Made by a program: the position numbers and the translations under genes | Notes under the pieces: generated by a model | What the model was told of the DNA's origin: nothing | Database searches by the model: none | The model's input: only the letters and a program-made list of their open reading frames with translations | Part shown: piece by piece, positions 1-64,000 of the stretch | How positions within the stretch are numbered: the first letter of the stretch is position 1 | How the letters are laid out: the number at the start of each line of letters is the position of its first letter | From: Okamejei kenojei | Lineage: Eukaryota | Direction: 5' to 3' | NCBI GenBank assembly: GCA_035221665.1 | Contig: CM069153.1 | Span: forward strand, 32,364,001 to 32,428,000 | DNA length: 64,000 bases

Positions 1-19
1 AATTCCTTTTCATGTGTAG

Positions 20-140
20 GTGAATGGCGTTCTGCCCATTCTCCCCTTGTTCTTTCCTGTGGTGTGGGTGCTGGTCACGGCCTACGGAGAAGCTAGAGTT
101 CTAGCACAGTTTCACCAAGGCTGGTGCTCCTGTTGGCATG
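20..140 (+). CDS. TMEM94: TMEM94 coding exon 1 in window (VNGVLPILPLFFPVVWVLVTAYGEARVLAQ...), apparent 1-nt insertion near 110-112
   Basis: tag| acceptor at 17-19 and |gtaagg donor at 141. The exon is 121 nt, but a multiple of 3 is needed to join the phase-0 next exon. Confidence 0.9.
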
Positions 141-840
141 GTAAGGTTTTTCTTCTGTCTAAAATTAAATGTGGGATAACAGCAGATTAGATAGATAGTA
201 AGGAGGGCAAGTCTTTTACTGACTTTCATTTTAAATAAACGTAGACTCTCATGAATGTGTACTCGACGTTTGTAAAACTGTTGTGGATATAAAGATATGA
301 CTTCTTAGCCATTTTGTGAAATCATTGCATAATAGCTAAGTTGTTGGAGAATTAATTTTAATTGTATGTCACTAAATCAGATTGCCTGCACTGATGTCTG
401 TTTTCTGATGGTTCCTTTGACAAAGTTCTCAGACCTGCTGGAGAGTGCATTGGATATATTTATATTGTGCAGGATTGGCGAGTCCACCTTCTGATCCCAA
501 CTGTGAAAGTAGTTTGTTGAGTGGTGTTCCCAGGTTGCCTGATTCTTAATGAATTTCAGACAGTCTAAAAATAGTTTCTTAATTTTTGAAAATCAATTTA
601 TTTTTATGACACGTAGAAAAGGACTATTTGGATGACTGAACCCATGTTAGTATAAAAATGCAAAGTTCTAGAAATACTTAGCAGGTTTGGCATTGTCTGT
701 AGTGAGACCAAAAAAATCAACATTTTGGGACAATGAGCTTTTTTCAGAGTCACATCACTAACCACCAGTTTTGATACTCCTCTTTATTGAGGTGCACTTT
801 GACGAGTTCTGAGTAGAACTTATTTATTCTTTCCATGCAG

Positions 841-897
841 ATGGCCAAATTTTCTGAAGATACGCTTAGCAGTTACACAGAAATGGTTACTACAAAG
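841..897 (+). CDS. TMEM94: TMEM94 exon (MAKFSEDTLSSYTEMVTTK)
   Basis: cag|...|gta boundaries, 57 nt, matches human AKFSEDTLSSYTE. Confidence 0.95.
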
Positions 898-2091
898 GTA
901 GAGATTTATAGTTGAATTACATTTCTTGAGTTTTTAATCTATATATGTCTGATGCAGTTTTCATTTGTTCCTTGCCGATTGTATTTGAAGCACGGCCTGT
1001 TGTGGGGGTGCTTATAAGTATGAATGAGCATGGGTTTTATTTGTCAACAAGACCATTTTTCTTAGCAACTTACCAGCTGTGCTTTCCTTTCACTTTCATA
1101 CTTGCTGTGTATGCTAATTGTTCTCGTTGCTTTGCTCTTTCTGGTGATACTTGCTTCAGGTGGCAAAGTGTTACCTGGGGTGTGAAGTGCAACTTGTCAA
1201 ATTTATTGAAAACTCCCCCTGGCAATGTGGCCTGTTGGCCCCCAATTACAGAATAGGATTTAATTTTCCATTCAACTCGGCATGTTCATTAGAACCGTGT
1301 GATAACCGTGTCTGCCACCAGAGCCATGGGTTGAAAAATGACACAAACCAGCTGTCACTCTCTCTAATTGTTGTCTGCTACTGCCTCTGTGAATGGCTCA
1401 ATCCCTACTGTAATCCCTCCTCCTCAGGCTCAAATGCTAGTATAATGTAAGGAGTCAGCAACACATCAAAAAAAAAGTCATAACCAAGGTACTTTTGTGA
1501 TTTTGCTTCACTTTGGGATTGTTAATTCATCCCAACTGGAAGGCAGCTCCAGCTGTTTGGCTGTTTAATTATTTTTGATCGAAAACTAATGACGAAATTA
1601 TGGAAGTTAATTTGATGTGGCATTCTCCACCCACACAATTCTTTTGATTACGATGTTTTCCTGCATTTGGCACAGGAGGGAAAGCCAAATAATAAATTTA
1701 TCGGATTCCTGATGGGAGCTTTAGACGACAACATTCTGCATAATCTTTTTCTCCACTTGGTTGTTTATTCTGTCAGATAAATGTTCTTTTTAATTCTGAA
1801 AAGCATTGTACCTTTTTTCTGTATCTATCCCGAGGATATTGTGGGAGAACTTTAGTGAGACTGTTTTTGCAAAAAAAGTGTTGTAAAATCAGTGTTGGGT
1901 GTTGGAGTAACCATATTTCTCCTTTCTTTGCAACATAAGCTATTTGGCCTGACCAGTCTTTGGCTTCTGGCTTGAATTGAAGGGAAAGGACACAGCAGGC
2001 TGAATAGAGGGGATAGGAAGGAGAATCCTAAAGTGTTGGGGGGGAATCTAAGTAACATGAAAGAAAAATGCGAGCTGGAAAAGGGAGTGGG

Positions 2092-2131
2092 AATGTCATT
2101 TCCCAGAGAGAAATGTCATTTCCCAGAGAGA
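2092..2131. repeat. 20-bp perfect tandem duplication (aatgtcatttcccagagaga x2)
   Basis: Directly visible, abutting a PLE terminal module. Confidence 0.9.
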
Positions 2132-2395
2132 AACTGCAGATGTTGGTTTCCAAAAACAACATGAAGTGCTAGAGTAACTCAGCAGGTCATGCAGTATCTC
2201 TGGAGAACAAGGATAGGCGATGTTTTGGGACGAGTCTCTTCTTCAGACAGGTCAATTAAATAACGAAACAGCTGGAGCTGGCATCCAGCTGGGATGAATT
2301 AACAATTCCAAAGTGAAGAAGCATCCTGACCTGAAAGGTCACCTATTCATGTTCTCCAGAGGCACAGCCTGACCCATTGTATTACTCCACAACTG
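2132..2395. mobile_element. Palindromic pair of Penelope-like terminal modules enclosing an inverted 65-bp copy of local sequence
   Basis: The left arm (2132-2250) and right arm (about 2314-2395) are degenerate reverse complements. The centre 2254-2318 is the reverse complement of 1506-1570. Confidence 0.75.
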
Positions 2396-2576
2396 TATAC
2401 ATTCCCCATCTCTTTTTTATGGGAAATGTATGCATCAGCTGTGTAATAAATACAAAAAGTACTTTTCAAAAAGCTCAGTAATTTTTATTTACTCATTTTT
2501 GTAAAATGACATAATTTGCACCTGTTATTTTGTTCTCTGCTTCTTTACTTGGTAAAACCTTCATTTTTGCCAACAG

Positions 2577-2681
2577 GAAATTATGTTCTGTGTTTGGAGT
2601 CACTTCTGGTCATTACTGCGAGGAAAGTCACTTACCCTTTGCTACACGTCCAGTCTGCTTCAGAACCTGGGCTCGGTCACT
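2577..2681 (+). CDS. TMEM94: TMEM94 exon (EIMFCVWSHFWSLLRGKSLTLCYTSSLLQNLGSVT)
   Basis: cag|...|gtgagt, 105 nt, phase 0/0, homologous to human SSLLHSLGSVT. Confidence 0.95.
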
Positions 2682-2834
2682 GTGAGTATTCATTGTTTTG
2701 GTACATATGTTTGGTATTGTGGGCATCTTCTTATCTGATACAAGAAATAACACAAATTATCTGTGAAAATCAGTATTGGATATTGGCATAGAGCATTTCT
2801 TTGCAGCTTAGGCCATTTGGCATGTCAAATCTTT

Positions 2835-3400
2835 GAAGGAACACAAAATGCTGGAGAAACTGCCGGGTGCAGCAGCATCTATGGAGTGATAGGCAACGTT
2901 TCGGGCTGAAACCATTCTTCAGACTAATGGGGGGTGGGGGGAGGCGGGGGGGGGGGGGAGAAAGGAAAAAGGAGGAGGAGGAGGAGGAGCCCGAGGGCGA
3001 GGTAGGAAGGGGCGGAGACAGCAAGGTTTAACAGAATTGAGAGAATTCAATGTTCATGCCAAGAGGATGCACTCTCCCCAAGCGGAATATGAGGTGCTGT
3101 TCCTCCAATTTGCGGTGTTGCTCACTCTGGCCGTGGAGGAGGCCCAGGACAGAGAGGTCGGATACGGAATGGGCGGGGGAGTTGAAATGCTGAGACACTG
3201 GGAGGTCGGGTTGGTTATTGCGGACCGAGCGGAGGTGTTCGGCAAAACGATCGCCAAGCCGCCACTTGGTCTCACCGATATAGATCAGTTGACATCTAGA
3301 GCAGCGGATGCAATAGATGAGGTTGGAGGTCTGTCGGACCTGGAAGGGCTGCTTGGGTCCTTGAAAGGAGTGGAGGGAGGGAGGTAAAGCGACAAGTGTA
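2835..3400 (-). mobile_element. Penelope-like retroelement 3' fragment (GIY-YIG endonuclease C-terminus plus terminal module)
   Basis: The minus strand encodes IYIGETKWRLGDRFAEHLRS and KLEEQHLIFRLG, followed by the terminal module ctggagaaact...gcagcatct...gtttcggg...cttcagac. Confidence 0.85.
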
Positions 3401-3502
3401 GCAACTGTGTTATCATTATGTCTCCTTGTCCCAGTCCTCTGTCACATGTGGAAAACATTTTTCACGTCACTGACTTTGACTTCCTTTCAAAACCGTCGCT
3501 TA

Positions 3503-3766
3503 TTTAGTTTAAAGACACAGTGTGGAAACAGGCCCTTCCCCCACCGAGTCCATGCCGACCAGCGATCACTCATGCATTAGTTCTATCCTACACGAGGGAC
3601 AATTCACAGAAGCCAATTACCTTACAAACCGGAGCACCTGGAGAAAACCCACATGGTCACAGGGAGAACGTATAAAATTGGTGCAGGCAGCACCCCTAGT
3701 CAGGATTGAAGCCGGGTCTCTGGTGCAGTAAGACAACAACTCTACCGCTGTGCCTCTGTGTTGCCC
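3503..3766 (-). mobile_element. tRNA-derived V-SINE (HE1-like)
   Basis: tRNA-like head with A/B-box-like motifs, V-core gttctccctgtgaccatgtgggttttctccaggtgctccgg, and a CR1-like tail ending in taaac repeats. Confidence 0.85.
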
Positions 3767-3853
3767 TATTCTAGATTCAGACCTGCAGCTCAGTTGGCTT
3801 GTGTTTGTTTTGCTGGCCAATTCAGGGTTATAATTGTCAATTTGAATTGTTAG

Positions 3854-4027
3854 GTGCTTTGCTGTGTGGACAAGCAAGGAATACTGTCCTGGCCAAATCC
3901 CAGTCCGGAAACGGTTCTGTTCTTTAGTGGGCGTGTAGAGCAATCACATGACAGCCTAGAGGACCTGAAAGATGACATGTCCATGAGATCATTTTGTCAT
4001 ATAGAGATGGAAGAAGAGAAGGATGAG
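3854..4027 (+). CDS. TMEM94: TMEM94 exon with P-domain-like DKQGIL motif (VLCCVDKQGILSWPNPSPETVLFFSG...)
   Basis: tag|...|gtgagt, 174 nt, lies in ORF 3854-4045. Confidence 0.97.
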
Positions 4028-4726
4028 GTGAGTGTCTTATCCTGATATTCGTAGTAGAACCAGAGCTGCTGTTCAATCTTTTAATTCCATGTTTGTGTGG
4101 CTAATGTGAAAATGTAATGCTCAAGATTATCTGTTGTGGAAAGAAAACATTGTCGTACCCTACAAATTTAATTTTATTTTTAGCAAAATGTATTGTGTTG
4201 TAAAGTTTACATTAAAAACTATTTGAAAATGAGAACATTTAATTCCACCGTGTGTCTTTAGAACTTTAAATGTCCACCATTGCAAAACCCAGCAGCGGTC
4301 TTTGTTAAAGGATAGATGAATGCATTGCATGGGCCTAAGATTATCGTAATTCCTGTTTTCATTATGCCATATAATATGCCATGAATGTTTTTGATCCTTC
4401 TATACTACTCACTCTTTCACCAAACCAGAACCTTCCCTCAGAGTACATGCATGACTAAACCTGTTTCCATGATACTACCATAGAGAAGCAGATGACCTGG
4501 AGCTCTTTTCTCCACCCTCATCCATAGCCCACTTCTAGAAATAAGCACGATCTGAGTAAAGCCCAAACCCTTCACCTCAGGACCTATATGATTTGATGGA
4601 TGGCACTATGAAAGTAGCAGTGTGAAAAGCTGCACTCCTCAACATAGGACCATGTTGATTTGTACAATTTTTAATGATTGAAGATTTGTAATTTCTTTGC
4701 GTTAAGCATTGAGTTTTGTATTCTAA

Positions 4727-5189
4727 TGGGCCTGTCCCACTTAGCGATTTTTCAGGCGACTGCCGGTGACTGTCAAGTTGCCGGCAGTCGTCTGAAAAAA
4801 CAGCAACTGGAAAACACAGACAGACAGACAGACTCTTATGTTTTTTGTTCCCCCAATGAGCCAATGAAATTCACCGGTCAGCACCAGCTACAACCTACGA
4901 GAACCTAAGAGAACCTTCGACCTCCTGGCAACCCGCTAGGACCTCCTGACGACCCACCTACGGCACGAGAATTCTCGCTACTCTCCATGGCGGCTTCATT
5001 CTAGTCGGCTCTTAATTTTTCAACCTGTTGAAAAATTTGCAGCGTCCATAATGAGGCCGCGACTAGTTCCCATAATGCGGGAACTCCTCACGGCCATGAA
5101 GGCAACCACCCGCGAACATGTGGCGACCATGTGGCGACTGCATAGTCTCCTGCAGTCGCCTAAAAAGTTGCCTAAGTGGGGCAGGCCCA
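4727..5189. mobile_element. PIF/Harbinger-type MITE (463 bp)
   Basis: TIR TGGGCCTGTCCCACTTAG / CTAAGTGGGGCAGGCCCA, TAA target duplication at 4724-4726 and 5190-5192, no transposase ORF. Confidence 0.85.
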
Positions 5190-5517
5190 TAATGCTACTA
5201 TCTTGAGAATTGTTGCAATTGAAGAATTGGGCCGAGTGTAGAGTAATTGGAGGAATATTTTCCAATGGCAAGATTGGAGGCTGGAAACAAAAGGATGCAG
5301 ATCAAGAGTTATGGCGAAAAGTCAGAGGGACTTTTATGGTGAATTGTATTCTAGATTCTGTTGCTTTAAAGAAAAACATTCAACCACAACTTAAAAGAAA
5401 GTTGAATAAGCATTTGAAGAAAGATAGAAAGAGCAGAGTGTCGCCATTCAAAGACAAAGTCGTCCAGTGCTTGTTGAAAAGGAATGTGTTTAATTTCCAA
5501 CGCTTAAAAATTCCTAG

Positions 5518-5721
5518 CCCAGGGAAGCTGATGCTCTATTGCCCAACACCGGTCTGGAATTTCTACATATCACCGATGAGGTTGAGCAGGATAAAGAGGA
5601 AAAGACTGAGAGCACTCCGCGGTTGAGGAAACGAAGTGACAATCGGCGATGCAAGCACTTGTCGGGCTCCAGTGTCAGCTTCAGCAAAGACACAGAAGGG
5701 GGGGAGGATGATGTGACACAG
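5518..5721 (+). CDS. TMEM94: TMEM94 exon (PREADALLPN...KHLSGSSVSFSKDTEGGEDDVTQ)
   Basis: tag|...|gtaatg, 204 nt, matches human PHERDALL...SGSNVSFSRDTEGGEE. Confidence 0.93.
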
Positions 5722-5991
5722 GTAATGAGGATTAAAATTGTTTTCTTTTTATTTTGCTAACTTTTGTTTTCAAGTGTTTTTCAAATCAATAGCTTGCATG
5801 GACCAGAGGTGGGAATGGTTTATAATATGTAGATTATTTGAAAATTGTGTTTATTTCTGAACCCATTGGTGGTACTTCTGTCAATTTAAGTCTGTCCAAT
5901 TTGTCTGGGTGAACTGGACTGCAGAATTTGAAGACACAAGGAATAGATGCCATGAGTACTCAATTTGCATATCGTTCTGCGTGTTTTACAG

Positions 5992-6307
5992 GTGAGCGGT
6001 ATTGATGAAGACCTGGACCTGGAAGCAGATGATTATATTTGCGATTACCACCTGGAAATGCTGAGCCTCTCTCAGGACCAGCAGAACCCGGCCAGTATTC
6101 AGTTTGATGACTCGAACTGGCAACTGCACATTTCTTCACTGAAACCACTGGGGCTCAACATCCTCCTCAATCTATGTTACTCCACCGTTACTGAGCAAGT
6201 GTGCCGCTTCTCTGATCATCTGTCCAATATCGCCCTTCAAGAGACATCGGGCACAGCCGTGCCAATCCATGTCCCTTGGGGGCTCTGTGAATTAGCCAGG
6301 CTCATAG
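5992..6307 (+). CDS. TMEM94: TMEM94 exon (VSGIDED...CDYHLEMLSLSQDQQNP...VPWGLCELARLI)
   Basis: cag|...|gtatgt, 316 nt, ends phase 1. Confidence 0.97.
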
Positions 6308-6499
6308 GTATGTGCATAGTCCAGTGCTTCTAAGGTAGCTAATTGATGTGTTCACTTTAAGATTCAACATATGAATGGATTTAACATTGAAGTGAATTCT
6401 GATCTGCATATATTTGCCACATTGTTTTATTTCATCTACGCAAGTACATAACAGCAATAAGAGTTGGCTGCACAGCTGAGGTTGCTCCCTCGGTGAGAT

Positions 6500-7930
6500 C
6501 AAGTCTAAAGTCACCAACCTGAATGACTACCGCCCGGTTGCCCTAACTCCAATACCAATGAAGTGCTTTGAAAGGCTGGTCCTCTCCCACATCAAATCCA
6601 GCATCCCTGCATCATTGGACTCTCATCAATTTGCATACAGGGCAAATAGATCCACAGAGGATGCCATCTCTGTGGCTCTTCACACTGTCCTGACCCACCT
6701 GGAAAGACAGGGCACCTACGTGAGGATGCTCTTCATTGACTATAGCTCTGCCTTCAATATGGTCATCCCCACCAAGCTCACCACCAAACTCCACCAGCTA
6801 GGCCTCAGCTCACTGATATGCAATTGGATCCTGAATTTTCTGACGGAGCGGCCGCAGGCAGTGAGACTGGGGCCGCACCTGTCCTCCACTATCACCCTGA
6901 GCACTGGCACACCACAGGGCTGTGTACTGAGCCCCATGCTCTACTCCCTCTTCACCCATGACTGTGTTCCTGCATTCAACACCAACACGATTGTCAAGTT
7001 TGCAGACGACACAACGGTGATCGGGCTGATCACCAACGGTGATGAAACAAACTACAGAGCGGAGGTGCAGAACCTGGCGGACTGGTGCTCGCCGAACAAC
7101 TTGTCACTAAACACCTCTAAGACCAAGGAGCTGATTATTGACTTCAGGAGGTCGCAGAATGGGGAATAAGCTCCAGTCTCCATCTATGGGGACAGTGTGG
7201 AGAGAGTGTCCAGCTTTAAGTTTCTGGGCACTCACATCTCAAAGGACCTCACATGGTCCAGCAACACTGCTGCGCTGGTCAAAAAGGCACAGCAATGACT
7301 GTTCTTCCTAAGAACATTGAAACGGACTGGTCTGCCCCAACAGCTGCTGACGACCTTCTACCGCTGCACGACAGAGAGCATACTAACGTATGGCATCTCT
7401 GTGTGGTATCTCAGCTGCACGGAGGCGGAGTGGAGAGCTCTTCAGCGCGTCGTCCACAGAGCGCAAAAGATCATTGGGACACCGCTACCAGCCTTGGAGG
7501 GCATCTACCACACACGGTGCCTTAGGAAGGCCGTCAAGCATCCATAAAGACTCCTCTCACCCTTGTAATGGACTGTTCGAACGACTCCCTTCCGGCAGAC
7601 GCTACAAGGCCTTCTACGCCCGCACCTCCAGACTCGGGAACAGCTTCATTCCCAGAGCTATAGCGGCTCTGAACCGGCCCTGCTGAGTGCCCCCCACCCC
7701 CATGGACTGTCTCCCTCGGATGGATCACGTCACACAGGCACATCTGCACTTTAATCTGTTTTGGCTTTGACTGTTTTACTGTTCTAATGTTCTTTTCACG
7801 AACCTTGTTCTCGGGGTATCTAAACCTAAATTTTATTAGTCGTTTAAATTATGACATCGGATGATGTTGCAAACCAAATCTCGTTGCACTTATGTGTAGT
7901 GACAATAAAAGTTATTATTATTATTATTAT
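6500..7930 (+). mobile_element. 5'-truncated Rex1/Babar-type LINE, RT pseudogene
   Basis: ORF 6558-7169 has [24 protein letters not shown] and KFADD motifs, and continues through stops and a frameshift to about 7686. AATAAA and a (TTA)n tail lie at 7904-7930. Confidence 0.9.
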
Positions 7931-8832
7931 CATGGCTGATGTGGTTGAATTGGTCAAGGTATCTAGAATTTAAAAGAAAAACTGAGCCTATACTTTTGAT
8001 GAAGGATCTTCTACTGGAAATGTTAGTTTTGTTTTTCTTTCCACATTGAGTTTGATCTGCTGGTGTTTCCAGCATTTACACTTCAGAATTTCAGGAGCTG
8101 CAGATTCTTTTAATTCATTGGCGTGCTTATAAAAGTAGGTGAAGATGGCAAATCTGTACAAACTCTTGAAACTTTGAGAGTGGATTCATGAAAATCTTAT
8201 ACAATTGTATAAGATTCCTCAATGATAACTATTTGAATTGGCAGCAAGTATTTTAGCTGAGCATTCAAAATGTAAGGTAATGTGGCATTGAACGACCATC
8301 AAAAAAGTTTATTTTGATTTGCTTGTAAGACCAAATATGTTCATTTCTGGTGTTGATGGACTATTCTTGCCTACATAATTCATGCTGTATCTGGTCTATA
8401 AATTAGCCTGTTGCAGATTACAAACACACCTGGTTATATGCTAGAATGCTGATGTATCCACTTGGTAGATAAATTGCATTTGAATTGTATTTTTGCAAAC
8501 CTGTGATGCTTCAATAATCACTGAAGATTTTTAGATAATGCCACATTAATTGTTGGGAAATCCTAAAATCAGTTAAAATTTCTTGGTAATGCAGAGCTAG
8601 TTACTAGTTTTACTTCCAGTATAATGGGTGCATTTCTACCTTTTATTTGCAATAGCCTGTTGAGATGGGATTGACAGTAAAAGAACTTGAAGATGGTAAA
8701 CAATTTTAAATAAGTAATTAAAGGCCATGTTCTCATTCCGTAGTTATTGGACAACTAAGATGGGAAGTAAGGAAAGAAGTTCCATCTTTCTGAACAAAAC
8801 GTGGGAATAAATGTAGTGTTTTTATTTTGTAG

Positions 8833-9006
8833 GCTTTACCCCTGGTGCCAAAGAACTCTTCAAGCAAGAGAATCATCTGACCATGTACCAACTTCCGACA
8901 GCAGAGATGGTCAAAGAGCCGGTGCCACGCCGACTTTTGAACGTAAACAAGAGGAGACCACCACTCAGTCACATGATCAGCTTATTTGTGAGAGATACAT
9001 TGACCG
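8833..9006 (+). CDS. TMEM94: TMEM94 exon (GFTPGAKELFKQENHL...KRRPPLSHMISLFVRDTLT)
   Basis: tag|...|gtgagt, 174 nt, phase 1/1. Confidence 0.97.
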
Positions 9007-10048
9007 GTGAGTATTATCCTCAGTGTTATTACATTTTGCATCTGACGCTGGCCAGCGAGTCAACTTAGAATTTTCCCTTCAGATACACTCATGGGTAACT
9101 TGTTTTTTACACAAAATATGCATCATTTTTTTTGGCTCAGTGAATTTTTAAAGATATTTTTTTATTCAACAAATCTGTTTAAAATAAACCTATACCAAGA
9201 AACTATGGACTGACAAAATAATTATTTTCTTCAAACCTGTTAACTTTTTCAGTGCTTCACATTGTTACTGATATTCAGAAACATTTATATCTTAGTAAAA
9301 ATATAGCCACCTAAAACATTGATAATGATTTTTTTTTTAATTGAAAGATTTAAATTTAACATATAAAATTAAAACATTATAACATACCTTATTAAATGGA
9401 ATGTGCTCATAGGAACTGGCAATTTACTTAAGAGCAGACTGTCCAAAATGTTGCAGAATCATTGGATGAGATGCTGTGTGGGTAGTGTTTGGTGCTTCTG
9501 CACTGCAATGGCTATCTTGAACTTTCATGTAGTTTATTGGGCAGTTGCCAGCAGTTCAGTGTGGAATTGCAGTAAAAATCTAAAAAATATATCAGGCCTT
9601 TCAAGGAGGCCATGCTACATTTCTTTCACATGTCTCTTAAACTTCCCTGGGAAACGGCATATGTTGGATTTTTTATTTGAAACTCATGTGGGTCAACTGG
9701 CACATCAGTCTTTCGAACAAAATGCCTTTTTAAAATGATTAAGTAGAATCACGGATTGAAAGTGACTCCTTGCCAATACGTCGTGAGTTCTCAAGATATG
9801 TGGTGAGCTGAAGAGCCTGTTTCTGTACTGGACTGTTAAGTTTATTTTAAACTTGTATTTTGATTGAATCAGAGTGGCGTTATCAGAAAGTGATGCATGC
9901 TGATATCTGGATCACTGCTCATTGATTATAGTTCTCCGTCTTTCTGTAAGAAATTATGTTTAACAGTAAATGGAACAGTAACTTTTAACAAGAAGAGAAA
10001 ATCTGAGTGATGTTTTAAAACTTATTTTACTGTTTTCTATTTTCATAG

Positions 10049-10151
10049 ATAGTGTGCAGATGTTATCTCACGGCACAGCTGATGTCATCCTGGAGGCCTG
10101 CACAGATTTCTGGGATGGTGCAGATATTTACCCCCTCTCTGGTTCCGACAG
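10049..10151 (+). CDS. TMEM94: TMEM94 exon (DSVQMLSHGTADVILEACTDFWDGADIYPLSGSDR)
   Basis: tag|...|gtttgt, 103 nt, phase 1/2. Confidence 0.96.
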
Positions 10152-10629
10152 GTTTGTTCTCCCCAGACCTGATAGAGAAATTAAGCAAAGAAGACGCAAA
10201 GCTTCTCAGAAATACTGGAGAACCCTGGATGTGGAGTGAATGAATCATCATTAGTAAAAATAATTAAAGTTAAAATAAATCATTCGTAAAAAAAAAAAGG
10301 AGAAATCACTGGGACTGCAATCCAATAAATTCCCAGGACCTGAAGACATGCATTTGTTGTGTTTTGAAGCAGTCGGCAATGGCAGTGATGCACGCCACAT
10401 TGTGTTCTTCCAAAACTCTATAGATTCTAGAATAATTTAAACAAGATAGAAGGTAGAAAATGTAACCTCATTATTACAGAAAGCAGGAAGGAGGTAAATT
10501 GCCAATGGCAAACTCATGGGCAGACATTAGTAAGGGAAATTATATTTCGGAAGTGGTAGCAGAACATTTAAGTAAATCAAGGATTATACAGAATCACTTT
10601 GCATTTATGGTAATGTTGTGATGTTGCAT

Positions 10630-11040
10630 TTGGTGTATTGTGTTCAGTTTTGGTCACCCGGCTATAGGAAAGAAGTTGTTAAGCTGGAAAGAGTACAGAG
10701 AAGATTTACGAGGATGTTGCCAGGAATTGGGGGCTTGAGCTAATGGGAGAGGTTGAGTGGGCTTTGACTTTGTTCCTTGGAGCACGGGAGGATGAAGGGT
10801 GATCTTAGAGGTGTATAGGATCATGAAGGGAATAGATAAGGTGAATGCACAGAGTCTTGTACGCAGACTAGGGGAATTAATAATCAGAGGACATGCATTT
10901 AAGGAGAGAGGGGAAAGATATAAGAGGCAATCTGAGGGTGGTGGATATTTGGAATAAGCTGCCAGAGGAGGTAGTTAAGGCAAGTACTATAATAACATTT
11001 AAAAGACATTTGCACAGGTACATGGATAGGAAAGGTTTAC
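10630..11040 (+). mobile_element. CR1 LINE 3' fragment
   Basis: Decayed YCVQFWSP...KLERVQRRFTRMLPG...LPEEVV coding remnant. Confidence 0.8.
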
Positions 11041-11134
11041 ATGCACTTTCTGAAAACACTTGATGCTATTTGGTTAAGGGTATACTACTTTGCAATACAC
11101 TATTTTGTATTTCTTTCCCCTCATTTTGCTGTAG

Positions 11135-11352
11135 GAAAAAAGTGCTAGATTTCTACCAACGAGCCTGTCTCTCGGGATACTGTTCGGCTTTTGCTTACAA
11201 GCCGATGCACTGCATCTTATCCTCCGAGTTGAACGGGAAATGCATCGAGTTGGTCCAGGTGCCAGGTCAGAATACCATCTTCACCTCTTATGATTTACCG
11301 GGGACCACACCCATTAAACACGGCAGCAGACGGAACAGCTGGAGCTCTGATG
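11135..11352 (+). CDS. TMEM94: TMEM94 exon (KKVLDFYQRACLSGYCSAFAYKPM...RRNSWSSD)
   Basis: tag|...|gtactt, 218 nt, phase 2/1. Confidence 0.97.
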
Positions 11353-11555
11353 GTACTTTTGTCCTTCCCAAAATTAAATGTCTTTTTTTGTACTGCGCGT
11401 GCGTTTGTGAGAGAGATTTTGTTTCTTCCTTAACTTCTGCATTGGTACCATTGACAGTTCAAGCTTTGAGACTTGTTAGCCTTTTTAATGTTACATTAAT
11501 GTTTATGTTATGGTGCAACATACTATTTTCTGCTCCCTGCCTCATTAACAATGAT

Positions 11556-11670
11556 AGACACAAAATGCTGGAGTAACTCAGCGGGTCAGGCAGCATCTCT
11601 GGAGAGAAGGAATGGGTGACGTTTCGGGTCGAGACCCTTCTTCAGACTGATGTCAGGGGAGGGGGCGGGA
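11556..11670 (-). mobile_element. Solo PLE terminal module (115 bp) with 14-bp TSD and intact hammerhead-like core
   Basis: TCATTAACAATGAT is repeated at 11542-11555 and 11671-11684. Confidence 0.88.
11618..11645 (-). ncRNA. Minimal hammerhead ribozyme-like core (CUGAAGA-A-GGGUC-UC-GACCC-GAAAC-GUC)
   Basis: Conserved core nucleotides, perfect stem II, palindromic ACGU stem III and GUC cleavage triplet. Stem I is only about 2 bp, so activity is unproven. Confidence 0.6.
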
Positions 11671-12752
11671 TCATTAACAATGATTACAGGTTTTCTGAAG
11701 AGTAGGCTGCACTACCGTCCAGGAATGTCCAGTCATTTTGCACCTCACAGTAAAATGGTTTGATCAATTATTCAGTTGCACAGGAGTTGAGAATCAGATT
11801 TGCAATTAGCATTATTTTACAATAAAAATGTTAACTTTTACATGAGCTAATGCTAGCATTGAAACAATTGGAAGAATCTTAATTTGAACTGCCGCAGTTG
11901 TTCCCCTCAATGACAAGTTTGTTAAATGAATGTTTCATTGTTGCTTTAGGTTGTATTTTTACCTACTACAACGATCTAACTGCTCTTGGGTTCATGAGGA
12001 CACAGTGTAAGTTGTAAGATAATGCTGGTATTTGTACTTCTACCATTCTCAATAGGTGTACGTGTGCTTTTGAGAATTTAAAAGGGACTGGTGAAAAAGT
12101 GAGCTGATACTTGTCCATGCCTTTCCATGAGGTAAATGTTAGGTAACATTCAGGAAATTGAATGAAAGATTGAAGTTATGGGAGCTGAGGATGAAAAGAG
12201 AGACCTTCCCTCATTGTTCTCCATCTTTGGAAAAAGTTGAGTAGTATTGCCACTGTTGTGACATTGTCGTGCTGATGGGACAGGAATGGGATTCTCCATA
12301 TCTTGAGCATGATCTTAGAGCTATTTTTTAAATTATAAACCCATGTCATAGATAGAGACAATGTTCTCCGGTCTTGATTCCCCAACACTAGGGAAAAGGG
12401 CCTGTGCATCTACCCTATATATTCCCCTCTAATAGATCTAATACGCCTCAATAAGATCACCCTTCATCCTCCTGCATGTCACAGAATCAAGTCTTAGCCT
12501 GCTAAATTTCTTCCTGTTTAGGCCCTCAAGTCCTGGCAACATCCCAGTAATTCATTTCTGCACTCTTTCCAGTTTAACAACATATTTCCAATAGCAGAGT
12601 GACAAGAACTGAACATAATACTCCAAATGTGGCCTCACCAAAGTCTTGTACAATTGTGACATAACATCCCAACCTTTCACTCCGTCAGCTGTCGCATACA
12701 ACACATAATCCTCCAATATTTTTGCCACCTCCAACAGGATCCACCACCAGCA

Positions 12753-13517
12753 ACATAGAAACATAGAAATTAGGTGCAGGAGTAGGCCATTCGGCCCTTC
12801 GAGCCTGCACCGCCATTCAATATGATCATGGCTGATCATCCAACTCTGTATCCTGTACCTGCCTTCTCTCCATACCCCCTGATCCCTTTAGCCACAAGGG
12901 CCACATCTAACTCCCTCCTAAATATAGCCAATGAAGTGGCCTCAACTACTTTCTGTGGCAGAGAATTCCAGAGATTCACCAATCTCTGTGGGGAAAAATG
13001 TTTTTCTCATCTCGGTCCTAAAAGATTTCCCCCTTATCTTTAAACTGTGACCTCTTGTTTTGGACTTCCCCAACATCGGGAACAATCTTCCTGCATCTAG
13101 CCTGTCCAACCCCTTAAGAATTTTGTAAGTTTCTATAAGATCCCCCCCCCCCCCCCCCTTCAATCTTCTAAATTCTAGCGAGTACAAGCCGAGTTTATCC
13201 AGTCTTTCTTCATATGAAAGTACTGCCATCCCAGGAATCAGTCTGGTGAACCTTCTCTGTACTCCCTCTATGGCAAGAATGTCTTTCCTCAGATTTGGAG
13301 ACCAAAACTGTACGCAATACTCCAGGTGTGGTCTCACCAAGACCCTGTACAACTGCAGTAGAACCTCCCTGCTCCTATACTCAAATCCTTTTGCTATGAA
13401 TGCTAACACACCATTTGCTTTCTTCACTGCCTGCTGCACCTGCATGCCTACTTTCAATGACCATGACACCCAGGTCTCGTTGCATCTCCCCTTTTCCTAA
13501 TCGGCCACCATTCAAAT
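12753..13517 (-). mobile_element. Younger CR1 LINE 3' end
   Basis: ORF 12942-13469(-) with VRPHLEYCVQFWSP...EGVQRRFTRLIPG and a (ctatgttt)n-type tail. Confidence 0.9.
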
Positions 13518-14330
13518 CGTACCATCTCCACCCCTTTTCGCCTTGCGGTGAGACCGTTCCCTCCGCAACTCCTTGGTTAACTCATCCCTTCCCACCCAAA
13601 CCACCCCCTCCCTAGGTACCTTCCCCTGCGACTGCAGGAGATGCAACACCTGTCCCTATACCCCCTTCCTCGACTCTGTCCAGGGACCCTGACAGTCAGG
13701 TTAGGCAGAGGTTCACTTGCACCTCCAACCTCATCTACTATATTCGTTGTTCAGGATGTGGAGTCTTATATATCGACAAAACCAAACGTGGACTGGGCGA
13801 TCTTTTCGCTGAACACCTTCGCTCTACCTGATCTTCCGGTGGCCAAACACTTTAATTCCCCTTCCCATTTCCACACTGACTTTTCTGTCCTATGTCTCCT
13901 CCGTTGTCAGAGTGAGGCTAAACGCAAATTGGAGGAACAACATCTCAAATTTTGTCTGGGCAGTTTACAGCCCAGTGGCATGAATATTGATTTCTCTAAC
14001 TTCAAGTAACCCCTGCATTTCCTCGCTCTCTATCCCTCCACAACCCAAGTTTCGTTCCCACCTAGTAATCAGCTAACAATGTCCTGTTTCCTTTATCATC
14101 ATTATTTTTTTGCATATCTTTCATTCATTCTAGATCTCTCTACATCACTGTCAAAATCTCTCATTTCCCTTTCCACTGACTCTGGTCTGAAGAAAGGTCT
14201 CGACCCGAAATGCCACCCATTACTTCTCTCCAGGACACAGGAACCAAAGATAGCCTGTCCTGCTGAGTTACTCCAGCATTTTGTGTCTATCTTTGGTTGC
14301 GTCAAATCAGCATCTGCAGTTCCTTCCTAC
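13518..14330 (+). mobile_element. Penelope-like element 3' part with GIY-YIG remnant and terminal module
   Basis: LIYYIRCSGCGVLYIDKTK and PVAKHFNSPSH...EEQHLKFCLGSLQPSGMNIDFSNFK*. Hammerhead-like core at 14187-14214. Confidence 0.85.
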
Positions 14331-14899
14331 ACATCCCAACTTTTATCCTCCATATACCCTGACCGATAAAGGCTAACTCGCCGAGTGCCTTCTTCACCAT
14401 CTTTTCCACCTGTGACGCCACTTTCAAGGAGCTGTGTACCTCACTCCAAGATCCCTCTCCTCAACAACACACCCAGGAGCCCTGCCATTCACTGTGAAGG
14501 TCCTGCTGTGGTTTGACTTCCCAAAATGCAACACTTAACACTTATTTGTATAAAACTCTTATCAACCAATCCTCACCATACTAGCCCAACTGATCAGGAT
14601 CCTGCTGTAATTTGTGATGGCTATCTTCGCTATCTACAATACCACCCACTGTAGTGTCACCTGCATATTGTTCAAGAAATGTGCCTTGCATGCCCATTTT
14701 GAGCTACTGTACGAGAGGAGAATAAGTGTAGCCTTGCCTGTAATGTCGACATCTGAGGGGGAATGTTTGCATATTGTGTACATTGTCTTGTGCAGCACAT
14801 TGCTGTTGGTTAATGGTGCAGTTGTCGGTTTTTATTGGTCAGACCCCGGTTAAGCTAATAGACCTGGCACTCGGGGAGAAATTTCTCAGCATTAGTCTT

Positions 14900-15340
14900 T
14901 ATTGATAATGGTTTGTTATTGTCAGGTGTACCGAGATGCAGTGCAAAGCTTTGTTTGCTTGCTCTCCAGTCAAATCATACGATACATAAATACAATCAAG
15001 CCTCACACAAGCCTAAAACGTAGTACAAGGAGAAAAATATCCGAATGCAGAATATACTGTTACAGCATTGTAGTGTTACAGTTAGAGAAAATGTCCAAGA
15101 TTCGTAATGAGGTAGGTTGGAAGATTGGGACTGCACCCTAGCTTATTGGATGACAGTTCAGTAGTCTGATAACAGCAGGGAAGACACTCTTCCTGAATCC
15201 ATTGGTATGTGCTTTCAATATTTTTTATCTTCTGCCTGAAGGGAGAAGAGGAAATGAGCAAGGTTAAATGGTTCTTGACTATGTTGGCTGCATTGCCAAG
15301 GCAGCTTGAAGTGTAGATGGAGTTGATGGTGGGGAGGTTC
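14900..15340 (-). mobile_element. Decayed Rex1/L2-like LINE 3' fragment
   Basis: Minus-strand remnant LPTINSIYTSSCLGNAANIVK plus a tail. Confidence 0.6.
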
Positions 15341-15496
15341 AATGGTTCAATGGTAATTTATTGTCACATGCACCTAGGCACAGTAACATTCCATTTTTGC
15401 GTACACCCACAACTCTCTGCAGTTTTTTATAGTCGTGTTGGAGCTCATGTCAGACTTTAGGCATTAAGTAGGCTTTTTAACCATTGATTTATTTTA

Positions 15497-15790
15497 GAAA
15501 ACATAGAAAATAGGTGCAGGAGGAGGCCATTCGGCCCTTCGAGCCAGCATCGCCATTCATTGTGATCATGGCTGATCGTCCCCAATCAATAACGCGTGCC
15601 TGCCTTCTCCCCATATCCCTTGACTCCACTAGCCCCTAGAGCTCTATCTAACTCTCTCTTAAATCTATCCAGCGATTTGGCTTCCACTGCCCTCTGTGGC
15701 AGGGAATTCCACAAATTCACAACTCTGGGAGAAAAAGTTTTTTCTCACAGTCTTAAATGGCCTCCCCTTTATTCTAAGACTGTGGGCCCT
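15497..15790 (-). mobile_element. CR1 3' tail fragment
   Basis: acatagaaaataggtgcaggaggaggccattcggcccttcgagcc..., shared with the other CR1 copies. Confidence 0.8.
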
Positions 15791-16051
15791 GGATTTGAAA
15801 GAACTCTTCACTTAAGCGCACCCTTCTGCTCCTTTCCCTGCACATTTCTTCCTTCCAAGTATTTATCCAATATCCTTTGGAGAATTATTATCAAACTCAA
15901 TCCTTTGAAGTAATTCCACATCCAGTATCTACCCTGCAATCTCTCAACAAAGAACCCACACTATCTCAATTAAGGGGATTTATCCATAAAATATGGAATG
16001 TATTGATCCATTTTTTAAAAATGATGTTTTACTAGTCATATCCTGTTTTAG

Positions 16052-16233
16052 AGGGAATAGTGGAGGTGATGGAGAAGGAAGACTGCATCCAAGCCTTGAG
16101 TGGACAGATCTTCATAGGAATGGTCTCCTCTCAATATCAAGCTCGGCCTGACATAGTCCGGCTAATCGACAGCCTTGTGAATGCATGCATCAGATTCGTC
16201 TACTTCTCCTTGGAAGATGAGTTAAAAAGCAAG
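16052..16233 (+). CDS. TMEM94: TMEM94 exon (EGIVEVMEKEDCIQALSGQIFIGMVSSQYQAR...FSLEDELKSK)
   Basis: tag|...|gtagtg, 182 nt, phase 1/0. Confidence 0.97.
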
Positions 16234-16819
16234 GTAGTGTTTCTAATTTTGGATTCTGCTGTTTTGGCCAGAAGCCTAATATTATCTCAGATGGCTAACT
16301 GTGCTATAATTGAAGAGATGTTGTAACTTGGAGATTTATTCTCATAATCATTTGGCATTCAGCATTTATACTTTGATGACTCAGGCAAGAATGTAAGCAT
16401 TATTATAACATAGGCTCAGCTGTTATTTTGTACAGATTTTACGAGATAGAACCACGGCATGAACCGGTTGTAGGGAATTGAGTGCAAATAACTGACCGCT
16501 ATTAACATTTTCAGTGCAATAGAAAGGAACCATCTCAAGGTTTTTTTAATGCTTTATGACATGGTGTTTCCACATTCGCAGTTTGAAAGAAGAAGGCTGA
16601 CTTGCATTGTCAATACCTGCAGGCTCCTAATCTCTTCCAAGACCAGGAGTTGCATTCATTCACCTTTATTTCCTTTACCTTATCCTTTAATTGTTCATTC
16701 ATGTCATAGCAGCTGAATTCGGCCAATCAAGTCTAATCCACATTCAATGGATGTGGCCATTGCAGGCTGAGCCAGCATTTAATTGCCAATTGAGCATTGT
16801 GGAACCAAAAAGCAACATA

Positions 16820-17005
16820 ACTTCCGCATTCAATCATAAGATCAGAAGTAGGGATGTTAGCGATGGTTGCACGTTCAACACCATTGATGACACCTCAGAT
16901 AAGGAAGCTGTCCACGTCCAAATGCAGTGAGACCTGGACAATATCCAAGCCTGAACTGATAGGTGGCAAATAACATTCTCGCCACTCAAGTGCCGAGCAA
17001 TTACC
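16820..17005 (+). mobile_element. Old LINE RT fragment
   Basis: Remnant IRSEVGM...DKEAVHVQMQ*DLDNIQA*TDRWQITFSPLKC, resembling the region after FADD in CR1-group RTs. Confidence 0.6.
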
Positions 17006-17541
17006 TAATTTTGGTCATGTAACATCAGAAATATTTTATGTGCTGCATTTTTTTTAATTTGATGTTACTATGTGAAATTTATCAGCCAGATTAAACTTTC
17101 AATGTTTATAAGTGATTGCAAAGTTCTTGAGGATACACTTATGATAAAAGGCATTAAATGCAGGCATGACCTTTGTTCCAATATTTCACCGAGTGTTGTT
17201 ATTTTATTTGCATGTATAAATCTCCACATATAGTCACAGTCACATGGCATGGAAACAGACCCTTTGGCGCAACTTGCCCATGTAGATGTCCCATCTACAT
17301 GGCTCCCACCTGCCCATATTTGGCCTATATCCCTCTAAACCACTATATCTTATCTATATACCTAAACCTTTCATATCCATGATTTGTTTTGTTTGTAAAT
17401 GTGACTGGGGGGAAATATCCTCTCGCACCTGATGACATGTCTGATAAATACCTTATGCTGTGCTTACCTTGGATAACCTTACATATAAAGGAATGCAACT
17501 GAGCACTCACTTAATTTCTAATCGTGTCTTCTTATGTCCAG

Positions 17542-17677
17542 GTATTTGCAGAAAAGATGGGATTAGAAACGGGCTGGAACTGTCACATCTCTCTGCTGCC
17601 GTATGGTGGAGGCTCAGGTTCTGAAATTCCACAGTCCAGCCCAAGCCATGCGGGCTCTCTGCATGATGACCTTCTGG
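17542..17677 (+). CDS. TMEM94: TMEM94 exon (VFAEKMGLETGWNCHISL...SSPSHAGSLHDDLL)
   Basis: cag|...|gtaggg, 136 nt, phase 0/1. Confidence 0.96.
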
Positions 17678-17799
17678 GTAGGGAACCTTTTCATGCTTTC
17701 TACTGAAGCTTGTGGAAAATAAGTGTGATGTGGGCAGAACATGGTATCCACTATAAAATCTGGTATACAAACTGCACATGTAGGATTCTTATCCTACTT

Positions 17800-19452
17800 G
17801 TCCATTGATGGACAACAGGCGCAGGAGTAGGCCATTCGAGCCAGAACCGCCATTCACTGTGATCATGGCTGATCATCCACAATCAGTACCCCATTGCTGC
17901 CTTCTCCCCGTATTCCTCTCTTTAAGAGCTCTATCTAACTCTCTCTTGAAAGCATCCAGAGAATTGGCAGAGAATTTCACAGATTCACAACTCTCTGGGT
18001 CAAAACGTTTTTCCTCATCTCCGTTCTAAATGGCCTCTATTCTTAAATTGTGGGCCTTGGTTCTGCACTCCCCCAACATCGGGAACGTGTTTTCTGCCTC
18101 TAGTTTGTCCAATCCCTTAATAATCTTATGTTTCAATAAGATCCCCTCTCAACCTTCTAAACTCAACGCTCCATTCTTTCAAAATTTGACAGTCCAGCCA
18201 TCCCGGGAATTAACCTCGTGAACCTGCATGCCTTCAATAGCAAGAATGTCCTCCCTCAAATTTGGAGACCAAAATTGCACATAATACTCCAGGTGTGGTC
18301 TTTCCAAGGCCCTGTACAATTGCAGAAAGACCTCTTTGCTCCTATACTCAACTCCTCTTGTTATGAAGGCCAACATGCCATTAGCTTTCTTCACTGCTTG
18401 CCATACCTGCATGCTTACTTTCAGTGACTGATGTACAAGGACGCCCAGATCTCGTTGTATTTCCCCTTTTCCTAACTTGACACCATTTAGATAATAATTT
18501 GCCACCGAAGTGCCAAAACCTCACAGTTATCCACATTAAACTGCATCTGCCCACTCACCCAACCTGTCTAAGTCACCCTGGATCCTCATAGCATCCTCCT
18601 CATAGTTCACACTGCCACCCAGTTTTGTCTTCTGCAAATTTGCTAAATTACTTTTAATCCCTTCATCTAAGTCATTAATGTATATTGTAAGTAGCTGCCG
18701 TCCCAGCGACGAGCCTCGCGGCACCCCACTAGTCACTGCCTGCCATTCTGAAAGGAACCTGTTAATTCCTGTCTGCCAACCAGTTTTCTATCCATGTCAG
18801 TACCTTACCCCCAATACCATGTGTTCTAATTTTGCCCACTAATCTCCTACGTGGGACCATTATCAAAGTCTTTCTGAAAGTCCAGGTACACGTCCACTGG
18901 CTCTCCTTTGTCAATTTTCCTAGTTGCATCCTCAAGAAATTCTAGAAGATTAGTCCAGCATGATTTCCCCTTCATAAATCCATGCTGACTTGGGCCAATC
19001 CTTTTAGTGCTATCCAAATGTGCCCATATTTCATATTTTATAGGCTAACTTGTCTATAATTCCCTGTTTACTCTCTCCCTCCTTTCTTAAAAAGTAATAT
19101 AACAATAGTAATATAACAACCCCCCAATCCACAGGAACTGATCCTGAATCTATAGAACATTGGAAAATTATCACCAATGCGTCCACAATTTTGAGAACCA
19201 CTTCCTTAAGTACCCTGGGATGCAGACCATCAGGCCCTGGTGATTCATCAGCCTTCAGTCCCATCAGTCTATCCAACACCATTTCCTGCGTAATGAGAAC
19301 TTCCTTCAGTTCCCCCGTCACCCTAGGTCCTCTGGCCACTAGTACATCGGGGAGATTGTGTCATCCTTAGTGAAGACAGATCCAAAGTACCTCTTCAATT
19401 CGTCTGCCATTTCCTTGTTCCCCATAATAAATTCACCTGTTTCTGTCTTCAA
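17800..19452 (-). mobile_element. CR1 LINE, about 1.65 kb decayed ORF2 3' half
   Basis: Minus-strand ORFs with SPGPDGLHPRVLKE, SGVPRGS, IYINDLDEG and RPHLEYYVQFWSP. Confidence 0.9.
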
Positions 19453-19870
19453 GGGAGCCATCACTACTCCTCTTCCATCAACTTATCATTCTCTTGTGAT
19501 ACGTTACAGACAGCAGTCAAATAAATCTTTAGCATTGTTGCCTTTGAACTAATGTTTAAAGCAATTCTTTGCATCTTTGTCCTTGATAAAAAATGCATTA
19601 TTTTAAAGGCAGCAGGAGTTAATGATCAACTATATGATTCCACTGCTTATTAAGTTCCTATGGCCTTTAATATTGTGGGACTGAGCTACCTTGAGCTAGC
19701 AAAATTCTTCTTGCTGTTTAAAAGAAGACAATACAACAGGCTGCACCGAATGAGCTGAGAACTCAGTCTTTGGCTGTTTGTTGGTTTGTTTGTTCTATTC
19801 CTTCATGTCAGTAGAAATAATTGAACCCTGCTGAATCTTATCATAACCATTGATCTTTTTAAATGCCTAG

Positions 19871-19986
19871 ATTCAAAGGATGGTGCAGAGGGAGCATTAC
19901 TAGTGGACGAAGAGAGGCACTCTGATCTCATTAGCTTCCAGCCAACGGACAGTGATGTGCCCAGCTTTTTGGAAGATCATAACAGG
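19871..19986 (+). CDS. TMEM94: TMEM94 exon (DSKDGAEGALLVDEERHSDLISFQPTDSDVPSFLEDHNR)
   Basis: tag|...|gtaagc, 116 nt, phase 1/0. Confidence 0.96.
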
Positions 19987-20523
19987 GTAAGCTGGAGGCT
20001 CAGTGATGGATCACTGCCGCGTTTGTGGACTATTTCCATTATAAAAGCTGAGATTTGCTTTGAACCCTTTGCCTCGCATGGTTAGAACAAATGTGAAATT
20101 ACGTTATGTCAATATGTAAAAAAATGTGAAAATAAAGCAAGTTCTTGAAGTGATCATTAATCTCCAACAATTAAATATTTATTATCGACGAATGCTACAC
20201 GGTCAGAGACCTTCTAAAGTTTCTTGTTAATCATGAGATTTGAATCCAAGGATGTCATTTTTAAGGAATTTGCACCGCTCAATTTTAGCAAAGACAGCAA
20301 CAAGCAATATGGCTTTTAATAAAGTAATGGCCCACAAAAGCAGAGTTCAATATAATAGGCATATGAAGGCATATTGGTAAAATATCATTTTGAACCATGT
20401 TTTGGATTGGTCCAATTATTACATGTTTTACTATTATTACATGTAACAGCATATGCCATTATTACATGTATTTTTTTATTTTTCTCTTGCAGTAATGTAA
20501 ATTAAACCCTACCTTACCTTTAG

Positions 20524-20623
20524 GCTAAACTGCCGCGAGGAATCAACCAAGTTCGACCACATCTTCAGAACATTGATAATGTGCCTTTACTGGTCCCTCT
20601 GTTCACCGACTGCACTCAGGACG
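20524..20623 (+). CDS. TMEM94: TMEM94 exon (AKLPRGINQVRPHLQNIDNVPLLVPLFTDCTQD)
   Basis: tag|...|gtaagc, 100 nt, phase 0/1. Confidence 0.97.
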
Positions 20624-20762
20624 GTAAGCGACCATCTGTGGTGTACTCTTAACCATAGTAATTAATATTTGATACCTCTTTAACCTAAGGGCACTGAGTT
20701 AAATTATTTGGCAAAATAAAATTTGTGGAAAAAAATTGCTTTTATGCGAAGTGAATTGTGGA

Positions 20763-21030
20763 TTTGGCCCACCGAGTCCACACTGACCAGTGATCACCCT
20801 GTACACTAGCTGTATGCTACACACAAGGGACAATTTAATATTCTTACCAAAGCCAATTAACCTACAAACCTGCACGTCTTTGAAATGTGGGAGGGAACTG
20901 GAGCACCCAGAGAAAACCCAAGCGGTCACGGGGAAAACATGCAAACTCCGTACAGGCAGCACCCGTAGTCCGGATCAAACTCGGGTCTCTGGCTCTGTAT
21001 GTCAGCAGCGCTACCGCTGCACAACCGTGC
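20763..21030 (-). mobile_element. V-SINE (HE1-like)
   Basis: V-core and tRNA head similar to 3503-3766. Confidence 0.85.
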
Positions 21031-21307
21031 TATGTAAACCGGTAGCTATTCTTGTTTTGGTGAAAAGTCAAAGCTTGCAACATCTGATTTCTCCGAGCTT
21101 AATGGGTGACGGAGGAGTGGGGGTGGAATTTTTTTTTTAATCGGCAGAAGACAGTTTAAGATTTGTGATTTGGAGCTCCTGGAAAAAAATGCAAAGGTTG
21201 GGTTAGCGAGTGCAGAGTTTTGATTGCATTGTGGTTGCTGCATGTAGGAGCTTTTTTTAAGTGCAATTCTGAAGTTTTCCTTTGGAACTAAACTGCTCTT
21301 TTCCCAG

Positions 21308-21416
21308 CAATGTGCGAGATGATGAAGATCATGCAAGAGCATGGAGAGGTGATCTGCTGCCTGGGAAGCTCTGCCAACTTCAGAAACAACTGTCTTTTTC
21401 TACAGAGTGACATTGG
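21308..21416 (+). CDS. TMEM94: TMEM94 exon (AMCEMMKIMQEHGEVICCLGSSANFRNNCLFLQSDIG)
   Basis: cag|...|gtgagg, 109 nt, phase 1/2. Confidence 0.97.
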
Positions 21417-22154
21417 GTGAGGATTCTATTTGCCATTCATTTTGTGCACTTTATTTATGAACCAGTCAGCATTGGCACACATTAAGTGTAAAGGATCTAG
21501 TCCTGAGCAGGAATCAAATGAGATTTCGTAACGCAGAAGGACACAAAATGCTGGAATAACTCAGCAGGTCAGGCAGCATCTCTGGAGAAAAGGAATAAGT
21601 TACGTTTTGGAATTTAAAATACATTCCTGTGTCTACTCGACTAGTCTTCTGTCCTCTTTCTAGCAAGTGCAGAAGAACTCAAATATGGGATGATGACTTG
21701 GTCACTGACAACATGTCTCACTCTTAATATTGCCTACTCTCCACAGCTATTTAGAGAGAGATTTTACGAAGAAATTGAAGGTTTAGGTGCAACCATTGCA
21801 GTTAACATTCAGATAAACATTTACAGAGTAATTGATCATTGTTTTGAGAAAGTTATGGTTCGAATGCACAAGTGCTAGAGGATCTCTTGTAGACACCCAA
21901 CTAAAAATAACATTTTCCCTCCAATTTTGTGCAAATGTTGGCTCCTCTGATACTCCAGTATTCATTATATCAGAGTCACTCAATATTCCACAACTTGGCC
22001 CCACAACTTCTGATTTGGAAGCTGGAGTGCAATGATCTGAGCTGACTCTACATAATGAGAGACCTTGGTGAATAATTTAATCATCATTGAACGTGCACTT
22101 CAAAATTTCTCTTTAAGTATGATGCATCAATTGTTTATGAATTTATAAATTGCA

Positions 22155-22710
22155 ATTCTGGAGTATGGTGTACAATTTTGGTCGCCTAGTTATAGGAAGG
22201 ATGTCAACAAAATAGAGAGAGTACAGAGGAGATTTACTAGAATGTTGCCAGGGTTCCAGCAACTATGTTACAGAGAAAGGTTGAACAAGTTAGGTCTTTA
22301 TTCTTTGGAGCGCAGAAGGTTAAGGGGGGACTTGATTGAGGTCTTTAAAATGATGAAAGGGATAGACAGAGTTGACGTGGATAAGCTTTTCCCATTGAGG
22401 GTAGGGAAGATTCAAACAAGAGGGCATGACATGAGAATTAAGGGACAGAAGTTTAGGGGTAACGTGAGGGGGAACTTCTTTACTCAGAGGGTGGTGGCTG
22501 TGTGGAATGAGCTTCCAGCAGAGGTGGTGGAGGCAGGATCGATTTTAACATTTAAAAGTAAAGTGGATAGGTATATGGACGTGAAGGGAATGGAGGGGTA
22601 TGGTCTGAGTGCAGGTAGATGGGACTAGGAGAAAACAAATGGTCGGCACGGACTGGAAGGGCCGAGAGGGCCTGTTTCCGTGCTGTAATTGTTATATGGT
22701 TATATGGTTA
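22155..22710 (+). mobile_element. CR1 3' end, comparatively young
   Basis: ORF 22242-22628 (LGLYSLERRRLRGDLIEVFK...FFTQRVV) and a (ttatatgg)n tail. Confidence 0.9.
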
Positions 22711-22829
22711 ATATTTTCACACTGATTTTTCCATTGCCACTGAAAACGAGGAATGGATTCATGAAAAATTGGTTGGATTGAAGCAGCCTTGGCAAGCAGT
22801 AAAAACTCAGAATTGACAAAAGGGGGAAC

Positions 22830-25060
22830 ATGCAACATAGAAAAACACAGCGCAGCAATGGCCCCTACGGCTCACAATGTTTGTGCTGAACATGATGCCA
22901 ACTTAAACTGATCTCGTGCCTAGACGTGATCCTTCCACCTACATGTGCCTATCTAAAAGCCTATTAAATGCCACTATGGTAGCTGTCTCCATCACCACCC
23001 CTGGCAATGCATTGCAGGCCCCCATCACTCTCAGTGTAGAAATCATGACCTGCATATCTCCATCAAAGTTTTCCCGTCTCACCTTATAACTGTGCCCTCT
23101 AGTGTTGGAAATTTCACCCTGGGTAAAAGGTTCTGACTGTCTATCTTAACTGTGCTTCTGATAATTTTATATGCTTCTGTGAAGTCTCCCTTCGACCTCC
23201 GATGCTCCAGACAAAACAATCCATAATTACCCAATATCTTCTTGTAACTGAAACCCTCTAATCCAGCAGCATCCTGGTAAATCTCCTTTGCATCCTCTCC
23301 ACAAACTCCACACCATTCCTGAAATGGGGCATCCATAACTGCACGTAACACTCCGAATGTGTGTACTCCTAACCAGATTCTTATAGAGCTACATCATGAC
23401 TTCCTACCTCTTGTACCCAATGTCCCTAGCCGTGAAGGCAAGCATTCCCTACGTCTACTTGTGCTACCACCTTCAGTGAGCTGTGAACTTGGACTCCAAG
23501 ATCCATTGGAACATCAATGGTGTTTGGAGTCTAGCCATTAACTGTATACTCTTCCCTTATATTCAAGCTCCAAAAGTGCAATACCTCACACCTGCTTGGA
23601 TTAAACTCCATCTGCCATTTCCCCTCGCATTTCTGCAATTGATCTACATCCCGCTCTGTCTTCAGACAGCCTCGTGAACTGTCTGCAACTCCTCCAACTT
23701 TGGTGTGATCAGCAAACTTTGTTAACAAACCATCTACGTTTGCACAGGTCCCTGCAGAATTCCTCTGGTCACAGACATCCAGCCAGTATATCTTCCTTCC
23801 ACCAAAACCCTCTGTCTTCTATGAATAAACCAGTTCTGAATCCATACAACCAAGTCATCATGAATCCCACCCAACATAATCATCTGGATCAGCCTACCAT
23901 GAGGACCTTATCAAAAGCCTTACTAAAATCCATGTACATAACATCCATCGCCTTACCTTCATCAATCTCCTTCGTCACCACCTCAAACTGGATCAAGTAA
24001 GATACGACGTGCCCCATACACAACCGTGCTGGCTATATCTAATTAGCCCATTCTCTTCCAAACGGGAGTAAATCCTATCTCGGAGTATTCCTCCGATAGA
24101 TTTCACACCACTGATGTGAGGTTCACCAGCCTATAGTTTCCTGGATTCTCTCTACTTCCCTTCTTAAACAAAGAAACAACATTGGCCACTCTCCAGTCCT
24201 CAGGGACGTCGCCTGTGGCTACAGAAGAAAAAGAGATATTCGTCGAGGCCTCCACAAACTCCTCCCTTGCCTCCCATAATAGCCTAGGATAGATCTAACG
24301 GGCCTTGGGGATTTATCCACCCTAATGCTCTTCCAGAGCCTCAGCACAGCTTATTTCTCTATCTCAAACTGCTCTAACGTATTTGTATTATCCGCACTGA
24401 TCTCATTGTCCTCCAAGTACATTTTGGTGAATATGGATGCAAAGTACTGATTTAGCCCTCACCTACATTCTACGACGACTCTAAGCATAGATACCCTCCT
24501 TTAACCTTGAGCGGTCCTTCCTTCTCCCTGGTCACCCTCTTGCTTTTAACATGTGTCTTAAAATCCTTGGATTTTCTTTAATCCGACAGGCAAATTATAT
24601 TTAATGGCCCCTTTTGACCCTTCACCCGCTTGAGTTTCCCACTTGTTTTATATTCCTCATAAGCCCTGATGCCATCTTCTTAAATCTGGCATGCACTTCC
24701 TTTCCATCCTGACCAATTTTACAATCTCTCCTGCTTACTGGAACATTCTGATCTTGCACATTGATCAGCATGCTCAGTGGATTTGCCCAATAACAACTGC
24801 TTCCAATCTATGCTCCCTAACTCCTACCTAATGACATAGTAATTTGCTTTACCCCAAGCAAATACCTTCTCCCAACATCCTGAACTGTCCCTATTCAAAA
24901 CAATCTTAAAACTTATGGAGTTGTGATCACTATCGCCGTAAAATTAATCACCTGGCCAGGTTTGTTTCCCAATACAAGATCCAGTATGGTCCCTCCTTGA
25001 GTTACACTTTCCACATTCTGTTTAAGGAAATCTTCGTGGATACACCTAACAAATTCTGCC
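22830..25060 (-). mobile_element. Old CR1 LINE, about 2.2 kb
   Basis: Decayed RT remnants (KFADHTKVGGV, KWQMEFN, YMDFSKAFDKV) on the minus strand. Confidence 0.8.
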
Positions 25061-25318
25061 AATTCGGGAACTTGCAAAGTTATTCAATGTTCTTCTTTTT
25101 AGCAGCATTGTAAACTATCGTTGAATTATTCAGTAGGTTCCAGCCATTAGATGAGGGAAATAAATTGAGAGAGAGTGACCTATTTTGACGAGTGATTTGT
25201 TACTGAATGAGGGGCAATGGTAACCTACCGTGTGGTAGATGTGGGAACAAGAAATTGTTTTTTTTTTAATATTTGGTGTTCATTTGTGACTTTTTACTTA
25301 GTTTTTATTTATTGACAG

Positions 25319-25508
25319 TGTTGCAATGGATCCACTCTACCCATCCCGCTGCTCCTGGGAGACCTTTGGCTACGCCACCAGTGCAAATGTTTCATTTGAT
25401 TCCGATGAACTTTCCCCTCTGCAGTTATCTGGCCTCTTGAACAGCCTGCCATGTTCCATTTGCTTTCACCAGGAGGAAAGCATCAGCATCATCAAACTCA
25501 TTGAACAG
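25319..25508 (+). CDS. TMEM94: TMEM94 exon (VAMDPLYPSRCSWETFGYATS...ISIIKLIEQ)
   Basis: cag|...|gtagac, 190 nt, phase 2/0. Confidence 0.97.
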
Positions 25509-27353
25509 GTAGACATGTTTGATCAAGTTGCAATATAATCCCCTTTACACTGTCAATTCCAACCCCACTCCCTCTCCAGGTCCCTTGCCTTGGGTACTCA
25601 TATTCACTGACTTCAATTCTGAATTATGGTGTACTTATATTTTCCTGCCAGCCACTTCCTATGATGCAATTGCATGTTTTAACTATAAACAACTCCTTTC
25701 TCTGAGTTGCCATTATAAAGTAGATTAGCGTTGGGATATCAAAAAAATACTTTTCAATATTTTTGTTCCTTTGTGTGACTTTATGCTGTTTTCTATTCTC
25801 ATGAAATCTAATCTTTTCCGAAAGGCTCCGCGCAGCACATTTGCTGTATCAAAGGTGCTGCTGACAGTATATGCGTCTTCTCTGAAATTACACATGGTTC
25901 CCCTTTCTCTGGGCAAGATGGGTGAAGGACCAAGAGAATGACTATGAAATAATTTCAATATTTTCCATTTTTACCTTTTTTACTTTGGGTCAGACAGCAT
26001 CTTTGGAGATAGAAACAGGGTTAAAATGCCCCGGTGATTACTTTTCACCACAAATTTTGATAAAAGGTTATTGATCTGAAGTATTAATATTTTCTCTGCT
26101 GATGCTGCCAAACTAGAGTATTTCCAGTATTTTATTTCAGATATGCTATATTTTGCTTTTGAGTAAATAGGTCTATTTTCTTCATTAAAGAGTCATAATT
26201 ACTGCTAAAAGAGATCAAGATAAGATTGAGGGGTGATCTAATCATGTTATATTTTATGTACGCATGTTTTGTGTCTATGGTGTTTAAGGATTTTGGGGTA
26301 TAAAACGGATAGGCCAAATCTTTGGGTGCAGTTATTGATAATAGGAGGATATGATTTTTAAATTATAGCATGAGGAACTGAATTAGGCCTATAGGCCCCT
26401 TGAACATACCCACAAAATGATAATGGAAATCTGCAATACCCACTGCCACATTCACTTCTTGCTCTGCATCCTGGAACAACTGGAGGTTTTTTGATTGAGG
26501 GAGATTAAGGTTTTAAGGGATGTGAAAAAAACAACAGGCAAATGACTTTGAGGTGCCAACCGCTCAGTGTCAGATTACATAGTGTGGCAGGTCAGAGGTG
26601 TCTGAATTGTCTCTCAGATTCTGAGGATCCTACTTCTAATTAATTTGCATGCAGTGTTGTACATTCATTACATATTAAGAGTAGAAACTGCTATGTTCTC
26701 CTGACTTGTGTTGAGGTTAAAAATAGAAAATAGGAAAAAAAACTGAACCAGTCATTCTTGAATGGTTAATCCATTTGTGAAAAGAAAGTCAAGCATTGAA
26801 AAAATTGTAACATGATAATCTCAGCAAGAAATGTGTAAAATGTCATCAAATGGCAGCATTGCATTTACTGCCACGTGTGCTGAGTTTAAATCCAGAGTGC
26901 AGCACTTAAATCCCCAAAATAAACACATTGGAAGGCACCAATGAAATACTGTAGTGAAAACTTTCATACTAATAAACAACATTTGACGGTGCTGTTTGCT
27001 GTACTTGCCTGCAGGTTTATGTTGTCGTTTATGCTTCCTTTGGCCCACTGCTAATCGCATCAGTGATTTTTCTATTACTTTACTCTGTCCTCCTTGCACT
27101 TATCTAGTTTCCCCTTTAACATATTTATGCTCTTTGCCTCATCCATTTAATATGGTAGTGCATTTCACACTTGAATTGCAATTCAAACTGAGTCATTTGG
27201 GTGGTTCCCTGGTTTTTACATTATTACTGCCTTTAGGTTCAGCTGGCTGGATGGTTCTGTGACAATTTTTAAGTGTGCTCTGCAACAACATTGCACAGAC
27301 GCAACTGCAGAGCATCAGGTGCCTGTGAGATGTTCACTACATGGTGTTCATTA

Positions 27354-27839
27354 AGGGGCTGTCCCACTTGGGCGACCTAATCCGCGAGTTCTGGCGAGTT
27401 TGCCCTCGACTCATACTCGCAGCATGGTCGACACGAGGTCGTAGGAGGTCTTTGTAACTCTCCTTCATGCTCGAGAGTGGTCTCCGCGTACTTGAGGCCT
27501 GAGCTAGGTCGCGACGTTTTTTCAATATGTTAAAAAATGCCCGTGAGTAAAAAAAGGTCGCCATGGAAAAAATCGATACTTTTTTTACTCGTAGGTTTAG
27601 TCATAGTAGGTCGTAGTAGGTCGACATGTTAGTCGTAGGTAATCGAGGATAGTCAAAGGTAGTCGTAGATAGTCTTCATCATAGTCGAAGGTGATCAAAA
27701 GAGGTCGTCTTCACTCTCCACTATTTTCCCAAAGTTAGTCGAAGCTGGTCTTCAACATAGTCGAAGGAGGTCTTCAACGTGTCATTTTTTCAACCTCTTC
27801 TAAACTCGCCAAATAGGCCACCCAAGTTGGACAGCCCCT
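27354..27839. mobile_element. PIF/Harbinger-type MITE (486 bp) with internal gtcg-rich repeats
   Basis: TIR AGGGGCTGTCCCACTTGGG / CCCAAGTTGGACAGCCCCT, TTA TSD at 27351-27353 and 27840-27842. Confidence 0.85.
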
Positions 27840-28624
27840 TTAAATGTTCATTACTAGGAATCATTGGATAGTATTTTGAGAGTAGCTGTGATATTATAGC
27901 TTCCTTTCTAGAGCCACCTCCAATATTGTGCCATTGGTGAGTTAAGAATGTCGAAGAAGGTGGAAAATTGACTACCCACCTTGCTACATCAATCATTGAA
28001 TAGAATCCTCATGCTCATTGCCTTCAGAAGTTTGACCTGATATTTTTTATGATCAAGGGGTTATCAGTTGCAAAATCAAACTGCTGGAGCAGCCAATGTG
28101 AAGGCGGGGTTGCTCCATTTATTAGTAAACAACGGACCATTTATCAGCGCAATATCAATCCTGTTTGCATTGTGTATACATGTTTCCTAGGGGATATATT
28201 CAAAGGGCTGTTCTCAAGAATGTGAGGAGGCTTCCATTTGAAGACCAATGACTTTAAAATGTCCAATCACACTGATCAGTGTTGCCATCACTGCACAGAT
28301 ACTGTCATTGTGTCAATCGTTTTTGGGCATGATTGGTTAGATTTTCCAGGTGCCAAACTATCAGCCGGATAGTCATTTGGAAGCAAGCAAGGCGTTGGAA
28401 GGAATTTACATCAATGCTAATGTATGGGTAATCTTTAAATTTATATAATGCTAAATTAAGAGCAATCATGGTTTTCCCTGAATTAAATTGCATATTCCAC
28501 AGTTTTCTGTAAAATGGCAGAGAAGTGAAGAATGTCTGCTGTGCCAAAAATATATTTCTTTAGCTCAACCAATATTTGCAGATTATTTGTCTGGATGGTA
28601 TCATAATTAACTCCAAAAAAGGCA

Positions 28625-28775
28625 AAAAGTGCTTGAGTAACTCAGCAGGTAAGGCAGCATTTCTAGAGGACATGGATAGGTGACCTTGTGGTTCAGGGCC
28701 TTTCACCAGTGTGAGATGTCACCTAGTTATGTCCTCCAGAGATGCTGCCCGACTCACTGTGTTATCCAGTGCTTA
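28625..28775. mobile_element. Palindromic pair of PLE terminal modules (old)
   Basis: gagtaactcagcaggtaaggcagcatttctagaggacatggataggtgac is inverted by gtcacctagttatgtcctccagagatgctgcc. Confidence 0.7.
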
Positions 28776-30810
28776 GTGTAGTCTTTCTAATTCTGCAGAT
28801 CAGCTAATTCTGCAACTGACCTGGGCTTTGCCTTTATAATGCAATATTACAGCACTATCAAGATTTACGTAAGAAACTATTTGGATGGTTCTAGTTATTT
28901 AATATTGCATACTAATTGGTGCAGAGTCTACACCTGCTTTATGACCTATCATCAATGCAATGCAAGATTCATACTGGATTAAAGAACTGTTCACTGCATT
29001 TTCCAAGATTATTGCTGAAGTGGTGCCAGTCCTAGTGATGATCCCACTGATGTTTGGTAACAGGATCCCCGAAGCACATCAATTCTGTCTAAATATATCC
29101 TGAGGTATTTTGGCTGATCAGCATTTTCAAGGTTAAAGATATTCATGTCACTTTGAGAAGTATTCGTCAAGAAGACATCCGATGAACCAAATTGAATCTG
29201 ATATTTATATACAATCTTGGTGGCTGGTTGTCAGTCAGTTTATGCTGCGTTTCCCCCCCCCCCCCCCCCCCCCCCCCCAGAGACTGCCAGTTGTTAATCT
29301 GGGGAAAGCTAGAAATATATTGATGATATTTTTAAATTTCTGCAGTAGGATGTTAATTTTAGAACCAAGTCTCTGAAAAAAATAAGTAGCAGTTACATTC
29401 TTACAACCAATAGGGTGTCTCAAACTCCATGGACATCACATTGGCTACATCAGTCGAAGCCATTCAGCCTATCATATTTGCACTGGATCTATCAGAACAA
29501 CTCTCAGTTGCACCTCCTTTGTCTCTAGTACTTGCAATTCTTTATCTTCACCAATTATGTATGTAATTCGCTCTTGAAGGCCATAGTGGATACTGCTTCC
29601 TCCATACCTGTAGGCAACGCATTCCAGGTTCTAACCACATGCTGTATAAAAATGTCTCTCCTTGTGTCATTATTAATTCTTTTTCCCTTTACAATTAGTC
29701 CAATCACGTCAAATGATCAGCACCGTCACAATAGTAATCACCATGACCTCCTCACTTCATCGAATCTCTTCCGCCGCTCTCTCCAAGACAACAGTCCCAG
29801 TCCGGATTGATCTATGTAGCCATTGTCCCTCATCCAGGAATCATTATCGCTCATTGATTCTGGATGCTCCTGGTGCATAATATTTGCCTTGAAAGCCATC
29901 ATACCTAATACCATTCCTGTTTGAAACTTCTGCAGGCCTTCCTGGATGTGAGTTAAGAGGAGGTATTGATAATGTTTCAATTCAATGTTGCTCTAAATGC
30001 ACTCAATAATGCACTGGTTCACTGTGGAAGGCTTGATTGCAATAGCACGCAACAAAAAGCTTTTTACTGTACCTCGGAGCACGTGACAATAAACTAAACC
30101 ATCTACTTAATGATGTGGTTTGTGGAATAAATGTTTGCCTGGACATTGGGGCATATTTCCCTGTCTTCACAATCGACCTGCACTGACTCAAGGACTGTAA
30201 TATGATGAAGCTAATTTTGAGTGGACAGCATAAACAGAACGGGAGATGATTTGATTTTGTAAGACTGGTTTGGTAGAATCACTGCTACTAATATTTCTTA
30301 TGTGTGTTGGATAAGCATTCAGCCCACAATTTTGTACAATTTTCCTGTGTGTTGCCAGAGAACAAGTATGCATTCCAGGAATCCATGAGTGGAAAACTGC
30401 TTCTCCTAATCTGAACTAGTCTTGCTGTATTACACCAGTTCATCAGGCTAGGTTACTCACTTACCCAGTCAATACTCCTCAGACCAGTATGAAATGAAGA
30501 CATGGTTAAACCAAAAATAAATACTGTCCACACAACATTTGCTAGTATCCACATGTTTAGTTTGTGTATAATTTACAAAAGGCAAAGCAAAATTGAACAT
30601 AACCTTCCTGCAGTTTAATTTAATTGTACAATTATGACTTTTAAAAGACATTTGGATCGATACATGGATAGGAATAGTTCAGAGGTCTATGGGCCAAATG
30701 CAGGCAAGTGGGACTAGATCAGTATGCCAACTTGGACCAAAGGGCCTGTTCCGTGCTGTGTAGTTCCATGACTCAAACTCTAACTATGGTGTTCCCATTT
30801 TTTTCTACAG

Positions 30811-30888
30811 GCACGGCACACAGCATATGGAATCAGGAAATGCTTTCTGTTCCTCTTACAATGTCAGCTTACTCTTGTTTTCATACAG
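30811..30888 (+). CDS. TMEM94: TMEM94 exon (ARHTAYGIRKCFLFLLQCQLTLVFIQ)
   Basis: cag|...|gtagga, 78 nt, phase 0/0. Confidence 0.97.
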
Positions 30889-32009
30889 GTAGGAAAATAT
30901 GTTTTTGTTTCCCTTTACATTTACCTAATGTGGGTAAGATCTTTACTTGAGTCTAAATACTTGTAAAAAATTGTAAATATTCTTCTACTCTAAGCAGGGT
31001 TCAGTAATGAACCTTATCCCTACTCAACTCCTGGCCTCCCAGACCCCCATTACTCTTCAATCTTAATACCATTTGTTTCTAGGCGGATTCCTTCCCTCTC
31101 CCTAGCATCTGCAATAATATGCAAAATCCTTTTCAGAGTGTGTTTTACTTTGGTTTTTGTAGTTGGATGGTTATGTAGCTCCTTATATGGATTTTCTTTG
31201 TCTTAACTGATGCAGTTGGTACCCATTCCTGTTAAAATGAGGGATTGCTCTGTTATGCTGTGAGCTGTTCTCTGACACCAATATAACTGGTGAAATCTTG
31301 TGAAAATCATTCACAGTTGACTAAGCACAAGGGTATTACCCACTTTTAATTGAATTTTGGGTGGCTCATCAGCAAGCATCTATCCTGCAGTTCATTGTTC
31401 TTTAATGCATTAAAATATATATTTTGATCACGCAATCTTGGAAATGATTGCATTTAGATTTGAGCTATTTTGCCTGTTAGAACAGATGAAAGGCTCCCTG
31501 AGATTCATCACATGCTTAAATCGCTTCAAACTTCAGTGGTAGACCATGTCAATGTAATATTTCCACATTAGAATTTTATCTCGAGATAACCTCTTTATAG
31601 TCAGGTGGTCCCAAGAACCTCTATCTTACATCTTAATTGCATGGCCATTTTAATGTTTATCTTAGCTGTTGAAGAGATGTTCAACTATGTTGAATATCCA
31701 TTTTGCAGCTGGGTCTCCCCCTTGTTTAATTCTTCAGATCTTTCAGATTTCACTTGCTCAGTCACACTATGCTTGCCTCTGAGATATTGAACAAATTCTT
31801 GATCTGACGATCTAGGCATGTTGTTGGCTGTGAGTGTGTGAAATTGGGGCTTCAGAAGGGTAATGCTTGTCCCATGTGACTTGTATTGTCTGATGGATCC
31901 TGTCATTATTGTAATAGTGCATTTGTCCTTAAAATGTTTACTGACTAATGTGGTTCTTAAAGACATGATGTCCCCCTTATTTAAGCCAGTCTTTCTTGCA
32001 TTTGAGCAG

Positions 32010-32095
32010 TTTCTGGCCTGTCTGGTTCAGTTGCCACCACCACTCGGCACCACTGATGTTCTCTGGCTGTCCTGCTTCTGCTACCCATTGCTCAG
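32010..32095 (+). CDS. TMEM94: TMEM94 exon (FLACLVQLPPPLGTTDVLWLSCFCYPLL)
   Basis: cag|...|gtcggt, 86 nt, phase 0/2. Confidence 0.96.
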
Positions 32096-33563
32096 GTCGG
32101 TATATATGACACCTGTCAGCAACAAATGCAAAGAGAAAACTTTTGGTTTGCCCTCATCAGATTGGAAATTACATTGATGTTCCAAATGTATAAATATATA
32201 ATGTTGGTTTAGAAATACTAATGAAGGTATAATTAAAGCCTCTATTCTGATCATGCAATCAGTAGTGTGCTACTTTGAAAGAGCTAAATAATTCCATTTT
32301 CCTGCCTTCTTTTCATAGCCCTGCCACATTTTACAGTCAAAGAACATGGAAACGTACATATTTGCCCTAGTTTGGCCCATATTCTTCTCAACCTTTCCTA
32401 ACCATATACTTGTCCAAATGTCTTTTAAATGTTGTTATTACACCTGCTTCACCTATATCAGTCATGGAACTGTACAGGATGGAAATAAGCCCTGCTTAAC
32501 CATGCTTACCGAATTGTCATACTGGCCTAATCCCATTTGCCTGCAGGTGACCCATAGCCCTCAAAACCCTTCCTATCCACATATCAGTCAACTGACTAAT
32601 GTGCTGTACAAAGCAATGTGCTGTACAGACAACATTTTCATGCTTTACATTTTTTCCAATTACCTTTAATTTGTTTTCTGCTTCTGTAAACAGTTTCTGC
32701 CTTTATAATATGTCAAAGCTCTTTATGATTTGGAACTCCTGTGCTAAATCTTCCTTTAACCTCCTGTGCTGGATGAGCAGAACCTCAGTATCTCAAGTCT
32801 CCTTGCGACCCCCCCTATATAGATCAACAATGTTTAATTCCCAAGTTGTGGAACTTGGGAATGTGTATCCCATGTTATCACTCCTGATTAGTTAAGTGCA
32901 ACAGAAATACATGGACAGATTAATTACGATTATCTGCCACTGAAAGGAGTGGATCATATATCCTCAGAAGCTTTTTGCATAATCAATCCATGTCAAGAGA
33001 ATTGTGATCTTTTCATTAACCAGGTTGTTAGATTTTGCTACAGGCTTTGATTTGCTTTATTGATTACCAGTTTGTTAATATATATTGGACTAAATGTTTC
33101 ATTGGGCAATACCAGCAGAAAATAAGTGAAGTATTAAGATGTGGTTGTAATTCCTGGACAAAAAACAAAGTGCTGGTGCAACTCAGCAGGCCAGGTAGCA
33201 AAAGTACCCTATGATAGAAATCCTGCATTGATCCCTTTTTGGTTTCCCCGTGTTCCCATCGACTCCCCACAGATTCTACCACTCACCTGCATAGTTGGGG
33301 TAATTGTGCTTTTGGTAGAATGTGATGCGTGTTTGCACTGTAGCTATCCTCGCAGCGATTAGATCACTGGGTAATTGTGCTTAACTCTTCGTGTTAGTTT
33401 GACTCAAAACACCTCGGTCTCATGCAGTGGGTGTCTCCCTCCATGTGATGTCACATCTCTTTCAGTGTGGAAGTTCCTCTTATTAGATCTTGTGTAACAG
33501 AATTTGCCAAATCTTATATGCTCTTGAATATTATTGGCCAGAAACTGAGAAACAATATACCTT

Positions 33564-34340
33564 GTGTAGGAAGGAACTCCAGATGCTGGTTTACACTGAA
33601 GATAGACACAAAATGCTGGAGTAACTCAGCGTGACAGGCAGCATCACTGGAGAGAAGGAATAGGTGACTTTCCAGGTCGAGACCCTTCTTCAGACTGAGA
33701 GTCGGGGAGAGGGAAACTGGAGATATGGAAGGGTACAAAGAGAATGTAAGGTGTGAAAACAGATCAAAGGAGGCGATCAAGGAAATGTAGAAGTGTTAAA
33801 GAAGGAACTGCAGAAGCTGGAGAATCGAGGGTACACAAAAGGCTGGAGAAACTCAGCGGGTGCTGCAGCATCTAAGGAGCGAAGGAGATAGGCGACGTTT
33901 CGGGACATGTAGAATGGTTGATTGTTGGCTATGGGAAAGGTGACAACAAACAGTAAAACCAATCAGGAGGACAGTGAAACTAGTCGGAGAATTAGGGTGG
34001 GGGAGGGATGGTGAGAGAGGGAAAGCAAAGGTCACTGGAAGTTAGAGAAATCAATATTCATACCTCTGGGTTGTAAGCTGCCCAAGCGAAATATGTGGCG
34101 TTGTTCCTCCAATTTGTGTTTGGCCACACTCTTACAGTGGAAGAGGCCCAGGACAGAAAGGTCAGTATGGGAATGGGAGGGCGGGTTAAAGTGTTTAGCA
34201 ACCGGGAGATCGCGTTGGCCTAGGTGAATTGTGAAAAGGTGTTCAGCGAAACGATCGCCGAGTCTGCACTTGGTCTCGCCAATATATGAGAGTCCACACC
34301 TGGAATAGCGGATGCAGTAGATGAGGTTGGAGAAGGAGGA
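33564..34340 (-). mobile_element. Penelope-like 3' fragment with a second PLE terminal module nested at 33793-33906
   Basis: Minus strand encodes YIGETKCRLGDRFAEH and KLEEQRHIFRLGSLQPRGMNIDFSNF. The nested insert is flanked by atgtagaa at 33785-33792 and 33907-33914. Confidence 0.85.
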
Positions 34341-35061
34341 TGTACCTTAATTCCACTTTTGACAACCACAGGAAATACAAGGAAAAGAAAACTAGAATTA
34401 TTAACCAATGATGTGACGTTAGGTGACATGTGACATGGGAAATGGGAAATGGAAGCAGGGGAAGGATATTCAGCCTCTGGCGCCTGCATAGTCATTCAGT
34501 AATCTTTCACTTTTGCACCTGATCTCTTGATATTCACCTAAAATTCTACAAATATCCACTTGCCACAATCCCTTTGGGTGGGCAGTTTCAGACATTGACC
34601 ATGATGTGGGGAAAGACGTTCCCTCTCATCCGGAGGGAATAACTTGATTTTCAGGTTCCCATGTACCCCAGCTGGGGGAAGCATCATGCCTACATCTGCA
34701 TTGGCAAGCCCCATAAAAATTTTATATTTTGGTGTGATCATCTCTCGGTGTTCTCAATTTTTTTTGTCGGATTCTAGGATTGGAAATGGGAAGTTTGTAA
34801 AATCCCTTCGTGAGGGTACTTTGCCAAATCCAAGAAGGAAACAAGAAGAAATGATCACGAAGAAGTGATCTGATCCGTTAACAGCCACATTTGTGGAATG
34901 GCACAAAATGGATGCTGTTTCACGTTCCAAATGTGCTAGGAATGCTTAAGTGAAAACAATAAATTTGTGAAAGTAAAGGTTGAACATCTTAGACAAATAA
35001 GCATGTTTTGAAAGGAGGTAATTAGACTGGTCTTTCATTATCAGTTTTGTTTTGTAATCAG

Positions 35062-35143
35062 TGCTGCCTTGTTGGGGAAGCCTCCAGACAGTTCGGTGAT
35101 GACAGTAGCAACAGGAAAAAACTATGTATACCTTCCAAAAAAG
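35062..35143 (+). CDS. TMEM94: TMEM94 exon (SAALLGKPPDSSVMTVATGKNYVYLPKK)
   Basis: cag|...|gtgaga, 82 nt, phase 2/0. Confidence 0.95.
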
Positions 35144-35312
35144 GTGAGACTCCATTCATTACTGCAATCTCTGTAGTGTACACTTTTGTACTAAAGGACA
35201 AATCTTGGAAAACTATAAAAAATAAAGAAATGGTTCTGTAGTAGACCATATTAAAGCAGTAATCTGTAATAAACATGTATGGCTCTATAATCAGCAAAGC
35301 GCATGACATAGG

Positions 35313-35878
35313 AACATAGAAAATAGGTGCAGGAGTAGGCCACTCGGCCCTTCGAGCCTGCACCGCCATTCAATATGATCATGGCTGATCATCCAACTCA
35401 GTATCCTGTACCTGCCTTCTCTGCATACTCCCTAATCCCTTTAGCCACAAGGGCCACAAGGGCCACATCTAACTCCCTCTTAAATATAGCCAATGTACTG
35501 GCCTCAACTACTTTCTGTGGCAGAGAATTCCACAGATTCACCACTCTCTGTGTGAATTTTTTTTTTAAACCCTTATCCTTAAACTGTGACCCCTTGGTCT
35601 GGACTTCCCCAACATCGGGAACAATCTTCCTGCATCTAGCCTGTCCAACCGCTTAAGAATTTTGTAAGTTTCTATGATCCCCCCTTAATCGTCTAAATTC
35701 TAGTGAGTACAAGCCAAGTCTATCCAGTCATTCTTCATATGAAAGTCCTGCCATCCCGGGAATCAGTCTGGTGAACCTTCTCTGTACTCCCTCTATGGCA
35801 AGAATGTATTTCTTCAGATTAGCAGACCAAAACTGTACGCAATACTCCAGGAGTGGTCTCACCAAGGCCCTGTACAAT
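35313..35878 (-). mobile_element. CR1 3' fragment, same subfamily as 12753-13517
   Basis: Near-identical tail sequence with an internal 9-bp slippage duplication gccacaagg. Confidence 0.88.
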
Positions 35879-36381
35879 GCTTTCATTCCAAATATATTAT
35901 GGTCTTCAAATGTATTACAATTTTAGTTCATTTCATGGAAATTAAATCACTTGATACAACATTTGCATTGTGCACTGGCATGGGTGAATGGGCCCGTGTG
36001 TCTCTGGCCTTTTCTGGAGATCCATATGTGAATGTAGGTGGATCAATTAATGTCAGCAATTTGAGCAAAAGAGAGCTACAAAGAGAAACACAAGATTATT
36101 GCATAGTTGTTAAATATAGGGGGAAAAATTGCTACTGTTCTATATCATTTTTAAACTTTTTTAAAGATCATTCCACCCTAGACTAATAAATGGCATTTAA
36201 CTGGCGTCACACATAAAGTAAACACTAAACAATTGTATGCTGTCACAGTGAAAAATCGATTACTTTCAAAAGAAAGGAAAGAATCTTCATTAAAGCATTG
36301 ATGTTAGTGTTCGTAATGCTGAGACATATAATTTCATCCGATATCCGATGTGATGGTATCATTCTGTGTTTCTTTCTGCAG

Positions 36382-36527
36382 ACTCAGCAGCACTTCCTTG
36401 TGTGCTTCCTGATCAAGTTCAGCCTCACTGTTTTTGCCTACCTCGTTTGCTTTGGATTTATGCTGCAGGAGTTTTGTAATAAGTCTAGATCTTTGAATGT
36501 TACCAACTGCTTGTCAATAATGAACAG
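36382..36527 (+). CDS. TMEM94: TMEM94 exon (TQQHFLVCFLIKFSLTVFAYLVCFGFMLQEFC...NVTNCLSIMN)
   Basis: cag|...|gtgagt, 146 nt, phase 0/2. Confidence 0.95.
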
Positions 36528-36709
36528 GTGAGTGTCCATACCCCAACTCCAGGAGCAGGCCTGAATTTGGATAAAAAGCTTGCATTCCATCTTTTTTCAG
36601 TTTAGTTTAGAGAGCTGTCTTATATAACCTCAAAACCCCAAGGCACTTTACAGTCAATAGCCTTCTTTAAGTTACAGTAATTTATTTAACTGCTGCAACA
36701 TTCCACACA

Positions 36710-37035
36710 TCAGGTTGTATAAAATCATGAGAGGAATAAATCGGGTAGATGCAGAGAATCTCTTGCTCAGAGTAGGGGAATTGAGGACCTGAGGACATAG
36801 GTTCATGGTGAGAGGGAAAAGATTTCATAGGAATCCGAGGGGTAACTTTTTCACACAAAGGGTGGTGGGTGTATGGACCAGGCTACCAGAGGAGGTAGTT
36901 GAGGCTGGGACTATCCCAACGTTTAAGAAACAGTTAGACAATTACATGGATAGGACAAGTTTGGAGGGATATGGACCAAACGCATGCAGGTGGGATGTGT
37001 TGGGCCGGAAGGGCCTGTATCACTCTATGATTCTA
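36710..37035 (+). mobile_element. CR1 3' fragment
   Basis: ORF 36805-37068, RGNFFTQRVVGVWTRLPEEVVEAG. Confidence 0.85.
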
Positions 37036-37899
37036 AGTTGCGCATTATTGAGTTCCACCAAGCATTGATGAAACAATAAAAACTGAAATTGTTGTTTTTT
37101 GCACTTTTTGATTTTTACCAATGAGACAATGACGGAATCATCTATTTTAGGAGTGTCTGGTCAATTATCACATTTGGCCAGGGTGGGGAGAAATGCTTCT
37201 TTTCAATATAGTGCAGTGGGATCTTTTACATTTGCCTGAAAGCAGATGTTTTATTTTTTTATTCGCAAGACCACATCTTGTGACAATACACTGCCTTGCT
37301 TGTCTGGGTTATGAAGTTGAATCTCTAGCAAATGTTTGGGATTGACAACTTTTTGACTCTTTGATGATGCCACATAATGAGTGGCTAAAGCCAACATTTG
37401 GGTCCTTCCTGAATAATTCTATTAATAAGGAGTCTGCTTTTGTAAATAAAACACCAATGTGTCAATTCTCCAATGCAAAATATGTTCCAAACTAGAAGTC
37501 AGAATTTGTTTTTAAATGAATGGAAAGAAATGACATGCAAAGTCAATAAGCAGTAAATAATTTAGTTGTGGTGTTAGATAATAGGGATGAGGAGTATTTG
37601 AACACTTAGCCAAACCGGAGCATTGATGTTGACATACCTGAGCCACATTTACTACAGACAATTTTCAAAGTATCATTGCAATTTGTCTTGTTGTGGTTCC
37701 TGCTAGTAGTTTATTAGAGTATTACATGGTTATCTGAATCTCAGAACTCAGAGTCCAGACAAAACAAGTGAGAACAGCAAAGGGCTGAACAGAAATTTCT
37801 CAGTGAATTGGCACATTGTGATTTAGAGCAGTAGGAGAATGCTGTAAGAACACTGGTCAAATGGTATCCATCAACATTTCGGGCCAGGACTGAAATGGA

Positions 37900-38610
37900 A
37901 ATCTAGCAGTACGTGGAAAATCAGGTGGAAATATGGGCGGAGAAATGGCAAATGAAGTTTAATTGTACAAATGTGAGGTGTTGCATTTTTGGAGATCAAA
38001 TGCCAGAGGAAGGTTTACAGTAAATGACAGACTCCCTGGGAACATTTGATGTACAGATGTATCTTTAGGTGCAAGTCCATATCAACCTGAAAATGGCAAA
38101 ACATGGATTGGCAGATATTGAATACATACAGCATGCTTGCCTTCTTCGGATGTGACATTAAATATGAACAATGGGAGTCATATTGCAGTTGTATAGCATT
38201 TTCAGTTTGACCATGTTTGGAGTATTGTCTGCAGTTCTGGTCACCAATTCACAGGAAAGATGTGATGGCTTTGGAGGAATGTAGAAGAGGTTTGCTAGGA
38301 TGCTGCCAGTGAATATTTACTGTAAGGAGAGGTTGGACAAACTTGAATTATTTTTGCTGATGGATCAGAGGCGTGACCTGATTACTATGTATAAAATTTA
38401 GAGGACTACATAGGGTAGATGGAGTTTTTTTTTTTGCAGGGTAAGTGCCTGGAAAGCGCTGTCAGAGGTGGTGATAGAAGTAGATATAGCAACGTTGAAG
38501 GTGCTTGTAGTCAGACAATGCACAAGCAGGGAATAGGGCTATGGACCGTGCGATTTGTTAGATTGGTATCATGATCTGCATCAATGTGGTTGGCTGAAGG
38601 TCCTGTTCCT
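37900..38610 (+). mobile_element. Old CR1 fragment
   Basis: WAEKWQMKFN and LEYCLQFWSP remnants. Confidence 0.7.
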
Positions 38611-40460
38611 ATATGGGGGGGTGGGATAGACATTGATAGGTTGTAACTAGATGGGAAGGGGATGATGGTTAACTGGAGTGTAGGCGAGCAAGAGGCTGCT
38701 GGGTGATGGGAGGGCCCAGATGCGGAGGGGATGATGGAACCTGGTGAGGGGTGGGGGAAGGATGACCAAGAAAGAGAAGGAAACTAGGAGGACAGGCTAG
38801 TGTGTGTTGGTGGAGAGTACTTGGGGCATGCGTTAATTGACATTAGAATATTCGATGTTCATATTGGGTTGTTAAGCTACCTGAGCGGAATGGATGTTCT
38901 TACAATTGTGTGTGGTCTCTGTGTAGCAATGGGGAAGGTTGAGTTCTTTCAGCATTCTGTTTCCATTCTCAATTCCTATATCTGCAATCTCCTTGTTTTC
39001 ATATTGATTGTTGTTGGTGCTTTTTGGGAAGTAAACAACTGTACAAGAATGAAAAGTGTCTGAAGAAAAGAATTGGAGTCAAAGCAAGGATACACTTTAA
39101 GGCTAAGATCAATTTTGGTATTAAAGTAGACTTCAATCTGTTTCACAAATTTGTAACAAGTGCTGAGTTATTCCATGCCTGTAGGGAGCATTAGTTGCAT
39201 ACGTGTTCTGTCTCTGCGTTCAATGGATAGAGCCTGATCCTGTGTGTGGTGTTAGATTTGCGTTCGGTTCAAGACATGAAGTAATATGAATGTACTTGGC
39301 AAAATTAAATGTGGGCTTTTGAGCTGACGAATGAGGTAGACATTGTTTCATCAAATTATACATTGCCGCACATCTTTTAAATTCATCTGATCAGTATATC
39401 ATTGATGGGCTACCAACCATGCATATTTATCTGTTAATGGTTCAGTAAGTGATGTTGAAACTGGATCAATTTTCTAACATGAAAATAATTATTCTCTACA
39501 AATGATACCTCTTAATATTTTTCAAATAACATTTATATCTTGCTTTGACCCCGTGGCTTCTTTTTACTTGTGATGTTTCTTTTGCATAACTTTATTAGAA
39601 ATTATACTGCTTGCATGACTTAGAAAATCTCTAATTGTGGTGTTGGAAAACCTGGTGTTATTCCAGTGACTATCCGTTGAGCCTCTGTCATTTGTACTGT
39701 GTACAATTGTCCCATAGGTGGCACTATTTGTTATTGGTGAGATGTTTGGTTGCGCTTCAAACATCGTGGAGATTTTTTGAGTATTTATTTTACAGCACGA
39801 ATGGTGGATTTAGTATTTAACTAATGTGTTGAAGCCTAAAGGTATTAAATGGTATTAAAACTAATGGTGTGGGGGAAAAACTACAAAGTGTAAGTCTACA
39901 TCCTGTGATCTGAGGCAAAGCTTTGTACAGTTTTCTTGGTATCACCACTTTGTATTCCCAGCATATTACATGGCAATAGTAATGTTAGCAGCAGACTGAA
40001 GATTGATTGCATTGGGTCATAAGATCAGAAACCAATGACATGTTTCCAATATTGAGTTAATTTCCAAGTAGCATGTCACAACCATGAGCAATGTAAATAA
40101 TGTATCTGACCTGCACTACACAGACATTCCCAATTTAAAATTTCAAAGATGGAAGAGTTATGAACAAAGGGACTTGTAGTTCACCATCCTCAAGGAACTG
40201 GGAACGTATAATAGAAGTCAAAGTATAAGCAGTTCTGGGATATAACATTCTGCAACTCACATTATGGGGGGACCTCGGATGATTTTGTTCCTGTATCTAA
40301 GGTTATCAATCTCAATTGTGTCCAAGTAGCAATGACTGTCAGTGGCAAGGGACACACAAACAAAGATAAGATCCTTGTTCTGCTGTTTCACACTTTCCCT
40401 GCAGTAGAGATGAGTGAAAGGCAATGCAACTATGGGCTGACGGTGTGCTTGTTGTTCTAG

Positions 40461-40555
40461 TTCTGCAGAGGGAGCACCAATATGGTTTGACAAGTATTCT
40501 AACGGATTGTTGCTGGCTCAGAAGGTGATGGCCTGTTTCATTGTTCTACACACAG
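40461..40555 (+). CDS. TMEM94: TMEM94 exon (SAEGAPIWFDKYSNGLLLAQKVMACFIVLHT)
   Basis: tag|...|gtaatc, 95 nt, phase 2/1. Confidence 0.93.
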
Positions 40556-41409
40556 GTAATCATCAGCTTGCTTCTAGAGTCGATGACTGCTCGGAAATAT
40601 TGTGATTATCAGAGGCGTTCCTGCTACTCATCTAATGTCACCTTGTTTTTCCACCTGGGAGCTATATAGCTTGTAAAACTGCACAACTCAACTTTCTGGG
40701 TGATTAAAAGGCAAGGTCAAGCAATGTTTGCATGCTCGAGTAATCCATGCAAACAAAACATTCACAATGGAAAAAATTGAGTTGAATTGCAAGATCAATT
40801 ATCAATCCTTTGAAGATCTTGGTAGTTGAAAACTGTCTCGTCAATTAGTGTAAATGGAGGTGGTGAGACTAAATTCCATTTAGACTAGATCAAAACTGTC
40901 TGTGTCTCATTGCTTGCTTGTTTATTATTCAATGCTTTTAATTAAATAATGTCATAACATATTTCAGATGATGTGGCTGATAATGCAGTTGTCGTACAGC
41001 TCCTGCCACCTGGATTTAATCTCAACCTCCAGTGTTGTCTGTATAAGGTTTGCCCCATGACACTGGGTTTTCCTGGGTGCTCATGTTTATTCACACGTGC
41101 TAAAGACTGCAGACTGGTACAGAAGAATGTAGCAGCAAACCATCAGGCCTCTCTAGCCAGCCCCCCCCCCCCCCCCCCATTCATGACTGCTCTTTGCTTG
41201 CCTCAATCCCCTTCTGTGGCAGTTCAGCATAACCCTCAATTACTCGATCTTTTAAATATTTATCTATTGCCATCTTAAATATATGTGATGAGTTGCCATC
41301 ATCACCTTGCGGCAGAGAATTCCAGACATTGAATGCCCTCTGAGATAAATGTTTCATACACCTCAACTTTAAATGGCTGGCCCTTGTAACAATATCCTCT
41401 TATTCATAA

Positions 41410-41568
41410 TGGGCCTGTCCCACTAACGCGACTTTTTCGGCGACTGCTAGCACCCATCATAGGCTGTCATAGTTTGCTGAACATTTTTTTCAAGTGCGAG
41501 TTGTGAAAAGTCTGACTTATGCAAGGATCCACAGGACTTAACCCTTATGTAAGTCGGGGAGCGTCTGT
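41410..41568. mobile_element. Truncated Harbinger-type MITE end followed by a possible Tc1/pogo-like MITE end
   Basis: taa-TGGGCCTGTCCCACT, as at 4727. A later gtaagtcggggagcgtctg end is inverted with tctgacttat. Confidence 0.5.
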
Positions 41569-42055
41569 GCAGCCACCAGTTATCAAACCTGCTTGTTCAT
41601 TAGGAAATGTGTGATTATCAAATGGTACTTTTCGTTAGCACAAATTCCTGCAAAAACTGCAGTCATTTCTGTTGTTCTGGAATCAATATAACCATATGCC
41701 AACAGCAGAAAAACAAATCTGCTGGTGGAACCCAGTGGGTTAGGTAGCATCTGTGGCAGGATTCGAATTGAGACCCTTCATTGTGCCAACTTTATTAAGT
41801 CATAATTCCCCTCTACCTTCTTCTTAGTAGATAACATGTTTGAGCAAATTGCTCTGTGCTAACTTGATGCCTTTTATCAAGCTCGGATTGTGTGGTGCAT
41901 GCTCCCTTCTAATCTCCACCAGAGCACTGGACTGTGTTGTATATCTGTAACTTGGATGTACTTCACAGGGTCCCTCGTCTTTTCCTGTCCAGAATCTTGT
42001 GCTGCAGCAGGCTGTCTCAACTAGGGCCTTGTGGAAGAACAGTCAACACCATTTG

Positions 42056-42400
42056 GGCTGCATTGCGGTGTAGTTGGTAGAGCAGCTGCTTCTCAGCACG
42101 AGAGACCCAGGTTTAATTCTCACCTTGGAATGGAATGCTGTCTGTGTGGAGTGTGCACATTCTCCCTGTAATCAGACTTTTCCGTTGGGTGCTCTGGTTT
42201 CCTCCTACATCAGAAAGATATGTGGATTGATAGTTTTCTTGGCCACTGTTAAATGTCCTAATGCTAGTGGTAGAATCAGGGTGGAGATGAAGAAAATATT
42301 GGAATAAAAAGACAAGATCAATATAGGATTATTTTAAATAACTGGTTGATGGTCAGTGTGGGCTAAAGGGCCTGGTTCCAGCTGTATCTCGCTATCACTC
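42056..42400 (+). mobile_element. V-SINE (HE1-like), old
   Basis: tRNA head ggtgtagttggtagagc...gacccaggtttaattc and V-core tgtgtggagtgtgcacattctccctgt. Confidence 0.8.
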
Positions 42401-42529
42401 TAACCATGAGCTACCCTGGGATTTAACATGGTCACAAAGCAAATTCACTGTGGAGAAACTAGATTCCTATTCCTACAAGAGGGTACAAATATAATGCACT
42501 AATATGTTGTTTTCTAATTTGTTTTGCAG

Positions 42530-42623
42530 TTTGCATTTCCATCAGCCATGTTCACTGGTCCAAAACCCTGTGGAGGAAAAGTCCTTTCAGTAACTTATGG
42601 TGGTGTCTCACTTTACCTGTAGT
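42530..42623 (+). CDS. TMEM94: TMEM94 exon (VCISISHVHWSKTLWRKSPFSNLWWCLTLPV)
   Basis: cag|...|gtaagt, 94 nt, phase 1/2. Confidence 0.95.
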
Positions 42624-43597
42624 GTAAGTATCACCAGAGAAGAGCACTTTACACATTGAACATGCACCTCAGGTGAGATGCGTAATGATGATACCCCTTT
42701 CTGTGTTCCATTTAGTACTTCTAGATGACATCTGGAGCAAGGTAAAGCTTGCTGTGTTCTGACCATAATTCTGCCTTTGCAATTCGCAACCATTCTCCTT
42801 GAAAATGTATCTATTTGCATTCTTTGCAATTTTCTTTAACTAATAAGAAATAAAAAGCAAGTAGTGTTAAATTATTCACTGCTCTGGGGATAAATGACTA
42901 AACTCATCTCCCTTTAGTTTCTTTTGCATTTCACATAATATAATTCAATTAAAAAAAACTGAATGTTAAGATTTGGGATGCTTCCAACGACGTGAGGATA
43001 TTTAGGATGATATGCAATTTGAAATAATCGAGAATTCAATTTACCAGATTTTTGTGGCAGCATTTGGGCTGAAGGCCCTGTTCCTGTGGTGTATAGCTCC
43101 GTGACTGTGTAACTCTGAGATCACGTCTTGGCCCTGAAAACAGTTAAAAGTCTTAAAAAATCAGTTTATGGGAGTAATATTGAGTCCATGGATGGAGGTT
43201 ATTAAGCTATAAAATGAGTTGTTAAGATGGTTTTCAACTTTTGGGGAGTGTAAAACCAGAGGCTATCAATATGCGAATAGTTACTAATTGTAACTTGGGA
43301 GATATTGTTTACTGTTGAAAACTTAATGGTAGAAATGTAAGTAGAATATTGATATTGATTTATCTGTCACATTTGCTGAGATGCAGTGAAAAACATTGTT
43401 TTTATAGAAAGGAATATACAAGGACATGGAAATGAGGTTAGATGAAACAGATGTAAGACTGTATAGCAGAATGACAGAGCTCTTTGCAAATTTTCAGGCA
43501 ACGTACAACCATGCAAGTATCACCCTGCCAAAAGGTTCATGACTCAGGATTTGCGTACCTGAATTGTACTTGAACCAATTTCCTTTATGATCTCTAG

Positions 43598-43768
43598 GCT
43601 CGTGAGCCAAATTGTATTGGTGCTGGTGGATTTAAAGCTGTGGAAGAATATGGACACCCAGTTGACTTTTGACCTGCAGGACATCCCACTGATCTCTTGG
43701 CTCCTTGGTTTACTGTCTGTCATTCTCGTGATATTTATCAACGAAGTGGTCAAACTACATGAAATAAG
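43598..43768 (+). CDS. TMEM94: TMEM94 exon (LVSQIVLVLVDLKLW...INEVVKLHEI)
   Basis: tag|...|gtaagt, 171 nt, phase 2/2. Confidence 0.96.
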
Positions 43769-44123
43769 GTAAGTGCATCGGTTTACAAGGATCAGAAATA
43801 ACAGTTGCCCTGGAGGTTGTCAGCTTGCAGCCAGAGTCCTCCCACAAGAAGTTGAGAACATTCTTGCTACTTGAATATTGGTAAGCTTAACAATGATAAT
43901 TTAATTTAGAATATCAATAATTGCAGCTGTTGAATCTGTATGTGAAAAATAAGTGAAAAAATAATTCTGATTAAAAATTGTCATAAAATACACATTGAAA
44001 ATCTTATTGGGTCCTTGGGATTATTCACGGGACATGGTGTAAGGCTTTATTCTCATCTCTCTCATCCTATGGAAAGTTGGACTGTTTTGGATAAATCCCA
44101 TTCCCAATTCTAGTTGATAAGTA

Positions 44124-44710
44124 GACTAAAGTGCTGGAGAAACCCAGCGGGTGCGGCAGCGTCTATGGAGCGAAGGAAATAGGCAATGTTTTGGGCCGAA
44201 ACCCTTCTTCAGACTGATGTAGGGTGGAGGGGGCGGGAAGAAGAAAGGAAGAGGAGGAGCCAGAGGACTGAGAGAGAGCTGAGATGGGGAGGAGGCAGCA
44301 ATAAGGGCTACCGGAAATTGGAGAATTCAACGTTCAGGCTGCTGGGGTATAAACTGCCCAAGTGAAATATGAGGTGCTGCTCCTCCAATTTCCAGTGGTG
44401 CTCACTTTGGCCATGGAGGAGGCCCAGGACAGAAAGGTTGGATTTGGAATGGCGGGGGGGGGGTAGTTGAAGTGCTGACCCACCGGGAGATCAGGTAGGT
44501 TATTGCGGACCGAGCAGAGGTGTTCGGCGAAACGATCGCCAAGCCTACGCTTGGTCTCACCGATACCCCCACCCTACATCAGTCTGAAGAAGGGTTTTGG
44601 CCCGAAATGTTGCCTATTTCCTTCACTCCATAGATGCTGCCGCACCCGCTGAGTTTCTCCAGCACTTTTGTCTACCTTTGGTTTTCCAGCATCTGCAATT
44701 CCTTCTTAAA
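44124..44710. mobile_element. Penelope-like insertion with about 105-bp inverted terminal modules and a 14-bp TSD
   Basis: CTAGTTGATAAGTA at 44110-44123 and 44711-44724. Arms 44124-44228 and about 44566-44674 are inverted. The interior encodes a GIY-YIG C-terminal remnant on the minus strand. Confidence 0.9.
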
Positions 44711-45129
44711 CTAGTTGATAAGTAACCAGTTTGCTTCCACTTCCAACTTTCTGATATCACACTGCTGCAGTGTCTTGGGCTAACTCCTCATCTACAAGTT
44801 ATTGCTGTGACCTGGGTCTTTTCTACAGGGCCAGAATGCTTTAATGTTTATGGCTGGCTGGCTGCCTGCCTGATCCATTTCCTGTAAAATCCTTCTCTCC
44901 ATACATCTTTTTGGCTGCACAGTCATTCATTAGATCCCCGTCTCTTGGTGCTCTGCTTGTTCCTTGTGAAGCTTGGATTGAATTTCTGCACAGCAAAATG
45001 GTTAGGCTGCAGATTCTTGATTGAGACTTCAATTTTGTGCCTTCTCATTGCTGAATTTACTTCTCCTTTCATTCTTTCGACCGTGGTAATGTCCTGCAAT
45101 TTGGACCTTTACATTCTTTTCACGGCTTA

Positions 45130-45745
45130 TTTCCTCACTGCGCAGAAGCACATCACAGGTTCAGGAACAGCTTCTTCCCTACAGCCATCAGGCTATTAAA
45201 CACAACAATAAATAAGCTCTGAACTACAACATACTATTATTATTATTATTGCACTATATTTGTTTATTTATTGAGTATGTGTGTATGTGAATATGTACAC
45301 ACGGTACTTTTTTTCCTCACGTTATGTACTGTGTTTACATATTCTGTTGTGCTGCAGCAAGTAAGAATTTGATTCTCGTATCTGAGACAATAAACATTCT
45401 TGACTCTCTAGATTTTATTCCCTTAATTGTTTTATAGACCTCGATATTTAATTGAATAATGTACGTACTGATAAGGTTGAAGGTACAAGTAAAANNNNNN
45501 NNNNNNNNNNNNNNNNNNNNNNNNNNNNNNNNNNNNNNNNNNNNNNNNNNNNNNNNNNNNNNNNNNNNNNNNNNNNNNNNNNNNNNNNNNNNNNNNNNNN
45601 NNNNNNNNNNNNNNNNNNNNNNNNNNNNNNNNNNNNNNNNNNNNNNNNNGTTTCTTCCTCTCATTTATCATATTGTTTAGTGTACTCTGTTTACATATTC
45701 TGTTCTGCAGCAAGTAAGAATTTCATTTTTCTATCTGGGACACAT
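45130..45745 (+). mobile_element. Rex1-like LINE tail, present on both sides of the assembly gap
   Basis: ttcaggaacagcttcttccctacagccatcagg; tgtttacatattctgtt..gcagcaagtaagaattt occurs at about 45333 and 45688. Confidence 0.65.
45495..45649. other. Assembly gap (155 N)
   Basis: Run of n. Confidence 1.
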
Positions 45746-46003
45746 GTCTGCAGTCAAGTAATTAAAATTATGTGATGGATATATTAGTGAAGTGGAAATC
45801 ACTGATTTGAGTAAAGTGATTTCACCCCTCAGTTTGAGAATTTGACGTTAGTTAATAGATCTGTAAATAAAATAACATTTATCAGTAAAAGTAACCATGA
45901 AGCTTTCAGAGTATCATAACAATACAACTATTTTACTTGCATCCATTGGGCATAATGCACCATTAATTCAGCACTAAATGAGCATGTCTTCCTGTCTCTT
46001 TAG

Positions 46004-46076
46004 AGTACGAGACCGTTACCAGAAGAGGCAAAAGCTGCAGTTTGAAACCAAGCTAGGAATGAATTCTCCGTTCTGA
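46004..46076 (+). CDS. TMEM94: TMEM94 last coding exon (VRDRYQKRQKLQFETKLGMNSPF*)
   Basis: tag| acceptor, TGA at 46074-46076, near-identical to the human C-terminus. Confidence 0.98.
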
Positions 46077-48912
46077 CACTGGGAAAAGTGCTGATGAGCC
46101 AAGTTGCTATCTGGAGAGGAGCAGCAACTTCTGGACCGACTTCTGATAGGTCAAGCCAAGGAACTGGCCCACAAACATTGTTTTACTACTGCATGAAGAC
46201 TTCAAAACTGCACTAGAAATTGAAAACCTCACAACAATTGAAGGGGTTTACCAGATACCTCAGGTCAAACACACAGAGCATAGAGATGGGAGCTTCAGGA
46301 AGTGGAACCTGGAAATGCACATTTGTGTAAGCTAAAGTGGAAAAAGACCCTTATGTAACAGTTGGCCTTCAGAAACCGGAGAGAGATTCAACATTACATC
46401 TTTCTCACCATGCGTATGTGGGGAATACATCTCCGTGTCAGAAGTGAAGAAATGAGACGTCAGCAAAGGAAATAACATTGGTTGTGGCTTTACAAGCAAA
46501 TTGTGAATCCTTCCCACAAGGATTTGTTGAGTGTCCCCTTTTCCAGTTTTGTGGGTTTCAGGTGACAATAAGGAAAGTGACCCTTATGTGGCAGTTGGTA
46601 ATGATATACTCTGAGCCCTTAACCTTTAAAGTGTCTTAGGAAGCAGGAATCTTATCGCTGCCTCCCATTTTTAAATTCCTTCCATCTTGTGGACTTCCTA
46701 GCTGCCACAGCAGTATCCATTAAGCAGTAGGGAATCCCTTCACACTCGGTTAGGTTGCTTCTGCAAGCTGCTAGGAGGTGCTATATGGTTTTAGATCAGA
46801 GACCCCACCAGAATCAGGATTTGCTCTGTCAAGCCCAGCCATGCACATTCAGCTCAATGAAGTACTTGGCTTGTTTTTGTGTGTATGTGTATGCCCCCGT
46901 GTGTCTATACAGTGCCAAGCTGACTGTATTTTAGAGGTATTGTAGATTATATCCAACGTAATTCTATATTGGATGAGTGTGGGATTAGGCTAAATGTTTC
47001 AAATCATCAGTTCACATGCTGTCTTATTTTTTCAGTCAAAGAATTGATTGCTTGATTTGACTGGATCAGTCCAAAAGCAAATTGCTGCTAGAAATCTGAA
47101 ATAAAATTACAATGTTGGAAGTACTCTGGCAGTATCTGTGGGTAGAGAGATAATATTCCAAGTTAATGACTTTTCACCAGACGTCAGATCTCTAGCACTG
47201 ATTTTACACAGTCTGCGAGATGAGAAGGAAATTGAAGTGTTGCTACCTGAGCACATTGATCTTGTACTCAAAAATTGCAACTCTCATTCATGACATTGCA
47301 GGAAAATAGTGCTGCAGCTTCTCGTCTTTTATGGAAGTGTGTTCATCTTCTGATTCATTATCTTCTCTAGTTCAAAGTGAAGAAGGGAGTGTGCCACCTT
47401 GCTTGGCCTTTCAACCTTGGTATCTATCAGTGGCTTTCCATTCACATGTAGAATGAAATTTTGGCCTAGAAATTGTTGCACAGAAATGAAAGAGCATGCT
47501 TTTACTACCCATTTCAAGTGACAGATGGTCAGATGGTCTCTGAGTTAAAGCAGCACGGTGGAATTATAACCGGGCATTTCCTGTCTTGAACCAATATTGT
47601 TCTGCCAACACACTTCCACATCGGATGTATGCAGAATAACATCATGCCTGTGCCATGCTTTTTAAGGGGTGTTGCAAAGGGAGCAATTAGTTAATACGAT
47701 TCAAAAGTGTGGGGAATTCTCAAACTGTGCAGGTGTCCACAGTGCTGCCACCTGAGCCTGTCCCAGCCCATCACTCCAAGCCTGACTTGGTTAGGTTACC
47801 TGACTGACTGGCTTTCTGTCTGTCACAAGTCCCCTACATCCACTCGCCTTTCTCACAGTCCCATAGTATAGCCCACCCATCCACCACTCCCCAAAATATC
47901 AAATTGAGGGCCTCCATTTCACACCAGACACTTATCACAAATTAAACTCGAGCTTCCCTCCCACCAAGCTGGTGATCACAGTTAACCTGAACCTGTCGTG
48001 TTTTTATCATCTTGCTCTCTGTGCCAGTGAAAGTGATAGGAAAAGATCTTACCTTGGTGTATGGTTCATTCTGTAGCATCCAGCCCGTTGAACCATGGGT
48101 GCCACTGAACTTTAAAGCAGTTGAATAACCATCATTTCCTCGATCTGCCATATATTGGTGAATTAACATGTCAGCCTGGGCAGAGAGGAATTTCCTGTCC
48201 ATCTTGTCCAATGCAAATTGCCATTTTGGCTACCCCAAGTTAAATTGCTAACCTTTTTAAGTATTGGGCACTTTGGATTGTAGAGATAATGTGGCTTCAT
48301 ATACATGTGGTTGGATGGTGTTATTCAGTCCTCCAGCTTCTAAAAGGCCTGTGCACTGCTTCACAACCACATTTTCCTTTCACCATCACCTCTCCTGTTT
48401 CCATGTCCCTATTTGTAGCTGTTTAAATCTTCAATATTTCCAAAATTACATCAATCCTTGCACTGATGCACTGCAAAAATTGTGACATATACTAATTGTT
48501 GCATATTTCCACATATGAAAGACTCATTACTCTTGTGCTAAGGACTGGCTCATCAGGTAACGTGTATCATTCAAAGTAATACACGTGTATAAATTGGCAC
48601 TAACCACAGGTATTGTTTATATAGCAACTGATTTGTGGTGTATCATTGCCCCCTGATGATGTAGTTGTTAAACTCCAGTGAGTTTTAGAATGTGTTTTGA
48701 TTTTCAGCAAGGCTTGGCGAAGAAGGCAGAACCATTAACAGATTAAATTGCCAGTTTAGCAATTGCTTGTTTTTATCTTGTTACACAAAATGCCTTGCAA
48801 TTCCTCACACAAGCCTTCAAAGATGCCAAATTAGATCTCTTGCTACACTGTTCAATTCAGTGATTACAAAAAATAGTTTTGTTTTTGAGAAACCACGTCT
48901 GCTCTTTTCAAA

Positions 48913-49066
48913 TGTGTAGGAAGAGACTGCAGATGCTGGTTTAAACTGAAGATAGACACAAAATGCTGGATGTCTGAAGAAAGGTCTCGACCTGAAACAT
49001 CACCCATTCCTTGTCTCCAGAGATGCTGCCTGTCCCACTGATTTACTCCAGCATTTTGTGTCTATC
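48913..49066. mobile_element. PLE terminal-module palindrome in the candidate TMEM94 3' UTR
   Basis: gatagacacaaaatgctgga is inverted with tccagcattttgtgtctatc. Imperfect flanking repeat gtctgct(c/t)ttt. Sense hammerhead-like core at 48974-49001. Confidence 0.8.
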
Positions 49067-49656
49067 GTCTGCTTTTTCCAAGATTGTTATTGTACTGTTG
49101 AATGTTCACTTCACTGATAGTGTGTTAGACAGGAAGCCAGACATTCTGTGACTGTGAAGTTATTCCATGTGATAGTCCTGTAAATTTATACAAGTTTTGA
49201 GTTCTCATGAAGTCTGTTTTGCTGTATTATCTTTTGTGGCCCTGTAACTGGTTGAACTGGAGCAGTGAAGCAGTTTTCAATTGCATTCCGTTTCCAGGTA
49301 TTTTGTGTTTAGAAAGCAGCTGTGGCTTTCAAAGGTGGCAACGGTCAAGTTCAACAATCGGGAGCCTCCAAAACAACTAATGACAGCACTGATTTCAAAA
49401 TTACCACCGGATAATGCACAGAAAACATCTCTTACCTGTCCACAGGCAGGTTGCTTAGTCACATGTATGTGCTGCCGGGGAAGTGACAAATCGCCTTTGG
49501 TGTTGCCTTTAGTTACAGGCTAACGAAGTGTGCCCTGCCTGCAATGAAATCATTGAGAACAACATGCCAGAATTAACCCTTGGCCAGTCCTTGGAGATGC
49601 AGGCCCACTGCCCACAGTTGCCACCTACAACCCAGGCATAACTGGGACAAATAAAA

Positions 49657-49841
49657 TGTATAAGAAGGAACTGCAGACGCTGGTCTATACTGAAGAGAGA
49701 CACAAAATGCTGGAGTAATTCTGCGGGTCAGGCAGCATCTCTGGAGAAAAGGAATGGGTGATGTTTCGGGTCAGAGCCCTTCAGAAATTATTTTGAAGGG
49801 TTTCGACCCGAAACGTCACCAATTCCTTTTCTCCAGAGATG
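49657..49841. mobile_element. PLE terminal-module palindrome in the candidate TMEM94 3' UTR
   Basis: Arms 49736-49783 and 49793-49841 form a hairpin. Confidence 0.8.
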
Positions 49842-52148
49842 AGTGGCTGGATGCATAAGCCTTCTCTTGCTGGTATGAAGCATCGCAGATTCTGATGGCA
49901 AGACCTGAAAGGAGCCTGGGCCTTCAACCCTACTCTCAAACTTTGACTGCTAGCAAGGCCCTGCCACCGTTTTGCAAAGTGTAAAACTGAGTGTTTCCAA
50001 CATTTGAATGTAAGATAAATCAAAAATCTAAAAGTAAAATTAAAAATTACTACATTATGAAATCAAACTACCTAAGATCAATTTGAGAAATACATGAGAC
50101 AAAAGCAGTTGTGTTGAATAGTAGTTGAGCTTACCGTTCCCTTTACTTCCCAGAAGCCCTACACACTCCATTGAAATCAGTGCCAGGCCTCAGTGTCGGA
50201 TCCCCAGGTATAAGTGCTAAGGAAATCCAGCAGGACAGAGCTGAGACGGTGGACTCCCTGGGGAGTCCTGTAACATCTTAGCAAATTTGGTTTCTAAATG
50301 TTGGTGTGTACATTTTGGGATTGTTCTGAAACATGGTCGTTGGCATTTAAACAGAAATACTGGTGTTTTTCATCCGAATCACTAGCAGCTATCAGCAAAG
50401 TCTGGACTGTTGCCGTTGCATGGAGTAGGTCAATTGGCCTCTCCAGCCTGTCCCACTATTCCATAAGATCATAGATGATCTTTCATCTCAGTGCCACTCT
50501 CCTTGATCTTGTATGAAGTACTGGCATTTGTTTTTAAGAGCATTTGTACAGCGCACAGATCTTTGGTTTCTGTAAGGTACTGCTTCAACTTTGTAATTTT
50601 ATAGCACATCTGCATGTTTGTCTGGGACAAGTTGTAAAAAGTACTTTTGGGGTTGAAATCTCACAGTTCTATCAGAGGGAGAGCCTCTGATCACAGCAGT
50701 TGGCTGTGAAACGCGAGTTCAAAAGTATGTCATTTTGAAGGAAACTAGGCCAAAAAAAAAATTAAGTCTTACACCCGTTGTTAAATGTTAAATACTGTAG
50801 CTTGCTTGTGCCAAACTACAGAATCACAGGTTTAAATTATCAGCAGCTGATGGAGTTGATACTAGATTTCCTTTCAGGTGAAACTGCTGAACAGTACATA
50901 GTGTTTATACGATTCTAATCTCTCAAGTTATTCGCAAATGTTGATTCAGTTCCTCATTGTCCCCAAGTCCCCTTTGCATGTACTTATCTAATATCTATTG
51001 AATGACTGGCTGTAGTTAGTTAAGCAATGTGGGCCTCGTAATGATGCTGCGTTCCTGGGTAGTCCTGCAAGGGTCCCAATAAGTCGAATTGTGTTTTTTG
51101 TCCATCATTAGATCTGAATGCGGCAAAATTGAGTAATTATTGGTGCAATAGTAATGTCGTTTGGTTTGTAAATACTGTATGATTGACCATGCACCACAAA
51201 TGCATTAATTTTTACTTTTGTTTTTTAAATACATTGTCTGGGTTGAATGTTGAGATTGTTTGCATTATAACTGGAATGTTCATTGGATAATAGCATCAGA
51301 TTGGACTTGTGGCAAATACTATTAAAAGCAGAGTACAATAAAACTCTGATAATCCACTATCCGATTGCTTGGAAATCCCCATGGTACAGCATCTGACTCA
51401 CTGGGTCTCCATTTACCACATTTCCCTTGTTCCCTGTGCTTCCTTTACACTCGCCGCTTTCACAGGAAATTATACAACAGTGCAGTATCTTTTTTCAAAT
51501 ATTGGAAATGTGTTAGGGTTATAATAGAAGTAACATCCAATAGTGCTGAAAATCTGCCAGTCTGGCACTATCGAACTGCTGGATTATTGGAGTTTTACTG
51601 TATCATGCCATTTGGCGTATCTCATCTATCTTTCTGACAGAAGCCTGTGCATCACCACCACCTCCCCCTGTTGTGATAACTCCGAGAAGGGCAAACAATA
51701 TAACAGATTTATTTTTGCTACTCAAAATTTGAAGCTTTAAACTGCCTTCCAGATGTAATTAAGATGGACTTTCCTTTTCAACACTGCATAGTTTTTTTAA
51801 TAAAAAGGGTAGACTGTAATCTATTTTCCTCCATAGGTTCAAAAGTAAATCTTTCCGTTTATTATTGGCAATCAGCATGCTGCCATTTTGAATCCAATGG
51901 CTTTGGGCTTTGTGACCAACATTAAGTTATACTTGCACATGTAGTTGAAAACTGTCAGTCTTATTCTAGTGCGGGCTTCAGTTTGGCAATGGATGATGGT
52001 CGAAAGCCTCTAATGCCACAGACAATTGTGTTTCAGTGGCATTTTATAAATCATGTACATTGTGTAAATGTTAGAGATATTTAATAATGTTGCACTGTTT
52101 TAATTTTTACTATGGAAGCTTGTAACTTGTAAAACAAATTGCAAAGGG

Positions 52149-52154
52149 AATAAA
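52149..52154 (+). terminator. Candidate distal polyadenylation signal of TMEM94 (AATAAA)
   Basis: AATAAA preceded by a U-rich region with several TGTA motifs and followed by GT-rich ggagtgtttgatctcttg. Other AATAAA sites lie at 47100, 51337 and 51799. Confidence 0.55.
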
Positions 52155-52426
52155 TAGTATCTTTGGAGTGTTTGATCTCTTGCTGACTGGTACATTATGA
52201 TGTGATTTGAAGGGCTGCATGAGTTTCAGTCATTATCTTAGGTAGTCCCTCCGAGTTAAGGATGACTCGCTGCCGCTTACAGAGACCACTACAGCACAGG
52301 AATGGGAACTTCAGACGTATTTTTTGTATTAAAATTAATAAGACTTTTAATTTAAAAGAGAACATTTACAATGGTGTTGCCTGGACGTGAGGAACTGGTC
52401 TTCCAGCTGCAGTTCCAGTTCCCTAA

Positions 52427-52707
52427 TGCAACCTTGTCCCACTTAGGAAACCTGAACGGAAACCTCTGGAGACTTTGTGCCCCGCCCAAGGTTTCCGTGC
52501 AGTTCCCGGAGGATTTTGTCAGTCTCCCTAATGGTCGAAAGTGGTTTCCGTTTTAAAAATCAGTAATATTTTAGTCTAAGCCGGTTGCGATGCTAGTTGA
52601 AGGTGGTTGCCGGAGGACGAAAACCTCCGGGAACCGCACGGAAACCTTGGGTGGGGCGCAAAGTCTCCAGAGGTTTCCGTTCAGGTTTCCTAAGTGGGAC
52701 AGGGGCA
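52427..52707. mobile_element. PIF/Harbinger-type MITE with long (about 85-bp) TIRs
   Basis: ttgtcccacttaggaaacctgaacggaaacctctggagacttt... mirrored at the right end. TAA at 52424-52426 and 52708-52710. Confidence 0.85.
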
Positions 52708-53658
52708 TAAAGGAACTGCATCTGGACACAATTCCCACAGGTGTAATCATCAGGGACCGGCAATTTCCCTGACTTCCCATATCCTGCAGGGGGAATGTTG
52801 CACAATTCTACCTGCCATCACTATGGCTTCAAAACCAAGAAAATAAAGCACAGCATGCACAAGAAACACCAGACTGTACCTTTACCTCCTGCCCCCCTCT
52901 GCTCATTCTCCTTGCCAAAGCCACTTGAGCCAAAGTTTCACACTTGCCTCCACACACCCTCTCCCCTAATGCGGCTGCCCTGCACCCTGCCTTTTTTTAA
53001 AATTTGCTGCTCAATTAGCCAATTTTGATAATTCAAGCAATCTACAGACTGTCTTGAAATCTCCCACTGCTACTCGACACTGAAATACTCAAATCAAACT
53101 GCTGCCTTTTGAAGTGTACTGCAGCCAAATAACTGGCAAACATCACGCTTGTGAATGTGTTGTGAATTGTTACATGGGCATGAGTGCTGGGTGCTGGGTG
53201 CAGCTGGTTAGAGCTTTCTTTCAGTAGTTGCTGAGAAAGCAAACGGATGTGCTCTCCCTGCACCTATTGCAGTGAATTGCACACTGGTCTCTGGTAGACA
53301 TCCCACTAACAGCTGTGGCAATCTTGTATGTGATGCATCAGAGGCAGTTTTAACTTGACTTTGGTTAATGTGCTTGTTGCTAAAATTCCAGCCGTCCCAT
53401 AGCAACTTGCATGCCCATCTGCCACGGCCAATGTTTAGGCCGAGAAATTGTCCACCTCGTCAGACATGGATGAGGTTCCCTGACTCCAGATCCGGTCCAT
53501 GCCACAGAAATTCATATCTTCATGGGTCTTAGTTTCCTTCCCAGATAATATACATCCAGAAGGGCATCTTGTTGCCTGCGACAAACAAGATGAATGTGGA
53601 GATGACAGTTACAAAATCCTGATATGTACTGCTTTCTGGGAAAGCAAACCTCTTCTCT

Positions 53659-53690
<32 letters not shown>

Positions 53691-54014
53691 ACCTTGACCA
53701 CAATGCACGGGTCATCTCTAATTGTAAGGAGTATAGACATTTGAAATCCAGTTCAGGCGATTGGGCTTTTTTCGATATTGAAGAAAGAATACTGAGTCTG
53801 GAATCTGGGAAGAGCTTTGCAGATATAATAAAGGAGTAATTAACAATTTAGGCCCTACTTCCACTTTGTAGCATCAATTCTCAGTTTTTTTTCCTGCTCG
53901 AAACCAGATAGCAAAAGCCAATGAATGGCCTGGATGATTTAACCCCTCCAAAAAAGATCGCTTTTAATGATGGATAGTGGGTTCCTGAATTTTAAGTTGG
54001 TGTCAGGGTCCTGT

Positions 54015-54142
54015 GCATCTTTGGAGTGTGGGAGGAAACCAAAGTTCTCGGAGAACGTACAGACAAGCATCAGGATCGAACCCGGGTCTCTGGCTTGTTA
54101 GCGCTGTAAGGCAGCAACTCTATTGCTACGCCACTGTGCTGC
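54015..54142 (-). mobile_element. Truncated V-SINE
   Basis: tRNA head with ggttcgatcc B-box on the minus strand and a partial V-core. Confidence 0.75.
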
Positions 54143-54507
54143 ACTGTGGGGTTACCTTTGGGGTTGTGGGTTGTTAATGGTGCTTTAGCAATGAGCAGTT
54201 TTGTTCCTGTTTCAAATCCTAAGTCAGGGTGTCCAGTGACAGTACATAACACAACCCACACTAAACACTTCAGGCCAGTGAAATTAGCCACAATTCTTAC
54301 TCTGCTCTATTGATTCAACTTCTGAAGGCTGGGAAATAAATCGCACACAAGCTTGTGTTTTTGCAGTTATGCAGGTAAAAATTGAAATTCTTGATCACAC
54401 AATGTTAGAAATTTCAGAATACACAGTATACACATTTGCTACAATAATACAAGTCAGTAAGTTGTACTTTACATAGATCAAACTTTTACATAGCTCAAAA
54501 CAGCATT

Positions 54508-54513
54508 TTTATT
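54508..54513 (-). terminator. Candidate polyadenylation signal of the Caskin gene (AATAAA on minus strand)
   Basis: tttatt on the plus strand within an AT-rich, TGTA-rich UTR-like region. An alternative ATTAAA lies at 52346-52351. Confidence 0.4.
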
Positions 54514-57500
54514 GTTACATTGTGCCTTTCTCCCTTTGTTAACATTAACTGTTCCCAGAATTCTGTGCACTAATTAATCTTACAGCAGTTAAGAATTCTT
54601 AATAAATCCAGTGTAGTGTCCCTATTCGCCCAACCAACTTTCAATCCGTCTCCTGGAGATTCCGTCTGGGACATTTGGTACATTTATAGGAAGAGAAGAA
54701 AATATTTTTAAAAAATATATATTATTCTGTAAGGTAGGAGCAGATAGGTATTTACATTATAAACGTGCACGATCGCAGCAGGCAGCATTGTGCTTGGATC
54801 CGGGTGTGATGTACGCTGACTACCACTGTCACAGGCCATCACTCACCGCGACAATGCTATGGAATCTGCTGTTTATTTACAAGCAGGAATCTATAGGATT
54901 AAGAGTGTCAGTGAATGGTGGCCGTGTGCCCTTCCTGCCTGGCAACTCTATGCCCTCGGAGGTTATACTGGAGGTTGAGCCAGGCTGGCGTATCTCATGA
55001 GGCCAGAGTCCAAACAACAGACTCATCAAAGCACACGTGCTCATGTAACCGGGAGCATCTCCATCCGCTTTGTGGAATGCCGCTGTGCTAATCCAGTCAT
55101 TGCATTGCCCTGCATCACAATGACCAGTGTCGCTAAAGCCACTTTATAATTGCCAGTTTAAGGTATATCACATCACTTCTATGTAAGTGTTGAGCCTGTT
55201 ACATCTGCGCGTCATTATTCATTTAGTTTCAGTCTTGTAAATGCCAAACATCAAATTCATACATTTATGCTGTGAAGTGTAACATGGGTATAGCTGGGTG
55301 TGGTTGCATTGATGTTTCACCCAGCAGTTGCTGAGAAACCAAACACTGATGTGCCCTCCCCAATGGTCAATTGTATTGGAGTGAACTGCATACTAGTTTC
55401 TGCTAGACATCTCACTCACAGCTACGGAAATCTTGTATATGATGTGTCAAAGGCAGGTTTACTGGTCCAGAGTGTAAAGTCCTCAGTTCCAAATATAGTC
55501 ACACAGCACAGAAATAGGCCATTTGGCCCAATGTCCAAGTTGACTGAAACGCTCCTGTCTGAGCTGGTCCCATGTAGCCGTGTTTGGCCCATATCTCTCC
55601 AGACCTTTCCTAAGCACGTCCTCCATTTTCTTTTCTTTAGTAGTAGATGAAGTGGGTCAAATAATCTGGGAATTAATCTGATCGTGTCTTAGATCCCTGG
55701 AAGTATGCGATACAGAAATAGGCCCTGTGCCGCACTTTGCCAACCGTCAACGCTCCATTTACACCAATCTCATTCTCTTCCCATCTCCATCAATCACCCC
55801 ACCAGATTCTAACACTCAGCTATTCGAGGCCCTGAGTTGGATCAGAACTCTGTGGAGTTCGGAGAGCAGCTGAGTGTGGTTGGGCTAACCAACGCAGAAA
55901 TATCCAGTCACACAAAACTGCTCCATTTGGAAGTTCTCCCCCAACCGCTCCTTTTCCACCCGGACCATCAAACTTAATGCCCAGACTGTGACAGCTCCTA
56001 CAGCTAATAAACAGGCAGGGGAAATAATGCAGTGCCATGCAGCTGATTTCTGAAGGCAGACTGCTCCTACAGCTTATTTTAATCTTTGGTCTATCACAGG
56101 TCTCTGCTGTTTACTCTGACAGGCAATGAAATTCAGTCTAACTCTCCAGTAGTAATTAATGGTCATTACTTTCAACCAACTGGGGTAGGTGCACAGCGCA
56201 GGGCATTGTTTTGCTTTTGTTATTGTTGTTTCCCATTTCAATACTCATAAGGAAGGGCAATTTTCACCTATGAGGCCACAAATTACAAGTCTTACAGCAA
56301 TGTCTTGGGTGTCTGTGGCAATGGCTTGCCCTGGAAATGTTTCAGGCAAAGCACAAATATATAACAAACAAAATGTCAAGAACCCTCGCGAGACAAGTAA
56401 CTCTTCCTACACCAAGGATCACAAACTCTGCCAGGGCTTGTGTCAAATGGACCCACAGTGATGGATGGCAATGCTGGAGTAATCTGCTATAACAGCTCAA
56501 CTCAACTGCACTGGGAAAAAAAACGGCTTGACATTTCTTGCTACTTTTGGTAGAAGTCAACGAGGTATGCAGAACTACAATGCTGTTTTTCCTAATGTAA
56601 AATGTGTGCCCTGGGGTTACGAACCACATACCAGTGAAAATAGTTTCACCTTCCATATTAAAGCTGAGCCTTTCATCATTTGGGATTGACGCATGGAACT
56701 GATGATGACCTGGGATTGTGGTTATACCAAAGCCTGGGATTCTCAATGCAATTCCCAACGACAGTGGAAGGCCCTTGCGCGTATGAGGAGGTGCCACTGA
56801 GTCATTTGAATAGCAGTGCCAACTGCTTCATTCCTTCCTTTTTCCTGAAGCAAAGAGGGCAGTTTCAGTAAAACCCAGTTGTGAACGGTCAGTGTTCCTG
56901 ACTCTGATCCTTTCAGGCATCCAAGGCACTGCAATCCATTACCATCAGAAATCAGTAAAATGCACACACTAGGTTTGTACTGATATGCTTTACACGGCAG
57001 CTTGCAATTATTGTGTTAACACATTTTTTAAAACATGCACGCGCACACACACATTTTCACATATGTACTGACATGCCAGGAAAGGCACACAAACTGTTGT
57101 AAAAAGAGCTGTGGTAATTACAGGGCATGCACTGGGATTCTGCAACCAAATTAGATTTGGACCAATAATCAGAACCTGTTTGTGAAATACTGACCTTGGT
57201 TTAAATATCTCGCTTTCTGCCACTGTGCTGTTTTAGAAAAATATTTTGTTTTTACATTGCAAGGTTCAGTTTGTTAATACACAAATCATTTTCATGATCA
57301 TTTTCTGACATACTGAACTGTGAACTAAGTATTCATAAGAAATGCTCCTTTCCAGGGGAATTAACGGCATCTGGCAATCTTACAGTTCAGGCGAAGAAGA
57401 TAGCGATAAGCAACAATATCAGGGCTACTCGGACCAGACTATCAAACACGTGACAAATAATTGACCATGTTTCACTGGCAATGGTTCACTCTATCAGCGA

Positions 57501-59399
57501 GAGACACTTAAATATGAGGACAGATCGGTGCCATTCTCTCGGGCATTATAAAGGGAAGGATGAAAAGGAGGAGAACACCTGAGTGAATCTAAGAGGTGAG
57601 CATTTCAGGAAAGCACACCAGGCTGGGGAGAAAATCTGAATTAATGCCTGCAGTCACTCGAAGCAGCTAAACTATTTGGTGAGGAGAATGTTGTCGTGGA
57701 TCTTGCAGCAGCAGCAGAATGTTCAAAGGTTTTCGAGAAGAAAGAATGAAAAGTTTGAAAGGATGAGACCAATTTATCTCCCAGCAAACGTCATTGCCAA
57801 TCGCAGCCCACAGAAAGCAACAATGACCTGTGTGTTTACACAGCAAATGCAAAGCCTCTGCAACTGTAAACTAGAGAGAACCAAACCTGAACAGGAATGT
57901 TCAAAATAAGTTATTGATTTAAACCTATTTGGTGCTGCAATAAATCATATGTGCTTGGGCCAAGATCAGACTTTCCCGAGACTTGGCCGTTGCAAGACGG
58001 CCACTCTATGCGTGCTGTACCTGAAGAGGATCTATTGTACTTGTGTACGGTATGATCTGAATGGATAGCACGCAGAACAAGCATTTCACGTCATCTCTGC
58101 GCAACGTGGCTACACGTAAACTAAACTAAACAATGCCAAAGTGGAATGTTGGGGGATTTGGTTGAGTACACACGCTGGAAGTCATTAAAAGCCAAGTTCC
58201 CACATGGACACTGATGCGCAGAAGGCTTCACCCACGAGGAATTGGTCGCTATCCTGCACTGACAGCCAACAGCAAGTTTGGATTCCCAAACCGCACGGAA
58301 TTCGATCGTAAGTTTCAACCCAAACGTGATTACCTCCGCAGTCTGTGGGAAGGACAGCAGCTTGCATTTATACAGCGCCAAGAGTGAAGTGAAGCAAGCC
58401 CTCAAGGCACTGCACAAGTGTGTGGGTCCTGAAATCCTGTGGGCACATTTGGTTGGCACCAACTCTCAGATGAGTTGCTCTGAGTTCTGCAGCTTTACCT
58501 TTTGCCTGAATAATGATAGGAATTATAATGACCTACATTTGTCTTTTGCGCACCTGGAAACAATAAACATCCTTGCTTTTTTAAGATTAGACATTATAGT
58601 GTTAAGCTTGGGTGGTGATACAGGTAGTGTCCTCTTTGTAAGTGCTGCCTTGCAAGTGGACCACCAGTCATCTTTGAAGCTTGCAGACATACACTGCAGA
58701 TGCTGGAATCAAAGTGCTGGAGGAATTCAACGAGGCAGGCAGCGTATGTCGAAGGAATGGACAGACAATGTTTTGGGTCGGGACATTCTTCAGACTGATG
58801 GAAACATTTCGGGTCGGGTTTTTATCTAAGAAGCTCGTGACTGCCTGTGAAACTCAGCACTCGAAAATTGACTGATTCTAATCAACGGGTATTTTTACAT
58901 TGAGTGCAATTATGAATCTCCAACGACAGTAGTTTGTAGATCTTTGTCCAGTGCAACTGATCTAGAACCTTCTCTTCTGTCAGCCGAGCCAGGTCGACAT
59001 ATTGTGCTTTAACTCATTTAAGTGCTCATTGCAGGGTCAGTTGAAGCCGACAGTGTGGGAAATATCTATACACGTTTTATAAAAATAAAAGGAATACAAT
59101 GCAGTGTCTTCTGATGCCCGTGGTTAGTGTTCATAGTACTTGGTTAAAAGCTGCCAGCATTTTGCCATGATAGCAGCTGCAGGGAATTCAGCCTGAAGCC
59201 AACCTTTGGGGAGGTTCACCCTCAACCAAGCCCTGGGAATCAAGTGCAGCATAAGTCTATCAGTGTCCATTCCTGCCTCGAACATGGGCTTCCCAGTCGA
59301 TGTTCCCTGGGCATCCAGCCCGCGGCAGTGCAGAACTCTCTGCTGGGACCGATGGCCTCACTGTGGAAAGGAAAGGGTCAGCTTGCAGAAGCACTCTGG

Positions 59400-59493
59400 T
59401 CAGTCTAACATAGCGTCCAGTTGATCAGCGAGGTCATCAAACATGCTTCCGATGTCATCCAGGATGTTGCCGGCAGACTTCGTGGAATTGGAG
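59400..59493 (-). CDS. CASKIN2: Caskin last coding exon ([30 protein letters not shown])
   Basis: The minus-strand translation matches the conserved Caskin C-terminal tail. cag| acceptor, TGA stop, phase 2 matches the upstream exon. The paralog is assigned by synteny with TMEM94. Confidence 0.9.
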
Positions 59494-59647
59494 CTGGGGG
59501 AAGCAAAGGCAGAGGAAGCAATGAGGGAGGCCCAAATGTCTGCTAGAGCAATGTAAAGAGTTGGTCAAAGTCTGAAGAAACCCTCGAGGACCTCCACTAG
59601 GGCCAGAATACCAGCCAAGGTGCCGGGGCAGGGGTGGATGCTGAGAT

Positions 59648-59950
59648 AGCATCGTAGAGCAAGGGAAAAAGCCCTTGGGCCCGCTGTGTCTACACTGACC
59701 ATTTACACTCATCGTACCTTCGTCCCAATCATTCCAATCAAATCTCCCTGGACTCTACCACTCACTTTCACACCCGGGACCAATTTACAGTGACCGATTA
59801 ATCTATCGCCCACATCTTTGAGATGTGGGAGGAAACTGGCGCACCGCGAGGAAACCCACAGGGTGAATATGCAAACTTCACGCAGCGAGCTCTGGAGGTC
59901 AGGGCTGAAGCTGGGTTCTGGGAGTTGTGAGTCACCAGCTCCAGCCGTGG
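59648..59950 (-). mobile_element. V-SINE in the last Caskin intron
   Basis: V-core tttgcatattcaccctgtgggtttcctcgcggtgcgccagtttcctcccaca on the minus strand. Confidence 0.75.
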
Positions 59951-61507
59951 TCCATCCCTTCCTCTGACAGTGTTGTACAAGTCTAAATGCCCCAAAACAA
60001 TAGTCACCGTTGAACCCAATAGCTGCTAGAGGAGAAAGGTCAGCACATCGTGAGTAAGGCCATCTCACTGCTACTTTGACCCCATGTCCTCAGTTGCAAT
60101 ACCGTTCCCATGAAGCATAATGTGAGCTGGGTGAACATCATCTCCCAGTTCTCGACACATTCCTGCCTCCCCCACCTGGCAGCAAAACTTTCTAAATATC
60201 ACCACTCTGCTATTTCTGTTTAAGATGTCCAGCATTCACCCCCTAATTATTCTGCACTCATATCTTTCCAGGGCCATCATTTTTTTTTCCTGAACATCCT
60301 CTTTCACCTGGAAGCACCCCACCTCCCTCTACCTGTCACTGAATTCCTTCTGCTCCCATTTAGTTCATCATAGAGCCTCCCATTCCTGGGCGTAGGTCCT
60401 TGTCCTCAACCAAACTCAGGTTCTCCTGTCACAGATGTTGCCTGGCTGGAAGTATCTCCAGCACAATCCGTTTTTGGTTATGAAAAGCTTTATTTGAGTT
60501 TACAACCAGCTATCTGAATATAGGGGAAGAGAAGATGCCGAACAAAAGATTAGCATACAAAATCAGGTGTTATTACATTTGCATGGCTAGAGGATTGGTT
60601 ATGGGACAGAAATATTCAGAAAAAACAGTTCACTTTCAAGACAGCAAGATATAACAAGAATATTTCTGCTAACTCTCCATGGCTCTTGGCTGTGTGCAAT
60701 TTGCATTGGTGAGTACACTGTGTATATTATACTCAAGTTTGCGGATGATCCAAAACTAGGGAATGTAAAATATGAGGCGGATATGATATGAGTCTGCAGA
60801 GCAAGTGGGTAACAAATTATATATCAAGAGGAGGAAAGTTAGCATTTGTGTTGGAAATAACTTTATTTTTTAATTTTTATTTTTTAAATTCGTATAACTG
60901 GGAAATAGCATTGCGTTGTCTCTTACTTGAAGACAATGACATTAAAGTTGAATCAAATCAACTAAAAAATAGGAAGGCAAAGTTTTTTTTTCACAAAGAT
61001 GAGAAGATTAGTGTTGAGATTTAAAGTTCAGGAAATCCTGGTAGCAGAATCACAAGAAACATGCAGTTAAAATTAACGAGCATTTAAAGCAAGCAAACAG
61101 GAAACCAAACATTATGAAGCAGATTTCAAAAAAGGATGGGAGTGTTAGATCAAGGCGGGAGTCCTGCATCAAACTGGGGCTTGGTGAGACCCTACCTGAA
61201 AAACGGGGCGCGTTTTGGTTTCTTTATCTAAGGAAGGATGTACTGTGTTTAGACCTGGAGTGAGTGCAATGAAGGATCATTAGAGTGATGAGAGGAGTCT
61301 CCTAAGGAGAGATTAGACCTTCACATTTAGCTGACATCTACTTGGTGATGGAGACGATGAATGTTTGTCGGAGGATCAGCCACGTAGGATGGAGAGGAGG
61401 AGACATCTCGTTACCCATTGCCTGGTAGTCTCCACTCTGGAGTGTGGGCATGCAGTTGAGAAAAATATTCAAGACAGATATTGAAAGACTTTGATAGGGT
61501 AAGAGAA

Positions 61508-62275
61508 TCATAGAAACATAGAAAATAGGTGCAGGAATAGGCCATTCAGCCCTTTGAGCCAGCAGCACCAATCGATATGGTCATGGCTAATCATTCAAAA
61601 TCAGTATCCCGTTCCTGCTTTCTCCCCATATCCCTTGAATCCGTTAGCCCGTCATCTTCTTATTGAGTCCACAACCAAGATTAGAAGTTGTTCAGCCAGA
61701 GCTGAACACATTTCTCAGCATCTGCATACAATGGTGCCTGTCTTGTCTCTTCTTGTGCGTGGTGGTGGAAACAGGGCTGCAACATGAACGCTCTTTCCTT
61801 GACCCCCCCCCCCCCCCCCCCCAGACCTCGTTAGTCCTAACAGCTAAATATCTCTCTATTGAAAACATCCAGTGAATTGGCCTCCATTGCCTTGTGCAGC
61901 AGAGAATTCCACAGATTCACAACTTTCTGGGTGAAAAAGGTTTTCCTCATCTCAGTTCTAAATGGCCTACCCCTTATTCTTACACTGTGATCCCTGGTTC
62001 TGGACTCCCCCAACATCGGGAACATTTTTCCTGTATCTAGCCTGTCTAATTCCTTAAGAATTTAATATGTTTCTGCGAATATAAGCCCAGTCGACCCATT
62101 CTTTCATCATATGTCAATGCCGCCATCCCGAGAATTAACCTTGTGAACCTACGCTGCACTCCCTCAATAGCAAGAATGTCCTTCCTCAAATTAGGAGACC
62201 ATAACTGCACACAATACTTCAGGTGTGGTCTCATCAGGGCCCTGTACAATTGCAGAAGGACCTCCTTGCTCCAAG
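61508..62275 (-). mobile_element. CR1 3' fragment interrupted by a 178-bp unknown insert
   Basis: ORFs 61837-62025 and 62046-62282(-) are CR1 RT C-terminal remnants. The insert spans 61651-61828. Confidence 0.85.
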
Positions 62276-62503
62276 ACTCCAATCAAGTCATACAGGGAGA
62301 GCAGAGTATTTATTTTAGAAAGATGTTGAAGGTAGAAGCTAGGATAGCAGATCTGCCATGAAGTTACTGACTGATGTAGCAGAATGTTAATCTCTTCCTT
62401 CTGTTTTGCCAGTTTGCCTCCTCTCCCCACTGTAGGATGGATTGCTCAGTGAGAGGTGTATTCGCGGTGTTACAGGAGATGGGTGCTCATTGCCACTGGT
62501 TAC

Positions 62504-62810
62504 CTTGCTCTGCCACAATCTTCTTGAGTCAGTTTCTGCTCCACGGCATGGAGCGCTGCCTCCAGGCAACTGCTGGTCTGCTCCAGTCGCTGGTGAGCAC
62601 GTGCTGCCTGTGGGGCCGAGGCTGTGGGCCCAGAGGCACCCCCTGGGCCCGGCAGCTGGGCATGGGATGGGAGCCTTGGTGTGGCGGGGCCCGGACTGCT
62701 GACCTGCGGAGACCTGCCGGCTCTGGGACTGCTGAGGTGCAGGCCTCGGGCTGCGGCAGGCTTCGGGGGGGTGGGCAGGCTGGGCAGAGGAGACTGCTTG
62801 TGGCAGGCTT
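62504..62810 (-). CDS. CASKIN2: Caskin penultimate coding exon, Pro-rich plus AHQRLEQTSSCLEAALHAVEQKLTQED
   Basis: Lies in ORF 62500-62841(-). tttatttcag| acceptor and |gtaacc donor, 307 nt, phase 1/2, matches the Caskin motif xLExTSxxLxAALxAxExK. Confidence 0.9.
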
Positions 62811-63394
62811 CTGAAATAAAAAGAGACCAAACAATTAACAATCTGCTTCGCGAGAGTCAGAGTTGTGCAGCATAGAAACAGGCCCATTGGCCCACCATGT
62901 CTACGATGACCATCGTGCCTGTACGCTTGGCTGCATTAATTCCCTATCTCTCTATGCTTGCCAATTTAAATATCCGCAAGATGTATGTTTATTGTTATCG
63001 TTTCTGCCTCCACCACCTCTCTGACAACTAATTCTAGATACTAATTCTCAATGTGAGAAGCTTTACCCCACAGATCCCCTTAAACCTCCTCCCTCTGACC
63101 TTAAAACAATGCCCTCTGGTTTTGGACATCCTACCATGGGAAACAGACACTGACTATCCATGCCTCTCATCATTTCATCTACATCCTTCATATCACCTCA
63201 GTCTCCATCGCTCCTGGGAAAAAATACATTTAATCTCTCCTCATAAGCCTTCGAATCCACAGGCAAATTAGATTAAACAAAGGACTATGTTGGCAAGGGC
63301 CCTTTAACGGGCTTCTATCGCATGGAGCAGATCATAGATTTGTTTCAAATTATGGTCATTATTACCAAATAGCAAAAGTGCCAGCTCGTCCGAA

Positions 63395-63448
63395 TAATAC
63401 AAGATAGCAACAAATGACTACTAATACAAGATAGCAACAAATGACCAC
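63395..63448. repeat. 27-bp tandem duplication (taatacaagatagcaacaaatgacYac x2)
   Basis: Directly visible. Confidence 0.9.
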
Positions 63449-64000
63449 TTGTAGTCATAGGATTGGCAGAGAGGCATATTAGCCAGAGTTTAGAGAACTC
63501 CACTGCACTTCTTCGCTAGGAGAACTCTTGTCGTTGACCCGAGAGCCTTGCTCCATGTTTCATCAGCAGCCTCGACCCTTCCCCAGTCTCCGAAGAAGAA
63601 ACTGTAGCGGGTTCCGTGGGCTGTTGGCAGTGGAAGGGTTAACAGCTCAGCCTGACCCTAAGATCGCCTAAACTGGTCAGCTTGTTGTCTGTAATGGCAG
63701 AGCAGAGCGCCAAACTACAGGGCAGCTGCACGAGGAGACAAACATTGTGCTATTGGAAGATTAATCAACTGTGAAAGATGCACTTTTGTATTTCCCAGTG
63801 AAACGAGATGTCCACCGCGTACAATATTATTATAGCATATAACATTATTATTATAGTATTATTCAAATAATCCACATTAGTGCCACTAATGTATTGGCTT
63901 GAGAATACAATACATGTAACTAAAGACATGTACTGATTGTATTATATTTCCTGTATAATATTTCTTATGAATAATGTGTTTTGGGAAGGAAGGTTGGCCA

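Follow-up and report, generated by a model that had tools for sequence, protein, structure and literature searches.

The 115-nt insertion described here is very probably a single 5′-truncated, tail-less 3′ end of an abundant Neptune-type Penelope-like element (PLE), likely to have been copied from an uncut RNA by the enzyme that the element encodes. In its nature and mode of action it falls among the endonuclease-bearing PLEs with a minimal hammerhead, as a truncated member. The insertion lies within a 64,000-nt stretch of the genome of the skate Okamejei kenojei, referred to below as the window, and all coordinates given without a locus name are positions in that stretch. A single copy carries little weight in itself; its value is that of a clean fossil of PLE integration, preserving a 14-bp stagger, an internal start and an uncut hammerhead. 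The family to which it belongs constitutes a very large natural data set on where PLE reverse transcription starts and stops and on the purpose of minimal hammerheads. The features of the locus are as follows.

11135..11352, plus strand: TMEM94-like host exon, its translation matching TMEM94 residues 750-821 (E 1e-35), with AG and GT at its borders
11542..11555, no strand: left copy of the putative 14-bp target-site duplication, whose final 1-3 nt coincide with the bases that come next in the element
11556..11670, minus strand: probable 5′-truncated tail-less 3′ end (part of the pseudo-LTR) of a Neptune-type PLE
11556..11617, minus strand: conserved 62 nt from the hammerhead cut site to the tail-less 3′ end, at which 107 of 214 unselected copies end
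11616..11647, minus strand: minimal type I hammerhead motif, with the cut site after GUC at 11618/11617 (consensus for comparison from the supplement of PMC4209133)
11641..11652, minus strand: zone holding the 5′ ends of most family members, with a peak at 11646-11648, through which the 115-nt copy runs
11648..11670, minus strand: stretch rich in pyrimidines and characteristic of one subfamily, lying upstream of the hammerhead and ending at the unique truncation point
11671..11684, no strand: right copy of the putative 14-bp target-site duplication

The insertion and its genomic setting

The 14-mer TCATTAACAATGAT occurs at both 11542-11555 and 11671-11684, the two copies being identical and incapable of extension on either side, and between them lie the 115 nt of the insert (11556-11670); the 115-bp insertion and the perfect 14-bp repeats that had been predicted were both confirmed. 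At this insert it is the repeat itself that suggests a 14-bp target-site duplication. Shared junction strings of at least 11 nt were present in 11 of the 91 real copies anchored on the same 39-nt core, this insert included, and in none of 2000 mismatched flank pairs. The 14-bp duplication is self-complementary (0.77); a preference for palindromic targets was considered and rejected, the 22 other duplications scoring 0.47 against 0.48 in shuffles (p 0.64). BLAST of the insert against the window returned 22 matches, counting the insert itself and very short ones, so that the description of it as a "solo" insertion holds for the locus and fails for the window.

The insert lies 190 nt behind the TMEM94-like exon and presumably sits in an intron of that gene. 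It is oriented opposite to the exon, and the host transcript would therefore carry the hammerhead in antisense. TMEM94 is an ER magnesium-transporting P-type ATPase. The insert is also found at the orthologous position in three further organisms; their contigs run from the left flank into it, indicating that the insertion is older than their split; the right flank junction is clearly shared in two of the three (X21, X24), the flanks of the three differ at 3-4% of letters, and no empty orthologous site was present among the junctions listed from the contigs of other organisms. At 114 of 115 positions the insert agrees with the majority of 30 copies from its subfamily, the differing site being itself polymorphic; with this one difference, against 2-31 in the 30 others, it lies nearer to that majority than any other of the 31 copies compared.

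The family is abundant. A 39-mer of the insert core has 670 exact occurrences in the 2.76-Gb genome, a neighboring 39-mer has 5,669 and a 40-mer of the sister subfamily has 26,936. An unselected sample of 60 stretches of 10 kb (600 kb) contained 214 family arms, with fold-back arms counted separately (212 once two near-duplicates are dropped), and extrapolation from these 214 gives roughly a million similar pieces in the genome. Behind the 26,936 exact 40-mers stands a very young, homogeneous subfamily (L211-L240, G000:C1:34196 onward), whose copies are the most suitable ones in which to map ends and to seek an active master.

Relationship to coding Penelope-like elements

The insert aligns over 107 nt, at 94% identity, with the end of the copy at locus L164, directly behind a reverse transcriptase (RT) and GIY-YIG frame. 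The 115-nt copy itself is without a coding part, the coding evidence coming from family members: longer copies (L164, L163, L165 and others) extend into a frame with RT motifs, a C-x4-CxxC linker and a GIY-YIG domain. Of the two options put forward in the original prediction, that of a severely truncated PLE proved right, given this continuity with coding copies and the match to L164. Pfam GIY-YIG scored above the cut-off in one of three frames tested and more weakly in the other two, while in one 722-aa frame RVT_1 (E 6e-5) and GIY-YIG were both below the cut-off; none of the loci fetched held an intact full-length reading frame. Between RT and endonuclease the family frames have a linker with a CNRRKCYTC-type motif, and a CX2-5CxxC linker at this place marks Neptune and Nematis in the available text of PMC8557442. 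The motif thus points to a family of probable Neptune or Nematis type.

Variable 5′ truncation, inverted and partial-tandem copies, and an end repeat ahead of the frame are all present in the family, and its longest copies (L305, L312) open with the same hammerhead and tail before the frame, which is the usual pseudo-LTR layout. In the full-length 5′ region of these copies (L305:846-1300 and L312), hammerhead and tail are followed by a likely start codon that lies in a splice-donor-like context, with a possible acceptor about 130 nt downstream, so delimiting a putative intron.

The hammerhead motif

The minus strand reads a complete minimal hammerhead core as had been claimed, its letters having been verified position by position: U2.1 and G2.2 at 11646-11647, CUGAAGA at 11645-11639, an extra A at 11638, GGGUC-UC-GACCC at 11637-11626, GAAA at 11625-11622 and C-G-U-C at 11621-11618. 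The features of minimal hammerheads that are present comprise CUGANGA, the extra base after A9, a helix II starting with G-C, GAAA, the palindromic 15.2-16.2 and UH. A palindromic ACGU stands where helix III would be, and helix I has 2 bp only (U-A and G-C). A 2-nt loop is too short to close a helix, and helix II is presumably better taken as 4 bp with a 4-nt loop.

Two computational checks had been proposed for this motif, with opposite outcomes. A minimal-hammerhead descriptor recovered the core, giving two cores in the window and 17 in an unselected 600 kb of the genome; each of five shuffles of those 600 kb gave none. Rfam hammerhead models gave no gathering-level match in the window and none to E = 10 within 11400-11800. 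Among the descriptor matches in all fetched loci, a selected set, helix I had 2 bp in 230 of 278, and position 1.1 was A or G, either of which pairs with U2.1. The lowest-energy fold of the insert differs from the hammerhead and does not surpass the folds of shuffles (z -0.34, -0.61, 0.02).

Because the insert spans the cleavage site, the template RNA must have been uncut. Ends within 3 nt of the cut site were found in only 4 of 214 copies, and cleavage-defined copy ends were accordingly rejected. For the motif tested in vitro in PMC4209133, as reported in its accessible portion, a lone minimal hammerhead was inactive and dimers were weakly active, and in the corresponding portion of PMC11167929 hammerhead mutants of the Poseidon element of Anolis (PAc) insert normally in vitro, the motif cleaving only with protein. 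The few cut-site ends and the uncut template agree with these anole and 2014 results, and the hammerhead is therefore best read here as a passenger. For the lone 115-nt copy, with its 2-bp helix I and its antisense orientation to the host gene, no cleavage is predicted, and the motif is likely to be idle.

3′ and 5′ ends of family copies

The 3′ ends of the 214 unselected arms fall mainly at two places, 107 being tail-less as in the insert, 75 lying about 40 nt further out and 32 elsewhere, and public contigs, probably of DNA, have loose ends at the same two places. At its 5′ end the insert stands alone. Its last 34 nt have 331 genomic matches, of which 308 continue with the element's next base (30 of these were viewed), 22 continue into the element after a substitution, and one, the insert itself, stops. 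The 5′ ends of 90 core-anchored siblings are scattered between +41 and about +1330 and do not peak at +57, in a pattern search blind to ends before +39, and siblings extend past 1.3 kb into the reading frame. Repeats of 11-18 nt at both junctions were seen in 23 of 301 copies, around inserts of 53-1293 nt, at least one of the 23 (L139) reflecting repetition within a tandem array. Elsewhere in the window, at 44110-44123 and 44711-44724, another perfect 14-bp duplication surrounds a 587-nt insert with reading-frame sequence.

Given the unique 5′ end, the varied siblings and the duplications around inserts of other sizes, the 115-nt length is an accident of one event. There is no 115-nt family, since fixed 5′ and 3′ ends are not shared by many copies (1/331), and the second option of the original prediction, that of an independent small ribozyme-bearing element, is accordingly unsupported for the 115-nt unit. 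The 587-nt insert within 44110-44724 consists of an endonuclease fragment and an inverted tailed end; on its plus strand, at 44584, lies the other intact core of the window.

Accumulation of 5′ ends at the hammerhead edge

The 5′ ends of the family as a whole are not uniformly random, and their accumulation at the 5′ edge of the hammerhead is unexplained by plain 5′ truncation. In the unselected sample 84 of 214 arms end at +28 to +40. Among exact-match copies, about 24 of 30 in subfamily A and 19 of 30 in subfamily B stop at the hammerhead edge, with 6 and 10, respectively, running on; the ungapped end calls stop early at indels, and L216, L186, L190 and L206 were reassigned by eye to the copies that run on. 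The accumulation is spread over 12 nt at the 5′ strand of helix I, giving unit lengths of about 95 and 135 nt, and is no alignment artefact because several such copies show a duplication right behind the stop. The 115-nt insert ends 18-29 nt beyond this zone, 23 nt past the hammerhead.

A sharp length peak with fixed ends had been proposed as a sign of an independent family, and for the family as a whole the answer is mixed. A pile-up of 5′ ends does exist, but it stands at the hammerhead edge and is 12 nt wide, and short and long copies belong to the same subfamily. These copies carry the same 40-nt subfamily signature, the long ones being coding and reaching into the endonuclease frame, and such shared sequence would speak for repeated production from the same masters over a separate family.

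The pile-up site consists of pyrimidines followed by CAG and resembles a 3′ splice site; it fits both the initiator and the 3′ splice site consensus, in subfamilies with differing upstream sequence. Tests of splicing as the cause of the stop zone were negative: the flanks behind it hold no common upstream exon and only inverted copies, and a probe for copies in which the reading-frame end, the one donor considered, is joined to the hammerhead found only 4 places. In D. virilis the start is placed about 125 nt upstream, and the intervening intron ends next to helix I.

The full-length copy L312 starts in the pile-up zone and several tandem junctions also fall there, which fits the zone as an RNA 5′ end and equally as a stall. 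If the zone were the RNA 5′ end, reverse transcription might start at the nearby tail sites and, much as in the synthesis of retroviral strong-stop DNA, reach the end of its template once about 95 or 135 nt have been copied; the pieces would land alone, fold back or jump to other RNA, and the 115-nt copy would be a less common read-through from a downstream end repeat. We offer this reading tentatively, as possible rather than probable. If true, strong-stop pieces would account for the fact that PLEs have end repeats, inversions and tandems. The stop zone at the hammerhead edge is a testable clue to PLE start and stop. No description of such a pile-up was found in the PLE literature covered. 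Among the copies in L321-L350 that extend past the tail, most break off 50-140 nt beyond it at a joint with another 5′-truncated end, and these junctions suggest template jumps between RNAs.

Integration and comparison with known elements

A route to the insert can be proposed from the available text of PMC11167929 and from target-primed reverse transcription in general. The GIY-YIG endonuclease would cut an AT-rich target with a 14-nt stagger; reverse transcription would start at the inner of two RNA start sites, and copying would pass through the uncut hammerhead to stop 23 nt beyond it; gap filling by repair would then yield the two copies of the 14-bp duplication. On the basis of that study and of the copy ends, the start point would lie at 11556 or a few nt beyond. 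The tail of the anole element lies between two internal reverse-transcription start sites (PMC11167929, in the text at hand), and the skate family resembles Poseidon PAc in having two such putative sites that delimit the tail, in an uncut RNA template and in an AT-rich target with ATT on both strands. PAc belongs to another clade and its frame starts inside the hammerhead, whereas in the skate family the first likely start codon appears to lie behind the tail.

With the endonuclease-bearing PLEs of the Neptune and Nematis types, as they are portrayed in the accessible parts of PMC8557442 and PMC3846280, the family shares the order of RT, CX2-5CxxC linker and GIY-YIG, heavy 5′ truncation, an optional 30-40-nt tail, and inverted and partial-tandem copies. 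It differs in its target duplications, 11-18 bp against 8-10 bp in rotifer (PMC3846280), in its very high copy number (214 arms/600 kb) and in the piling of 5′ ends at the hammerhead edge. The minimal hammerheads of metazoan PLE end repeats documented in the available portion of PMC4209133 have the same CUGANGA with one extra base, G10.1-C11.1 and GAAA, and the palindromic C-G-U-C of the insert is as in the fugu Xena element. Helix I is different, being 2 bp with U-A or U-G closing here, against typically 3-5 bp there, the few 2-bp examples being all G-C. Most minimal hammerheads in that source are dispersed single motifs ascribed to truncated PLEs, and its 2014 hammerhead alignment, in the portion available, includes no cartilaginous fish. 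Minimal hammerheads, tails and 5′ truncation of PLEs have already been published, as has every feature noted in the original prediction, and it is the family-level pile-up that is unusual. The literature on PLEs in skates, sharks and cartilaginous fish and on solo pLTRs yielded no paper on this family, Repbase, Dfam and the supplements of the 2026 preprint lying outside the scope of that search.

Alternative explanations

Membership of the insert in a separate family of short, non-autonomous, retrozyme-like hammerhead elements that PLE proteins mobilise is very unlikely, even though short copies are the prevailing form in the genome, their 5′ ends cluster at the hammerhead edge and their 3′ ends fall at two fixed places, and head-to-tail joints of 92-99-nt units occur in public DNA contigs and at loci L238-L240. 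Animal retrozymes are traced to the end repeats of PLEs in a 2026 preprint, whose available text admits minimal hammerheads as retrozyme motifs too (bioRxiv 10.64898/2026.07.22.740005). Non-LTR retrozymes resemble the insert in being non-coding, in having a type I hammerhead and in their kinship to PLE end repeats; however, as characterized in the accessible parts of PMC7229834 and bioRxiv 10.64898/2026.07.22.740005, they are 150-450-bp tandem repeats with mostly canonical hammerheads and circular RNAs, whereas the insert is monomeric, 115 nt long, minimal in its core and unique in its end, having neither tandem repeats nor a helix III loop nor a canonical hammerhead. Its 5′ end, unique among the 331 matches, lies outside the pile-up, which itself covers 12 nt rather than a single base, and the signature common to short copies and to long ones reaching the endonuclease frame again tells against a separate family. 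As an account of the 115-nt unit, a retrozyme-like independent family is largely refuted. Head-to-tail tandems of about 88-105-nt units, joined near the hammerhead edge, occur at L238, L239 and L240 and at contig junctions, and are the nearest to retrozyme-like dimers within the family.

Selective retention of the copy because it serves the host gene, for instance through an antisense transcript or an RNA structure, would suit its orthologous presence in three organisms at 3-4% flank divergence and its position nearest the majority among 31 copies, but we regard it as highly improbable. At that divergence we estimate that about 2 changes would be expected per 115 nt, so that 0-1 is unremarkable, and the closeness to the majority can be explained by the way the copy came to attention, the original prediction having picked the most intact of about 20; the hammerhead, moreover, is antisense to the host gene and the fold is not special. 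Hardly credible is the notion that later deletion or recombination cut a longer insertion down to the short unit. Rotifer solo end repeats lacking duplications have been ascribed to such events (PMC3846280, in the text available), yet here the right 14-mer abuts the element with 0 bases between, and a deletion would have needed to hit the exact old junction; the right junction, moreover, is the same in X21 and X24. A single truncated PLE end thus remains the preferred reading of the insert.

Other sequences of the family and its surroundings

Two short fold-back insertions of the same PLE family lie in the window at 48910-49069 and 49657-49841. Tandem arrays with a 54-68-nt unit from downstream of helix II, without the CUGAAGA half, occur at L133:1580-1850, L139, L164:6270-6500 and L215. 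At L170:2-1735, beside a PLE copy, a long frame resembles by eye what we take to be a NACHT-domain (NLR-type) immune gene. Another dispersed repeat family has several long copies in the window, at 12753-13500, 17808-18487, 35306-35878 and 61509-62284.
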